Below are positions 1 to 64,000 of a stretch of DNA of 64,000 bases, piece by piece (positions within the stretch are counted from its first letter, which is position 1; each line of letters begins with the position of its first letter). The stretch comes from Saccharofermentans sp. (GTDB lineage: Bacteria; Bacillota; Clostridia; Saccharofermentanales; Saccharofermentanaceae). The position numbers and the translations under genes are program-made. The DNA lies in the NCBI GenBank assembly GCA_045532275.1, contig JAZSFQ010000046.1, positions 56,138-120,137 on the forward strand. The letters are read 5' to 3'. Under the pieces are notes generated by a model that had not been told where the DNA came from, searched no databases, and saw only the letters and a list, made by a program, of their open reading frames with translations.

Positions 1-845
1 ACTTCATACAAGGCATTTGCCGTAAAGCAGCAGAGCTTGTTGCCGATATAGCATATCGAAGCGAAGATAACACTGTCATTGGTCGTATAGACGGCATAAT
101 CATCGACTTCATATCCTTTGGATGTCTTTGTGATCGAGAAAACTCTTACGAACGGAACTATTACGGCACCGCTGGTATTTATCGTTGAAACAGCCAGCAG
201 AGTTGAATCCTGATTAAAAGCGCAGCATACCGGGAAACCGGAATTATAAGAAGTCCATACTGCGAGCTGATTGCCGTCTTTATCATATAAAGTAACATCG
301 CCGAAAGAATCGTTGCTGCCGCTTATAACGGCGGTAAATCCGTCATCGGACATTTGAACGGCTTTGATAGGATTAGCAGTAGGCTTGCTATACCATACTC
401 CGTCTTTATCGAGGACAGTGAAATTATATCCGTCACGGTCAAATACAGTAACATAATCGCCGAATGTCACGCATTGAGGATTCTGATAAGAGACAGTGTG
501 CGAGAATATCTCGGAACCTGAAAGGTTAAGATAAGCTATTCTTTCAGAGGTTACTTTGATTACTCCGTCACCATACGGATAGAGCTTCTGCGCCTCTGAG
601 TATTCACATGAGAAACCGCCCTGTGCAGAGAGTTTTATCTGGGCATCCGCGCCTGACATCGATTCGATCTTCTTAGATACGACAAAGATCAGTGCAATGC
701 TGACTATGAGCAGCGTTGCGAAGATCATGACAGCTATCGTCAGACCTTTACGGATGACAGCCTGGGAAATGCTTCCGTCTTTTGTTTCTTTAGCAGGCTT
801 GTCTTTAGTATTCTGTTTCTCTTTTATCTTCTCTTTCTTATCCAT
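1..845 (-). CDS. DUF5711-like membrane-anchored beta-propeller protein (partial, runs off the window start)
   Basis: Not in the ORF track. Manual translation from the ATG at 845 gives MDKKEKIKEK...KGLTIAVMIFATLLIVSIALIFVVS (one TM), then beta-rich repeats (HTVSYQNPQCVTFGDYVTVFDRDG), open to position 1. Starts 5 nt after the upstream stop. Confidence 0.65.
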   Translation of the reverse strand, partial: MDKKEKIKEKQNTKDKPAKETKDGSISQAVIRKGLTIAVMIFATLLIVSIALIFVVSKKIESMSGADAQIKLSAQGGFSCEYSEAQKLYPYGDGVIKVTSERIAYLNLSGSEIFSHTVSYQNPQCVTFGDYVTVFDRDGYNFTVLDKDGVWYSKPTANPIKAVQMSDDGFTAVISGSNDSFGDVTLYDKDGNQLAVWTSYNSGFPVCCAFNQDSTLLAVSTINTSGAVIVPFVRVFSITKTSKGYEVDDYAVYTTNDSVIFASICYIGNKLCCFTANALYE

Positions 846-850
846 CTTAA

Positions 851-2338
851 TTATTCACTCGGCATATCATAAATACCGCTGATGCTTCCTGAAATAGCCG
901 TATTTAATAGTTCATATGCTTTCCAGTAACCGTAATTATATGTGTCTTGTCCGCCGTCTAAGAATATCTCTCTGGAATACACGTAGAAATTCATATATTC
1001 CCCGTCTTTAAAAACATAATAAGAATCGTTGTCTCTGGTATAAAACTCATACAAGGTTGTAACATAACTCTTATTGTTAAAACTGAGAGTCAGATCCGGA
1101 CCACCATTGGTATTAACAACAGCAGCTGTATCAATACCTCCTATTTCAATACATGATATGCTTTCAAACAAAATAGAACAGTAAGATCTTCCGTAAGAGT
1201 CTGAAATTTTAGCATTTCGTCCGTCAAGAGTTACTATAGAACTGTCATCCATAATGCTCTTCCCTTCAGGGACATCAAGTGAGAGCTTAAATGATTTATC
1301 GCCATATGTGCCGGTAATCGAAGAATAATCCTTTGCATAGCAATAACATATATAAGGATTTATTAAATCAAGCTCATTCATTTCAATATTTTCCAATTGA
1401 TAATTACTGAGCATGAAATATTTGTCGTTGCCGACGATATAACCGTAATAACAGTCATTGATCAATTTGCTGAAATACAGTTCTTTCTTTTCTCCACTGT
1501 TCAATGTGATGATAAAGTGGAATGCCGGTGTATCGAGTCCGTATTTAGCAAGATCACTATCATATATATCAATATAATCAGTAATCTCAAGGTTTAGGAT
1601 CCTTCTGATCATATTTGTAAAATATGAACTTGCAGGATGCGTGTACGGTTTAATGATTTCATAATCAGCAAGCCCGGTCGCGGTTAAATTTACAGAAGCA
1701 TCTAAGGACAATCCGTCAGTCTTTCTGTCAAAATGTACAGCCTTAAGTTCGTTATCGTTAATACTGAGAATCCGGGAATCGAGAAAGTTCATGCCTGTTT
1801 TTTCAGCCTGCAGAAGCTTATCTGAGGAGACCATATAAATATCAGTTGAACCGTCAACCCGTATATAACAATAATTTTCGTCAGGTGACTTATTCCCTAA
1901 ATAGACAGTTGTCACGGAACCGTTAACTGCATTGATAGTTACAGTATAACCCGGATTATCAAGCCCGTATTCGGCAGGGGCACCGCTGACAGGATTTCTG
2001 GAACTGCTGTAATAGCTGGTCAGAAGGGTAACATAATCAGCTAATTTATATTGAGAATAATGTGAATCCGGTTCGGCATCGTCACCGAGATATTCATAAA
2101 TAATGTCATTATCGCCAGCTATCGAACAGTTGATCTTAACAATACGGCCGGTAACATTATTTAATACGGATAGAGATGAAATATCAGTGGAATTAAAATA
2201 AACAACATCTGTTCCAACATCTAAAGGTTCAGAAGGTTTTGAAGCCTTAATATTTTCAACAACAAAATATATAATCACACCTATTACCAATGCGATCATA
2301 ATAATGAACGGAACCAGAAGATTCTTTACGGACTTCAT
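851..2338 (-). CDS. DUF4340 domain-containing membrane-anchored protein
   Basis: Start moved to MKSVKN (ATG 2338, right after the stop of the upstream gene). N-terminal TM plus two repeats of the YGLDxP motif (YGLDNPGY, YGLDTPAF). Position after a GldG-like gene is typical. Confidence 0.75.
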   Translation of the reverse strand: MKSVKNLLVPFIIMIALVIGVIIYFVVENIKASKPSEPLDVGTDVVYFNSTDISSLSVLNNVTGRIVKINCSIAGDNDIIYEYLGDDAEPDSHYSQYKLADYVTLLTSYYSSSRNPVSGAPAEYGLDNPGYTVTINAVNGSVTTVYLGNKSPDENYCYIRVDGSTDIYMVSSDKLLQAEKTGMNFLDSRILSINDNELKAVHFDRKTDGLSLDASVNLTATGLADYEIIKPYTHPASSYFTNMIRRILNLEITDYIDIYDSDLAKYGLDTPAFHFIITLNSGEKKELYFSKLINDCYYGYIVGNDKYFMLSNYQLENIEMNELDLINPYICYCYAKDYSSITGTYGDKSFKLSLDVPEGKSIMDDSSIVTLDGRNAKISDSYGRSYCSILFESISCIEIGGIDTAAVVNTNGGPDLTLSFNNKSYVTTLYEFYTRDNDSYYVFKDGEYMNFYVYSREIFLDGGQDTYNYGYWKAYELLNTAISGSISGIYDMPSE

Positions 2339-2339
2339 A

Positions 2340-3902
2340 TCAGAGATTTTTCCTCTTTGTATAAACAATAACAGCCATCGCAACCAAAACAACCGGAATA
2401 ATAATCATAAATACTACAAGCATTACTGTAGAAAGAGATGTCGTGGATTTATTGGCATCCAGAGAGAAATTATCAACTGTCTTTGTTGCGATATTTAAAG
2501 CGCTTACGGGTTTTGTGCTGGAAAGTTCCCTAATGCATGCCTTAAAGAAATCAACATTTGCATCATTCATTCCATATGAAGATATATATTCATCTGATGA
2601 AAATGTCATTGTTCCGAATACAAATACCTTTGTGGGATCACTATCATTTCCAACAGAATACATAGCCACATAATACTGGCCTTCGGAATTAATCTCGCTG
2701 TCAAGAATATTACCCTTATCATCTACTTCAAGAAGAGATGCTTTTTTACTGGTCAACAGGACAGGGCTTGTTTTAAATTTTGTATTAGGATTATCGGTCG
2801 TACTGATGCTTCTGGCATAAGTACTGTGATATAAACTGATACTGGAATAATCTTTAAAACCGTCGCCTGCAGTTACGGTTGAATCGATGCTGTAGCCTCC
2901 AAGCTGATATCCGGGATCGTTCTCAGAAACAAGTACAGGATCGATATTTATGTTCATTTGATTCAAAAGCTGGTTCAGTCTGTCAAAACGAACGGTCACA
3001 TTTTCGAGTGAATAATCAACAGCAACGAAGAGCTTGCCGCCATTGTTCAAATAATCTGTCATAGCAATATACATCTTCTCGGAAATATCGTTATTAGGAC
3101 CGTTAAGTATCAGCAGATCACAATCTTCAGGAATAACAAAATTCTCGGAAACCGGCAGTTCTTCCACATCCATTGCCATTGAATCGAGTATCTTGGTAAT
3201 GTTTGCATTTCCGCTTTCTTTAAGACCGGTAATGATATATGCCTTAAAAGAATAGTCGTTTGTCAGATTGTACATAGAATTAGTAAAAGTAAATTCAGTA
3301 TTATTACCGGTCACATAATAGGAACCATAATATGAATATATCTCTTCATCATATGTATAGCATTCGAGAGGAGTAATAATTTTGATCTTACCGTTGTATT
3401 GAATAACATAGGTATTCTCTCTTGAAGAAAGATCATAAGAATTTGTCGGATCGAGCTGACTGATTATAGAAGGTTGTTCTGAAATATTTACATATTCTAC
3501 AGAAATCTTGCCGTCAGATTTTCTTTCGTAGTCGTCGAGTAACGGAACAATATACTGATAAGGCGTACCGGCAACGTTGTCAGGTCTGTTGAAAAGACCG
3601 ACAATACGGATGTGCGTATCAGGTGACAGAGAATCTATGAAATCAATTGATTCCTGTGAAATTGAATTCTGGGAATAATCGGAAAGATCAAAAGTAAGCG
3701 CTTTACCGAAAATACCGTTAAAAAGGATATTCGCCAAAAGAACGATCGCGATCAGCAATACAACTGAACCGATAGAATAAAGCTTAAGTTTTTCGGCTCT
3801 GTCGTCTGATTGAACAGGCTCTTTTTTATCTTTCAAATCTGACTTTGATCCGTTTTTATCGGGTTTCAACAGTTTGTTTTTATTTATATTTTCTTTGCTC
3901 AT
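2340..3902 (-). CDS. GldG-family ABC transporter auxiliary/substrate-binding component
   Basis: N- and C-terminal TM helices, DLSDYSQNSISQES, EYVN, YIITGLKE, IPEDCDLLILNGPNNDIS motifs; follows the ABC permease. Confidence 0.8.
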   Translation of the reverse strand: MSKENINKNKLLKPDKNGSKSDLKDKKEPVQSDDRAEKLKLYSIGSVVLLIAIVLLANILFNGIFGKALTFDLSDYSQNSISQESIDFIDSLSPDTHIRIVGLFNRPDNVAGTPYQYIVPLLDDYERKSDGKISVEYVNISEQPSIISQLDPTNSYDLSSRENTYVIQYNGKIKIITPLECYTYDEEIYSYYGSYYVTGNNTEFTFTNSMYNLTNDYSFKAYIITGLKESGNANITKILDSMAMDVEELPVSENFVIPEDCDLLILNGPNNDISEKMYIAMTDYLNNGGKLFVAVDYSLENVTVRFDRLNQLLNQMNINIDPVLVSENDPGYQLGGYSIDSTVTAGDGFKDYSSISLYHSTYARSISTTDNPNTKFKTSPVLLTSKKASLLEVDDKGNILDSEINSEGQYYVAMYSVGNDSDPTKVFVFGTMTFSSDEYISSYGMNDANVDFFKACIRELSSTKPVSALNIATKTVDNFSLDANKSTTSLSTVMLVVFMIIIPVVLVAMAVIVYTKRKNL

Positions 3903-3921
3903 ATGTTTAGATCAACCTCCG

Positions 3922-4689
3922 TCAAGCCTGGCTCCAACGCTTCTTATCCAATACCCTGAACGTTAAATACAGGAAAAGGACACCGACCGACAAAAGGAAA
4001 AATAAGGCCGAAACTGAAAAAACTCCGAGACGAAAATCTTCCGTTTTCGTAAACGGATCAAGCCACGCAATACCGTTTCTGATAGTATTCTCGATGGAAA
4101 CGGCAGTCTCCGATTTGATTCCGATCATAGATAATAATGAATAAACCGCTGTTCCGACATAGTCGGCAATTATAATGATAAGCTGAGTTATAAGAATAAT
4201 TATGAAAGAGACTATGGCTGATACGATCTGGTTATCTGTAATAGCGGACGCAAATAAACCGATCGAAATATACATAAAAGCCATAAAGAAGAATACAACG
4301 ATAGTTCCTGCTGCACCAACGCCAAATACTCCGCCGCAGCATAATGTGACTATGATATGGATGATGACATTGATAAACATGATCGCGTATAAAGCGAAAG
4401 AAGCAAGGGTCTTTCCTACTACAACGTTGAAAAGACTTACCGGAGTCGTGTAATAAAGTATATCTGTTCCCCTCTTTTTATCTTCTGCAAGGAGTCCCAT
4501 CGTGATAATGGGAACGATAATTACGAAAAATGATCTGAGAGTAATAACTTCACTTCCGATATTTACCATTCCGGAACTGAACTGGGTGTAAAAAATAAAT
4601 CCTGAAAGGAATGAGAAAATCGCTATAGCCACATAACCTACAGGAGATCTGAAATAAGATAAGAATTCCCGCTTAAAGATCGCGTACAT
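3922..4689 (-). CDS. ABC-2 type permease (GldF-like)
   Basis: AIFKREFLSYFRSPVGY start, six hydrophobic segments, LLAEDKKRGT loop motif. Confidence 0.9.
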   Translation of the reverse strand: MYAIFKREFLSYFRSPVGYVAIAIFSFLSGFIFYTQFSSGMVNIGSEVITLRSFFVIIVPIITMGLLAEDKKRGTDILYYTTPVSLFNVVVGKTLASFALYAIMFINVIIHIIVTLCCGGVFGVGAAGTIVVFFFMAFMYISIGLFASAITDNQIVSAIVSFIIILITQLIIIIADYVGTAVYSLLSMIGIKSETAVSIENTIRNGIAWLDPFTKTEDFRLGVFSVSALFFLLSVGVLFLYLTFRVLDKKRWSQA

Positions 4690-4692
4690 ATA

Positions 4693-5640
4693 TCATGACC
4701 TCCTTTTTCCTGTAGTGATATTGAGGAAGATCTCCTCGAGTGTAGGATCCAGCGAACGGAGCTCAAGTATCGGCCAACCCTCTTTTGCCATCATGAAGAA
4801 TATCGAAGCCCTTACTTCGTTGGTGTTATCTGAAGCGATACCGATCTCCAACTGGTTAACTTTACTGTCTGCAACACGCGGTACAGATGAAGCAATACCG
4901 GGAAGCGACCTGATCTTTGCGGAACATTCCTTAACCGGCCCTCTGAATGTCATCAGAAGCTTGGATTGTCCCGATAATCTCTTGGAAAGGTCAGTTAATG
5001 TATCGACAGCTGCGATCTTTCCTTTGTTAATGATTACGACTCTGTCAGCAATCTCCTGGATCTCAGGAAGAATATGGGAGCTGATGATAATCGAATGTGT
5101 TTTTGAAAGCGATTTGATAAGTTTTCTTATCTCAATGATCTGGTTGGGATCGAGACCTACCGTAGGCTCATCAAGTATCAGGATCGGCGGATCGCCTACC
5201 ATTGCCTGTGCTATACCGACACGCTGCTTGAAACCCTTCGAAAGATTTCCGATAAGCCTGTCAGTAACATCCGATATCTTTACCAGTGAAATGATCCTGT
5301 CTAACTGGTTCTTACGTTTTTCTTTCGGAACGCACTTAAGGTCACAAATAAAAGAAAGATATTCAGAAACGGTCATATCGTAATAAAGCGGAGGGTTCTC
5401 CGGAAGATAACCGATCTCTTTTTTTGCAAGTTCGGGTTCTTCAAGAATATCGTGACCGTTTACTTTAACAGTACCTGATGTGGATGAGATATATCCGGTA
5501 ATAATGTTCATTGTTGTAGTTTTACCGGCACCGTTAGGTCCCAAAAAACCTAATATCTCATCATTATTAACAGTGAATGAGATATTATTTACGGCTAATT
5601 TATCGCCATATCTCTTCACAAGATTGTTTATCTCAATCAT
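4693..5640 (-). CDS. ABC transporter ATP-binding protein (GldA-like)
   Basis: Walker A GPNGAGKTT, signature LSKGFKQRVG, Walker B LILDEP, H-loop SSH. Confidence 0.95.
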   Translation of the reverse strand: MIEINNLVKRYGDKLAVNNISFTVNNDEILGFLGPNGAGKTTTMNIITGYISSTSGTVKVNGHDILEEPELAKKEIGYLPENPPLYYDMTVSEYLSFICDLKCVPKEKRKNQLDRIISLVKISDVTDRLIGNLSKGFKQRVGIAQAMVGDPPILILDEPTVGLDPNQIIEIRKLIKSLSKTHSIIISSHILPEIQEIADRVVIINKGKIAAVDTLTDLSKRLSGQSKLLMTFRGPVKECSAKIRSLPGIASSVPRVADSKVNQLEIGIASDNTNEVRASIFFMMAKEGWPILELRSLDPTLEEIFLNITTGKRRS

Positions 5641-5706
5641 TGTTACCTCCAGATAAGCAAGTTATACACATGCAATATCTTATTATAACAAAATAATAAA
5701 AAAAGA

Positions 5707-6483
5707 TTAAGATAAGTCCTGCCTCAAGGACATTTCGCATGCAAAGACCTTGGTGTCGATATTCTTATAGCCGAAAACACTGATCTTACCGTCGTTTTTG
5801 GCTATAAAAAGTTCAACCTTCTCCCCTGCCTTGACTTCACTGTTGTAATTGATCACGAGATCTTCTATCAGCGAAACATCATAACCGTTTTTAAACAATG
5901 CGTCATAAGCCCAGGCAGTATAACGAGAATTGTTGACATGCCTGTTGCGGTCAAGTTCATTATAATCGGCATATTTGATGATAACGGGTTTTTCCGTCTC
6001 TCCTGCCACGTCGTTACGTGACGGAAATATGATCTTCGGACATTTTTCGCCAAATACATACCTCGGATCCTGTATTACAGGCGGAGGAAGCTCGGGGCGC
6101 TTATTTGCAATAACAGGCCTGTGAGTATTCCAATCAGCCAGGATCCATGTAGAAGTTGCCTGTCCGATAAGTCTGTTATCGCTGCTGTAGATCTCGAAAT
6201 CACGACCGTAATAGATCTTTTCGATAGTGTTCGCCCATGTCCTGATACGGAAAGTCTCATGCCATGACGGAAGTTCGGAAAAATGAAGTCTCATCTTCAG
6301 GATTATCCAGCAAATGTCATTCTCTTTAAGGAAATCCGTTCCGTACCCGATGGAATAAGAACTCCTCTCAGCAGCTTCCTGCAGATCACCGATCAAAGAA
6401 GAACAGTAAAGCCTGTCTCCTATACCGCACTCAGTAGCTTTGCAATACACTTCAACATCGGTATATTTACTGATCTCACTCAT
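5707..6483 (-). CDS. Acyl-ACP thioesterase
   Basis: Double hotdog-type sequence with catalytic motif ELDRNRHVNNSRY. Confidence 0.9.
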   Translation of the reverse strand: MSEISKYTDVEVYCKATECGIGDRLYCSSLIGDLQEAAERSSYSIGYGTDFLKENDICWIILKMRLHFSELPSWHETFRIRTWANTIEKIYYGRDFEIYSSDNRLIGQATSTWILADWNTHRPVIANKRPELPPPVIQDPRYVFGEKCPKIIFPSRNDVAGETEKPVIIKYADYNELDRNRHVNNSRYTAWAYDALFKNGYDVSLIEDLVINYNSEVKAGEKVELFIAKNDGKISVFGYKNIDTKVFACEMSLRQDLS

Positions 6484-7054
6484 TGTCTTCTTCCTTTGCT
6501 TTTACAGGGCGGGGCATGGCCATCGGAATGGTTCCTCTCGGATTATATCTTCTGAAAACAGGATACATCTCTTCTTTATATATAAATACGATCAGGACCT
6601 TTATTCCCTCAGTCGGAAGCAGCCAATACCAGTATTTCTCATCAATGTCGAATTCCTTATAATCTGTCATCTTGATAACGATATTGGCTTTTTCCTTATC
6701 AGATTTAAATCTGTCAGAACTAACAGGTCCGATATATTCGCAATCCTTCAGAGAGAAACTGATCAATTCGTCACGCTTATTCGTTCCGAGAATAACGGCA
6801 CAATCAACCAGATCATTAGACATTTCTATCTCATACTCTTTATGCTGGCGTTTAATAAGAACGACAGTTCCCGCAACGATTCCGAAAGCAAGGATACCTG
6901 AAATAAAATACAGGTTCTCACCTGTGTATATCGGGATCAGGAACGCGAAAAACACTGCGATTATTGCAGTGGTAACCAAAAAAGTATTAAACACAACCTC
7001 AGCTATTCCGTTCTTTCGCTTAACGCTTGTCTCAATAAAACTGTCCTGTAGCAT
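6476..7054 (-). CDS. Conserved hypothetical membrane protein (DUF6106-like)
   Basis: DSFIETSVKRK start, two TM helices, EYEIEM...LVDCAVI segment; overlaps the thioesterase start by 8 nt. Confidence 0.55.
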   Translation of the reverse strand: MLQDSFIETSVKRKNGIAEVVFNTFLVTTAIIAVFFAFLIPIYTGENLYFISGILAFGIVAGTVVLIKRQHKEYEIEMSNDLVDCAVILGTNKRDELISFSLKDCEYIGPVSSDRFKSDKEKANIVIKMTDYKEFDIDEKYWYWLLPTEGIKVLIVFIYKEEMYPVFRRYNPRGTIPMAMPRPVKAKEEDNE

Positions 7055-7225
7055 TTTTCACCTCAAACAGAGATAATTTTAGCATAAATATTCCAATATA
7101 CGTAAAATGGCTTAAGAGTATTAACGTTTATCTTTTTACAGTTTTTTCGAGATTATTCTTTTTTTCAACTGATAAAATGATTTATATTGGAAAACAAATA
7201 ATATACTGAAAGGACTGCCATTATC

Positions 7226-8372
7226 TTGAAAGAAGGAAATAGCGCCTCTCTTTTAACTCACGTGAAAACATCTGAACTTGAAAAATCTGATGATGCTTCA
7301 TTTAAGATTAGTTCTCTTGACGAAGACATTTCGATAGAGAAAATGGAACACATCAAAGGAATAGCATTAATTTTGCTTATGTGGCATCATCTTTTTGGAT
7401 GTGATTATATTTCTTCATGGATGACCCCTCTTAAGGGCTTAGATATCATGTTCGGATTGGGGTCAAGACTTTGTTTGGGAATCTTTCTTTTTTGTTCAGG
7501 TTACGGACTTTATAAGTCATATCTGAATAAGAAAACAGTAATAAGAAACTATATACTTAAAAGGCTTATCAAAATTCTCATCCCGTATTGGGTTGTAATG
7601 CTGGTTACCATAGCATATTTGATTTTTGCCGATTCCTTTAATCCTCATCATTTCTTTTCTAATCTTTTTGCATGGAACGATGAAGTTCTATATGTAAGCT
7701 TTGCATGGTATATAAAGCTTTATATACTTCTAATGTTGATAATGCCTTTGGTTAGATTTATTAATCTGAATCTTAAGAAACGTATATTCTATGATATAGT
7801 TGTTTTTGTGCTTTTGCCGTTTGTTCTGCAATATATATTCATTTCTATCGATTATAAAACAAGTTTTCCGGCAGTTGCAGTTTCTTTTCTCGATCCGGTT
7901 GATATGCTCATCTACTGGTTTCCGTTATTTGCTATAGGTATTATCTTTGCAAAATACAATATATATAAGAATCAGAAAGTTCTATACCAGGATGCCGCAT
8001 CAGCTTATTATTGCATTATCATTAGTTATTGCAATCTTAACTATATTCCTCAGATATGCATTTAATTACCCTAGTCTTACAGATTCAATCTACTCACCGG
8101 TTTTTACGGTCTGTTGCCTGCTAATAATGGATAATATCAGATTTAAAAGTAAATATATAATCCCCTATTTAGGAAAAAAATCAGTATATTTCTGGTTATT
8201 AAGCGGAATCTTTTTTCTGAACACATCTGAACTTCTCCCTGCAATAACATGGCCTAAGATTCCATTAGTTATGCTTATCTGGACTTTAGCACTTCTTACA
8301 CCGTTCGTGTATTTGTGTGATTTCGTTTCTGGTAAACTAATCGGTCTGTTATTAAACAAGCACAATACTTAA
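7226..8372 (+). pseudogene. Acyltransferase-3 family membrane O-acyltransferase, split by a frameshift near 7959-7967
   Basis: ORF 7226..8065 carries the N-terminal IKGIALILLMWHHLF and FLFCSGYGL motifs. Overlapping ORF 7947..8372 carries the C-terminal TMs (YLGKKSVYFWL). The frames switch at an ATATATAT tract. Confidence 0.75.
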
Positions 8373-8386
8373 AGAAAAGTGTGTAT

Positions 8387-8415
8387 TAAAAGAGGCTGCC
8401 CAAACGGACAACCTC
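8387..8415 (-). terminator. Intrinsic terminator downstream of groEL
   Basis: Minus strand reads GAGGTTGTCC-GTTT-GGGCAGCCTC followed by TTTTAAT (10-bp stem with two G-U pairs). Confidence 0.7.
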
Positions 8416-8437
8416 CATAATTATTTCTGATAAATGA

Positions 8438-8510
8438 GCAATATGATTTTTCGCAATTTCCGCACAAGCGCGAAGCGCGCGGAGGACTTTTTGCGAAAAA
8501 TCTATATTGC
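8438..8510. repeat. REP-like palindromic intergenic element
   Basis: Arms GCAATATGATTTTTCGCAA (8438-8456) and TTGCGAAAAATCTATATTGC (8491-8510) are complementary apart from a 1-nt bulge. The core contains the GCGC-GAA-GCGC hairpin (8468-8478). Confidence 0.7.
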
Positions 8511-8517
8511 GAATGCC

Positions 8518-10158
<1,641 letters not shown>

Positions 10159-10162
10159 TCAA

Positions 10163-10450
10163 TTAATCTTCAACGATAGCAGCGATGTCATCCTGGCGAA
10201 CGATAATGTATTCTTCGCCGTCAAGCTTAACGTTTGTTCCAGCGTAGTCGCGGATGATAACCTTCTGACCAACCTGAACTTCCATCTTGATCTCATTGCC
10301 GTCTACGATTCCGCCGGGACCGACTGCGATGATCTCAGCGATCTGAGGCTTCTGCTGAGCACCTGAAGAAAGGATAATGCCGCTCTTTGTCGTCTCTTCA
10401 GCCTGAAGTTTCTTTACTACCACCTTATCTGCTAAAGGCTTAATTGTCAT
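10163..10450 (-). CDS. groS: Co-chaperonin GroES
   Basis: [12 protein letters not shown]...TKSGIIL...VGPG. ATG at 10450 follows a GGAGG RBS. Confidence 0.98.
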
Positions 10451-10481
10451 AAAAAAGACCTCCAATATAATGAAATCGCGG

Positions 10482-10508
10482 TTAGCACTCTATAGCTCTA
10501 AGTGCTAA
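10482..10508. promoter_or_regulatory. CIRCE operator (HrcA binding site)
   Basis: TTAGCACTC-N9-AAGTGCTAA, one mismatch from the TTAGCACTC-N9-GAGTGCTAA consensus, between the promoter and groES. Confidence 0.95.
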
Positions 10509-10517
10509 CCACAACAA

Positions 10518-10546
10518 AATATAATTCTATTTTTCTTAACTGTCAA
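10518..10546 (-). promoter_or_regulatory. sigmaA promoter of groESL
   Basis: TTGACA, 17-nt spacer, TATATT on the minus strand, just upstream of CIRCE. Confidence 0.8.
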
Positions 10547-10573
10547 TACGAAAATCAAAAAAAGTCAAAAACG

Positions 10574-11854
10574 TCAGTGCACGAGATCTTCAAGCGGAAT
10601 ATCAAGATCGCAGTCATCTATATCAGGGGCGTGTGAAGGTATTTCGACATCGTCAAATTCAGTCGTTCTGCCGTAAAAATATTTCTGTACATAAGGTATA
10701 AAAGCGTTCCAGTTACATCTCATGCTCCACTCGTCGCCATAAGTTCCGCAGTTGTAGCAGCCTTCTATCGGAAGCTGCAGATACTGCATCTCAACATTCT
10801 TCATAGACGGGAGGAATTCGAAAGCGAGTTTCTCTATTTCGCTCTTATCTATATCGGTAACGATCGCTTCCAAGACATCATCCATCGCAGCAAGCTTTTC
10901 TGTTGCGGAAAGATCCATATACTGGTCGAAAAGGCTTCTGAGAACTTCTATCTGACGTTCCATTCTCTCGAATTCACCGTCACCGGAATATCTGTTTCTC
11001 GCATATCCGACAGCCTGTATACCGCTGAGCCATACATCATAACCGCAGGTATCGATCAGTTCGGCATTTGGATCCATACGTTCTATATAATCATTGGCAA
11101 TCGCCATCTCGTCATAGGTCATATTTACATACACGCCGCCGACGGCATCTATGATATCCGCCATATGATCAAAATTAACGTATGCATAACCGTCAATCTC
11201 GATCCTGAGACAATCTTCAACTGTTTCCTCAAGAAGATCAGGCCCTCCCCAAGTCATGGCAGCATTTATCTTGTGAAAATTCTCATATCCGGGGAAAAGA
11301 GCATACGAGTCACGAGGTATCGAAAGAAGCTTGATCGTCCCATTCTTTTTATCCACTGACATGACTACTATAACATCGGACCTGTCGCCAAGTCCGTCTT
11401 CACTGTAATAGTGTTCCCTGCTGTCGATCCCGATCAAGAGATAATTTCTTATCGGTTCTTCCTGGATAGGCTTGAACTTGGTAGTCTGTGTAACTTCGCT
11501 GAGAATTACGGTCTCGCCTTTTTCATTTATGATAGTAACAACAGCATCGGATGCTTTAGTCTCATAAGTAATCTTATTAAGCAGATATTCCTTGTACCAG
11601 TAACCGAAGACTACGACACCTACGATAATGCCTATCAGAGCCGCGAGAACACCAAAAAGAATTCCGATCCTCTTCTTTTTCGCTGACTTTTTGCCGCTTT
11701 TCATATTTTTCTCGCTGAAACCGTACTGGTTTTTGCCGTTGTTTTCCCTGCCTGTCCGGTCATTCTCCGCGTTCAGGTCGTTAAATTCAGAACTGCGGAA
11801 TATTGCTGTATCGGAATTGCGGAGAACTAATTTCTTATCGCTGCTGCTTTTCAT
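10574..11854 (-). CDS. LCP (LytR-CpsA-Psr) family cell-wall glycopolymer transferase
   Basis: Single TM, LLIGIDSR, RSDVIVV, LLSIPRDSY, KINAA, YARNR, RMERQ. Confidence 0.92.
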   Translation of the reverse strand: MKSSSDKKLVLRNSDTAIFRSSEFNDLNAENDRTGRENNGKNQYGFSEKNMKSGKKSAKKKRIGILFGVLAALIGIIVGVVVFGYWYKEYLLNKITYETKASDAVVTIINEKGETVILSEVTQTTKFKPIQEEPIRNYLLIGIDSREHYYSEDGLGDRSDVIVVMSVDKKNGTIKLLSIPRDSYALFPGYENFHKINAAMTWGGPDLLEETVEDCLRIEIDGYAYVNFDHMADIIDAVGGVYVNMTYDEMAIANDYIERMDPNAELIDTCGYDVWLSGIQAVGYARNRYSGDGEFERMERQIEVLRSLFDQYMDLSATEKLAAMDDVLEAIVTDIDKSEIEKLAFEFLPSMKNVEMQYLQLPIEGCYNCGTYGDEWSMRCNWNAFIPYVQKYFYGRTTEFDDVEIPSHAPDIDDCDLDIPLEDLVH

Positions 11855-11869
11855 ATGGTTCCGGACGAA

Positions 11870-12892
11870 TTAATCCTTTAATCCCTCCGGATTCATTGTC
11901 TGCCACTTCCAGCATGAAGAGCACATCTCGTCGATACCATATTCAGCCTTAAATCCGAGCAGTTCCTCTGCTTTCTTAGTTGATGCATAGCAAACAGCAA
12001 TATCACCGGGCCTTCTGGGACCGAAGACATGCTTGATTTCATGACCGCATGCTTTTTCAAAAGCACTGACAGCTTCCTTAACGGAAGTTCCTTTTCCCGT
12101 GCCGATATTGAAAACACTTACCGGGTCATCGGTCTTGCCAAGGTATTCAATAGCTTTTACATGACCTTTCGCCAGATCGACTACATGGATATAATCGCGG
12201 ATGCATGTTCCGTCAGGTGTATTATAGTCATCACCGAAGATAGTAAGACAATCCAGCGTTCCGCCCGCAACCTTTGAAATATAAGGGAAAAGATTATTGG
12301 GAATGCCTCTGGGGTCTTCTCCGATCAGGCCGCTCTCATGAGCGCCTACAGGATTAAAATATCTGAGCAGGCAGACCTTAACAGAAGGCTCAGCCTTGGC
12401 AAAATCCCTCAATATCTGCTCTAACATCCACTTAGTCCAGCCGTAAGGATTAGTGCACATTCCAAGAGGACTCTCTTCTGTGAAAGGAACATCTTCACTT
12501 TCGCCGTATACGGTGGCGGATGAACTGAAGACCAGCTTTCCCACGCCGAATTCTGCCATAAGCCTGCAGACGTTGATCATGCTGGTAATGTTATTGGAAT
12601 AGTATTCAAGAGGCATCCTGACAGATTCACCGACAGCCTTAAGGCCTGCGAAATGAATGATACTGTCGATATTATTCTCTTCAAATACTTTTTTTAATGA
12701 ATCAATATCGCAACAATCAACATTATAAAACTTGAATCTTTTACCGGTGATCTTCTCCAGACGGTTCTGGACTTCCATCTTACTGTTTGAAAGATTGTCT
12801 GCGATTACAACGTCATAATTATTTTCGAATAAAGAAATAACGGTATGTGAACCTATATAACCGTTACCTCCCGTAACCAATACTGTAGGCAT
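11870..12892 (-). CDS. galE: UDP-glucose 4-epimerase
   Basis: GGNGYIGSH, IHFAGLKAVGES, YGWTK, LRYFNPVGAH. ATG at 12892 follows a GGAG RBS. Confidence 0.96.
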   Translation of the reverse strand: MPTVLVTGGNGYIGSHTVISLFENNYDVVIADNLSNSKMEVQNRLEKITGKRFKFYNVDCCDIDSLKKVFEENNIDSIIHFAGLKAVGESVRMPLEYYSNNITSMINVCRLMAEFGVGKLVFSSSATVYGESEDVPFTEESPLGMCTNPYGWTKWMLEQILRDFAKAEPSVKVCLLRYFNPVGAHESGLIGEDPRGIPNNLFPYISKVAGGTLDCLTIFGDDYNTPDGTCIRDYIHVVDLAKGHVKAIEYLGKTDDPVSVFNIGTGKGTSVKEAVSAFEKACGHEIKHVFGPRRPGDIAVCYASTKKAEELLGFKAEYGIDEMCSSCWKWQTMNPEGLKD

Positions 12893-13046
12893 AAGCACTC
12901 CTTGAATCAGATTATCAGGCAAAATCATTTAACCACAAAACTAAATAAAATAAAACTAATTCCTCATATTTGCACCATTTTAAAATAACTATAAAAATCT
13001 TTTCATATAAAATAAATGTGTTAATTCAAACTAATCGGAGACAAAA

Positions 13047-13784
13047 ATGAACAAACTGATCTACATTGCAGATGATGATGACAATATTAGAAATCTTCTT
13101 AAGACGTTCCTGGAACGTGAAGGTTTTCATGTAACCGGTTTCCCTAACGGGGATAAATTGTTCGAGACATTCTCGAATTCGCCGTCTGATCTTATAATCC
13201 TTGATGTTATGATGCCCGGACACGACGGCTTCTTTATCCTGAAAGAGATAAGAAAGACCTCTAATGTCCCTATCATAATGCTTACGGCTAAAGACAGTGA
13301 TGCCGATTATATCCAGGGTCTTGATATGGGCAGCGACGATTATTTTACAAAGCCCTTCTCCCCTGTAAAACTTGTTTCGAAAGTAAAGTCTATTCTTAAG
13401 AGACAGGAAGAGATCACCGGAAAGACCGGCGATAAGCCTGATAATGACACCGTCTATGAGTTCGCGGATATCGTGATCAACAGAAAAACCAAGGAAACCA
13501 CCATGCAGGGCAAACCCCTGCCCCTTACGCCAAATGAGTACCAGCTCCTGACATATCTTATCTCCAACAGGGATAGAGCCGTATCAAGAGCTGAGCTTCT
13601 GGATAAGATCTGGGGTTATGAGACTCAAGTCGAGACCAGGGTCGCTGATGACACCGTCAAAAGATTAAGGAAGAAAATCAGTAAATCAAATGCTAAAATA
13701 TCTACTATCTGGGGTTACGGCTTCAGACTTGTGGACAGGGCAAATGAAGAATCTGATGATGACGACGGAGACATTCAGGACTGA
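13047..13784 (+). CDS. OmpR/PhoB-family response regulator
   Basis: Receiver domain (ADDD, LIILDVMMP, TAK, KPFS) plus winged-helix domain (LTPNEYQLL, IWGYGFRL). Confidence 0.95.
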   Translation: MNKLIYIADDDDNIRNLLKTFLEREGFHVTGFPNGDKLFETFSNSPSDLIILDVMMPGHDGFFILKEIRKTSNVPIIMLTAKDSDADYIQGLDMGSDDYFTKPFSPVKLVSKVKSILKRQEEITGKTGDKPDNDTVYEFADIVINRKTKETTMQGKPLPLTPNEYQLLTYLISNRDRAVSRAELLDKIWGYETQVETRVADDTVKRLRKKISKSNAKISTIWGYGFRLVDRANEESDDDDGDIQD

Positions 13785-15430
13785 TGAGTGACAAACCGGA
13801 TCAGGCACGGTTAAAAACAAAAAAGCCTTCAATGAACAAATCGGCAATCAGGATACCTATCTCACTGCATTTCTATGCGGTTGAGATCGTGGTAATCATC
13901 CTGGTTGTCTTTATTATCAATTTCTATATCCAGTCGATCGTAAAGAATTACATTGCCAACGAGTGTAATTCCCGTCTCGATATAGCTGTAAACTCCACAC
14001 AGAACTTCGCAGATGCTTTTACTTCTCAGGTCAAGGATTCTGATGAGATCAACGAGGAGAACATCAGGGCTTACCTGACAAATACGATCGTTACTTCAGC
14101 CGACCTCTCCAATCAGGCGAGCATCGCTCTTTATACTTTTAATGAGAACACCGGAAACTATATCGTCCTCTGGCCTACGTACTATTATTCAGCTTCTTAT
14201 ACCAACAGCGCAAACAAAGTAATAAGTGAGGTCATAGATCAGGAAGGCTACAGATTACTTAACAAGACACAGACCGTTGATATCGACGGCAACATCATCT
14301 ATTACAGAACACTTAAATTCGAGCTCGTCACAACCGTTGTCGATGAGACTGACGGCGCAAACCAGAACACCGAAACCGCGGGAAAGAACCCTAACAGCGA
14401 GAAAAACATAGACCTCGGAAATTATTATCTCTGTATTTATATCAACTCAAGGTCTTATTATTCTTTCATGGCATCAATGACACTTGCCCTTGTCCAGGCA
14501 GCCCTCCTTGCCATCGTTATCGCAGGCGTCCTGAGTATCATGATGACATATCCTCTCATCTTCTCTACCCAGAAGCTTTCCAAGTTTGCGAAAAGGATCG
14601 CAAAAGGAGACCTTAATCCCGTCAGCGGTCATATAGTAAGTAAAGAGCTTTCGGAATTGGGTGATGTCATGAACCATATGGCCTATAAGCTAGAAGAGTC
14701 TGATATCGAACAGAAGACATTCTTCCAGAACGCTTCCCACGAACTCAGGACTCCCCTTATGTCTATCCAGGGCTACGCAGAAGGCCTTAAATACGGCGTT
14801 TTTGAGACAGACGAAGACAGGGAAAACGCTATAGATGTTATTATCGATGAGACAGGCAGGCTTTCGGGACTTGTCGAGAACCTCCTCTCTATTTCCAAGA
14901 TGGATATGAGCCGCAGCGGCAATTACACCGTCAAGAAACAGAATATCGATGTCAGAAGGATCTGCGATACCATCATCGACCGCGTCAGGGGCAATTTCAT
15001 TCACGAAGACAAAGCTATCATCAACGATATAAAGATCAAGAATTTATATATCTACGGAAACGAGAACGACCTGATCAGGTGCCTCGAGAACATCTTCTCG
15101 AACTGCTTAAGATACTGCAAAACTGCTGTTACTTTCAAATGCAGGAAAGGTGATTCAGGTGAGAATGTCATTTTCGAGATATCGGATGACGGTCCCGGTA
15201 TTGCTCCGGAAGTTCAGGAACACTTATTCGAACGATTCTCCAAAGGCTCCGACGGTAAGCACGGAATCGGTCTCGCGCTCGCAAAAGCAATCGCCGAAGA
15301 GCATGACGGCTCAGTCAAAGCATATAACAAAAATGAAGGCGGAGCATGTTTCGAGATCTCTATCCCTGTTTTGCGCCAGAAAGACCAGCTTACTAAGATC
15401 AACAACGACAGTACGGACCTGAATCTGTAA
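13784..15430 (+). CDS. Sensor histidine kinase (2 TM, HAMP, HisKA, HATPase)
   Basis: H-box ASHELRTPL, N-box NIFSN, DDGPGI, GIGL; overlaps the regulator stop by 1 nt. Confidence 0.95.
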   Translation: MSDKPDQARLKTKKPSMNKSAIRIPISLHFYAVEIVVIILVVFIINFYIQSIVKNYIANECNSRLDIAVNSTQNFADAFTSQVKDSDEINEENIRAYLTNTIVTSADLSNQASIALYTFNENTGNYIVLWPTYYYSASYTNSANKVISEVIDQEGYRLLNKTQTVDIDGNIIYYRTLKFELVTTVVDETDGANQNTETAGKNPNSEKNIDLGNYYLCIYINSRSYYSFMASMTLALVQAALLAIVIAGVLSIMMTYPLIFSTQKLSKFAKRIAKGDLNPVSGHIVSKELSELGDVMNHMAYKLEESDIEQKTFFQNASHELRTPLMSIQGYAEGLKYGVFETDEDRENAIDVIIDETGRLSGLVENLLSISKMDMSRSGNYTVKKQNIDVRRICDTIIDRVRGNFIHEDKAIINDIKIKNLYIYGNENDLIRCLENIFSNCLRYCKTAVTFKCRKGDSGENVIFEISDDGPGIAPEVQEHLFERFSKGSDGKHGIGLALAKAIAEEHDGSVKAYNKNEGGACFEISIPVLRQKDQLTKINNDSTDLNL

Positions 15431-15447
15431 GTCAGCTGATATTATCT

Positions 15448-16473
15448 TCAGAACACAAGATATTTGACTGCGTTAAAGAATAACGGTTTTCCGTCAAATC
15501 TGGCTGCCGTATCCTGCTCGAATTTAGCCTTAGCCGAAGTGTACTTCAGATATGTATTATGGTAAGACAGGAGCGAATTAACGGCATTATTGATAGTTAC
15601 ACATCTGCCGGAAACGATCATTGACTGGATCTTAAACAGTATCCTCGGATCGGTAAATTCCGGCGGCAGCACGCAATTGCTGAAACCGTTATAAAGCAGG
15701 TTTAGTTCATTTGAAAGCTCACCAAGCTTAACATACAGTTCTTCCGTCTTCTTTCTGCAATGTCTTTTCTTCAATATGAAAAATACGATCAGGCCGGCGC
15801 CGATAAGTATAGTAACTCCTGACACAACAGCCAATTTGATAATGTTTTCCTTTGAATAAGCCGTAAAAGCAGAATAAGCCGGGAACAAACCGAAAACGCA
15901 CACGATAATACCCCATACTAATGGTGCAATACTGTATCTGGAGTATTTAACTATACCCGTTTTGCATTTCTCATAATCCTGATAGAGATCGACCTTAGGT
16001 GAAAAATGATTGATCATCCTGACGCACTCGTTGAGGTTCTTCTCTCTTTCAGCAGCATAATCAGCGTTCTGGTAAGGCATAGGCTGCTGAGCAGGATAAC
16101 CGAAACCCTGCATGCCGGGCTGGGGATAATAAGGCTGCTGGTAAGCCTGCTGATAAACCGGTTGCTGATAGACTGGCTGAGACTGCTGAGCCGGCTGGCC
16201 ATACATCTGCGGGGGTTGAGGCTGTACCTGTGGTTGTGTCTGGACAGGCTGTGCAGGCATTTGAACAGGCTGATATGGTTGCTGCACTGGCTGTTGTACC
16301 GGCGCGGCAGGCTGCTGTACAGGCTGAGGTACCGGTTGTACCGGCTGAACAGGCTGCTGAAAAACAGGCTGAACTTGCGGTTGAGCCTGAGTTTCTAATT
16401 GATGCGGCTGAATATCAGGTGTCGCAGGATCGCTCGAACCGGTCAGCTGCCAATTATCATTAAAATCACTCAT
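15448..16473 (-). CDS. Hypothetical membrane protein with a Gln/Pro-rich N-terminal low-complexity region
   Basis: About 110 aa of QPVQ-type repeats, then two TM helices and a globular C-terminus; GGGAG RBS upstream. Confidence 0.75.
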   Translation of the reverse strand: MSDFNDNWQLTGSSDPATPDIQPHQLETQAQPQVQPVFQQPVQPVQPVPQPVQQPAAPVQQPVQQPYQPVQMPAQPVQTQPQVQPQPPQMYGQPAQQSQPVYQQPVYQQAYQQPYYPQPGMQGFGYPAQQPMPYQNADYAAEREKNLNECVRMINHFSPKVDLYQDYEKCKTGIVKYSRYSIAPLVWGIIVCVFGLFPAYSAFTAYSKENIIKLAVVSGVTILIGAGLIVFFILKKRHCRKKTEELYVKLGELSNELNLLYNGFSNCVLPPEFTDPRILFKIQSMIVSGRCVTINNAVNSLLSYHNTYLKYTSAKAKFEQDTAARFDGKPLFFNAVKYLVF

Positions 16474-16578
16474 CTATCTTCTCCCTATCCTTTTCACTAA
16501 AAATTATTTTAGTACATTTTCCGTGATTATCAAATTGTCTAATTGTAATTTCCATACGAAATGAATACTGTCTGACAG

Positions 16579-16615
16579 GATTCGCGGGTACCCCCCGCAA
16601 GCTTACCCGCAAATC
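16579..16615. repeat. GC-rich inverted repeat (REP-like)
   Basis: GATTCGCGGGTA (16579-16590) and TACCCGCAAATC (16604-16615) pair with one mismatch; an extra CCCGC lies inside the loop. Confidence 0.6.
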
Positions 16616-16620
16616 TTACC

Positions 16621-16654
16621 AATAAACAAGGGCTGCCCTTTTGAGACAACCCTT
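16621..16654 (-). terminator. Intrinsic terminator downstream of the TrpB-like gene
   Basis: Minus strand reads AAGGGTTGTCT-CAAAA-GGGCAGCCCTT followed by GTTTATT. Confidence 0.7.
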
Positions 16655-16681
16655 GCGAATAAATCAGTTTAAGTTCAGATA

Positions 16682-18046
16682 TCAGATCTTAGGGCACTTA
16701 GCCAGAGAAGCAGAAATATCATCATCTGTAGGAATGTAATCATCCATGACGCCGTCGTTGTACTTCTGATAAGCAACGAGGTCGAAGTAACCTGTGCCTG
16801 TAAGACCAAATACGATATTCTTGGCCTCACCGGTCTCCTTGCACTTAAGAGCCTCATCGATTGCAACCTTGATAGCGTGTGAGCTCTCAGGTGCGGGCAG
16901 GATTCCTTCGACTCTGGCAAACTGCTCAGCTGCTGCGAATACGTCTGTCTGCTTAACAGATGTAGCCTTCAAATAGCCGTCATTATAGAGCTGTGAAAGG
17001 ATAGTGCTCATTCCGTGATATCTGAGCCCGCCGGCATGGTTAGGAGCCGGCATAAAGTCGCTGCCAAGTGTGTACATCTTTGCAAGAGGGCAAACTCTTC
17101 CTGTATCGCAGAAGTCGTAAACGAACGAACCTCTTGTGAAAGAAGGACATGAAGCAGGCTCAACTGCGATGATCTCGTACTGGTTTTCGCCTCTGAGCAT
17201 CTCGCCAACGAAGGGTGAGATAAGGCCGCCCAGGTTGGATCCGCCGCCTGCGCAGCCGATGATCATATCAGCCTTAACACCTACTTTATCAAGAGCAGCC
17301 TTTGTCTCAAGACCGATAACTGACTGATGGAGCAGTACCTGGTTCAGAACTGAACCTAAAACATATCTGTAGCCTTCCTGAGTTGTAGCAGCTTCGACTG
17401 CCTCGGAGATAGCGCATCCGAGTGATCCGTCGGTTCCGGGGAACTCCTCGTTGATCTTGCGGCCGATATTAGTCGTCATTGAAGGAGAAGGAGTTACCTT
17501 TGCGCCGTATGTTCTCATGACCTCTCTTCTGAAAGGCTTCTGCTCGTAGGAGACCTTAACCATGTAAACCTGGCAGTCAAGTCCGAAGTAAGCTGTAGCC
17601 ATTGAAAGAGCCGTACCCCACTGGCCTGCGCCTGTCTCTGTGGTAACGCCCTTGAGGCCCTGCTTCTTAGCATAATAAGCCTGAGCGATAGCTGAATTGA
17701 GCTTATGAGAACCGGAAGTATTGTTACCTTCGAATTTGTAGTAGATATGAGCGGGTGTACCAAGAGCTTTCTCGAGGCAATAAGCTCTTACGAGCGGAGA
17801 AGGTCTGTACATCTTATAGAAATCAAGGACTTCACCCGGGATATCGATCCACTGGTCGTCATTGTTCATTTCCTGCTTTGAAAGCTCTTCGCAGAATATA
17901 GGATAAAGGTCCTCAGCCTTAAGAGGTTCGCCTGTTCCGGGATTGAGGAGCGGAGCGGGCTTTGTCTTCATATCGGCACGGACGTTATACCATGCGCTGG
18001 GGATCTCGTTCTCTGATAAATAGATCTTGTAAGGAATCTCGGACAT
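16682..18046 (-). CDS. TrpB-like PLP-dependent enzyme (stand-alone TrpB2 type)
   Basis: PLP-lysine motif GSHKLNSA, TETGAGQWG, APESSHAI; long N-terminal extension typical of TrpB2; no trpA nearby. Confidence 0.92.
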   Translation of the reverse strand: MSEIPYKIYLSENEIPSAWYNVRADMKTKPAPLLNPGTGEPLKAEDLYPIFCEELSKQEMNNDDQWIDIPGEVLDFYKMYRPSPLVRAYCLEKALGTPAHIYYKFEGNNTSGSHKLNSAIAQAYYAKKQGLKGVTTETGAGQWGTALSMATAYFGLDCQVYMVKVSYEQKPFRREVMRTYGAKVTPSPSMTTNIGRKINEEFPGTDGSLGCAISEAVEAATTQEGYRYVLGSVLNQVLLHQSVIGLETKAALDKVGVKADMIIGCAGGGSNLGGLISPFVGEMLRGENQYEIIAVEPASCPSFTRGSFVYDFCDTGRVCPLAKMYTLGSDFMPAPNHAGGLRYHGMSTILSQLYNDGYLKATSVKQTDVFAAAEQFARVEGILPAPESSHAIKVAIDEALKCKETGEAKNIVFGLTGTGYFDLVAYQKYNDGVMDDYIPTDDDISASLAKCPKI

Positions 18047-18126
18047 AAATTGTCTCCCTTCGAAAATAAACTAATTAATTCTACAACAAATATTTGATTT
18101 TTGCATAAAAACACAAGAATGTAACA

Positions 18127-19143
18127 TCAGAAGTTTTTCTTTGTGTTTTCGAGCGTTTCAATGACTTTATCGCACCATTTATCGAATTCAGGGTCTTCTT
18201 TCATGCACTCTTTATGGTTGAGGATATATTCCAAGGCGATCCTGACGCCTTTATGCAGCGGGACGTTAGTCTTAAGGTCCGGTGCAAGCCTCTTGATCTT
18301 GGAATTGTCGAAAACAACCGATACTGCTTTATCACCTGTAAGGCTGCCCTCAAAATCGTACTGTGGTCCCAGTGCCGTAAGCATCTCTGAAGAAACGTGA
18401 TATGCATTAAGTTCAACGCCCAAAGCATCCGCTATTGTCTGATATATCTGGTTCCACGTAAGGACCTCATCGCCTGTTATCTGGAAAGCCTCGCCTATTG
18501 CATGGCGGTTACCCATAATCGCTGTATATCCGACGGCAAAATCCTCATTAAAGGTAAGATGCCAGAGTGACTCTCCGTCACCGTGAATGATAACCGGTCT
18601 TCCCTCAATCATTCTCTTTATTACCTGCCATGAACCGTTCTTTCCGTGTACACCAAGAGGAATGCTTCTCTCATCATATGTATGGCTTGGTCTTACGATG
18701 GTTACCGGGAACCCGTCTTTCCTGTATCTTTCCATCAGATAGTTCTCGCAGGCGATCTTGTTTCTGGAATATTCCCAATAAGGATTTGCGAGCGAGGTGC
18801 CTTCAGTGATCACATAACTCGCGGAAGGTTTATTATAAGCTGACGCAGAACTGATATAGATGTATTGCTTTGTCTTATCCTTAAACAGCCTGAAATCACG
18901 CTCGACCTGATCAACAGTAAAACCGATGAACTCACAAACACAGTCGAACTTCATGGTGCCGACTGCTTTAAGAACTGCTTCTTCATCATTAATGTCGCAG
19001 ACGATCTGATGAACATTAGCGGGAACCGTATCTGCCCTGTTACCGCGGTTAAGGAGCCATACTTCCCAGGATGTGTCCCGTGATAATCTCCTGACGATCG
19101 CGCTGCTTATTGTGCCTGTTCCGCCGATGAATAATGCCCGCAT
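18127..19143 (-). CDS. NAD-dependent epimerase/dehydratase (atypical SDR)
   Basis: LFIGGTGTISS Rossmann motif, YSRNK (YxxxK), TIVRPSHTY. Confidence 0.85.
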   Translation of the reverse strand: MRALFIGGTGTISSAIVRRLSRDTSWEVWLLNRGNRADTVPANVHQIVCDINDEEAVLKAVGTMKFDCVCEFIGFTVDQVERDFRLFKDKTKQYIYISSASAYNKPSASYVITEGTSLANPYWEYSRNKIACENYLMERYRKDGFPVTIVRPSHTYDERSIPLGVHGKNGSWQVIKRMIEGRPVIIHGDGESLWHLTFNEDFAVGYTAIMGNRHAIGEAFQITGDEVLTWNQIYQTIADALGVELNAYHVSSEMLTALGPQYDFEGSLTGDKAVSVVFDNSKIKRLAPDLKTNVPLHKGVRIALEYILNHKECMKEDPEFDKWCDKVIETLENTKKNF

Positions 19144-19284
19144 ATTGTTCCTCCTTAGTGGTTCGTTATAATACGGATTTTAACAAACTAAAGAATGCGA
19201 CAATATCAAATACTGATATGTATTTACACATTTTCTTTTATATTGTGATAAACTTCTGTCGAAATAAATATATAAAGGCGCTTT

Positions 19285-20322
19285 ATGAAGACTTCTGATT
19301 TCTATTATGATCTGCCCGAGAGGCTTATTGCACAGACTCCTACAAAGGACCGTCTGGCATCTCGTCTTTTGGTGCTCGATAAAAAGACCGGAAAAGTCAT
19401 CGACGGACATTTCCCGGACATCAGGAATTATCTTCATAAAGGCGACGTTCTCGTTATCAACAATACTAGGGTCATTCCTGCCAGGCTCCTGGGCGTCCGT
19501 TCGGATACGCAAAGCCCTGTAGAACTTCTACTGCTGAAAAGAATCGACGATGATCATTGGGAGACTCTTGCGCGCCCGGGCAAGAAAGTCCGTGAAGGGA
19601 AACGCATGACATTCATTCCCGGTGAGCTCGAAGCCGAATGCGAGCAGGTTCTCGAGAGCGGCAACAGGATAATCCGTTTCGAATTCAAAGGTGTGTGGGA
19701 AGAAGTCCTCGATAAAGCAGGAACTATTCCTCTTCCGCCCTATATTCACGAAAAGCTTGACGATCCGGAGCGTTATCAGACTGTTTATTCCAAAGATCCC
19801 GGTTCTGCTGCCGCTCCTACCGCCGGACTTCATTTTACAAAAGAGTTCCTGAACGAGCTTAAAGATGAAGGCATTGAAGTAGCAGAACTCACACTTCATG
19901 TCGGATTAGGTACATTCAGACCCGTTAAGGCTGAGACTATCGAAGATCATGAGATGCATTCGGAATGGTATGACTTCCCTGCTGAAGCTTCTGCGATCAT
20001 AAGAAAAGCAAGAGCCGATGGAAGACGCATTATATCTGTCGGAACGACTTCCACCAGGACGCTCGAAGCTGTAGCTTCAAAAGATCCTGAAATGATGCCG
20101 ACTTCCGGCTATACAAATATCTTTATCTATCCCGGATATGAATTTAAGTGTGTCAATTCACTTATAACCAACTTCCATCTTCCTGAATCAACTCTGATAA
20201 TGCTTGTATCTGCACTCGCAGGAAGAGAAAATGTACTCAACGCGTATAAACATGCTGTCGAGGAAGAATACAGGTTCTTCTCCTTCGGCGACGCTATGTT
20301 CATAACAGATTTGGAGAACTGA
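19285..20322 (+). CDS. queA: S-adenosylmethionine:tRNA ribosyltransferase-isomerase
   Basis: [44 protein letters not shown]. Confidence 0.98.
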
Positions 20323-20323
20323 T

Positions 20324-21442
20324 ATGGCTGATCATCCCGTGTGGTACGAACATATTCATACATGCGCCCAGACAGGAGCCCGGCTCGGCAAGGTCCATAC
20401 TCCTCACGGCACGTTTATGACACCGGCATTTATGCCTGTGGGCACACAGGCATCGATTAAGGGCATGAGTCCTGAGGAAGTATACGGAATGGGTGCAGGC
20501 ATTATGCTGTCCAACACATATCATCTCTGGCTCAGACCCGGAAGCGACATCGTAGCCAAAGCCGGCGGCCTACATAAGTTCATGAACTGGAACGGCGCTA
20601 TTCTCACCGACAGCGGCGGATTCCAGGTTTTTTCTCTCGCTAAACCTAAAGACGTAAAGGAAGAGGGTGTTAAGTTCAGTTCCCACATCGACGGAAGGAA
20701 GCTCTTTTTAACTCCGGAGATATCAATGCAGGTCCAGAATGACCTTGGTGCTGACATTATCATGGCATTTGATGAGTGCTGTCCCTACCCTTCCGAACAC
20801 GCCTATGCTGACAGATCACAGGCCAGGACGACCAGATGGCTCGAGCGCTGTATCGAAGCTCATAAGAGACCTGAAGATCAGGCTTTGTTCGGCATAATCC
20901 AGGGCTCAATGTATCCTGATCTGCGCAAAAAGAGCGCAGATGCAATCACTTCTTTTGATCTCCCGGGTTTTGCCATCGGCGGTATATCCGTTGGCGAACC
21001 TAAAGATCTCTTCATTGACATGATTGACTGCACGGTTCCTCTTATGCCTGAGGACAAGCCCCGTTATCTTATGGGTGTCGGCACACCTGATTATCTTATT
21101 GAAGGTTCTTGCAGAGGCGTTGATATGTTCGACTGCGTGCTCCCTACAAGAATGGGAAGACACGGCACTATCCTTACTGATTACGGTAAGAAGATCATCA
21201 GAGATAAGAAATTCGCGGAAGATTTCGGCCCTATGGACCCTGATTGTAAATGCTATGCCTGCGATAACTTCTCTGCAGCTTATGTTAGACATCTCATCAA
21301 AGCCAATGAGATGTTCGGACTTAGACTTTGCACTTACCACAACATTTATTTCCTCCTGATGCTCATGGAAAGGATCCGTCAGGCGATAGCCGAAGACAGA
21401 TTAGGCGATTTCAGGAAAGAATTCTACGAGCGTTTAGGCTGA
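20324..21442 (+). CDS. tgt: tRNA-guanine transglycosylase
   Basis: [22 protein letters not shown], zinc motif CKCYAC...H. Confidence 0.98.
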
Positions 21443-21449
21443 TCGGTAT

Positions 21450-21989
21450 CTATCTGTTCAGTTTCAGCGTTACTGCGGAAAGGTTGCCGCATTTAAGCTG
21501 CGTCTGGTCAGATATGCGGCGCACCATCATATCCATCCAGTCATTGCATGTCCCTGCAACCAGCGCATCAGCGAGTATCCCTTCGTCGTTCAGAAATTTA
21601 AAGAAATTGGAAGTCGCGCAGATTATCCTGTCATCTGATGAAAGACCGAAATATCCGTTCGGAAGCAGGCTTATCTGTCCCTGTCTTACGATCTTTGCGC
21701 GCACATCACCTTTTCTTATGCTCTCTATACCTTTCTGTTCCACACGAAGCATCAGATATTCCGAATCGGCATCTAGGCATTCGTCGAAAACCGAATTAAG
21801 ATAATCGATATCCTTGCTTCCTTCATCGCTGCTCAGGATCTCAGAGAACAATAAAGACTGGCTCTTAGGCGAATCAAGCTTATTTCCGTTAAAGATCGCG
21901 ACGGTCAGATTCGGAACGAGCCTTAAGAAGACTTCGTCCTTATACTCATCTGCAGCACCCCTGTGCTTAAATGTGTAATACTCGATCAA
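21450..21989 (-). CDS. Degenerate PP2C-like protein (putative pseudophosphatase)
   Basis: TTG start with an AGGAG RBS, TTGA overlap with the upstream stop. Colinear similarity to the upstream PP2C, but the metal-binding aspartates are replaced. Confidence 0.6.
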   Translation of the reverse strand: MIEYYTFKHRGAADEYKDEVFLRLVPNLTVAIFNGNKLDSPKSQSLLFSEILSSDEGSKDIDYLNSVFDECLDADSEYLMLRVEQKGIESIRKGDVRAKIVRQGQISLLPNGYFGLSSDDRIICATSNFFKFLNDEGILADALVAGTCNDWMDMMVRRISDQTQLKCGNLSAVTLKLNR

Positions 21990-22882
21990 ACGAAACTCCT
22001 CTTCATCTTGATCACGACAGCCGAATAGTTGTCCTGTCTCGGATTCTTTCTGGATTTTACGCCGTACTTTATAGTCCTGGCTATTCCGGCTGCATTCTGG
22101 TCAAAGTGTATATGATTGACGATCCTGTTCAGCGGCATGGAATCCGTAACGCCGTCGGAACTGACGATAACAATATCATTCTCTATAAGTCTCAAAGGTC
22201 TGGAAGTCATTAGGACATTGCATTTAAGATTACCGACGAAATCGATCAGGCCTTTAGCCCTGGTATCTTTATAAGCATCAGATGTATCGAGTCCGCCCTC
22301 GGCAAGTTTTCTGATCATCAACGTTACATAATTCTGTTTGTAATTAAGGAGTGTCGCACGGTTATTTCTTATCAGGATAATATTGCTGTCACCTAAGCTG
22401 TAGAAGTTCATATAGTCATCGAAAATATGGACCATAACAAGAGTCGCGCCGGCTCCCAGACGGTATTCCTCATAGATCTTGTCCGATATGTTTGTAATGA
22501 TCTTTGCGTTTTCAGCCTGCGCATCGAATCTGTAAGGATAATTCTCACTTAGAGAATCGGTTACATATTTCGAGACTACCTCACCGTTTAACAGTCCACC
22601 CATTCCGTCCGAACACGCGGCTACGAATCCTGTCTCGTTGATCTTATCCATCGGGGAAATATATAATGAATCTTCCTGGTTATCTCTTTTTCCGCGCTCG
22701 TGAAAATAAGCGACATCACAGACCAACTTAAGCTTTCCCTTATGCTTATTGGAATAAACCGTGTATTTGATTAGAGTATATACCGCAACGATTATGAAGA
22801 AGACAAACGAAAATGAAAACAATACCAGTGCAACAATGATTGCACGGACAGTGTCATCAGGTAAAAGACTGTAATCGAACAT
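21986..22882 (-). CDS. PP2C/PPM family Ser/Thr phosphatase with an N-terminal TM anchor
   Basis: RDNQEDS, SDGMGG, GATL, LGDS, SSDGV, QDNYS motifs all intact. Confidence 0.9.
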   Translation of the reverse strand: MFDYSLLPDDTVRAIIVALVLFSFSFVFFIIVAVYTLIKYTVYSNKHKGKLKLVCDVAYFHERGKRDNQEDSLYISPMDKINETGFVAACSDGMGGLLNGEVVSKYVTDSLSENYPYRFDAQAENAKIITNISDKIYEEYRLGAGATLVMVHIFDDYMNFYSLGDSNIILIRNNRATLLNYKQNYVTLMIRKLAEGGLDTSDAYKDTRAKGLIDFVGNLKCNVLMTSRPLRLIENDIVIVSSDGVTDSMPLNRIVNHIHFDQNAAGIARTIKYGVKSRKNPRQDNYSAVVIKMKRSFV

Positions 22883-22980
22883 TGCTTATATCTTCCGGAA
22901 AATTGTGAAAAGTAATGGTGTCTTCTTCGCTTTTATAATTCTAACTCATTATTTGAGGAATTATCATATTTTTCTTACAG

Positions 22981-23853
22981 TCAGTCTTCAGAAGCGTCTT
23001 TTCCGTCAGCAACATATCTTTTTATCAGCCCGTCCGTAAAATAAGACAGGAAGTACTGGACCCAGGAAACAACGATGAATGAATACAGGAATATGAATAT
23101 TCCGAGCGTAAGATAAGAAGCTGACATGAGCAATAAAAACGGAATAACAAAATAAAAGATAAATACGACAGCAAATGCACCGAGACACGGAACGAATCTT
23201 ATAAGCACGAAAAGGATCGCATTCTTATAGATCTTTCCTAGCTTCAGCTCCGTGGATACTATCATTGTATAGACAAAATTCTGCACCAGTATGAATACGA
23301 ATAACAAAACTATAAATACAATGCCGATAACGGTTCCTAAGGAAGTCTTGAAGTTAAGATAAAAACCTGTTGCCAGGAGCAATGCCGGAGTGATCAACAA
23401 TCCAATGAACATTGCCGCAAGTCCCTTTTTCCAGTTGCCGGCAAGACCTGCCTTAAAGCTGGAAAAGAAAGAAACCGACGTATCGTTTCTTATATCTTTA
23501 AAGACCTGTGCAACCCCGGTCTGAAAAGGACCGATACAGATAAGCGCAGATGATACGAGAAATGTTAAAGCAAATAAAACAAGCAGAAAATATAATTCAA
23601 AAACCGCTTCATCACTGCCTGTGACAGGGTCTATATATGAACTGACATCAATGAAAGACGGCGCAATCCACGGGACAAAGACCATCGACAGGAAGCCTGC
23701 CAGAACAAGCGCAGGAATATTAAAGATGATAAATAAAGCATTTGAAGCCATCATCCTGACAAGATTAGTCCATCCGGAAATAAAGAACCTTGCTACAGGA
23801 CCTCTGTCTTTTGCAGAATCATCAGAATCAAACCCGTGACGTTCCCGATCCAT
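22981..23853 (-). CDS. DUF624/YesL-like integral membrane protein
   Basis: Five to six TM segments, NALFIIFNIP and FFSSFKAGLAGNWKK motifs. Confidence 0.6.
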   Translation of the reverse strand: MDRERHGFDSDDSAKDRGPVARFFISGWTNLVRMMASNALFIIFNIPALVLAGFLSMVFVPWIAPSFIDVSSYIDPVTGSDEAVFELYFLLVLFALTFLVSSALICIGPFQTGVAQVFKDIRNDTSVSFFSSFKAGLAGNWKKGLAAMFIGLLITPALLLATGFYLNFKTSLGTVIGIVFIVLLFVFILVQNFVYTMIVSTELKLGKIYKNAILFVLIRFVPCLGAFAVVFIFYFVIPFLLLMSASYLTLGIFIFLYSFIVVSWVQYFLSYFTDGLIKRYVADGKDASED

Positions 23854-23859
23854 AACCTG

Positions 23860-25212
23860 TCACTTGGATGTAAGTCCGGCTACGCAGTCTTCAAAAGCCT
23901 TCAGATGTTCCAGGCTCCTGTCAGCGATCGCATTATTCTTATCCTTCTTGCCGGTCTTTCCCTTAAACCTGCCCTCGATTGGACTTACGATACCGAAGTT
24001 TGCATTCATAGGCTGGAATTTCTTTATATTCGGATCAGAAACATATAAAGCCATTGAACCTATTACCGTACAGGGATCAGGTTCATACGCAAGGTCGATG
24101 CCGAGTGCCCTTTGTGCTGCATAGAAACCGGCCACGAACCCTGATGCAGTTGATTCAATATAACCCTCAACACCAGTGATCTGACCCGCGAAATAGATAT
24201 CCGGCTTTTCCCTGAGATTATAGTGAGACGACAAATACAGAGGAGAATTAAGGAAAGTATTTCTGTGCATTACACCGTATCTGGTATATTCTGCATTCTC
24301 AAGCCCCGGTATCATACCGAAGACTCTCTTCTGTTCCGGCCACTTAAGTCTTGTCTGGAAACCGACAAGGTTATACATCGTCTTAGCGCGGTCATCCTGT
24401 CTGAGCTGAAGGTTCGCATACGGTTCTCTTCCTGTCGCGGGATCGATCAGACCTACACCCTTAAGAGGACCGAAACGCATGGTATCGACGCCTCTTTGTG
24501 CCATTACTTCTATCGGCATGCAGCCTTCGAAGACTATCTCTCTGTCAAAATTCTTTACCTCAGCTCTCTCGGCATTTACAAGTTCTTCCCTGAATGCGAG
24601 ATATTCTTCTTTTGTCATAGGACAGTTGATATAATCATCGCCGCCTTTTCCGTATCTTGAAGCTCTGAAAGCCTTGGTCATATCAATAGAATCACCGGTA
24701 ACGATAGGCGCAGCGCTGTCAAAGAAATGAAGTCCCGACGTGTCACCGGTTACCTTCAGGATATCTTCATAAAGATCGCCTTCGGTAAGTGGTCCGGTAG
24801 CTACTATCACGATCCCTTCTTCAGGTATCTTCTTGACTTCACCGGGAATAACTTCTATCAGGGGATTATTCTTAACCTTTTCGGTTATATAACCGGAGAA
24901 TTCATCTCTGTCTACTGCCAATGCTCCGCCTGCGGGAATACTTGCCCTGTCAGCAGATTCCATTATCAACGAACCGAGATGCCTTAACTCTTCTTTCAGA
25001 AGGCCGATGGCATTCTCCCTTGCTGCTGCTCTTAACGAATTACTGCAGACAAGTTCAGCGAAATTCTCTGAATGATGGGCAGGACTGAACTTAACAGGCT
25101 TCATTTCATAGAGCTTAACTTTTACACCTGCGCGTGCACAGATATATGCAGCTTCTGAACCTGCAAGACCTGCACCTATTACGGTTACTGTAGGATCACT
25201 CTTCATCGTCAT
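23860..25212 (-). CDS. trmFO: tRNA (uracil-5)-methyltransferase TrmFO (Gid)
   Basis: [47 protein letters not shown]. Confidence 0.97.
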
Positions 25213-27361
25213 TCTTTTTGCTGTCAGATGACTTTCTGGTCTTCCTGATATTCGTTACACAATCCTTATTGGAACATCTGGGATATGTCTTCTTGCCGAA
25301 ATGCTTCAGAACCATATATGATCCGCACTCTGGGCAGACTTTATCATCAATCGGAAGGTCCCAAGATATAAAATCACAATCCGGATCGCTTCCCTGCTTA
25401 TCGCATGTATAGAAAGACTTGTTTCTGTATTTTTTGGACTTGTGTACGAGAAGTCCTGATCCGCACTTAGGGCATTTTCCCTTGGCATAGACAACGATAT
25501 TCTTTGTGTAATTACACTCAGGGAAATTGGAGCAGGCAATAAACTTACCGTATCTTCCTTCCTTATAGATAAGCTCGCTGCCGCACTGCGGACACATCTC
25601 GCCTGTCTTTTCTGGTTCGAATGTAATCTTATCAATAGACTCCTGGGCAGCCTTGATCTGTGTGTTGAATTCCGGATAGAACACGTCCAAAACATGTTCC
25701 CACTCTTCCTTGCCTTCTTCTACCTCATCGAGTTTTGTCTCCATGTCAGCTGTAAAAGAAAGGTCGACGATCTCGCTGAAATTCTCGGAAAGCATATTGG
25801 TAACGATCTTTCCCAGATCTGTTATCTGAAGGAGTTTACCGTTCTTCTCGATATACTTACGGTCAAGTATCGTAGAGATCGTAGGAGCATATGTGGAAGG
25901 TCTGCCGATTCCATATTCTTCAAGCGCCTTGATCAGAGTCGCTTCAGTATAATGCGGAGGCGGCAGAGTGAATTTCTGCAAAGACTTAAGATCGATCAGA
26001 TCGAGCTTCATGCCGTCTTCAAGAGGCGGAATGGCAGCTTTGCCGTCCTGATCATCTGCTTTATTGGTATCTTCAGCAATATCATCATAAAGAACAAGGA
26101 ATCCCTTGAATGTAACAGTCTCGCCTACAGCCCTGAATACCCTGCCGTTACAGGAAGCCTGACATGTAACCGTATCAAGCTTACATGCGGCCATCTGTGT
26201 AGCAAGAAATCTGTCCCAGATAAGCTGGTAGAGCTTATACTGGTCATTCGTAAGAGAAGACTTGATCTCTTTGGGGTCCAGATCGAAATGTGTAGGTCTG
26301 ATAGCTTCGTGAGCATCCTGTGCCGAATTCTTATTCTTATATTCTCTCTTATAAGGAGAACAGTATTCGTTACCGAATCTCTTTTTAATGATATCCTTTG
26401 CGGCTGCTACGGCCTCTTCTGAAATACGAACAGAGTCAGTTCTGATATAGGATACCAACGCAGTCTGGCCGGCACCTGCGATCTCCACGCCTTCATAGAG
26501 CTGCTGGGCTATAGACATCGTTTTCTTAGATGAGAATCCCAGTCTCTTTGAAGCTTCCTGCTGCAGTGTGGATGTGGTAAACGGAGGATAAGGATTACGG
26601 TCCTTCTTACCCTTCTTTACTGAATCTACTACCAGCGGCCCGCTTCCGACAGCATCCAGAACGACCTGAGCGTCCTCGAGGCACTTAAGGTCATCCTTTT
26701 TAACTCTTCCGTCGCCGTCAACAACGCCGTAGTATCCGAGAAGGAACTTATCACTGTTATTTCCGGGCGTAACGAGAGCCTTGATAAGCCAGTATTCTTC
26801 AGGCTTAAACGCATCTATCTCGGCATCACGGTCCATTACGATCTTGGTTGCTACAGACTGGACTCTTCCTGCAGAAAGGCCCTTGCGTATCTTTTTCCAG
26901 AGAAGAGGACTTAATTCATATCCTACAAGTCTGTCAAGAATTCTTCTCGCCTGCTGTGCATTGGCAAGATTCATATTGATGGCTCTGGGATTCTTGATAG
27001 CTTCCTGGACTGCGGTCTTGGTGATCTCGTTAAATGTGATCCTGCACTTCGAATCGGGATCGATCTTCAACACCTTGGCCAGATGCCAAGCAATAGCTTC
27101 ACCTTCGCGGTCAGGGTCGGTCGCGAGCAATATCTCATCAGCGTCGGCTGCCATGAGCTTAAGATCTCTTACGACCTTCTCCTTTCCCTTCATTGTAATG
27201 TATAAAGGCTTATAGTTATTCTTTACGTCAACGCCGAGATTACCCGAAGGAAGATCCCTGATATGGCCTAAAGAAGCCGAAATAACATAATCGCTGCCAA
27301 GATATCTTCCGATAGTCTTTGACTTGGCAGGAGACTCAACAATTACTAACTTTTTACCCAT
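25196..27361 (-). CDS. topA: DNA topoisomerase I
   Basis: [24 protein letters not shown], active site SYIRTDS, C-terminal Cys4 zinc ribbons; start moved to MGKKL. Confidence 0.98.
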
Positions 27362-27401
27362 GGAGTACCCCTCTATATTTTTAATTAAAAATATATCATC
27401 A

Positions 27402-28640
27402 TTATACAAATGTCAACGAGTACTTCCCCTGTTCCTGACATACTGTCCCATTAAGTTCAAGTTCTGTCAATAATTTTGACACTTTGTAAAAAGGCAGCAT
27501 TGTGATGCCGCATATTTCATCTGCGCATAAGGAATTAAGTGTTAGTGAATCTTTTATTATCTCCTTCCAGTTATCATCAGTCAGTTCTTCGGGTTTTGAC
27601 TTAGCAAGTTCCCTAAGAACATCTATATTTTCATTTGCCGTGAAATCTTCTTTACATAAATCTTTATAAAGCAGTTCTCCGGAACATCCCAGATCCATCC
27701 GCTTATACATAAGCGACCGGGCAACGCTGTCTATAACACTGTCCGAATTAAGCAGGATGTTGCCTCCGTCTTCAAGAAGCTTTAGTCCTCCCAATGCGTT
27801 TTTATAGTAGATATTATTCGGAAGGACGAAAACCTCTTTGCCCTGTGCGGCTGCAAATGATGCCGTATGAAGCGTCCCGGAAACAGTTCCGGCTTCCATT
27901 ATGAGAGTACAGTCCGAAAGTCCTGCGATCAGACGGTTGCGTGATGGAAAATACTGTCTCAGAGGCTGCTGTCCCGGCGGCATCTCGGATAAGACCAGAC
28001 CATCAGAGCAGATAAGATCATAGATATCCTTGTTGGCAGGTGGATATATATTATCTACTCCGCCTGCAAGAACTGCTATTGTGCCGCCTTTCGTCCCTAA
28101 AGATGAAATATGTGCCTGACGGTCTGTACCGTATGCCATGCCTGATACTACGGTTATTCCCTTTTCTCCGAGTTCCCTGCTTATCTGGTCTGTAGCATAA
28201 AGCGCATATCTGCTCGGATTCCTTGACCCGACAACGGCAACAGAACCCGATAATGTCATATTTCCGATAATGCTGTAATTGCCTCTTATATAGAAAACCT
28301 TGGGCATTCCGCTTAGGTTCTTCCAATTAAACGGATAACTGTCATTAAGGCTGGATATAACTTCTATATTGTTTGAATCTGCGATTCGTTTATATTCTGT
28401 TACAACTTTCTCAAGATCTTTATAAGTTTCCAGCAGACTCTTTATCTTTATGACCGTATCCTGCCCTGCACCGGATCCTTTTTCCGCTATCCTTTTCAAG
28501 ATATCCTTATCTGAGATATCCCTGTAATTGCTGATCAGCTGAAGATCCTGTAATTCTTTTATTGTCTTATAATTTATCTTCGTGTTCAGCATAACGGCCG
28601 AATAGAATAGATCCTTATCGCGGTCAGTCATTATTTCCAT
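27402..28640 (-). CDS. dprA: DNA-processing protein DprA
   Basis: VAVVGSR, VSGMAYGTD, FPSRNRLIAGLS, SGTLHTA, C-terminal winged helix; ATG at 28640 follows a GGAGG RBS. Confidence 0.92.
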   Translation of the reverse strand: MEIMTDRDKDLFYSAVMLNTKINYKTIKELQDLQLISNYRDISDKDILKRIAEKGSGAGQDTVIKIKSLLETYKDLEKVVTEYKRIADSNNIEVISSLNDSYPFNWKNLSGMPKVFYIRGNYSIIGNMTLSGSVAVVGSRNPSRYALYATDQISRELGEKGITVVSGMAYGTDRQAHISSLGTKGGTIAVLAGGVDNIYPPANKDIYDLICSDGLVLSEMPPGQQPLRQYFPSRNRLIAGLSDCTLIMEAGTVSGTLHTASFAAAQGKEVFVLPNNIYYKNALGGLKLLEDGGNILLNSDSVIDSVARSLMYKRMDLGCSGELLYKDLCKEDFTANENIDVLRELAKSKPEELTDDNWKEIIKDSLTLNSLCADEICGITMLPFYKVSKLLTELELNGTVCQEQGKYSLTFV

Positions 28641-28644
28641 AAGC

Positions 28645-30174
28645 TTATCCTCCCAAGAGATTTCTCGATCTGTATTGGATAGCTTCCGACACATCATCTT
28701 CGGACACATCGCGGGCTTCATGAATATCCGCTATAGTCCTTGCAACCCTCAGGATCCTTGTAAATCCGCGAGCAGAGAAAAAACCTTTATCCGAAAGCTC
28801 TGAAGCATATTTAACAACATTTGACGGAATCCTCAGCAAGTCTTTAATATCAGTTTCGGGAAATGTTCCGTTCAGATAATTACCGCCGTATCTCTCATGT
28901 GCAGTCTGCCAGCACCGTTCTACTGTTTTTCTGTATTCAAGGCTTTCTCCCTTTGCATCATCCGTATATATTCTCGCCATCTCAATCCCCGAAATAGACC
29001 TCATCTCGCTTATGATGTCGATCCTCTCCAGAAATGGTCCGTTCAGCTTCGTAAGATAACGTCTGATATCAGAAACGGAACATCTGCATTTACTGCCTTT
29101 CTCATACAGCATTCCGCATTTGCACGGATTACCGGTACCGAGAAAAACAAAGTCCGAATCGAATGAATAGAGGTTTCCACGCCTCATTAGATGGACCTTC
29201 CTTTCTTCCAGAGGTTTTCTCAGGAAATCCAGTACTTCATTCTTGTACAAAGGCAGTTCATCTGCGAAAAGGATGCCATGATTAGCCAGTGCCATTTCGC
29301 CGGGACTTAATGTCACCGCGTTCCCCAATAGCTTTCCGACTGTAATATCAGTGCTGACTATTCTTACAGGACGGTCTGAGCACGGTGTTAAAGTCTCTCC
29401 TTCAACCAGTTCATTCAGCGAATAAACATCAGACATTTCATCTCGGCTCATCTCAGGCAACAGGCCCGAGAGTATCATTCCTGCCATTGTCTTTCCGCTG
29501 CCGGGGCTGCCGAGAAGCAATATGTTGTGGAAACCTGCTGCGCTGATAAGCAGCGCTCTCTTGGTTTTCTCCTGTCCTTTCAGCATCGAGATATCAAGAA
29601 CTGAATCATCAGATCTGCTGATCGCGGCTTTAAATTCCGATTCTTCATAATGATTGTCGTCGAAAATATCACTGATATCCGTAAGGCCAGATATACTCTG
29701 TCCTGAAAATCCAGCGAGCGCAGCACTGTTTTCCTCGCTTTTCGGAATTATCTTATAGTCAAAGACAGTCTCACGTGCTTTTTTGAGTCTTATGCAGGAA
29801 CCGGGTGTGCCTTTAAGTTCTCCTCCCAAAGACAGTTCACCTTCCGCATAGATCTTCGCATCAGGAGGCAGATATACCTGCCCTGACGCGAAAAGTATCC
29901 CCAGCGCCATCGGGAGATCAAATCCGGAGCCTGTTTTCCGCAGATATGCAGGACTAATACCGACCGTAATGTGTCCCTTAGGCATATTGAAACCTGCGGA
30001 CTTAAATGCCGAGATAAGTCTTCCCTGCGCTTCCTTTATAGAAGAATCACACAAACCGATAACAGAAAAAGACGGAATCCCCGGAGCTATGGAAACCTCT
30101 ATCAAAGTAATGGTGGAATCAGTCCCTGAAGCAAAGCATGAATAAAGTCTGGCGACATTGGGTTTTGAAGCCAT
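28645..30174 (-). CDS. comM: ComM/YifB Mg-chelatase-related AAA+ ATPase
   Basis: N-terminal Lon-like domain (KTGSGFDLPMA), Walker A GSPGSGKT, ILFADE, NPCKCG, LERID, RVARTIAD. Confidence 0.9.
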   Translation of the reverse strand: MASKPNVARLYSCFASGTDSTITLIEVSIAPGIPSFSVIGLCDSSIKEAQGRLISAFKSAGFNMPKGHITVGISPAYLRKTGSGFDLPMALGILFASGQVYLPPDAKIYAEGELSLGGELKGTPGSCIRLKKARETVFDYKIIPKSEENSAALAGFSGQSISGLTDISDIFDDNHYEESEFKAAISRSDDSVLDISMLKGQEKTKRALLISAAGFHNILLLGSPGSGKTMAGMILSGLLPEMSRDEMSDVYSLNELVEGETLTPCSDRPVRIVSTDITVGKLLGNAVTLSPGEMALANHGILFADELPLYKNEVLDFLRKPLEERKVHLMRRGNLYSFDSDFVFLGTGNPCKCGMLYEKGSKCRCSVSDIRRYLTKLNGPFLERIDIISEMRSISGIEMARIYTDDAKGESLEYRKTVERCWQTAHERYGGNYLNGTFPETDIKDLLRIPSNVVKYASELSDKGFFSARGFTRILRVARTIADIHEARDVSEDDVSEAIQYRSRNLLGG

Positions 30175-30259
30175 AGCGAAAACCTCCTTTTACAAGGAGA
30201 ATACGCTTATGTATAACGGATTATCAGTACAAAAACATCGCACGATATCTGCCATTTCC

Positions 30260-30362
30260 CGACATGATCTGCGACAAAAATCGTTAACAGCGACATGATT
30301 ATTACAAAAACCCACAAACAAACAGACATTCTCTACACAAAAACCGACAAAGAACCGACAAA
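30260..30362. repeat. Degenerate CGACA/ACAAAAA direct-repeat array in the comM-ychF divergent intergenic region
   Basis: CGACA at 30260, 30272, 30291, 30345 and 30356; the last two copies (CCGACAAA) are 11 bp apart. Confidence 0.5.
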
Positions 30363-30420
30363 TCTTTATGATATGAATGTGCTAAAATTATGAGGCAAAT
30401 CAAGTTAAAGAGGTATATAT

Positions 30421-31515
30421 ATGAAGCTTGGAATCGTAGGACTTCCTAATGTAGGCAAGAGCACACTGTTCAATGCGATCACAAGAGCCGGAGCAGAAGC
30501 AGCAAACTATCCTTTCTGCACGATAGAACCTAATGTCGGCGTTGTATCCGTTCCTGACAAAAGACTGGATAAACTCGCCGAGATATATAATCCTGAAAAA
30601 TATACTCCTGCAGTCGTTGAATTCGTAGACATCGCAGGTCTTGTTGCAGGCGCTTCCAAAGGTGAAGGCTTAGGCAACAAATTCCTTTCCAATATAAGGG
30701 AGTGCGACGCTATCGTTCATGTCGTAAGATGCTTTGACGATCCGGATGTCATCCATGTTAACGGCCATGCCGATCCTGCAGGAGATATCGAAACTATCGA
30801 TGTCGAACTTATCCTTTCAGATCTCGAGATCATGGAAAAGCGCATTGACAGGACAAAGAAGATGATGAAAGGCGGCGATAAAGCTTTCGCTAAAGAATTA
30901 GCCGTATATGAGAGGATCCTGGAGTGTCTTGCCGAAGGAAGATCTGCAAGGACTCTTACTTTCGAAGAAGACGAACAGGAATACATCAAGGACCTTCAGC
31001 TTATATCAATGAAGCCCGTTCTTTACTGCGCAAATATCGCTGAAGATGACATCAGGAAGGAAGAAGACATTCCTTATGTCCGCACTGTAAAAGAGATAGC
31101 GGAAAAAGAAGGCTCCGGTGTCGTCGTCATCTCTGCTAAGATCGAAGAGGAATTGGGCGAGCTCTCTCCCGAAGACCGCGAGATGTTCTTAGAAGATCTC
31201 GGAATCGAGAGCGCAGGCCTTGATAAGATGATCAACGCTTCCTACACCCTTTTAGGTCTTATCTCTTTCCTTACGGCAGGTCCTAAGGAAGTGCGCGCAT
31301 GGACTATTAAGAAAGGCACTAAGGCTCCCCAGGCCGCAGGAAAGATCCACTCTGATTTCGAAAGAGGCTTCATCAGGGCCGAAGTCGTTTCATACGATGA
31401 CCTTATCGCCAACGGCACTTACAATGCCGCTAAAGAAAAAGGTCTCGTAAGATCCGAAGGAAAAGAATATGTCATGAAAGACGGAGACGTCGTAGTATTC
31501 AGATTTAACGTCTGA
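30421..31515 (+). CDS. ychF: Ribosome-binding ATPase YchF
   Basis: [37 protein letters not shown] domain. Confidence 0.98.
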
Positions 31516-31533
31516 TCCTGAAGATATTTTTTC

Positions 31534-31566
31534 AAAAGGCTGTCTCAAATGCAGGCAGCCTTTTTT
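31534..31566 (+). terminator. Intrinsic (probably bidirectional) terminator after ychF
   Basis: AAAAGGCTGTCT-CAAATGC-AGGCAGCCTTTTTT. Confidence 0.8.
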
Positions 31567-31575
31567 CTTGATTTG

Positions 31576-31672
31576 AAAATTCACCCTAAATGCCCCGATA
31601 TGCGGCCACTTCGGTGAACTTTTCGGAAAAACTCACCCTGCTGGCCTCAAAACAGGCCGTTTAGGGTGAAAA
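31576..31672. repeat. Two tandem 52-bp-period palindromic units (REP/MITE-like)
   Basis: TCACCCT at 31581 and 31633; GGTGAA at 31613 and 31665; outer inverted repeat TTCACCCTAAA / TTTAGGGTGAA. Confidence 0.7.
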
Positions 31673-31676
31673 TGAA

Positions 31677-32228
31677 TTACTTCATTTTCTTTACCAGGCT
31701 TAAGAATATGGATTCTATACCGCTCACGATAAAACAGATGCCTGAGAACACGATAATATTTCTCGTTCCCTTGAACGGATTGATCAGCAACGCTATGCCC
31801 GCAATGATCAATGCGATAGCAAGACCTAATAATATCAGGCTGTATGAGTTTTTCTTATTAAACAGAAAGATCTCCTGTCTGAGCTTAACGATACCATCGA
31901 TCAGGAAGAATATACCGACGATCGTCGCTAGGAGCTGCAATACGATTTCAGGTTTCAGGATAAAAAATATGCCTAATGCCATAATGCAGATCGAATATAC
32001 AAGAACGATCTCAGCGCCTGCGGCCTTGCCGTAGTTCTCTTCCCTGAACTGTTTTATCGAAATGATATAACCGATAACTTCAGACAGTCCTGCTACGAAA
32101 AGCACAACGCCAAAAAGGATACCGATAACTCCGGATGAGATCTCCGGAAACAGAAAAAGAAACACTCCGGAAATTATTGCGAAGATCCCGCCGATATATG
32201 AAGGCAATCTTTTATTCTTTGAATCCAT
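31677..32228 (-). CDS. DUF308/HdeD-family membrane protein
   Basis: Six short TM helices in two repeats (GVFLFLFPE / GIFFILKPE; ALLINPF); start moved to MDSKNK. Confidence 0.75.
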   Translation of the reverse strand: MDSKNKRLPSYIGGIFAIISGVFLFLFPEISSGVIGILFGVVLFVAGLSEVIGYIISIKQFREENYGKAAGAEIVLVYSICIMALGIFFILKPEIVLQLLATIVGIFFLIDGIVKLRQEIFLFNKKNSYSLILLGLAIALIIAGIALLINPFKGTRNIIVFSGICFIVSGIESIFLSLVKKMK

Positions 32229-32244
32229 ATCCTGCCCTCGATCA

Positions 32245-32910
32245 TTAATAACCCGGCTTGAAAATCGTAAAGACAAAATCCTTGCCGCGTGCGATAAATT
32301 CCCTGTAGTAATTATACTCCCTGATATCATATCCTGAATTGATAGCGTTTACACCTACAGATTCGATGCCCATCTTATGGCTGTCGTAAACAGATCTCGC
32401 GCAATGAAATTCAGTCGTTACGACAACAGCGGTCTTTATACCGAAGACCTTAACAGCCCTGAGCATAGTCTCATAAGTCGAAAGGCCTAAAGGATCACAT
32501 ACGATGTCATCGGAATCGATCCCTTCAGCGATCAGAAACGCCTTCATTACGCCTGTCTCATCGTATTTCTCAGGTTCTTGGCTGTCACCGCTTACCAGAA
32601 CATAATCTGCGCATCCGGTCTTGTAAACTGAAGCAGCTGTCCTTAGCCGGTCTGCGAGCATAGGACTTGCAGTATCATTCCAAACAGCACACCCCAATAC
32701 AATTACTGCATCATAATGCTTATCTGAAGAGACTTCACCTGCCACAAAGCTGTCGAGCGAATAAAGATAACCTTCGGTGCTCTTTTCAACATGCCGATTG
32801 AATATCTGGAGCAGAAGAACTCCCAAGAAAAACAATAATGACAGTGTGAGAAAGATCTTCAGAAAGACCCGTGTCTTTTTATCTGTTTTTTTCTTTTCCG
32901 GATTCTTCAT
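32245..32910 (-). CDS. SanA/YdcF (DUF218) family protein
   Basis: N-terminal TM, IVLGCAV, LADRL, VSGD, STYET, VVTTEFHCARS. Confidence 0.85.
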   Translation of the reverse strand: MKNPEKKKTDKKTRVFLKIFLTLSLLFFLGVLLLQIFNRHVEKSTEGYLYSLDSFVAGEVSSDKHYDAVIVLGCAVWNDTASPMLADRLRTAASVYKTGCADYVLVSGDSQEPEKYDETGVMKAFLIAEGIDSDDIVCDPLGLSTYETMLRAVKVFGIKTAVVVTTEFHCARSVYDSHKMGIESVGVNAINSGYDIREYNYYREFIARGKDFVFTIFKPGY

Positions 32911-33220
32911 TCTTCATCTTTGCCTTTTCGGCCGCTTCTACTATGGATTTAGTCAGGAAATATATCATTCCTGCAGTTAAAATAAATACGACAAGAACAG
33001 TCAGATCGGATATAACCACGAAAGCTACGGGCAGCCCTTTCATGACAAGCGTGAAAAACAATACCAGTAACGCACCCGACACATAAACTCCGCAGCACGC
33101 ACGGTAGAAAGCTTTATACTTACCTGTGCAGAATCCGCTTTTCCCGACGAACAGATAGAAAAGTATTGCCAGCGACAATAAAGCAAAGGCAGCTGCTGTG
33201 ATCACCGCAGGCATATTCAT
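32879..33220 (-). CDS. Small hypothetical membrane protein
   Basis: 113 aa, three TM helices, ATGA overlap with the coaE stop. Confidence 0.65.
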   Translation of the reverse strand: MNMPAVITAAAFALLSLAILFYLFVGKSGFCTGKYKAFYRACCGVYVSGALLVLFFTLVMKGLPVAFVVISDLTVLVVFILTAGMIYFLTKSIVEAAEKAKMKNEESGKEKNR

Positions 33221-33822
33221 ATCCTGATACCTCTCTCATGAAGCTGCTCGCGGATAAGCACTTCAACCTTATCCTTAAGATCTTCAAGATCCCATGAATT
33301 ATCTATTGAATGATCGCCCAGCTCGCAATACTCGTCATCTGTCATCTGGACGGCGATCCTTCTTTCAGCCTCATCCTTATCCATTCCGCGCTTCTGAAGT
33401 CTCGCAAGGCGGACATCCTTATCGCAGGTGACGACCCATATCTGATTGCAGAGCTCGCGGAACTTATTCACCGGGATCGGGACGTCAAGAACAACACACT
33501 TGGAACCCTTTTCTTTCTCCTTCGCGAGAGTCTCTTCCATCTGCTCGAAAACATGTCTGTGGATGATAGAGCTTAAGTCATCGAGCTTTTTCTTGTCTCC
33601 GAAAGCAATATCGGACATAACGCGCCTGTTAAGAGCGCCGCTGCTTGTAACTACTTTATTTCCGAACGTCGCAGCGATCTCGGGCATTGCCCTTCCGCCT
33701 GCTGCAGTAACTGATCTTGATATTTCATCCGCATCAAGGACCAGAAGTCCCTTATCAGCAAGAATACTGCTGACAGTGCTCTTTCCGCTTCCGATTCCAC
33801 CTGTTATTCCCAATACAAACAT
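33217..33822 (-). CDS. coaE: Dephospho-CoA kinase
   Basis: GITGGIGSGKST, LDADEI, coupled to polA. Confidence 0.96.
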   Translation of the reverse strand: MFVLGITGGIGSGKSTVSSILADKGLLVLDADEISRSVTAAGGRAMPEIAATFGNKVVTSSGALNRRVMSDIAFGDKKKLDDLSSIIHRHVFEQMEETLAKEKEKGSKCVVLDVPIPVNKFRELCNQIWVVTCDKDVRLARLQKRGMDKDEAERRIAVQMTDDEYCELGDHSIDNSWDLEDLKDKVEVLIREQLHERGIRI

Positions 33823-36518
33823 TATTTAGCTTCCAGCCAGTCCTTTCCGAATCCTACCTCTGCAAGGAGCGGTACGCTGAGTTTTGCAGCAGCTTCCATC
33901 TCACTCTTAAGAATAGATGCGCAGAGGTCTTTGTCCTTAATGTCACATTCGCAGATAAGTTCATCGTGAACCTGCATTACAAGCTTTGCGGAAGGCAGCT
34001 GCTCTTCCAGTGCTTTGCTGACACGGTTCATCGCTATCTTGATGATATCTGCTGCAGTTCCCTGGATAGGAGTATTCATCGCTACCCTGTAACCGAAATT
34101 CTTTATATTCCTGTTCTGGCTCTTAAGCTCGTTAAGGATGCGCTTTCTGCCGTACATCGTTACTGCAAAGCCTTTTTCCTCACCGGTCTTTCTTAAGTTC
34201 TCCAGATAAGAAGTTACACCAGGGAACTGGTTGCCGTATTCCTTTATAAGCTCAGCGGCTTCCTTATATCCGATACCGAGATCCTGGGCAAGGCCGTAAT
34301 CTGATATGCCGTAGATGATACTGAAGTTAACTGTTTTCGCAGTAGCACGCATCTTATGCGTTACCATCTCTTCTGATACGCCGAAAACCTTAGCCGCTGT
34401 TCTCTTATGGATATCTTCACCGTCACGGAAGGCGGAACACATTACTTCATCACCGCTCAAAGCAGCAAGAAGCCTTAATTCGATCTGTGAATAGTCGGCA
34501 TCGACAAGTATCTTTCCCTCTTCAGCAGTAAACGCCTCACGGAGACGCGATCCTTCATCAGTCCTTACCGGAATGTTCTGAAGATTAGGCTCAGTGGATG
34601 AAAGCCTTCCGGTATTGGTCATCGCCTGCGTAAATGTCGTATGAATTCTCGAATCGCTTCCGATAGCACGGGCAAGTCCCAGAGCATATGTGGAATCGAG
34701 CTTTGATAATTCACGATACTTGATAATGTAATCGATGGCAGGAGACATATGTCTTAATCTGTTAAGCTCATCGATACCGGTCGAGAATTCGCCGCTCTTT
34801 CCCTTCTTGCCGGAAGGAAGACCTAGGAATTTCTCGCCGTAAAGAACTTCACCGAGCTGCTTTGTTGATAAGATATTGAACTCTTTTCCGCAGATGTCAT
34901 AAACCCTTGCGCCAATATCTTCAAGGCGCTTTGTATATTCGCTGTGCAGCTCGAAAAGCTTTTCGCCCGACACATGCATGCCGTTTCGTTCGATCTTATC
35001 GAGCGTTATTACCAGCGGGAATTCAATATCATACAAGAGCTTCTTAAGTTCATTCTCATTGTTTAGATCTCTTGATATGATTTTTGCTACAGCCATAACG
35101 GTCAGGAGCTTTTCGGCACATTCAGAGACCTTCGAAGAACCATCGTCTTCAACCGGCACGTCAAATATGGACATCTGCTGATAATCGGCTTTCTTCTCTT
35201 CAACGGGGTATGCGGATTTTATGACGCTCTCGTAAAGTCTTTGCAGATCGGGCTTTCCCGAAAGGATGTTAAGTACATAACCTGCTATCTCGCAGTCAAA
35301 TACGGAACTGATACCTGCGAGAGGTTCTTTAATAAGCTTCGATCTGTCCTTATAGCTGTATGCAGCAGGAAAAACATTCTTTCCTGAACTCAGCTTATTA
35401 AACTCATCAGGGCTGATTACATAAGCCGTCTTGTCTTTCCAGTCAAGAAGCAAAACTTTATTGCCTGACGGAATATCAACGAAATCGATACCGCAGTTAA
35501 GATCATCGAAATCAAAAGATGCAGGCACTTCATACTTAACTGAAATGCCATTCTTAAGAGCAGCCTGAACTTCAGAAGAGATTCCGCTTACGAATTCGTC
35601 AGCTTCTTCCGAAGGTTCGAATCCTGCAGGTTTAACATTCTCCAGATCCAGTTTCTTAATGAGAGATCTTAATGCCAGACGGTTGAGCATGCCGGACATT
35701 GCGGGAAGATCTCTTGAAGCCGAAGGATATGAAGTCCCGTCAACACCGAACTCAACAGGACTCTGCCTGTCGATCGTGCAGAGTTTAATATTCAGATCGA
35801 GCAGCTCGCGTGAAGCCTTGATCCTCTCGCTTAATGCAGGAGATAATTTGTCTGCATTCTCAAAAACTCCATCGCACGAACCGTAATCTGCAATAAGCTT
35901 AAAAGCTGTCTTCTCGCCAACTTTTTCAACACCCTTGATGTTATCGGAGTTATCTCCCATAAGAGCCTTAACCTGTACGAATACTTCAGGCTTTACCCCG
36001 TATGTGTCTTCGAACATCTTTCTGTCAAAGAGCACTCTCGGTTCCTTACCTTTACCGGACTGCGGCATGATGACGGAGACCTTATCGGAGATAAGCTGAA
36101 AATCATCATGGTCACCGCTGAAGATATAGACATTCATTCCCTGCTCTTCGCCCTGTTTAGACAGGGTTCCGATAAGGTCATCAGCCTCATAGCCGGCGAG
36201 TTCCATACGTTTGATACCATACAGATCCAGCAGATTCTTAACAACAGGCATCTGGGCAGCCATATCGTCAGGCATACCCTTACGGTTAGCCTTATATTCA
36301 GTGCTCATCTTATGTCTGAACGTGGGCTCTCTCCTGTCGAAAAGAACACACATGTAATCAGGCTCATATTCTTTCATGACACCCAGAACAGAATTGAAGA
36401 AACCGTTTACGGCGCCTGTAGGTGTGCCGTCGGGAGCTGTCATGGGAGCTCTGCCGATCACGGCATAGTAAGCTCTGTTTATAATGGAATTTCCGTCAAC
36501 TAAAAGGAGTGTGCTCAT
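33822..36518 (-). CDS. polA: DNA polymerase I
   Basis: 5'-3' exonuclease (DGNSIINRAYYA, GYEADD), polymerase motifs DYSQIELR, AKTVNFSIIYG, QVHDEL. Confidence 0.98.
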   Translation of the reverse strand: MSTLLLVDGNSIINRAYYAVIGRAPMTAPDGTPTGAVNGFFNSVLGVMKEYEPDYMCVLFDRREPTFRHKMSTEYKANRKGMPDDMAAQMPVVKNLLDLYGIKRMELAGYEADDLIGTLSKQGEEQGMNVYIFSGDHDDFQLISDKVSVIMPQSGKGKEPRVLFDRKMFEDTYGVKPEVFVQVKALMGDNSDNIKGVEKVGEKTAFKLIADYGSCDGVFENADKLSPALSERIKASRELLDLNIKLCTIDRQSPVEFGVDGTSYPSASRDLPAMSGMLNRLALRSLIKKLDLENVKPAGFEPSEEADEFVSGISSEVQAALKNGISVKYEVPASFDFDDLNCGIDFVDIPSGNKVLLLDWKDKTAYVISPDEFNKLSSGKNVFPAAYSYKDRSKLIKEPLAGISSVFDCEIAGYVLNILSGKPDLQRLYESVIKSAYPVEEKKADYQQMSIFDVPVEDDGSSKVSECAEKLLTVMAVAKIISRDLNNENELKKLLYDIEFPLVITLDKIERNGMHVSGEKLFELHSEYTKRLEDIGARVYDICGKEFNILSTKQLGEVLYGEKFLGLPSGKKGKSGEFSTGIDELNRLRHMSPAIDYIIKYRELSKLDSTYALGLARAIGSDSRIHTTFTQAMTNTGRLSSTEPNLQNIPVRTDEGSRLREAFTAEEGKILVDADYSQIELRLLAALSGDEVMCSAFRDGEDIHKRTAAKVFGVSEEMVTHKMRATAKTVNFSIIYGISDYGLAQDLGIGYKEAAELIKEYGNQFPGVTSYLENLRKTGEEKGFAVTMYGRKRILNELKSQNRNIKNFGYRVAMNTPIQGTAADIIKIAMNRVSKALEEQLPSAKLVMQVHDELICECDIKDKDLCASILKSEMEAAAKLSVPLLAEVGFGKDWLEAK

Positions 36519-36529
36519 AAGGAGTCCTC

Positions 36530-39500
36530 TTAAGCTTTCTTCTTTTCTTCTTCGATCTCCTGCTCCCTGACTGCACGCGCTGTGCTGATCATGAGCTTGA
36601 TCCTGTTAAGCTGGTTAGCTTCGGATGCGCCCGGATCATAGTCGATTGGAACAATATTCGAAGTAGGATACTGTCTTCTCAATTCCTTGATCATACCCTT
36701 GCCGGTTACGTGGTTAGGAAGACATGCGAAAGGCTGCGCGCAGATGATATTCGGTACGCCGTCCTGGATAAGCTCGATCATCTCCGCAGTAAGGAACCAT
36801 CCTTCACCGCAGGAATTGCCGCAGCTCAATACCGTAGAAGACTTCTCTGCAAGTTCCTGGATCCTCTCGGTCAGCATGAACTTGCCGTTCGTCTTAGCGA
36901 ATTCCCTATTAATTGGCTTTCTGAGCGATTCAAGGAATCTGATAGCAGTCTTCATGATATAACCGGTCTTCTTGCTCTTACCGAGGTTCTGAGCCTGCCA
37001 GAGCGGGTTATAAGCGCAGTATAGGAAGAAATCCAATACTCCGGGCAATACAGCTTCGCAGCCTTCTGCTTCAATGACATCGATCGCATTATTATTTGCG
37101 TCAGGCTGGAACTTAACAAGGATCTCGCCGACAAGACCGACTCTGGGTTTTCTGGGAATATCAGCCAAAGGCAGGCTATCGAACTTTGCAACTGCGAACT
37201 TAACGAATTCCTTATATTTTGTGATGACCGGAGGATTTTCAAGATCAACGCCGATCGAAGCAAGGCAGTCTCTGATTGCCTTTTTCTCTTCGAGGGATCT
37301 TGAGAAATAGCTGTTGGGCATCATGACATCATATCTGTCAGTAAGATGATCATTAACTTCCTTAAGATTAAACAGTTTTCTGCCGATCCTGTTGATGTAT
37401 GAATAAAGCGCATTTGCAGAACCCGGAACCTTCTCATAAGGCCTTACTCTCAAGAGAAGCGTTGATACCATGTCACCTGCGCACAAAGCCTTAATGGCAT
37501 CGAGAAGGAATGAGACAGTATATTCGAACCCTTCATTCTTCTCGAATCTCTGTGCAGAAATAGTAATAACAGGGATCTGCGGATAACCTGCCTCTTTAAG
37601 GGCTTTTCGCAGGAAAGCAACGTAGTTTGTCGCACGGCATCCGCCGCCTGTCTGTGTTATTGCAAGCGTTGTGTTATCCGGATCAATATCCCCCTTTAAT
37701 ATCGCATTGATCATCTGTCCGACAACGATAAGCGTCGGGAAACATGCATCGTTATTTACATACTTGAGGCCGCATTCTATATCTTCTCTCGTGGCCTGCT
37801 TTAAGAGCTTAAGCTTATATCCGTGCTTATGGAAAACAGACTCCACAAACTCGAACTGTATAGGAGCCATCTGAGGAGCGAGGATCGTGTGATTCTTCTT
37901 GTGTTCTTTTGTAAACTCAACTCTTTTTACCGTGTAAGGAGCATCATCTGAATTGGGATTAACCGCCGGTGAACCTTTCTCAGCCTCGAGTTCCAGACGC
38001 TCATTCATTGCAACGACAAGAGATCTCATTCTGATCCTTGCGGCACCGAGGTTACTTACTTCATCGATCTTAAGAAGCGTATAGAGCTTACCTGAAGATT
38101 CAAGGATCTCCTGAACCTGGTCAGAAGTGACTGCATCAAGGCCGCAGCCGAAACTCGTAAGCTGAACGAGTTCGAGATCAGGTCTGGTGATAACGAATGC
38201 AGCAGCTTCATAAAGTCTCGTGTGGTACATCCACTGATCGATGACTCTGATAGGACGCTTTAATACACCGGGCTTAGCGACAGCATCTTCAGTAAGGACA
38301 GCAAGTCCGAGAGAGTTGATCATTTGCGGAATACCATGGTTGATCTCAGGATCGCAATGATAAGGTCTGCCTGCAAGAACTATACCCTTGAGGCCCTTTT
38401 CCTCCATCTCTTTTAAGATCTCTCTGCCCTTAGCCTTGATGTCCTCCTTGTACTTGAAATATTCTTCCGCGCCAGCCTGTACGGCCTGTTTTGCTTCTTC
38501 AGCAGAGACACCGAGATAATCGAAGCATTCCGTAAGATGCAGAGCGACATTATCAAGATTATCCAAAGGCATGAAAGGATTTAAGTATCTAATGTTCTTT
38601 TCGAGCAGGTTCTCAACGTTATTTCGGATAACTTCCGGATAAGAGCATACTATCGGGCAGTTATAATGGTTATTTGAATTATCATTCTCGATATTCTCGT
38701 AAGGAACATCAGGATAGAAGATCGTAGTAATGCCGCGGTCAATGAGGTTTTCAATGTGACCGTGGGCAAGCTTTGCCGGATAACATACGGACTCTGAGGG
38801 TATAGTTTCCATTCCGCCTTCATAGATCTTATGTGAAGATCTAGCGGATACGAGTACCCTGAATCCGAGCTTTGTAAGTACCGTAAACCAGAAAGGATAA
38901 TTCTCATACTGATTTAAGACTCTCGGAATACCAATCTCTCCTCTTGGAGCGTCTTCAAGCTTCAAAGGCTTATAGTAGCTGAAAGTCCTCGAATATTTAT
39001 AATCGAAAAGATTCGGAAGCTTCTTTTTATCATTGACTGGTTCCCTGTCCAATGCCAGATCCTCGCCTCTCTCGCAGCGGTTGCCTGATACGAATTTCGT
39101 ACCGTTCGAGAAAGTCGCGATCGTAAGCCTGCAGTGATTAGTGCAGCCCTGACACTGGGTATTCTCCGTATCCATCGAAAATGAATCAAGCTCATCCTTG
39201 GCAAGAACAGCTGATTTGGAACCTTCTTTGCATCTTCTCTGTGCGATAAGAGCCGCACCGAATGCACCCATAAGTCCAGCGACATTAGGTCTGATAACAT
39301 TTCTTCCGGATACGAGCTCAAAGCATCTTAAGATAGCGTCATTAAGGAACGTACCGCCCTGAACGACGATATTCTTTCCGAGCTGTTCGGTGTCGCGGAT
39401 CTTGATTACTTTATAGAGCGCATTTCTGACTACGGAATATGAAAGACCTGCGGAGATATCACCGACTGAAGCGCCTTCCTTCTGAGCCTGCTTAACCTTT

Positions 39501-40966
39501 GAATTCATGAATACCGTGCAGCGCGTACCGAGGTCTACAGGCTTTGTCGAACTTAATGCAGCTTCAGCAAATTCAGGCGTTGTAAGCCCGAGTGTCTGTG
39601 CGAAAGTCTGGATGAAAGATCCGCAGCCTGAAGAACATGCCTCATTGAGCATGATGGAATCGATAACTCCGTTCCTGATCTTCATGCACTTCATGTCCTG
39701 TCCGCCGATATCGATGATGAAATCAACATCGGGACAGAAGAACTTTGCTGACTGGAAGTGAGCCATTGTCTCGATCTCGCCGATATCGATATTAAGTGCG
39801 GCTTTGATAATGTTTTCACCGTATCCGGTAACACATGAATGCGCAAGATAGCAGTCTTCCGGCATCTTTGAATAGATGTCCTTCATAATGGTGACTGCGC
39901 TCATAACCGGATTACCCTTATTGCTTGCGTAATATGTATATACGAGGTCACCCTGCTTGTTGATTACAACAGCTTTTGTAGTCGTAGAACCTGCATCAAC
40001 GCCGAGATACAGAGCACCGTGCTGGTCCTTTATATCCAGAACGGGAATATAGTCTTTCTTATGACGCTCGTCAAAAGCAGCCTTATCTTCCTTATCCTTG
40101 AAGATCGGATCGATCCTGATGATATCCGGAACGAAGCCTTCCCTGTTCTTAAGCTTTACGAGAAGATCTGAAAGATTGACGGGATTCTTTCCGTCAGCAG
40201 ACAGAGCGGCACCCAAGGCAACATAGATCTGGGCTTCTTCAGGCATCCAGAACGAATCGACCTTATCCTTCAATGTCCGCTCGAAAGCATTTCTGAGCTC
40301 GGAATTAAAGAACAGCGGACCGCCTAAGAATGTAACGTTGCCTTTTATCGGTCTGCCGCAAGCAAGACCTGATATGGTCTGGTTAACTACAGACTGATAG
40401 ATTGAAGCAGCAAGGTCTTCCTTGGCAGCGCCCTCGTTGATGAGCGGCTGCAGATCCGACTTTGCAAAAACGCCGCATCGGCTTGCGATAGTATAAAGTG
40501 ATCTGTAATCCTTTGCGAAATTATTAAGTCCGTCAGCGTCTGTCTGAAGGAGCGATGCCATCTGGTCGATGAAAGAACCCGTACCGCCGGCGCAGGTTCC
40601 GTTCATACGCTGCTCGAGTACAGGATGCATATAAGTTATCTTGGCATCCTCGCCGCCGAGTTCGATGATAACATCAGTCTCAGGGTGATATGTCTTGATA
40701 GCCTGTGTCTCGGCCATAACTTCCTGCGTGAACTTGAATCCGAGCCAGTTGGCAACGGAAAGTCCGCCTGAACCGGTAATAACGACATCAACGTTGATCC
40801 CGGGGAACTTGTTGTTAAGATCTTCAAAAAGGTCATTCAGAAGTCCCGATACATCTGAATGATGTCTCTGATAATCACTGTGTATTATCTTCTCGCCGTC
40901 GAGAAGAACCACTTTAATGGTTGTAGATCCGATATCAAGACCGAGCTTGTATACCTTGTCCATCAC
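36530..40966 (-). CDS. 2-hydroxyacyl-CoA dehydratase activator-type multidomain protein (two BadF/BadG ATPase domains plus DUF2229/dehydratase-like domains)
   Basis: GLDIGSTT and GVDAGSTT; CAGGTGSF and CSSGCGSF; SESVCYPAK, SFGCG, NDACFP, PFACLPNH. Confidence 0.88.
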   Translation of the reverse strand: MMDKVYKLGLDIGSTTIKVVLLDGEKIIHSDYQRHHSDVSGLLNDLFEDLNNKFPGINVDVVITGSGGLSVANWLGFKFTQEVMAETQAIKTYHPETDVIIELGGEDAKITYMHPVLEQRMNGTCAGGTGSFIDQMASLLQTDADGLNNFAKDYRSLYTIASRCGVFAKSDLQPLINEGAAKEDLAASIYQSVVNQTISGLACGRPIKGNVTFLGGPLFFNSELRNAFERTLKDKVDSFWMPEEAQIYVALGAALSADGKNPVNLSDLLVKLKNREGFVPDIIRIDPIFKDKEDKAAFDERHKKDYIPVLDIKDQHGALYLGVDAGSTTTKAVVINKQGDLVYTYYASNKGNPVMSAVTIMKDIYSKMPEDCYLAHSCVTGYGENIIKAALNIDIGEIETMAHFQSAKFFCPDVDFIIDIGGQDMKCMKIRNGVIDSIMLNEACSSGCGSFIQTFAQTLGLTTPEFAEAALSSTKPVDLGTRCTVFMNSKVKQAQKEGASVGDISAGLSYSVVRNALYKVIKIRDTEQLGKNIVVQGGTFLNDAILRCFELVSGRNVIRPNVAGLMGAFGAALIAQRRCKEGSKSAVLAKDELDSFSMDTENTQCQGCTNHCRLTIATFSNGTKFVSGNRCERGEDLALDREPVNDKKKLPNLFDYKYSRTFSYYKPLKLEDAPRGEIGIPRVLNQYENYPFWFTVLTKLGFRVLVSARSSHKIYEGGMETIPSESVCYPAKLAHGHIENLIDRGITTIFYPDVPYENIENDNSNNHYNCPIVCSYPEVIRNNVENLLEKNIRYLNPFMPLDNLDNVALHLTECFDYLGVSAEEAKQAVQAGAEEYFKYKEDIKAKGREILKEMEEKGLKGIVLAGRPYHCDPEINHGIPQMINSLGLAVLTEDAVAKPGVLKRPIRVIDQWMYHTRLYEAAAFVITRPDLELVQLTSFGCGLDAVTSDQVQEILESSGKLYTLLKIDEVSNLGAARIRMRSLVVAMNERLELEAEKGSPAVNPNSDDAPYTVKRVEFTKEHKKNHTILAPQMAPIQFEFVESVFHKHGYKLKLLKQATREDIECGLKYVNNDACFPTLIVVGQMINAILKGDIDPDNTTLAITQTGGGCRATNYVAFLRKALKEAGYPQIPVITISAQRFEKNEGFEYTVSFLLDAIKALCAGDMVSTLLLRVRPYEKVPGSANALYSYINRIGRKLFNLKEVNDHLTDRYDVMMPNSYFSRSLEEKKAIRDCLASIGVDLENPPVITKYKEFVKFAVAKFDSLPLADIPRKPRVGLVGEILVKFQPDANNNAIDVIEAEGCEAVLPGVLDFFLYCAYNPLWQAQNLGKSKKTGYIMKTAIRFLESLRKPINREFAKTNGKFMLTERIQELAEKSSTVLSCGNSCGEGWFLTAEMIELIQDGVPNIICAQPFACLPNHVTGKGMIKELRRQYPTSNIVPIDYDPGASEANQLNRIKLMISTARAVREQEIEEEKKKA

Positions 40967-40983
40967 TTGACCTCCAAGTTGGT

Positions 40984-41742
40984 TTATCTGTTTGCATTCG
41001 GCGTACCCTTAGGCTGAGCCGATTTACGGACCACATTATTACCCGAATTTATGTGGTTCTTGAAATTGGAGCCGGAATTGCGGCTCTTTGTTGTTTTCTT
41101 ACGTGAAGGAATTGAACCGAAGAGCTTAAAGGATTTATCCTTAAGATCTTTGAGCCAGTTCATCTGTTCTGCTCTTAATGCCTCTTTGAAGTTCCTGGTA
41201 TCAAGACTCTGCTTGAATTCAGAGCACAAAGAAACGCGCAAAAGCTCGTCGGGAATTCCCAAAGACAGATCAAAGGGCTTTCCGAAGGAATCCTTTACCT
41301 CAAGCTGCAGAGATTCACATATCTTCCTGCAGTTCTCTTCATAGAGCTCCACACCGCATTTAATGCCTAGCTGTGTCATTAATCCCGTAAAATTCAGCGT
41401 AATATACGGAAGATTGCTCGAAAAGATCAGATGAAGGCAGATAAGCTTCATATATGACTCAAGGCATATGCATTCCTGGTCGCATATAAGCGTATACTCG
41501 CCTTCCGTGGTCATTTTCGAGATATCAGCCTTCTCATTCTCAAAGCCGTTCGCCCATAAGAAATAGAGCTCCCTGTAGACGTCCTTCTTAAAAGCTTCAA
41601 AATCACGGGTCAACGGCTCTGCAAGAACATTGTTCCCGAGATTAAAAACATATTGCATATATGACACTTCAAGATAGCTCGGAACCGAGAAATACTTGAA
41701 GTAAGCCGCTACATCACGGCTGTTGTATATGTATTTGCGCAA
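40984..41742 (-). CDS. Hypothetical protein
   Basis: Probable TTG start at 41742 with an AGGAG RBS (MRKYIYNSRDVAAYF...); basic, disordered C-terminal tail. Confidence 0.65.
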   Translation of the reverse strand: MRKYIYNSRDVAAYFKYFSVPSYLEVSYMQYVFNLGNNVLAEPLTRDFEAFKKDVYRELYFLWANGFENEKADISKMTTEGEYTLICDQECICLESYMKLICLHLIFSSNLPYITLNFTGLMTQLGIKCGVELYEENCRKICESLQLEVKDSFGKPFDLSLGIPDELLRVSLCSEFKQSLDTRNFKEALRAEQMNWLKDLKDKSFKLFGSIPSRKKTTKSRNSGSNFKNHINSGNNVVRKSAQPKGTPNANR

Positions 41743-41869
41743 TAGAAATCTCCTGTCCGCACTTTTTCGCAAAATAAATCAGTATGGATTATAGCATAAA
41801 CAGGATAATATACTTATTAAAAATATAAAGAGGTTTACGGCAATAACACTTTTCAGTCATCTGTCTGCA

Positions 41870-41905
41870 GTCGACGAAAAGTCGACGGAAAAGACCTTTT
41901 TCGTC
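41870..41905. repeat. 11-bp direct repeat forming a terminator-like hairpin downstream of uppP
   Basis: GTCGACGAAAA GTCGACGGAAAA, with hairpin GACGGAAAA-GACC-TTTTTCGTC (41884-41905). Confidence 0.5.
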
Positions 41906-41964
41906 TGCCAAATCGTCGAATCACGGCCAATCGGAAACCGGCATGAGATCAAAATGCAGTTATA

Positions 41965-42855
41965 TTATGCTGCACCTGCCAAAGTACCGCCGTTACCGCC
42001 GATAATTCCGACAGCGCCCAGAATCAGAACCAAAACGCCGAGGATGATACGGTACCAACCGAAACAGGTGAATGAATGTTTCCTGATGAAAGCCATAAGC
42101 CTCTTGATAATGAGCAAACTTACAAAGAATGCTGTAATCATACCTACTGCGAGAAGACCGATCTCATGGCCCTGAACGCCGCCGTCATACTTAAGTATCT
42201 TAAGAAGGCTGGCGCCGAACATAACGGGGATCGCGAGGAAGAACGTAAACTTGGCAGCTGCTTCCCTCTTGATACCGATGGCAATAGAACCGACGATAGT
42301 TGAACCTGACCTGGACGCTCCTGGGAAGATCGCAGCAAGGAGCTGAAAAACACCGACCGCAAAAGCATGTCCCCAGTTGAACTGGTTGACCGTATTGACA
42401 ATGGGCTTTCTGTTTTTATTGAAGTATTCGACAACGATAAATGCGATACCGAATACGATAAGGGAAATAGCAACGACTACATAATTATAGAGGTGCTCGT
42501 CGAGCCAGTCGTCAAAAAGGACACCGACGATGGCAGCCGGAACGCATGCCAGAGCAATCTTGAGCCACATGATTATCTTATCCTTCATGATGTAGCTTCC
42601 TATGCCCTCTTTTGCAAACGGATGCTCATTATTCTTCCTGCCGAACGGCCAGATATCTTTCCAGAATATAACAATAACAGCCATTATCGCGCCTAACTGG
42701 ATAACAACAAGGTAAAGGTCGTAGAATTCAGGCGATACGTTAAGCTTCATGAATTCATTTAAGATGATCATGTGTCCCGTAGAGCTTATGGGGAGCCACT
42801 CCGTGATACCCTCAACGACACCGAATATGAATGCTACAAAATAATCCCAAATCAT
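41965..42855 (-). CDS. uppP: Undecaprenyl-diphosphate phosphatase
   Basis: GVVEGITEWLPISSTGH, IQLGAIMAV, PGASRSGSTI. Confidence 0.97.
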   Translation of the reverse strand: MIWDYFVAFIFGVVEGITEWLPISSTGHMIILNEFMKLNVSPEFYDLYLVVIQLGAIMAVIVIFWKDIWPFGRKNNEHPFAKEGIGSYIMKDKIIMWLKIALACVPAAIVGVLFDDWLDEHLYNYVVVAISLIVFGIAFIVVEYFNKNRKPIVNTVNQFNWGHAFAVGVFQLLAAIFPGASRSGSTIVGSIAIGIKREAAAKFTFFLAIPVMFGASLLKILKYDGGVQGHEIGLLAVGMITAFFVSLLIIKRLMAFIRKHSFTCFGWYRIILGVLVLILGAVGIIGGNGGTLAGAA

Positions 42856-42888
42856 TTATTTAAATCTCCTTTTCCTAAAACCCCACAA

Positions 42889-44571
42889 TCATAACACACT
42901 GATCATCCTGTTAAATGCGCAAACTACGGCACGAACGGATGATTTTGTGACTGAGCTCGATACGCCGGCTCCGATATAAGTCTGTTTATTGGCCTTGTTA
43001 GTAATCTCGATATATGTAATAGCCGCGGAATCTGAGCCTGACTTCATTGCGTGCTCTGAATAATTAGAGATTGAGAAGTCTATACCGGTATAAGCGGAAA
43101 AAGCACTTACGAATGCATCGAGAAGACCGTTACCCTTTCCTTTTATGGAAACTTCATTTCCGTGATCCGTTATCAGAGCCTCGACAGTCGATACCTGATC
43201 GCTGTCCTGCTGCTCCGAGAAGTTCTTGAGACCGTAAGGCTCAAGGACATTGATAAACTTATCATCGAACAGATCGAAGATCTGCTGCGGCAGAAGTTCA
43301 TTCTCGGTACCGTTCGCCTCGGTAGCGGCCTTAACGACAGGAAGGAAGTCTCTTTGGAATCTCTTAGGCAGCTGGACACCGAAATACGTCTCCATAACAT
43401 AAGCGATACCGCCTCTTCCGGACTGGGAATTGATCCTGATGATAGGCTCGTATTCCCTGCCTACATCCTTCGGATCGATCGGAAGATATGGAACGGCCCA
43501 TATGGTATCGCCTCTTTCCTCCATCTTCTTCCTGCCTTTGTTGATCGCATCCTGATGAGAACCGGAGAATGCCGTAAATACCAGTTTTCCGGCCCACGGA
43601 TGTCTCGGCTCGACCTTCATACCGGTCAGTTCTTCATAAATATCGATTGTCTTGTTCATGTCCGAGAAATCAAGTCCCGGATTTATTCCGAGCATCATCA
43701 TATTGACAGCAAGCGTAATGATATCCACGTTTCCTGTTCTTTCTCCGTTACCGAAGAGCGTACCTTCCACCCTGTCAGCTCCCGCCATCAGTCCGAATTC
43801 CGAAGTTGCGACAGCAGTGCCTCTGTCATTATGAGTATGCAGTGATACGATAATGGAATCTCTCCACTTAGTCTTTCTGCAGAAATACTCGATCTGGTCT
43901 GCATAGACATTGGCAGTCTGGTATTCGACAGTCTCAGGGAGATTAACGATGACTTTGTTCTCGGGAGTAGGCTTCCAGCATTCGAGAACGCTGTCGCATA
44001 TTTTTACCGAGAAATCGAGCTCTGTATCAGAGAATGCTTCCGGCGAATATTCGAGGATAAACTTCGTCCCGCTCGTATCAGCGTTGATCCTGTCGATTAT
44101 CATCTTTGCGCCGTCAACGGCGAGCTTAATGCATTCATCACAGGAAAAATCAAAGACTACATCCCTGTGAAGCGTGCTGGTGGCATTATAAAGATGAATG
44201 ATAACTGAGGGCGCGCCCTTTACGGCTTCCATCGTCTTATCGATAATATGCTCTCTGGACTGTGTTAAGACCTGGATTGCAACGTCTTCGGGAATCAAAT
44301 CATTCTCGATAAGATACCTGCAGAAATTGTAATCTGTCTCTGAAGCAGCCGGAAAACCTATCTCGATCTGCTTAAAACCGACAGAGCAGAGATATTCGAA
44401 GAATTCCACCTTCTGCTCAAGAGTCATAGGGACTTCCAATGCCTGGTTACCGTCCCTGAGATCAACAGAACACCATACCGGTGCTTTTGTGATCTGATTT
44501 CCGGGCCACTTACGATCCGGCAGATCAACTGTCGGATGAGCTTTATATCTTTGATAATTCATGTCTGACAT
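42889..44571 (-). CDS. leuA: 2-isopropylmalate synthase (yeast/actinobacterial-type LeuA)
   Basis: WCSVDLRDGNQAL, HTHNDRG, SGSHQDAI, RINSQSG, C-terminal regulatory domain. Confidence 0.95.
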   Translation of the reverse strand: MSDMNYQRYKAHPTVDLPDRKWPGNQITKAPVWCSVDLRDGNQALEVPMTLEQKVEFFEYLCSVGFKQIEIGFPAASETDYNFCRYLIENDLIPEDVAIQVLTQSREHIIDKTMEAVKGAPSVIIHLYNATSTLHRDVVFDFSCDECIKLAVDGAKMIIDRINADTSGTKFILEYSPEAFSDTELDFSVKICDSVLECWKPTPENKVIVNLPETVEYQTANVYADQIEYFCRKTKWRDSIIVSLHTHNDRGTAVATSEFGLMAGADRVEGTLFGNGERTGNVDIITLAVNMMMLGINPGLDFSDMNKTIDIYEELTGMKVEPRHPWAGKLVFTAFSGSHQDAINKGRKKMEERGDTIWAVPYLPIDPKDVGREYEPIIRINSQSGRGGIAYVMETYFGVQLPKRFQRDFLPVVKAATEANGTENELLPQQIFDLFDDKFINVLEPYGLKNFSEQQDSDQVSTVEALITDHGNEVSIKGKGNGLLDAFVSAFSAYTGIDFSISNYSEHAMKSGSDSAAITYIEITNKANKQTYIGAGVSSSVTKSSVRAVVCAFNRMISVL

Positions 44572-45401
44572 ATATTTCCACCACAAGGAAGACTTTGTTT
44601 AACGTTAATTAAAACTCTTTTCAATTCATAATCATACACTTTTGAAGCAAAATCCGATAATTCCCATAAACCGTCAGTTTTTTGTAATAGTACCTGGGTA
44701 ATATCATTTTTAGTAATCAGGCCATAATGAAGTCTACCTGTTTTTTCACACAGATACTCAGCAATATCGCCTGTAGAACAAATAGAACTATCTCCTTGTA
44801 TATACTCATCGAGATCAGGTTCAAAAGGAGAACACGATGTGCCCACATACTTTTGAACAAACATATAAACCTGATTATTGTAATCGTTTACCTTCAGTTC
44901 TTTAACATAAACATTTCTGAGAAGACCGCCATACAAAGATTCCTGATGGTCATATTCATAACCCGTAAGTAATACATTCCGGATACTGTAAGAGTTATTA
45001 GGAGAAACAGATGTGCAGAAATGGGTTATTGCCCGGATATAAGCCAGTTTCTCTAATATATTTATGAATGCCGCCTGCAGACCGTTCCCGCGGAACCCTT
45101 CCCTGACTATGCACAATTTAAGATCCATAGCCTTATCAACACTGAACTTTTGAAGGTTAACACGCAGATCGGTCTCCGGAGGCACCGGGTCAACTGCAAT
45201 TCCGATAGCAATAAGCTTTTTATCGATAAACACGCCTAAAGCAATATTTCTTTCAGAAACCGCCTGGAGTAATATTTCCGGACTGTTTCTCCTCAGTACA
45301 GAACTGTCTTTCAGTCCGAGGAGCGTATTCTCCTGTAACTCAAGAATTGAATCAAGATCAGCCGCGTTTAGAGATCTAATATACATTTTTTCAAATTTCA
45401 T
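44559..45401 (-). CDS. GNAT family N-acetyltransferase with an additional ~110-aa C-terminal domain
   Basis: Acetyl-CoA motif VREGFRGNGLQ, TSVSPNNSYS, YGGLLR; ATGA overlap with the upstream fusion gene. Confidence 0.8.
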   Translation of the reverse strand: MKFEKMYIRSLNAADLDSILELQENTLLGLKDSSVLRRNSPEILLQAVSERNIALGVFIDKKLIAIGIAVDPVPPETDLRVNLQKFSVDKAMDLKLCIVREGFRGNGLQAAFINILEKLAYIRAITHFCTSVSPNNSYSIRNVLLTGYEYDHQESLYGGLLRNVYVKELKVNDYNNQVYMFVQKYVGTSCSPFEPDLDEYIQGDSSICSTGDIAEYLCEKTGRLHYGLITKNDITQVLLQKTDGLWELSDFASKVYDYELKRVLINVKQSLPCGGNICQT

Positions 45402-47770
45402 GTATTATCCTCCACGGGTTTCATTTGATTTAACATATAATCAATAATACGCTTATGCCTGCTGCTACACCACTTTTCATCATCTGCCTTTTCGGCAATA
45501 GGACACAGGATCTGGAAATCCAGGACTTCACCCGGAACCCTTCCGCTGCGCATTGGCATCATGAAATTTTCCATCCACTTTTCATCATCAGCACCGGTAA
45601 ACTCTTCAGGCTTTAAAAATGTCCATTGACGTTTAGTTGCTTCGATAAATGCTTTAACAGACAATGGTGAGAGCAGCTCAAATTCCTTCCCGTCAACATC
45701 TTCAAAAATAGCCGGCAAAGGCGCTTCTACAACTCTTTCCTCACCTCTGACGATCTTTAAACCCAATGCCTCAAAAGAATAATCTTCTTTGGTAAAATGC
45801 AGTTTTATAAGGATTCCGGAATCCGTATAATGCTGAGAACGCTGATAATCTGTATCAAATATAAAATTACCGAGTGAATAAAAGATGGTTTTACTGCCGA
45901 CTGTTTCATAATTCATCGGAACATGAGGATGATGACATACAACTATGTCCGCTCCCATATCCAGATATTTCAAATATCTGTCGCGTGTATACGGAGACGG
46001 AAGCGGTGTAAATTCCTCACCGCCGTGTACAACAATAATGCACCAGCGGCATTCAGACTTTATTCTGTTTATTGAGTCTCTGATCGAATCGAGATCATCC
46101 CAGCGGAAGCATCCCGGAACTCCGTCACCGGCAGCACGGCATGCTCTCTGATAACCTACACATATCATGCCGATACCGCCCGCTTCGTTGAGTATCACCG
46201 GTCTGTGGGCATCAGCAATATCCATGCCTACACCAAGTGTTTGAATACCGTAAAAACCGGCAATGTCCAGAGTACTCTTAAGGCCGGCTGGACCTGCATC
46301 CATGATGTGGTTATTACACAGCGACCAGATATCTGCTCCTATATCAACAAGAAAAGGGGCTACTTCACTGCTCATGGAATGGATCAACTGAGCAACGCCT
46401 TCATTCTCAGACGTTAATGTGACATCCATTAACGGTCCTTCAACATTGACAACAACATGGTTGGAAGCACTCAGAAATCCTCTGACCTGATCACTCAGAA
46501 GATCTTTATTCCTCCATTGTTCCGACATGTATTTGTCAAAGCCGATATCACCGGTAAAAACGATCGAGGTATCACTTTCCGCTTCGGATAACACATACTT
46601 CTTAAATGCATCACCGCGTTCTTCAAAATCCTTAAAATATCCGTAAGATGCAGCGGCAGGAGAAAGAACGCAGGCACAGCCTTTAGGCGTATGTATTCTT
46701 GCAGTTCTCACCGCGGCAAACAGATCGGCAACAAGAACGCAGCAGGAAAGACCGCTTAATTCCTTATAGATCCTTTCACCCGAAGAATAGGCGAAAATAT
46801 AAAGCATATCCTGATGTGAACGGATATGATCTATTAAAAGGCTGTAATCTATATTACGGTCCATTCCGCCGATTATAATGCTCTTTACGTTTTCAATACT
46901 CTGTATTGCCTGTATAGCCGCTTCGGGAATGGTTGAGATGGAATCATCATAATAATTGATACCATTCACAATCCCGACAAACTCCATGCGGTGAGGCAGC
47001 CCTTTAAATCTTAAAAATGCGGAGCGGATCTCTTCGTCCTGCATATTAAACAGCTCAGAACAAATGGTATAAACAACATTGGCGTTGTACTGATTATGTA
47101 TACCTAAAAGCTTAATATCATATTTTTTCTGTGTAACCTCAGGTAATAACCGGATCTTTGCCTCAGTAGAAACATACGGAACAGAAGATCCGTGAAAATA
47201 GTAATCATTACCATTCTGATGTCTGGTTATATTTGCTTTTGCCCTGAAATAATTCTCCCTGGTACCATAGTAATCCAAATGATCCTCAAACAGATTCAGG
47301 ATAACTGCAATATGAGGAGAATAACGGCATTTATACAGTTGATGGCAGGATAATTCAAAGACGATTATTGTCTGATCATCAATATCATCATAATAATCCA
47401 GACACGGATAGCCGATATTGCCTACAAGGAGCACATTTTTACCATAATGAGAAACAAGCGTGGAATACAACAGAGAAGACGTGGTACTTTTTCCCTTGGT
47501 TCCGGTAATACCTACAGTCTGACCTCTGAACTGGGAAAGGAACAATTCGGTCTGCGATGTCAGTTTCTCATTATCGACCGATGTATGTATTCCGGGACTC
47601 TTAATTACCAGATCATAGTTATCAAATTCAATATCTTCAACGTATCCTTCAAATATCTCATAAACTGAAGACGGGCAATGACTTTTAAGGAATCTCTCGG
47701 TCGATTTTCCTTCGCGGCCATAGCCCCATATTAAGATCTTTTTATTGTTTAATTCAGATATAATGCTCAA
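45398..47770 (-). CDS. MurD(MurD2-like) amino-acid ligase fused to a CapA/PGA_cap metallophosphoesterase domain
   Basis: About aa 1-390: IWGYGREG, GITGTKGKSTT, FELSCHQL, EDHLDY, PHRME, DDSISTIPE, GGMDR, SPAAASY...RG. From about aa 400: FTGD, NVEG, CNNHIMD, HGGEE, CHHPHV, YSLGNFIFD. One uninterrupted ORF. Confidence 0.88.
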   Translation of the reverse strand: MSIISELNNKKILIWGYGREGKSTERFLKSHCPSSVYEIFEGYVEDIEFDNYDLVIKSPGIHTSVDNEKLTSQTELFLSQFRGQTVGITGTKGKSTTSSLLYSTLVSHYGKNVLLVGNIGYPCLDYYDDIDDQTIIVFELSCHQLYKCRYSPHIAVILNLFEDHLDYYGTRENYFRAKANITRHQNGNDYYFHGSSVPYVSTEAKIRLLPEVTQKKYDIKLLGIHNQYNANVVYTICSELFNMQDEEIRSAFLRFKGLPHRMEFVGIVNGINYYDDSISTIPEAAIQAIQSIENVKSIIIGGMDRNIDYSLLIDHIRSHQDMLYIFAYSSGERIYKELSGLSCCVLVADLFAAVRTARIHTPKGCACVLSPAAASYGYFKDFEERGDAFKKYVLSEAESDTSIVFTGDIGFDKYMSEQWRNKDLLSDQVRGFLSASNHVVVNVEGPLMDVTLTSENEGVAQLIHSMSSEVAPFLVDIGADIWSLCNNHIMDAGPAGLKSTLDIAGFYGIQTLGVGMDIADAHRPVILNEAGGIGMICVGYQRACRAAGDGVPGCFRWDDLDSIRDSINRIKSECRWCIIVVHGGEEFTPLPSPYTRDRYLKYLDMGADIVVCHHPHVPMNYETVGSKTIFYSLGNFIFDTDYQRSQHYTDSGILIKLHFTKEDYSFEALGLKIVRGEERVVEAPLPAIFEDVDGKEFELLSPLSVKAFIEATKRQWTFLKPEEFTGADDEKWMENFMMPMRSGRVPGEVLDFQILCPIAEKADDEKWCSSRHKRIIDYMLNQMKPVEDNT

Positions 47771-47782
47771 ATAAACACCGCC

Positions 47783-48532
47783 TTAATGTTTCTTGGCTTT
47801 TTTTGCTGATTTACCCTTTATTATCCTGTCGTATCTTTCAGGATTTACTAAACCGCGCAATTGCCTGGCCTCATAAACATTATCCCAAATGATTGTTTTG
47901 CCATCATTATTCGCATCAACAAATTTCCGATAAGCTGCATCCAACTCTTCATCTGTGGTTTTATGAATATGAACTCGGTATTCCAGCCATTCTTTTTCCA
48001 ATTTGAAGATATTAATGAAGTTTTCCGGCTGAGGACCCAATTTGCTGTTTTGAAATAATTCACTGTGAACTGCCATGAAAAAGCGATAAGCAAAAAGGTC
48101 ATCAATAACCGCAAATGTAAGAACGCCACGGTTTTTAAGGATATATATCGTCTCAAAAAAAGTAAGATAATTAGAAATAGAACCCTTTTCAATAACAGGC
48201 GGTTCATTCTGGTTATCAGTATTATTCCTGTTATCATATATTGATTGAAGAATATTATATGTGCGCATGTAATCAGAATTTCCGACAAAATTCTGATTCA
48301 GTTCCATAATGAATGTAGCTCTCGCAATCTCTTTAGATTCATAAAGCTGCTGGATAGTAAACAGTATCGTAATTCCGAGTCCGACAACTTCAGCAAATTG
48401 AAACCAGAAAGAAGCAACTTCTTCAGGAATAGAAATAAAATATGAAATATTACGTCTGATCAGAATGATCAAAGCAATGATCAGGATAAAAAAAAGCGCT
48501 AAAAGCAATTTGCGATACTTAGTATGTTTCAT
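47783..48532 (-). CDS. Hypothetical membrane protein (DUF4760-like)
   Basis: Two N-terminal TMs, then YLTFFETIYILKNRGVL...DDLFAYRF, resembling the DUF4760 core. Confidence 0.55.
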   Translation of the reverse strand: MKHTKYRKLLLALFFILIIALIILIRRNISYFISIPEEVASFWFQFAEVVGLGITILFTIQQLYESKEIARATFIMELNQNFVGNSDYMRTYNILQSIYDNRNNTDNQNEPPVIEKGSISNYLTFFETIYILKNRGVLTFAVIDDLFAYRFFMAVHSELFQNSKLGPQPENFINIFKLEKEWLEYRVHIHKTTDEELDAAYRKFVDANNDGKTIIWDNVYEARQLRGLVNPERYDRIIKGKSAKKAKKH

Positions 48533-48603
48533 TTCCTCTGCACCTCAGCAATTCACTACTGGTTATTTTCATAAATAAAATTCAACATAAAAACATAAGT
48601 ATG

Positions 48604-50325
48604 TCAACCGGATATATATGATGCATAAAGTCTGCTGTAGAAACCGCCGTTTGCGATCAGTTCCTCATGCGTTCCGATCTCTGAGACCGTACCGGCATCA
48701 ATGACTACGATCTTATCGCAGTTGGTTATCTGCGAAAGCCTGTGAGCGATAATAATGCTCGTACGACCGTTAAGCAGCTCTCTGACAGCCTTTTGAATAC
48801 GGTCTTCGGTAACGACGTCCACAGAAGATGTAGCTTCATCGAGGATCATTATAGAAGGATCGGATGCCATTGCCCTGGCGATCGTCAAAAGCTGCTTCTG
48901 TCCTTCTGATATATCATCCCTGTCATTATCGATCATTTCATTATAACGTTTTGGCAGTTTTCTTATAAAAGAGTCACAGCCGGATCTCCTGCAGGCCTCA
49001 TAGACCTGCTCATCTGTAATATGAGAACCGGAAAATCTGATATTCTCCATGACTGTATCATCAGAAAGCCAGGTATCCTGGGTAACGAAACCGATATAAT
49101 GCCTGAGCTCGGATCTTGGAATATCTTTAATAGATCTGCCGTTGATAAGGATATCACCCGAATCAGGCTCATAATAACGCATAAGAAGATTGATGAGCGT
49201 TGTCTTGCCGCACCCTGTAGGGCCTGCGATCGCAAAAGATTCTCCCTTTCCTACAGTAAACGAGATATCCTTAAGAACAGGCTTTCCTACTAAATAAGAA
49301 AAACTGACATTCCTGAACTCGATGTCAAACTGCTTATTTTTCTCAGGCAGTTCCTTAACAGCATTCTCATCAGGTATCTCATCACTGTCCAGATATTCGA
49401 AAACACGGTTAAGGCAGGCAAAGCTGTCCGTCAATTCAGTATATACTGCCGTCAGGTCGTTAAAAGGCTTCATAAACTGGTTGGCATATGCCAGAAGCGA
49501 CGTTAAAGCGCCTACAGTTATCGCTCCGCCTATTCCCGCAAAACAACCTGACAGGACCACGCCTGCATATATCAGAGCATTAACAAATCTTGATGAAGGA
49601 TTGCTGATAGAAGATAAGAAAGTCGCCTTTGTGGAGATTTTCCTGTACTCGCCGTTTATCTCATCAAAATCTTCAATTCTCCTGTCTGTGATGTTATATA
49701 ACCTGCATTCCCTGAAATTCTTTACCGATTCACCGACAAAAGCAGTCTGCTTTGATCTGATGCCGGCCTGGGAAGCGAAAGATTTATAAGCTCCTTTCGC
49801 GATCAGGTAAGAAACTGCGATAGATACAGGAGTAAATATAACGACAATTAGCGAGATCTTCCAGTTAATGCAGAACATGACAACAAGAGTTATCAGGATG
49901 GTAGCAATTCCTGAAGCAAACTGGTTAAGGAACATCAGCATTCCGTCAGATACAGTCTCAACATCGCTTATGATAAAGCTCTGGAGTTTTCCGGCAGAAG
50001 TCTTGTCAATATAAGACATCTTCACCCTGTGCATCTTCGCATAAGTCGCATTACGCAGATTCAGACCTATTGAATATGCGACACGGTTATTCATCTTTAT
50101 CAGCGCAAACTGAAGAAGCGCGGCTGAAATAATAAGCACAAGAATTATCATCAGATATCTGACAAGTGTGTCCATACGCCCTAAATTATCAATTGCTTTA
50201 CCTGCGAAATAAGGTATAGCCACTGTCGCAGCACCGTAGAAGATTCCTATGAAAACAGAAAGCACTGCAATAGCGGATGAACCTTTCAGATATGAGAACA
50301 GGCGCTTTAATGTTTTGACATTCAT
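48604..50325 (-). CDS. Heterodimeric ABC exporter subunit (TMD+NBD, consensus Walker B)
   Basis: GPTGCGKTT, ISEGQKQ, ILDEATS, IAHRL. Confidence 0.93.
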   Translation of the reverse strand: MNVKTLKRLFSYLKGSSAIAVLSVFIGIFYGAATVAIPYFAGKAIDNLGRMDTLVRYLMIILVLIISAALLQFALIKMNNRVAYSIGLNLRNATYAKMHRVKMSYIDKTSAGKLQSFIISDVETVSDGMLMFLNQFASGIATILITLVVMFCINWKISLIVVIFTPVSIAVSYLIAKGAYKSFASQAGIRSKQTAFVGESVKNFRECRLYNITDRRIEDFDEINGEYRKISTKATFLSSISNPSSRFVNALIYAGVVLSGCFAGIGGAITVGALTSLLAYANQFMKPFNDLTAVYTELTDSFACLNRVFEYLDSDEIPDENAVKELPEKNKQFDIEFRNVSFSYLVGKPVLKDISFTVGKGESFAIAGPTGCGKTTLINLLMRYYEPDSGDILINGRSIKDIPRSELRHYIGFVTQDTWLSDDTVMENIRFSGSHITDEQVYEACRRSGCDSFIRKLPKRYNEMIDNDRDDISEGQKQLLTIARAMASDPSIMILDEATSSVDVVTEDRIQKAVRELLNGRTSIIIAHRLSQITNCDKIVVIDAGTVSEIGTHEELIANGGFYSRLYASYISG

Positions 50326-52043
50326 ACGGCGCCTCCTTTGATCTGAAGGGAATTCATGTATCTGTAATTCTCAGATATCTTCAGCAGTTCATCGTGAGGC
50401 GCGACAGCCTCGATCTTTCCGTCATCCATCAGGATTATACGGTCACAGTTCATGCAGGTCCTTACTTTCTGTGAAATAAGGATTACAGTAGGTTTACCTG
50501 AAACGGAACTGAGGTTGCCGAGCAGCCTTTTCTCAGTTCCCCAATCCAATGCTGATGTGGAATCATCAAGGATAACAAGGCCCGGTTTTCCGGCAAGTGC
50601 CCTCGCTATACCTATTCTCTGTCTCTGACCGCCCGAAAGACCCGCGCCGCCGTCAGAGATCACATAATCAAGGCCCTCCTCTTTCGATGCGACAACATCG
50701 TCGCTGCAGGATAATCTGCATGCTTCGGTAATGTCATTATCAGATAAGGATGATCTTCCGACAATGATGTTATCTTTCAGTGAACCTTTGAAAAGTCTTG
50801 TTTTCTGTAGGCTCATACCTACCGAAGCAGCAAGGCTCGCATGAGATATCTCTCTGATATTGATACCGTCAAGCAGGACTTCTCCTTCACCGGCATCATA
50901 TATACCTGCGATTAATGAAGCGGCAGTAGACTTGCCGCAGCCGGTACTGCCTATGATGCCAATAGTCTCTCCTGGCTTTATATTTATCGAGAAATCCTTT
51001 ACCGATTCTTCGTTATTTCCCGGATAAGTAAAAGAAACACTTCTCATGGTAACTGCAACAGGCTTGGAACCGGCGAGTTCTTTCGTTCCGTTTCCGGCTG
51101 TGCTGACCACATCCATAAGGCCTTCAGCCCTCTTAATGCAGGCATAAGCCCTGGATACTGATACGATCAGATTGGCAAGTTTTACGAGCTCAATGAGTAT
51201 CTGTGACATATAGTTATAGAGCGCTACTACCTGACCGTCAGACAGATCACCGATATTGAAATGCACAGCTCCCCTGTATATCAGGAAACAGATGCCGAGA
51301 TTAACGACAGCATATGTAAGAGGATTCAGCCAGGCGGCAAAATCAGATGCCTTTATCTGGGCTTTTCTTAAAGAAATGCTCTTTGTCTCGAACTGCTCAT
51401 AATCACTTAAAGTCTTGTTAAAGCCCCGGATAACTCTCTCTCCGGCGATCCCGTTGGATGTTTTCTTTACAAGGCTGTCCAGGCCTTCCCTTGACTCTTT
51501 ATGACGCAGGATAGACAGCTTCATGTTAAGTGCGATAACAACTGCCATAAGAGCAGTGCACAAAACGAAAATCAATGCCATCGAAGGCTTTACTATCGCA
51601 GCCATGATGCATGCGCCGACTACAATAAAAGGCGATCTGAGGAGCAGTCTTAAGAAAAGATTAATACCGGTCTGGATCTGGTTAACATCTGAAGTGAGAA
51701 GAGTAACCATGCTTGACGATCCGATCTTCTCATAATCACTTACTGAAAGCGTCTGTAACTTATCGTGAAGGCTCTTTCTAATACCTGATGAGATACCGCA
51801 GGCAGAATAAGCTGCGAAATACTGTGCGGTGATCGCACTCGCGAAACCTACAACGGCAAAAAAGACCAGTATCGGAACGTGCGACCACACATAGTTCATG
51901 TCTGACTTTTTAATACCGTTATCAATAACACCTGCAACTATCAAGGGAACTGTTAATTCAAAGCATGCTTCAAGGAGCTTAAACACAGGGCTTAAGACCG
52001 AGGCAGCTCTATATTTGCCGATGTGATCTAAGATCAGTTTCAT
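50322..52043 (-). CDS. Heterodimeric ABC exporter subunit (TMD+NBD, degenerate Walker B)
   Basis: GSTGCGKST, LSGGQRQR, ILDDSTS and ISQK (Glu and His replaced), as in TM287/288-type pairs; ATGA overlap with its partner. Confidence 0.93.
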   Translation of the reverse strand: MKLILDHIGKYRAASVLSPVFKLLEACFELTVPLIVAGVIDNGIKKSDMNYVWSHVPILVFFAVVGFASAITAQYFAAYSACGISSGIRKSLHDKLQTLSVSDYEKIGSSSMVTLLTSDVNQIQTGINLFLRLLLRSPFIVVGACIMAAIVKPSMALIFVLCTALMAVVIALNMKLSILRHKESREGLDSLVKKTSNGIAGERVIRGFNKTLSDYEQFETKSISLRKAQIKASDFAAWLNPLTYAVVNLGICFLIYRGAVHFNIGDLSDGQVVALYNYMSQILIELVKLANLIVSVSRAYACIKRAEGLMDVVSTAGNGTKELAGSKPVAVTMRSVSFTYPGNNEESVKDFSINIKPGETIGIIGSTGCGKSTAASLIAGIYDAGEGEVLLDGINIREISHASLAASVGMSLQKTRLFKGSLKDNIIVGRSSLSDNDITEACRLSCSDDVVASKEEGLDYVISDGGAGLSGGQRQRIGIARALAGKPGLVILDDSTSALDWGTEKRLLGNLSSVSGKPTVILISQKVRTCMNCDRIILMDDGKIEAVAPHDELLKISENYRYMNSLQIKGGAV

Positions 52044-52048
52044 GGCTA

Positions 52049-53311
52049 TTATGCAAGATCCTTTTTCAGTTTATTGCATTCACGGAAGACTTCATCTATA
52101 TCGAGAGTCAGATATCTGCCGTCCTCATAAAGTATCTTTCCGTCGATCATGGTCATCTTTACGACAGAATTATCAGCACTATATATGATGTTTCTTACTA
52201 CATTGTTTTCAGGATGCATGGAGGGTTTATTCATATCGATCATGATGATATCTGCTTTCTTGCCCTGATCCAGTACATCAGAATCCTTAAGACCCAAGCA
52301 GAGCGCGCCGCCTGTCGTACCTGCCTTTAGGATCGTGAAAGGATCGACAGCAGCCGCATTATTGGTCTCAACATTTGAAAGGACCGTATCAAGATACATC
52401 TCACGGAACATCGACAATGCATTATTGGAACCTGCGCCGTCAGTACCGATGGCGATCTTCATGTCCTTTTCGATGAACTTATAAACAGGCGTAATACCGC
52501 TTGCAAGCTTTAAGTTAGAGCAGGCATTGAATACCGACCATAATCCCCTGCGCTTGAAGATATCCCTGTCCTCATCTGTAAACCAGACACAGTGGAATCC
52601 GCCTCCACCGTAATCAAATATACCGAGCTTATCGAATAAGACAGCAGGCGTAATGCCGTATCTTTCAATGCATCCGTCAACTTCGGCTTTTGTCTCGGAA
52701 ATATGAGTAAATACCGGTGCATCATATTTATGGGCAAGGTCTGAGATAAACTTAAGGTTATTCTCGCTTGTCGTATATTCAGCGTGGAAGCCCAAAACAA
52801 AAGACACTAAAGGATCATACCTGTTCAGCCTGTCATAGTATTCTTCGAGTTCTTCCAGTCCGCCGAAATCATTTGCGGCACCACAGAATACATGTCTGAA
52901 TCCGGTTTCAACTGCAGCCCTGGCATTTTCGTCTTTATGGAAGTACATATCAAAACAAGCCGTAATACCGCCTGAGAGATAATCAGCATAAGCAAGCTTG
53001 GAAAACCAGTATACATGCTCAGGTGTCAGCTTATCTTCTCTCGGGAAGATCGCTTTGAACAACCAGTCGTTAAGACAGTATTCATCTGCAAGCGATCTGG
53101 AGAATGTCATAGCCGAATGGGTATGGGCATTCTTAAGTCCCGGCATAAGAAGATTGCCTTTGCAGTCGATCTCGCGGTCAAACTTCTTATTACAGTTACT
53201 TACAGCCGGGCCGATATAACTGATACGGTCATTATCAGTCCACAATTCGCCTTCGATCAGGTTCTGATCCTTCATCGTGAGGATCCTTGCATTATAAAAA
53301 CGTACTGACAT
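52049..53311 (-). CDS. Amidohydrolase, MTA/SAH (nucleoside) deaminase family
   Basis: NAHTHS, HISET, FHCVW, GTDGAGSNN; start moved to MSVRFY. Confidence 0.85.
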   Translation of the reverse strand: MSVRFYNARILTMKDQNLIEGELWTDNDRISYIGPAVSNCNKKFDREIDCKGNLLMPGLKNAHTHSAMTFSRSLADEYCLNDWLFKAIFPREDKLTPEHVYWFSKLAYADYLSGGITACFDMYFHKDENARAAVETGFRHVFCGAANDFGGLEELEEYYDRLNRYDPLVSFVLGFHAEYTTSENNLKFISDLAHKYDAPVFTHISETKAEVDGCIERYGITPAVLFDKLGIFDYGGGGFHCVWFTDEDRDIFKRRGLWSVFNACSNLKLASGITPVYKFIEKDMKIAIGTDGAGSNNALSMFREMYLDTVLSNVETNNAAAVDPFTILKAGTTGGALCLGLKDSDVLDQGKKADIIMIDMNKPSMHPENNVVRNIIYSADNSVVKMTMIDGKILYEDGRYLTLDIDEVFRECNKLKKDLA

Positions 53312-53331
53312 AAGTTGATCCTTTCTTTCAG

Positions 53332-54891
53332 TTATAACAACGGGGCCCAGAGACGGAGGATGGATTTCAGGAACCATACGACAACATTGGGATTCTTACT
53401 GTATTGCTCTGTTACATCCCTGCTGATCTCGAAAGTATCCGTGAAATCCTTCCTGATATCAGGAAGACAGTCTGTCTTAAACATATATACAGCATTCTCG
53501 AAGTGGTGATAAAGGCTTCTGAAATCGAGATTGATGGTTCCCACCACAGCGCATTTATCATCGCAGAGACACGTTTTCGCATGGTTGAATCCCGGAGTGA
53601 ACTCATAGATCTTTACACCACACGTGACGAGCATATTGTAATAGGATCTTGTTACGTGATAAGTAAATTTCTTATCAGGAATGCCGGGAGTTATGATCCT
53701 TACGTCAACGCCTCTTTTTGAAGCTATCTGAAGAGCTCTGGCGAGCTCGTCGGTAAGGACGAGATACGGTGTCATGAACCAGCAGTAAGTCTGGGCGTTA
53801 TTGATCATGTTTATATAGACATTCTCACCTATAGGTTCGTTATCGAGCGGGCTGTCACAATAAGGAACGCAATATCCGCCTGCGCCGTTTACTTTAGGTA
53901 TATCAACAGGCTCGAACCGGAGCATGTCATCTTCCTTACGCTTTAAGTCAGCGAAGTTCCACATCTCCACAAACATGGCGGTCAGGCTCTGGACAGCAGG
54001 GCCCGTGAGTTTGATACCGTTATCCTTCCACTTTCCGAAAGGAGTAACGATGTCGAAATACTCGTCTGCAATATTGTATCCGCCGGTATATCCGACCTTA
54101 CCGTCAACAACCATTATCTTTCTGTGGTCACGGTTATTCATGAAAAGCGAGAGCACGGGATATGCGGGATTGAACGCATTGCACTTTATACCTTCTGATT
54201 CGAGAAGTTTAACGAATGACCTGCTGATAAAAGTGAAAGATCCCACGTCATCATATAAGACTCTGCAGTCGACGCCTGCGGCAACTCTCTCCTTCAGCGC
54301 TTCGTGAAGCGGCTCGAAAGCCTCTTTCGGCTCTATGGCATGATATTCGAGATAAACGAACTTCTCCGCCTTTTTGATCGCTTCTATCTGATCTTTATAG
54401 CAATCGTAAGCGACCGGAAAATACTTTATATCAGTACCTTCATATATCGGGAAATCATATCTTCTCAGATATCTTGCATTAGAAGCTCTGGCAGGATCTT
54501 CTTTTTTGAATTCATCAAAGATATCGTCATTGTAGTTCAAATGGCTGAACACCATGACATCAACCTTCTCAAGTCTTTTCGTAATCTTATGTTTCGAACT
54601 GCTGAAGTTATTTAGCGTATAAAACAACAGACCCGGAACAGGAAGTATCAGGATAACGATTACCCAGATAAGCTTAAATGCACCGTTATGGTCTCTGGCA
54701 TTGATACCCAAAGCTACGACCAAGGCCATAGCACGCACGGCAAAATCGATAGCCGGAAACCTGTTTCCGAGAACAATAAAAAGAACGATAAAACCTGCAA
54801 TCTGCACAAGCACAAACAAACCGAAGATAATTATTCTTCCGATGCTGTTCTTGATAGCAGTTTTACGTTCTACCGTTCTCTTATTAGACAT
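53332..54891 (-). CDS. cls: Cardiolipin synthase
   Basis: N-terminal TMs, two HKD motifs (RDHRKIMVVDG, HAKTCLCDD). Confidence 0.93.
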   Translation of the reverse strand: MSNKRTVERKTAIKNSIGRIIIFGLFVLVQIAGFIVLFIVLGNRFPAIDFAVRAMALVVALGINARDHNGAFKLIWVIVILILPVPGLLFYTLNNFSSSKHKITKRLEKVDVMVFSHLNYNDDIFDEFKKEDPARASNARYLRRYDFPIYEGTDIKYFPVAYDCYKDQIEAIKKAEKFVYLEYHAIEPKEAFEPLHEALKERVAAGVDCRVLYDDVGSFTFISRSFVKLLESEGIKCNAFNPAYPVLSLFMNNRDHRKIMVVDGKVGYTGGYNIADEYFDIVTPFGKWKDNGIKLTGPAVQSLTAMFVEMWNFADLKRKEDDMLRFEPVDIPKVNGAGGYCVPYCDSPLDNEPIGENVYINMINNAQTYCWFMTPYLVLTDELARALQIASKRGVDVRIITPGIPDKKFTYHVTRSYYNMLVTCGVKIYEFTPGFNHAKTCLCDDKCAVVGTINLDFRSLYHHFENAVYMFKTDCLPDIRKDFTDTFEISRDVTEQYSKNPNVVVWFLKSILRLWAPLL

Positions 54892-56327
54892 CAGCCAATA
54901 TTCTCGATAAATGCCTTATATCCCAGATAGAGATAATACAGATCGATCTTCGAAATAACCTCTACAGGAGCATGCATTGACCATACGGGAACACCCATAT
55001 CTACAACGTCCATACCGAGTTCAGCCATAACAGCGGCAATAGTTCCGCCACCGCCTGCATCGATGCGGCCGAGTTCGCCTGTCTGCCACGGGATCGAATT
55101 CTTCTCGAATATATCGGTTATCTCGGCAATAAAATCTCCGGTAGCTTCCGAACATCCGGATTTACCTCTCGCGCCGGTATACTTCTCAATCTTAAGGCCA
55201 TGTGACATGAATGCAGTGTTATTCTTCTCGAAAACACTAGAATACTTGGGATCGTATGCTGTAGTTACATCTGTCGAGAGCATCTTTGTGGCAGCGAGAG
55301 CCTTGCGGAACTTGAGTCCGTTGAACTTATCGATACTGCCTTCAGCCTTTGCGAAAACTTCCATAAGGAAATTCTCATAGAGATTGGAAGTTGCGCCGGA
55401 GTTGGAATAGGATCCGATCTCTTCCTTATCCGTCAGGAGGCATACGCATGTCTTCTTCGGCTTCTCCTGAGCAAGAAGCGCTCTTAATGCAGGATAAGCG
55501 CAGACTTTATCGTCATGGCCGTAAGCAGCGATATAAGCTCTGTCGAAACCTACGTCCCTTGCATGCGTAGCGGGAACTATCTCGATCTCAGCGGATACGA
55601 AATCTTTTTCCTTAATTCCGTACTGCTCAAAAAGCAGTTTAAGAACGCCTGCCTTGAATATCTCAGATGCCTTCTTGTCTTCTGTGCAGGGAATTCCGCC
55701 GATAATGACATTAAGATCTTCTGCGGGAATAAAATCAGATGCTTTCTTGGTCATCTGCTCATTACCGAGGTGCGGAAGAAGATCGGTAATATAGAATACC
55801 GGATCAGTTTCCTTCTCACCGACAACGATCTGATGAGCTTTACCGTCATTTGTAAAAACTACGCCGTGAACGCTTAACGGGATCGTTGTCCACTGATATT
55901 TCTTGATTCCGCCGTAATAATGTGTCTTGAAATATACGGTATCACTGTCCTCATAGATAGGATTGGGCTTAAGGTCAAGTCTGGGAGAATCGATATGTGC
56001 ACCGAGGATATTAAATCCTTCAGCAGGGCTCTTTTTACCGATAACTGCAGCAGCAAAACCTTTGCCCTTGATACTTCTGTATACTTTATCACCGGGCTTT
56101 AAGCTGTCCTTTGTGTCGATATCGACATAGCCCAGCTCCTCTGCTGCCTGAACGGCATTGGCTGCGAATTCGCGCTCGGTCTTTGAATTATCAAGGAATG
56201 CCTTATACTCTTCGGCAAATTCGAACGTTGCAGTCAGATCGTCTTCTGAGGCTGTCTCATAAAGGTTCGGATATTCAGCGAAAAGTTCGCTCGGTTTGAT
56301 CTTCTTTGTTTCTTTCTTTTTAGGCAT
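54891..56327 (-). CDS. M18 family aminopeptidase
   Basis: GAHIDSP, YGHDDK, DKEEIGS, GGGTIA, SMHAP. Confidence 0.92.
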   Translation of the reverse strand: MPKKKETKKIKPSELFAEYPNLYETASEDDLTATFEFAEEYKAFLDNSKTEREFAANAVQAAEELGYVDIDTKDSLKPGDKVYRSIKGKGFAAAVIGKKSPAEGFNILGAHIDSPRLDLKPNPIYEDSDTVYFKTHYYGGIKKYQWTTIPLSVHGVVFTNDGKAHQIVVGEKETDPVFYITDLLPHLGNEQMTKKASDFIPAEDLNVIIGGIPCTEDKKASEIFKAGVLKLLFEQYGIKEKDFVSAEIEIVPATHARDVGFDRAYIAAYGHDDKVCAYPALRALLAQEKPKKTCVCLLTDKEEIGSYSNSGATSNLYENFLMEVFAKAEGSIDKFNGLKFRKALAATKMLSTDVTTAYDPKYSSVFEKNNTAFMSHGLKIEKYTGARGKSGCSEATGDFIAEITDIFEKNSIPWQTGELGRIDAGGGGTIAAVMAELGMDVVDMGVPVWSMHAPVEVISKIDLYYLYLGYKAFIENIG

Positions 56328-56413
56328 AATATCACCTCTTTCTATGGCAATAATGATACCACAAAAGTTCTAAAATCTTTTAATTAATAAAAAGGCAATT
56401 TGTCCTGAATATC

Positions 56414-59227
56414 TTATTTCTTTACAAACCTGAATACATTACCCTTATCGTCATCAGACATGCCGCGGATATAATTCAGGTAGAGATCAGTAACATAATC
56501 GCCACGGCCAGAATCAGAGAGGCTCTGCAATGCGGTAACAGCCTCAGCTCGCCTGCCGAGCGAGAAGAGCCTTATGGCTTCCCTGAGTTCTCTGGTATTC
56601 GAAGAACGCTGTGTCTTTACATTTTCGGGCAGACAGTCAAGCACCTCATAAAGAGCCTCAACTTCATTTACGCCTGCGACCTGTACGATTCCAAGATACC
56701 GCAGAGTAAGAGAATCCGGATCATTCACACGGTCAAGAGTGCTCTTGGAGATTATCATCGCTGTCTTATACTGCTTGGTAAGAGATTCCAGTCTGGAACT
56801 CATGTTTACGGTCTCGGAGATGACGGTTCCGGATAGTCTCTCCTCCTCGCCTACGATACCGACCATAGCCATTCCGGTGTGAACGCCTATACCGATATTG
56901 ATATCGCTGACATTCAGTTCCCTGGCAGTCTCAGGATCGAGAACAATGGATTTATAAAGTTCTATACCGCATCTGACGGCATCATCAGCATGCTCGAAAA
57001 GGCCCATTACCGCATCGCCGATATACTTATCAACGAATCCGTTATTATTACGTACGATAGGGCCCATCTTGCCGTAAATGGTATTGGCAAAAGCGAAATT
57101 CTCTTTTGCGGTCATCATCTCGGAATTGATAGAGAAACCGCGGATATCACAGAACAGGACCGTCAGTTCGCAGCTCTTCGCATCTCCTAAAGCCAGATCC
57201 GTAAAGTTCTCCTTGCCAAGTAGCTCTCTGAACTTCTCGGGAACGAACTTATAATAGAACTTCTCAGTCTCATCCTTCTCATCGAAGAGCTTCTCGAGGT
57301 TCTGACCCATCTCGTCGACCTCAGAGCAGATCATTCCCAATTCATCCTTTGACTTGTAATTGACTCTGGCAGACAGATCACCGTTCGAGATCTTCTTTAC
57401 TGTAGCAGAAGCTTTTTTGATGACCCTGATGGTATTAAGCGAAGTCAGGACGATAAGTAACGTAAGAGTAAAAATGATAAGAAAACCGAATATTATAGCT
57501 TCACCGAGCAGATCCTGACGCTGTATATAGAAAGATCTGCTGTCAGAAGTAACCATAAGATAATATCTTCCCGAATCGTCTTTATCTGAGATCTTACGGA
57601 GAACAGAGATACGGCTGTCCATATTATCATCGACGAAATCTCTTACATGGCTCTTAAGATAACTGCCGCCTTCAGAATCCTCAAGCTTCGCGAAACCTTC
57701 AAACTCGCGGACATAGAACGGCATATATAAAGCATCATCTCCGGCAATCGTGATAATATCATCATCTTCATTTCTGTAAATTAACGAGAATACAAAGCCC
57801 TCGCTCCAGTCATTGCCGTGGACATTGCCTAATGTATCAAACTTTTCCTGAAGTCTCCTGTATGCGGCTCCGGTCTGTTCATCAGCAACAGTAAGATCAG
57901 AGAAATCATAACCGTTAAATTCAGAGTTGGCGAGATCACAGACAATGGTAAGCTCTCTGTCAACGTTCAGTTCGATATTTACGTCGGATTTAATATATAC
58001 AACATATCCGACACCGGCTGTAAGAACTATGATTATCGGTAGTATGATAATAAGCTGCTTATATAACAAAGTCTTTTTTCTTATTATCAGATTAATGCCT
58101 AAGGCAACAGCCGAAAGAGTTACCGCTATCTCAAGGAAACGCTCCAGATACATAAGGAATGTAGGGTCGAACCTTAATACCAGTTCCTGATCTTTAAGTC
58201 CCGCACCGTCATAAGTCAGCACAGCATTATCAAGGCAGATAACAAGGTTTTCTTTACCGCCGGTTATGTATGAATCAAGTGAAACGATATAAGAATAATC
58301 GCTGTCTATATCAAATGCTCTTTGAAGCTCTTTATTCTCAAGGATATAAACGGTACTCCGGTTATTGCTGTCCGCAACATAAATCTTCCCGTCCGCTATT
58401 GCAGCGAGATCGAAATACGGATTCTCATCATTTCCGTCCTCACTTACCGTGAAATGATAGATACTCTCGCCTAAAGGCTCATTAAATCCAGTTAAATATA
58501 CGTTTCCGTCGCTTCTTAAGAAAAGGAATCCACCGTCAACCGGAATTACAGATGCTGTAAATGTACCCTCCTGATCCGTAGTATAAAGATCGCTCTCAGT
58601 AAGGGCCTGGCTGCCTGTATCAAGAGAATAGAGCCTGACTCCGTCCTGATCTGAAACTGCAAAAGTTACTGCACCGTCATAATAATGCAGACGGCTTAAC
58701 TTTGACTGTCTCAATCTTTCAGCTACATCATAATCAAATCCGCAGACTTCTCCGATATAACCGTATTTATCCGTGATCCTTACGATCGTCTCATTCGTGA
58801 TTATCGAGCTCTCTTCGTTATATTCGCGCCTGATCGCATAGATGACATTATCATCAGTGATCACGGCATTATCGGGCGTAAAATAATCATCACCGAAAGC
58901 ATCAATAATGACCTCGTTCATATTGGTATATGTCTTATCACGGGTATCAAGATTAATGACCGCTGCGATTCCCTCGACATTATCCGTACTGGTGACCAGC
59001 ATATCTCCGTTATCGTTTATTGTAAAACCGTCCGCATCCACAAGTTCAAAATACTTAAGGAATGAATCACTGTCTTCGTCACGGAGGCCCTGGACATAAG
59101 GCCATGTACCCTGAAAGATGAGCGGGATCGATACCAGAGAAACTGTTACGCACAAAGAGATCAGGTACCACCTGGCTTTTCCGAATATCTTAAAGAAAAT
59201 GTCTTTTACCTTCTTAAAAAACTTCAT
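56414..59227 (-). CDS. Membrane-bound class III adenylate/guanylate cyclase with HAMP and large sensor domains
   Basis: LFCDIRGFS, DKYIGDAVM, IGVHTG, VNMSSRLE; HAMP (GDLSARV...DELG); four predicted TMs. Confidence 0.9.
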   Translation of the reverse strand: MKFFKKVKDIFFKIFGKARWYLISLCVTVSLVSIPLIFQGTWPYVQGLRDEDSDSFLKYFELVDADGFTINDNGDMLVTSTDNVEGIAAVINLDTRDKTYTNMNEVIIDAFGDDYFTPDNAVITDDNVIYAIRREYNEESSIITNETIVRITDKYGYIGEVCGFDYDVAERLRQSKLSRLHYYDGAVTFAVSDQDGVRLYSLDTGSQALTESDLYTTDQEGTFTASVIPVDGGFLFLRSDGNVYLTGFNEPLGESIYHFTVSEDGNDENPYFDLAAIADGKIYVADSNNRSTVYILENKELQRAFDIDSDYSYIVSLDSYITGGKENLVICLDNAVLTYDGAGLKDQELVLRFDPTFLMYLERFLEIAVTLSAVALGINLIIRKKTLLYKQLIIILPIIIVLTAGVGYVVYIKSDVNIELNVDRELTIVCDLANSEFNGYDFSDLTVADEQTGAAYRRLQEKFDTLGNVHGNDWSEGFVFSLIYRNEDDDIITIAGDDALYMPFYVREFEGFAKLEDSEGGSYLKSHVRDFVDDNMDSRISVLRKISDKDDSGRYYLMVTSDSRSFYIQRQDLLGEAIIFGFLIIFTLTLLIVLTSLNTIRVIKKASATVKKISNGDLSARVNYKSKDELGMICSEVDEMGQNLEKLFDEKDETEKFYYKFVPEKFRELLGKENFTDLALGDAKSCELTVLFCDIRGFSINSEMMTAKENFAFANTIYGKMGPIVRNNNGFVDKYIGDAVMGLFEHADDAVRCGIELYKSIVLDPETARELNVSDINIGIGVHTGMAMVGIVGEEERLSGTVISETVNMSSRLESLTKQYKTAMIISKSTLDRVNDPDSLTLRYLGIVQVAGVNEVEALYEVLDCLPENVKTQRSSNTRELREAIRLFSLGRRAEAVTALQSLSDSGRGDYVTDLYLNYIRGMSDDDKGNVFRFVKK

Positions 59228-59319
59228 ACACAATCACCCGTACCAAAAGGAATCATTTAAATCTCGCGAACTTATGATACCATTAAATCCGGATAATTCA
59301 TTTCGTAAAGAGGACATTT

Positions 59320-60135
59320 ATGGTAACTGATGCACATAACCATACAAAACATTTTTCTGTCGATGCAGGACAAACCATAGACGAGCTCATTCTACAGGCC
59401 CGTTCTTTGGGCTTTAAGCGCATCGGGATTACCGAACACTACGAAGTGGATTATCCGGATGACGGTCTTGACTGGACTTTTAACCTGAATGAATACTTCA
59501 AAGCTTTCGGAGAATGGCGGGAAAAAGCTGCTCCTGATCTCGAACTCCTCATGGGCATTGAATTCGGATACCAGACCCATGTTGCAGCTGAGATCGACAC
59601 TCTCGCCTCGCAGATACCTTTTGACGAAGTGCTCCTCAGCGTCCATCTGTTCAGAGGAACAGACTTTTACGTTGACAGGGAATGCTATACGCTACCCAAA
59701 GAGGATCTTCACAAGGAATATATCGGCACGATGGCAGAGATGTGCGAGAAATGCAATAACTACGACATCGCGGCCCACTATGACTATATCAACAGATATA
59801 CGGATAATCTGAACAGTTTTGTCATGTATGAAGACTGTCCCGATGAATTTGACAGGTTATTCGAAGCTCTGATATCCAAGGAAAAAGCGCTGGAGATAAA
59901 TACCAAATCGATCCAGAAACATAAAGAAAGAGGCTTTTCAAGGACTCTCCCCGACCCTGTTATCCTAAACAGATACAGGGATATGGGCGGCAAACTGATA
60001 ACTTTAGGTTCAGATTCTCACTTCCCCGGAACATTCGCAGTTTGCTTCGATGAAGCAGTAGAATATCTGAAGTCGATGGGATTCAAAGAAACCGTCTATT
60101 TTAAGGATCATAAGCCGTATTTCGAATCACTCTGA
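59320..60135 (+). CDS. PHP-family phosphatase (HisJ/HisK histidinol-phosphatase type)
   Basis: DAHNHT, TEH, GIEFG, SVH, AHYDY, LEINT, GSDSH. Confidence 0.88.
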   Translation: MVTDAHNHTKHFSVDAGQTIDELILQARSLGFKRIGITEHYEVDYPDDGLDWTFNLNEYFKAFGEWREKAAPDLELLMGIEFGYQTHVAAEIDTLASQIPFDEVLLSVHLFRGTDFYVDRECYTLPKEDLHKEYIGTMAEMCEKCNNYDIAAHYDYINRYTDNLNSFVMYEDCPDEFDRLFEALISKEKALEINTKSIQKHKERGFSRTLPDPVILNRYRDMGGKLITLGSDSHFPGTFAVCFDEAVEYLKSMGFKETVYFKDHKPYFESL

Positions 60136-60139
60136 TTTA

Positions 60140-62683
60140 TCATCTTGTCAGATAAAGTCTTAGCATATAGTAGACGCAGAGGACTGATACGCACCCAAAC
60201 AACCGCTGGCACTTGATCACTACAGCCCTGCAGTTATCGCTGTCCTGGTCACCCGCTGCTTTATGCAGGCTGAATTTAGAAAGCACCATCATGATCAGCG
60301 GCAGCACAGGCAGGAAGTATCTGCCCTGAAGGCCCTCTACCCTGACACTGCCGGCATCGGTCCAGGACAGGAGCATCAAAGGCGTGCAGCAGAATGAGAT
60401 AAGAATAACCAGGATAAAACTGATCTTATCAGTCTTGTTTAGCTCCGTATCGTCTTTCTCGAAAACAGAAGCAACAACTGCCGTAACCATAAGGACTGCC
60501 ACAACGGCATTCTGGATAGTAAATTCATCCCATGCGAGCACAGTTCCACCGATATTGATTATCAGATTATCGGCATAATCAATGAACGCAGCAGCGCACA
60601 TATTGATATATTCAACTGGATGCGTGATACCCCACATCGTCGTAAGCTTTGCATCGCCTTCAGTCCCGAACTGATAGAGCTTTATCTTCGGCACCAGCAT
60701 ATTGAAAATCACTGCGGCCATGATTCCGGATACGGCAACGGCAAGGATCTTCTTTACAGAAGTCTCTTTTTCATTCTTGTTCCACAGAATTACCAGAAGA
60801 ACGATAAGATAGAGATAACCTCCGCCCTTAACACCGCCGATAAAAAATGACCATATGCAGGCCTCGATAATGCATTTCAGATCAGATCTTTCGCGAAGTC
60901 TCAGAATACTTGCGGTAAATGCCACAGTCGTAACAATTACCATCGCATCATACGAAAGAGAACTGCTCATCATAAGTGACATCGGCAGAAGACATACTGT
61001 TGCGAATATATTCTTTCCTACAGGCGTAATCTTAACGGATCTGTAGCATACCACAACATAAAAGGCAAACATAAGCAGACGGCCGATACTGAGCATAGCT
61101 GCTGCGCCGAGATTTAAGAGTCTTGCTAATACAAATCCGATGACCATAGGCAGATAACTGATGATCGTGTAATACTCCATCTGATCCATCGGATCTTTGA
61201 AGATTATCATTTCGTTACTGCTGCCGGTTCCGAGATTATTAAACAGGCCTGATATCGATCCTGAATCAGGATAACTCGAAGCCATTCTAAAGACATTTTC
61301 ATAGAAAGCATTGTCAGAAGTGCCTATCATCCATCCGTTATTGGCATTATGGCCGAGAAGAGTATTGGAAATGCGGTATATGGCTTGAAAATGCGCCATC
61401 GTATCCGGAGCGCTCCACGGTTGGAAAAGGACGAAATATATGGCTCCCAAAGGAAGGACTGACATCAGGAACAGATTCTCCGTTTTGATCGGATTTTTCT
61501 CCGAGAAACGGAATATAAGATACAGATAAACAGCAAGGACCATCACTATAACCAATGCAATGATCCTTGTCATCCAAGTAAATTCCGTCTGGACATTACA
61601 GATCCCGGATGTTCCATCATCATACTGAACCGTCAATAAAAACAGATTCTTATCAGAAGAAGTATTTGTGACCTTAACTGTGTAATTTCCGGTCGGGAAC
61701 TCAGATATACCGCAATTCCCCGCTGCGATCGAGATATAAGTCAAGCCAGAAGAAGAATACTGTACAAAGTCATCAGCTTCAATATGCCTGTCAGCATAAA
61801 CATTCGAAGTATCAGCCAGCCTGATATCAATGTTTTCCCTATCACCATCTATAAACACAAAACCAAGTCTGTTTACCGGAGAATATGACACTTCCAATGG
61901 GACTTCAAGTGACGTTCCGGGTTCTATCGCTTCAATTGCATCAGAACCGGCCCTGACCGGCATGCTGATATTGAGTTCGGTTTTCCCCAGAAGATCGGCG
62001 GAAACTATCTCAAGCGCCAATACGGAAACAACGGTAACAAGAACTGCCTTCGGGATACTTATCTTGTTAATATCTTCGGTCTTAATATAGAAAACTAAAC
62101 CTGCAACAGCCAGTAATAAAAGGATACAGACTGCGGTAATCCTTAAACCGCCGTTAACGAGCATCAGCTGATAACATAAAGTCCGTCCGTTGACAGAAGA
62201 ACCTCCGGAAGACAATGAATCACCTGAATAAGAGAGCAAAACAGCAACAGTATTTTCGGGATCATCACTTTCATAAGTTACGTCAATACTGTAATTATGG
62301 CCGGGAGATGTCTTATATGACCTGTTAAACCTGAAATCCTGATAAGCGATATCCGGCAGATATGACCCTTCGATCTTCGCGGTGCGGACAGGAATGCCGT
62401 CTTCGCAAAGAGCAATATTCAGAGTACCGGTATTTATTCTTCCTGATGTGGAAAATCCGACGGAAACGCCGTCAATCCGGTCACCTGTATGTTCGATCTG
62501 CTGTGACAGAGTTTCATACGGATCAAGCTGATAAAGCTCATAAGCCGCATTCATCTGAGTCTTATACTCAAATGCCCTGCCTGAGAACAAGACCGCGCAG
62601 ATACAGAACACAGAAAAAAGCGCGATCAAAATGATGATTTTAAGAGTATTATTACTGTTCTTTCCGCTCTTAGTAAGATGCAT
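60140..62683 (-). CDS. DUF2142-family (GT-C-like) multipass membrane protein with extracellular domains
   Basis: PWSAPDTMAHF, YLPMVIG...GR, SSLSYDA, GLQGRYFLP motifs in the C-terminal half; two soluble beta-rich domains in the N-terminal half. Confidence 0.75.
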   Translation of the reverse strand: MHLTKSGKNSNNTLKIIILIALFSVFCICAVLFSGRAFEYKTQMNAAYELYQLDPYETLSQQIEHTGDRIDGVSVGFSTSGRINTGTLNIALCEDGIPVRTAKIEGSYLPDIAYQDFRFNRSYKTSPGHNYSIDVTYESDDPENTVAVLLSYSGDSLSSGGSSVNGRTLCYQLMLVNGGLRITAVCILLLLAVAGLVFYIKTEDINKISIPKAVLVTVVSVLALEIVSADLLGKTELNISMPVRAGSDAIEAIEPGTSLEVPLEVSYSPVNRLGFVFIDGDRENIDIRLADTSNVYADRHIEADDFVQYSSSGLTYISIAAGNCGISEFPTGNYTVKVTNTSSDKNLFLLTVQYDDGTSGICNVQTEFTWMTRIIALVIVMVLAVYLYLIFRFSEKNPIKTENLFLMSVLPLGAIYFVLFQPWSAPDTMAHFQAIYRISNTLLGHNANNGWMIGTSDNAFYENVFRMASSYPDSGSISGLFNNLGTGSSNEMIIFKDPMDQMEYYTIISYLPMVIGFVLARLLNLGAAAMLSIGRLLMFAFYVVVCYRSVKITPVGKNIFATVCLLPMSLMMSSSLSYDAMVIVTTVAFTASILRLRERSDLKCIIEACIWSFFIGGVKGGGYLYLIVLLVILWNKNEKETSVKKILAVAVSGIMAAVIFNMLVPKIKLYQFGTEGDAKLTTMWGITHPVEYINMCAAAFIDYADNLIINIGGTVLAWDEFTIQNAVVAVLMVTAVVASVFEKDDTELNKTDKISFILVILISFCCTPLMLLSWTDAGSVRVEGLQGRYFLPVLPLIMMVLSKFSLHKAAGDQDSDNCRAVVIKCQRLFGCVSVLCVYYMLRLYLTR

Positions 62684-62735
62684 ACATCTGACCTGCCGTA
62701 TTATGCTCCGGGGCTGTTATTGATCCGATTAAAGA

Positions 62736-63851
62736 TTACTTCTCGTTCTTCATTCCTGAGAGATAAGCATTGATGAAGCCGTCGAGATTTCCGTCCATAA
62801 CAGAATCGACATCGACTTCTTCATAACCTGTCCGGTTATCTTTTACAAGAGTATAAGGGCAGAATACGTATGACCTGATCTGCGAACCCCAGGCGATCTC
62901 CATCTGGTTGCCCTTCAGGTCTTCGATCTTCTCCATCTCAGATGCCCTTGCGAGTGCGAAAAGCTTTGCCTTCAGCATTCTTAAACATGTTTCCCTGTTC
63001 TGGAGCTGTGATCTTTCTGCCTGACAGGAAACCACGATTCCAGTAGGATTATGTGTCATACGGACGGCCGTATCGGTCTTGTTGATATGCTGGCCGCCTT
63101 TACCCGTTGAACGGTAAGTATCAACACGTACTTCAGTCATATCGATCTTTATATCGTCTTCAGTCTTCTGGTCAAGTTCAGGGATGACTTCGCATGAAGC
63201 AAAGGATGTATGTCTTCTGCCTGCCGAATCGAAAGGCGATATCCTGACGAGACGATGTACGCCTAATTCAGATCTTAAGAAACCATAAGCATAATCGCCC
63301 TTAATCATGAAAGAAACCGATTGGATTCCTGCAGTATCACCTTCAACGTAATCAAGTTCTTCAACAGAAAACTCATGGCTTTCTGCCCATCTGGTATACA
63401 TTCTGTAGAGCATTGAGCACCAGTCCATAGCTTCAGTTCCGCCGGCACCTGCATGGAGAGTGATCGTCGCATTATTTGCGTCATAAGGACCTGTAAGAAG
63501 TGTCTCAAGACGCATCTTTTCAAAGTCTTCTTTGAATTTTGCGGTTGAAGTCCTTAATTCTTCAAGAGAATCCATGTCTTCTTCTTCGTTTGCAAGCTCG
63601 CAGAGGGCTAAAAGGTCTTCTCTCTCTGCAACAAGAGAGTTATAGCTCTCTACCTTTTTCTTGAGTCTTCCCAAGGTCTGTTGGATCTCTGTCGCCTTAT
63701 CGACGTTGTTCCAGAAATCAGGTTCCTGCATACGGTTCTCGTATTCGCTTATCTGGTCAGATACGCGGTCGATATGAAGAGCATCTTTAAGCTCTGCTAC
63801 AGGCACTTCGTAAGATTCAAGGTCGAGTCTTATATTGTCAAATTCAAGCAT
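62736..63851 (-). CDS. prfB: Peptide chain release factor 2
   Basis: RLVRISPF (SPF), GKGGQHINKT (GGQ), WGSQIRSYV; a single uninterrupted ORF. Confidence 0.97.
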   Translation of the reverse strand: MLEFDNIRLDLESYEVPVAELKDALHIDRVSDQISEYENRMQEPDFWNNVDKATEIQQTLGRLKKKVESYNSLVAEREDLLALCELANEEEDMDSLEELRTSTAKFKEDFEKMRLETLLTGPYDANNATITLHAGAGGTEAMDWCSMLYRMYTRWAESHEFSVEELDYVEGDTAGIQSVSFMIKGDYAYGFLRSELGVHRLVRISPFDSAGRRHTSFASCEVIPELDQKTEDDIKIDMTEVRVDTYRSTGKGGQHINKTDTAVRMTHNPTGIVVSCQAERSQLQNRETCLRMLKAKLFALARASEMEKIEDLKGNQMEIAWGSQIRSYVFCPYTLVKDNRTGYEEVDVDSVMDGNLDGFINAYLSGMKNEK

Positions 63852-63854
63852 TGA

Positions 63855-64000
63855 TTACCCCTTATGTTCTTCAACAAATTCTTTAACTAATCTCATAGCT
63901 TCCTTGATGTCTTCCAAAGAAGCTGCATAACTGATACGGACAAATCCTTCACCGCACTTGCCGAAAGCGTTGCCGGGAACTATAGCGACATGCTTTTCAA
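63855..64000 (-). CDS. PLP-dependent aminotransferase class I/II (partial, C-terminus only)
   Basis: Manual translation EKHVAIVPGNAFGKCGEGFVRISYAASLEDIKEAMRLVKEFVEEHKG*. Confidence 0.85.
   Translation of the reverse strand, partial: EKHVAIVPGNAFGKCGEGFVRISYAASLEDIKEAMRLVKEFVEEHKG

Follow-up and report, generated by a model that had tools for sequence, protein, structure and literature searches.

A MurD2-type ligase fused to a CapA/MslH-like candidate epimerase: most likely an ATP-free version of the alternative peptidoglycan pathway

Analysis of the window, that is, of the whole 64-kb stretch of DNA considered here, revealed, in a rumen bacterium, a gene that joins a MurD2-type ligase to a CapA/MslH-like module, a candidate epimerase; the fusion is most likely a new, undescribed ATP-free version of the alternative peptidoglycan pathway. 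We favour, with modest confidence, the reading that its product is a bifunctional enzyme of an 'L-glutamate first, epimerise afterwards' route to peptidoglycan precursors. This route would include the following steps: (i) the N-terminal MurD2-type ligase would add L-Glu to UDP-MurNAc-L-Ala in an ATP-driven reaction, (ii) the soluble C-terminal CapA/MslH-type module would hold the free alpha-carboxylate of the terminal Glu on a single divalent metal, (iii) the module would flip the ligated glutamate to the D-form without ATP, and (iv) MurE would presumably pull the reversible epimerisation towards D. The module would be a stand-in for the unrelated, ATP-consuming MurL, the partner of the same ligase clade in other Clostridia. 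The epimerase activity of the module and its substrate are predicted from sequence and fold comparisons.

The fused gene, its surroundings and its distribution

A preliminary description of this DNA had reported a 790-aa open reading frame that combines a Mur ligase with a CapA/PGA_cap domain and lacks transmembrane segments and a signal peptide. This frame is indeed present, conserved and cytoplasmic (Table 1): no transmembrane segment or signal peptide was found in the fusion, the maximal Kyte-Doolittle(19) value is only 1.59 and falls inside the globular C-domain of the ligase, and in the alignment the homologs start at the same residue. All motifs quoted in that description were found, namely WGYGREG, DSISTIP (residues 276-282), GGMDR (301-305), GD (407-408), NVE (442-444), NNH (486-488), H582, and HHPH (613-616). 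The junction between the halves, for which confirmation near 46570-46600 had been proposed, is real. Logan contigs from independent bovine and sheep gut runs cross it without indels (X1, 45838-47186; X3, 46250-47007; X8, 46544-46772), and homologs occur in 29 species; thus, an assembly chimera is ruled out.

Full-length fused homologs, 51-100% identical, fall into at least 70 protein clusters. The fused form was observed in 23 GTDB species-level genomes, and six further species encode the halves by adjacent genes on the same strand; fused and split gene pairs sometimes differ by one in-frame stop. Either fused or as an operon, the ligase and the module remain paired across the 29 species at 52-80% identity, and in two loci (L043 and L081) an unfused module still lies less than 5 kb from a MurD2-type ligase. 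As the preliminary description had supposed, no account of a Mur ligase combined with a PGA_cap/MslH-like domain was found in the literature searched.

The fusion gene is located amid housekeeping genes, two genes from uppP and outside any dcw cluster. Scanning of the 64-kb window identified no murI, murL, capB/capC, class-IV aminotransferase gene or second Mur ligase gene, which bears out the earlier statement that murL, a glutamate racemase gene, capC and other mur genes are absent from it. The neighbouring genes are conserved in the closest relative (L001) alone and, to some extent, in L028, and the surroundings of the other fused loci differ. The flanking 280-aa and 249-aa frames therefore stand outside any conserved system, and conserved synteny was dropped as a clue to function.

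Table 1. Coordinates of the fused gene, its functional elements and the flanking frames in the window
Feature	Position	Strand	Basis or remark
Whole fused ORF, 790 aa	45398..47770	(-)	TTG start 47768-47770, stop 45398-45400; homolog alignment, contigs across the ORF
RBS-like AAGGCGGTG	47776..47784	(-)	spacing to the TTG start, 5 nt; overlap with the upstream ORF's stop; read directly
MurD2-type Mur ligase, res 1-395, three domains	46586..47770	(-)	TIGR01087; PDB MurD 3LK7, E 1e-43; Foldseek MurD, TM 0.74-0.76
P-loop GTKGKST, res 90-96	47483..47503	(-)	invariant
E-D-H, res 162-164	47279..47287	(-)	Asp163 = E. coli D182 / MurD2 E197 position
DSISTIP, res 276-282	46925..46945	(-)	Ile278 in place of E. 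coli K319; signature of MurL-linked ligases
GGMDR, res 301-305	46856..46870	(-)	Arg305 = E. coli K348 / MurD2 R358 position
Short linker between ligase and module, res 396-401	46568..46585	(-)	in-frame stop codon at the linker position in L022 and L024
PGA_cap / calcineurin-like core, res 403-639	45854..46564	(-)	Pfam PF09587, E 2e-44; MslH 8GQ9, E 1e-13 to 5e-16
G-D408	46547..46552	(-)	= MslH Asp11 (partner of His295), by motif and fold
N-V-E444	46439..46447	(-)	= MslH metal ligand Glu44; Gly next, not Asn
NNHIMD, res 486-491	46298..46315	(-)	= MslH Asn87/His88/Asp91; metal ligand and first catalytic dyad
HGGEE, res 582-586	46013..46027	(-)	His582 = MslH His259; Gly584 at the His261 position; Glu585/586 invariant
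HHPH, res 613-616	45923..45934	(-)	His616 = MslH His295; second catalytic dyad
Module C-domain, res 640-790	45401..45853	(-)	also found in 387-aa stand-alone homologs; fold alignment with the MslH C-domain; no Pfam family
Near-invariant tail motif R741-S-G-R744-V-P-G-E748-x-L-D751	45518..45550	(-)	putative substrate-binding loop
Downstream ORF, 280 aa	44559..45401	(-)	translationally coupled, its ATG overlaps the fusion TGA; faint resemblance to GNAT; not conserved alongside the fusion
Upstream ORF, 249 aa, membrane protein	47783..48532	(-)	weak DUF4760 match; gap to the fusion start, 12 nt; not conserved alongside the fusion

The ligase half and its MurL-linked relatives

As judged from its residues, the N-terminal half is a catalytically intact Mur ligase that is a non-canonical MurD at the glutamate site. 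Pfam assigns Mur_ligase_M to residues 88-190 and Mur_ligase_C to residues 260-364, none of the mapped MurD catalytic residues varies among the 53 fused sequences, and the N-terminal domain is shorter by ~20 residues than that of E. coli MurD. The canonical Lys319 (DSKATN) and Lys348 (GGxxK) are both replaced, and the substitutes, Ile278 and Arg305, are invariant in the 53 fused homologs; at this site, the ligase is thus no canonical MurD, in line with the preliminary description. In the same alignment, the canonical MurDs show DSK(A/S)T(N/S) and either Lys or Thr at the matching position of the GG motif.

Published mutagenesis places the control of chirality at R358 and E197 of MurD2 and at K319, where a K319T substitution gains L-Glu use; the E197D substitution in X. 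oryzae MurD2 moved the specificity towards D-Glu. We compared the window protein with the published residue identities of X. oryzae MurD2 and with MurL-adjacent metagenomic ligases. Arg305 matches R358, and the positions of E197 and P433 are occupied by Asp163, not Glu, and Ala374, not Pro. Position 163 is Asp in 43 and Glu in 10 of the 53 fused homologs, and Asp is also present in the MurL-linked P0117 and L091. Both residues occur among MurL-linked and among module-linked ligases, and D/E at E. coli D182 is unusable in this clade as a diagnostic of MurD2. For the window ligase, we infer specificity for L-Glu.

Unfused relatives that are 46-55% identical to the N-terminal half either have MurL directly upstream (P0109 in L083, where the two genes overlap by 8 nt, and P0117 in L086) or are MurL-ligase fusions (P0078 and P0083), MurL being identified by precomputed Pfam matches and by NCBIfam NF041275 (E 8e-68). 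A metagenome scan with P0109 yielded 32 ligases, mostly distant, and provided both the canonical controls and three distant ligases with MurL adjacent or nearby (L090-L092). The latter have the same non-Lys residue at the E. coli K319 position together with GGxDR, and L092 exactly matches the published E/R/P/F pattern of X. oryzae MurD2. The ligase tree was constructed by neighbour joining, with no support values. The statement in the preliminary description that these motifs typify MurD2 proved sound: the DSISTIP/GGMDR signature is common to all relatives for which a MurL gene was found in fusion with the ligase, next to it or close by, and this supports the MurD2-like assignment. The same signature is present in all 116 ligase-containing matches among the top 120, whether fused or unfused, and was rejected as a marker of the fusion. 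The occurrence of MurL-coupled MurD2-type ligases in Clostridia suggests that the route is wider than its published distribution, which comprises some Proteobacteria and rare Actinobacteria, with Firmicutes not listed (review PMC8788868).

Loci L001-L082, like the window, contain no MurL, none was found within 10 kb in 29 module-linked loci, and no MslH-like module was found in the MurL-linked loci. The module has no similarity to MurL (NF041275), and the claim is one of functional analogy. The fusion could instead be incidental or regulatory, with the module having an unrelated cytoplasmic role of its own, such as tailoring of a glutamylated or peptidyl metabolite or ligand sensing, and no pathway coupling. 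Stand-alone modules with ~60% identity, found in Acutalibacteraceae, mostly lack a neighbouring Mur ligase; other copies are joined to an HTH domain or to an SGNH hydrolase, all these forms sit in unrelated contexts, and the synteny around the fusion is not conserved. Moreover, the ligase clade is promiscuous and carries various other add-ons, such as barstar, GNAT, HAD, and YunG, which makes a fusion as such weak evidence. An incidental fusion is nevertheless unlikely, since the pairing is kept across the 29 species, as a fusion or as an operon, survives as proximity in L043 and L081, and places the module in the partner role that MurL has in the sister ligases, the two being mutually exclusive in all loci seen.

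It is also rather improbable that the module is a free-glutamate racemase, an analogue of MurI, that feeds D-Glu to a fused D-Glu-using ligase. Asp163 and Ala374 are canonical-MurD residues, the streptococcal D-Glu ligase 3LK7 also has GG-x-D-R, and the fusion passes the NCBIfam model TIGR01087 for murD (259.8 bits; cutoff, 211.95). However, the MurL-coupled P0109 passes the model equally (273.9 bits), so TIGR01087 cannot separate MurD from MurD2; Ile278 at the K319 position and the remaining signature are of the MurL-linked type; and MslH acts on the C-terminal residue of a peptide, gripping the preceding amide, rather than on a free amino acid.

The C-terminal module as a candidate epimerase

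The fused PGA_cap domain is the obvious candidate for the epimerase, a role overlooked in the preliminary description, which had noted that MurD2 requires an epimerase and that murL is absent. Its score against PF09587 is 152.5 bits (gathering score, 27), and a PDB sequence search identified as the only solved relative of the C-terminal half the epimerase MslH, which acts on the C-terminal Trp of a lasso peptide (PDB 8GQ9; PMC10406935). Foldseek aligned this half with 8GQ9, 8GQB and 8ITH over ~403 of 437 columns (E ~3e-15). Residues E44, N87, H88, D91, H259, and H295 of MslH align to residues that are invariant in 148 modules, whereas D11 was placed by motif, at D408, which is invariant as well. 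Among the metal-ligand positions, E444, N487, and H582 are kept and MslH His261 is replaced by Gly584; in MslH, the H261A mutation merely diminished the activity. Four Cys residues of the module are invariant. The make-up of this half had been described correctly with respect to the PGA_cap domain, but the supposed '~90-aa tail' is actually ~150 aa long (residues 640-790) and is no appendage, because it matches the C-domain of MslH in Foldseek. Among the wider relatives of the module are fusions with ATP-grasp ligases; therefore, PGA_cap domains recur beside amide-forming ligases. The discoverers of MslH proposed, but did not demonstrate, that CapA is a peptidyl-Glu epimerase (PMC8179263).

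The preliminary description had suggested that the C-terminal half may act as a metallophosphoesterase on a phospho(di)ester in the nucleotide-linked ligase product, and cleavage of another nucleotide may be considered as well; either way, a gamma-glutamyl or envelope precursor would be made or edited. The module does fall within the calcineurin-like superfamily, with several metal-ligand positions retained, and YmdB, which the MslH paper cites as a structural relative, is a true phosphodiesterase. Yet the first motif, D-x-H, is absent (T-G-D408-I-G-F), Gly445 stands where YmdB has the second-metal Asn40, the same loss by which MslH is limited to a single metal, and the MslH dyads are kept. 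No phosphoesterase is among the PDB sequence matches, all of which are MslH, and cleavage of UDP-MurNAc-peptide would ruin an essential precursor made by the module's own fusion partner. We consider this function very unlikely.

The suggested link to poly-gamma-glutamate (PGA) stands as an analogy, a ligase together with CapA, and not as the product. Very improbable, too, is a ligase acting outside peptidoglycan synthesis on some other product that contains Glu, be it a secondary polymer, a cofactor, or a gamma-glutamyl compound of the capsule type, while the CapA-like domain serves as in PGA synthesis: the position outside dcw clusters, the shortened N-terminal domain and the CapB/PgsB-CapA precedent of a Mur-type ligase with a PGA_cap protein would fit, but the best sequence and fold matches are all MurD, the window has no capC/pgsC or export genes, the protein has no membrane anchor, and the MurL-linked L083 and L086 likewise lie outside any dcw cluster.

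In weighing the bifunctional reading, we counted for it the ligase signature with its MurL-linked relatives, the invariant catalytic residues, the spread of the pairing, the MurL/module exclusivity, the MslH fold and residues, the epimerase proposal for CapA, the ATP-grasp fusions, the housekeeping surroundings and uppP, and against it Asp at E197, Ala at P433, Gly at His261, the stand-alone modules, the other module fusions and the varied add-ons of the ligase clade.

Implications and comparison with known systems

If the bifunctional reading is true, the fusion is a second, non-homologous solution for the epimerase step of the racemase-independent D-Glu route to peptidoglycan, and this route then includes abundant Clostridia of the gut and rumen besides a few Proteobacteria and Actinobacteria. 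It would also offer a soluble system with a small defined substrate for testing the long-open role of the CapA/PgsA family; the membrane-bound PGA synthetase has resisted biochemistry. The automatic annotation 'D-glutamate ligase' would then probably be wrong for the whole clade, because MurL-coupled members pass TIGR01087 equally. A broader extension is tentative and perhaps doubtful: one rumen lineage of Lachnospiraceae may make its peptidoglycan D-Glu without glutamate racemase or MurL, the stand-alone copies of Acutalibacteraceae may act in trans, and the whole PGA_cap family, including CapA/PgsA and the ATP-grasp-fused proteins, may be post-ligation epimerases of amino acids.

The MurD2/MurL pathway was described in Xanthomonas oryzae (XOO_1320/XOO_1319; Feng et al. 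2017). The window ligase shares with MurL-linked ligases Arg at K348, a non-Lys residue at K319 and an aromatic residue at L416, and differs from the X. oryzae enzyme in the Asp and Ala at Glu197 and Pro433. The partner is an unrelated calcineurin-fold module C-terminal to the ligase, whereas MurL precedes the ligase, as an upstream gene or as the N-terminal part. The MurL reaction consumes ATP, yields AMP and runs in one direction, whereas an MslH-type partner would be ATP-independent and reversible. With MslH, the module shares the core and the C-domain, both His/Asp dyads and the metal ligands E44, N87, and H259, and both substrates, presumed in the case of the window protein, end in a residue with a free alpha-carboxylate. 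The identity is ~17-25%, the loop between the aligned blocks is ~75 residues shorter in the module, and Gly at His261, the four Cys and the tail motif are its own. Its presumed substrate is a nucleotide-sugar dipeptide, whereas MslH acts on a ribosomal peptide in complex with a RiPP recognition protein. The fusion scores 46.6 bits against NF038314 (cutoff, 700), so the module and MslH are distantly homologous but not orthologous.

Like CapA/PgsA, the module belongs to Pfam PGA_cap and has as its partner a glutamate-adding amide ligase of the Mur family (CapB/PgsB in the former case); unlike them, it is soluble, fused to a MurD2-type ligase and has no capB/capC nearby, whereas CapA/PgsA is membrane-anchored and acts with PgsC in a polymer-exporting complex. 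Canonical MurD, which operates with MurI, has the same three-domain fold and catalytic residues and also passes TIGR01087, but in the window protein the glutamate-site K319 and K348 are replaced, and murI is absent from the 64-kb window. A parallel in arrangement is provided by the clostridial MurL-MurD2 fusions P0078 and P0083, which combine a ligase of the same clade with a presumed epimerase in one chain; there, the N-terminus carries the PP-loop-containing MurL as the epimerase, in contrast to the C-terminal PGA_cap module of the window protein.

A recurrent ligase-module fusion

On the reading that we modestly favour, the 790-aa protein performs a MurD2-type ligation of L-Glu that is followed by epimerisation in the fused MslH-like module. 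The gene starts with a TTG codon preceded by AAGGCGGTG, and the aligned homologs share the same first residue. The Pfam domains of the product are Mur_ligase_M, Mur_ligase_C and PGA_cap (E 2e-44). All motifs quoted in the preliminary description were recovered in the ORF, and its view of a soluble protein agrees with a hydropathy scan, which revealed no hydrophobic segment of transmembrane strength. The junction near 46570-46600, on which the preliminary description had left a doubt, is genuine: contigs from three runs of three different studies span it without indels, and the fusion sequence was detected in at least 20 bovine or sheep gut metagenome runs. At least 70 clusters of full-length fused homologs, with 51-100% identity, come from the ENA, NCBI, JGI, and Logan assemblies. 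Among the GTDB species genomes scanned, 29 herbivore-gut Lachnospiraceae/Clostridia MAGs contain the ligase and module pair, fused in 23 of them and encoded by adjacent same-strand genes in six (L005, L008, L022, L024, L028, and L029); in L022 and L024, the two halves are in frame with essentially one stop codon between them. MAGs with the fusion or the split pair include CACYMP01 (RUG12081), JAILKT01, JAFWDK01, and GCA_017614395.1.

The window is a stretch of chromosome with housekeeping genes (GroEL, PolA, TopA, TrmFO, DprA, CoaE, QueA/Tgt, LeuA, UppP, and PrfB). The scan of its 64 kb detected no glutamate racemase, class-IV aminotransferase, MurL, CapB/CapC, or second Mur ligase, bearing out the earlier reading that murL, glutamate racemase, capC, and other mur genes are absent here. 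The start codon of a translationally coupled 280-aa ORF overlaps the stop codon of the fusion (ATGA); this ORF matches no Pfam family, its residues 76-131 faintly resemble arylalkylamine N-acetyltransferase (E 0.02), and its homologs were found only beside the fusion in L001 and L028.

Features of the fused protein, its surroundings and related loci
Feature	Position	Strand	Basis or remark
Fusion ORF, 790 aa	window 45398-47770	-	ORF call
280-aa ORF	window 44559-45401	-	
1478-aa ORF	window 36530-40966	-	N-terminal start resembling BcrAD/BadFG-type activator ATPases (putative, sequence reading)
939-aa protein	window 56414-59233	-	HAMP domain and adenylate/guanylate cyclase catalytic domain
Four-Cys region, residues 544-577	window 46040-46141		Cys invariant; loop much shorter than the MslH counterpart region
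MurL with MurD2-type ligase	L083:6587-8008 with 8001-9335		
MurL with MurD2-type ligase	L086:4298-5902 with 6001-7449		
161-aa ORF, cluster c1	L033:11190-11675	-	also in 21 other loci
XRE-type HTH fused to module	L087:8001-9473		
E. coli MurD K319 position	Ile278		ligase half; DSISTIP versus canonical DSKATN
E. coli MurD K348 position	Arg305		ligase half
E. coli MurD L416 position	Tyr376		ligase half
MslH E44	E444		alignment
MslH N87	N487		alignment
MslH H88	H488		alignment
MslH D91	D491		alignment
MslH H259	H582		alignment
MslH H295	H616		alignment
MslH D11	D408		motif and fold
MslH H261	G584, then invariant E585/E586		alignment

The ligase half and its MurL-linked relatives

The ligase half groups with MurD by sequence and fold. 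In the PDB, its top-scoring entry is S. agalactiae MurD (1e-43), and in Foldseek the AF2 model (pLDDT 90.8, pTM 0.76) aligns with closed E. coli and P. aeruginosa MurD at TM 0.74-0.76. The P-loop and the residues that we take, from motifs and E. coli numbering, to be the counterparts of E. coli N138, E157, H183, K198, N268, N271, R302, D317, and T321 do not vary among 53 fused sequences. The glutamate site, by contrast, departs from canonical MurD at Ile278, Arg305, and Tyr376. The fusion passes TIGR01087, the NCBIfam murD equivalog (259.8 bits, cutoff 211.95); this model cannot separate MurD from MurD2, because P0109, an unfused ligase coupled to MurL, scores 273.9 bits.

The D-Glu auxotroph E. 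coli WM335 has been complemented with MurD2 plus MurL. MurD2 is distinguished by E197, R358, P433, and F435 from E. coli MurD with D182, K348, A414, and L416; the E197D/R358K substitutions turn MurD2 to D-Glu, and K319T makes E. coli MurD accept L-Glu (Ogasawara-Dairi review, PMC8788868). At two of the signature positions the window protein has non-MurD2 residues, Asp163 (at E197) and Ala374, and this counts against the favoured reading. Glu occupies the E197 position in 10 of the 53 fused homologs, and Asp is also found there in the MurL-linked ligases P0117 and L091.

DSISTIP and GGMDR were ruled out as fusion-specific markers, being present in all 116 ligase-containing proteins among the 120 best matches, fused or unfused. 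The gene upstream of P0109, with Pfam MurL_N and MurL_epimerase_C (NCBIfam MurL, E 8e-68), overlaps the ligase gene; in unfused P0117, a MurL gene is directly upstream; P0078 and P0083 are complete MurL-ligase fusions. A non-Lys residue at K319 and GGxDR recur in L090-L092, remote ligases from metagenomes (31-40% identical to P0109) that have a MurL gene next to them or close by; L092 has precisely the published MurD2 E/R/P/F residues. The canonical MurDs aligned with them read DSK(A/S)T(N/S), and their GG motif carries Lys or Thr at the corresponding position. Because the signature is common to unfused members with linked or fused MurL, the ligase clade is MurD2-type, and the preliminary statement that these motifs typify MurD2 gains support. 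In a rough NJ tree without support values, MurL-linked and module-linked ligases interleave in one radiation, far from canonical MurD.

Genuine MurL homologs (PP-loop GGGKDS) coupled or fused to MurD2-type ligases occur in clostridial gut MAGs (L083, L086, P0078, and P0083), whereas MurD2/MurL has been reported only from some Proteobacteria and rare Actinobacteria (PMC8788868). Other MurD2-type ligases, on short Logan contigs (P0080, P0084-P0090, P0092, P0093, P0095, and P0105), bear barstar, GNAT, HAD, YunG, or Cys_rich_CPCC domains, which may be genuine or due to read-through in gene calling; so assorted a set of add-ons in the clade weighs against the favoured reading.

The MslH-like module and its other contexts

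MslH, which epimerises the C-terminal Trp of a lasso peptide, is the sole sequence relative of the module in the PDB (E 1e-13 with a single sequence, 5e-16 with a profile) and the top non-Mur fold match in Foldseek, where the alignment covers about 403 of 437 columns. From this alignment it follows that the C-terminal segment, previously described as a tail, is the counterpart of the MslH C-domain; it is also kept in stand-alone homologs of 387 aa. The metal ligands of MslH are E44, N87, H259, and H261, and its catalytic dyads are H88/D91 and H295/D11 (PMC10406935); the matched residues are all invariant in 148 modules. The previous phosphoesterase reading of this half is not supported, since the module sequence has no D-x-H, the first motif of two-metal phosphoesterases, has Gly at the second-metal Asn position of YmdB, and has an epimerase as its only PDB relative. 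The loss of this Asn is common to the module and MslH, and leaves MslH with one metal. In the module family, 101 positions are at least 98% conserved, including C544, C554, C574, and C577, which may form a structural metal site or disulfides, and the R741-x-G-R744-V-x-G-E748 loop of the C-domain.

None of the loci examined carries both MurL and the module: MurL is absent from the window and L001-L082, and the module from the MurL-linked loci. In L081, an unfused MurD2-type ligase lies about 5 kb from a 57%-identical module, and in L043 (Acutalibacteraceae) the genes of a MurD2-type ligase and a stand-alone module converge. However, most stand-alone modules in Acutalibacteraceae have no ligase nearby, which speaks against the proposed coupling, as does the existence of HTH- and SGNH-fused forms. 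In the former (P0074-P0076 and L087), an XRE-type HTH is joined, in an unrelated context, to a module copy (58% identity) predicted to be catalytically intact, and the protein could be an enzyme-regulator hybrid; the latter (P0122, 800 aa) ends in a GDSL/SGNH hydrolase domain. In 22 Acutalibacteraceae loci, a 161-aa ORF with a putative amidase resemblance lies no more than two genes away from the stand-alone module, usually on the opposite strand; this may be synteny only.

In an exhaustive phmmer search, the modules form a tight, narrow family surrounded by a broader group of PGA_cap proteins of cytoplasmic size (154 clusters at E <= 1e-30). Three relatives with 33-35% identity (P0181, P0182, and P0198) carry a "sugar-transfer associated" ATP-grasp ligase (PF14397) in the same chain, which makes a second, independent ligase and PGA_cap architecture. 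PGA_cap is thus repeatedly paired with ATP-dependent amide ligases, of which three types are represented (PgsB, MurD2, and ATP-grasp), and this recurrence is consistent with post-ligation tailoring. The discoverers of MslH proposed CapA as the epimerase placing D-Glu in poly-gamma-glutamate synthesis (PMC8179263).

Proposed reaction and comparison with known systems

In the proposed reaction, the ligase half would join L-Glu to UDP-MurNAc-L-Ala, and the terminal Glu would offer its free alpha-carboxylate to the single metal of the module, as the terminal Trp does in MslH. The dyads H488/D491 and H616/D408 would exchange the alpha-proton from opposite faces, and MurE would draw the equilibrium, because it is specific for the D-form. 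Having both domains in one chain would ease the transfer of the intermediate, and epimerisation would be ATP-free; MurL consumes ATP to AMP (PMC8788868). Counting against this scheme, the epimerase function is predicted from sequence and fold for all members.

Plausibly, non-orthologous displacement has taken place here within an essential pathway. The fusion also gives a tractable system in which to work out what proteins of the CapA/PgsA family do. The literature searched holds no description of a CapA/MslH-type module replacing MurL and fused to MurD2 in Clostridia, in line with the earlier statement that no described enzyme of this architecture was known. The logic proposed for the fusion equals that of the MurD2/MurL pathway, and the chemistry proposed for its module equals that of MslH.
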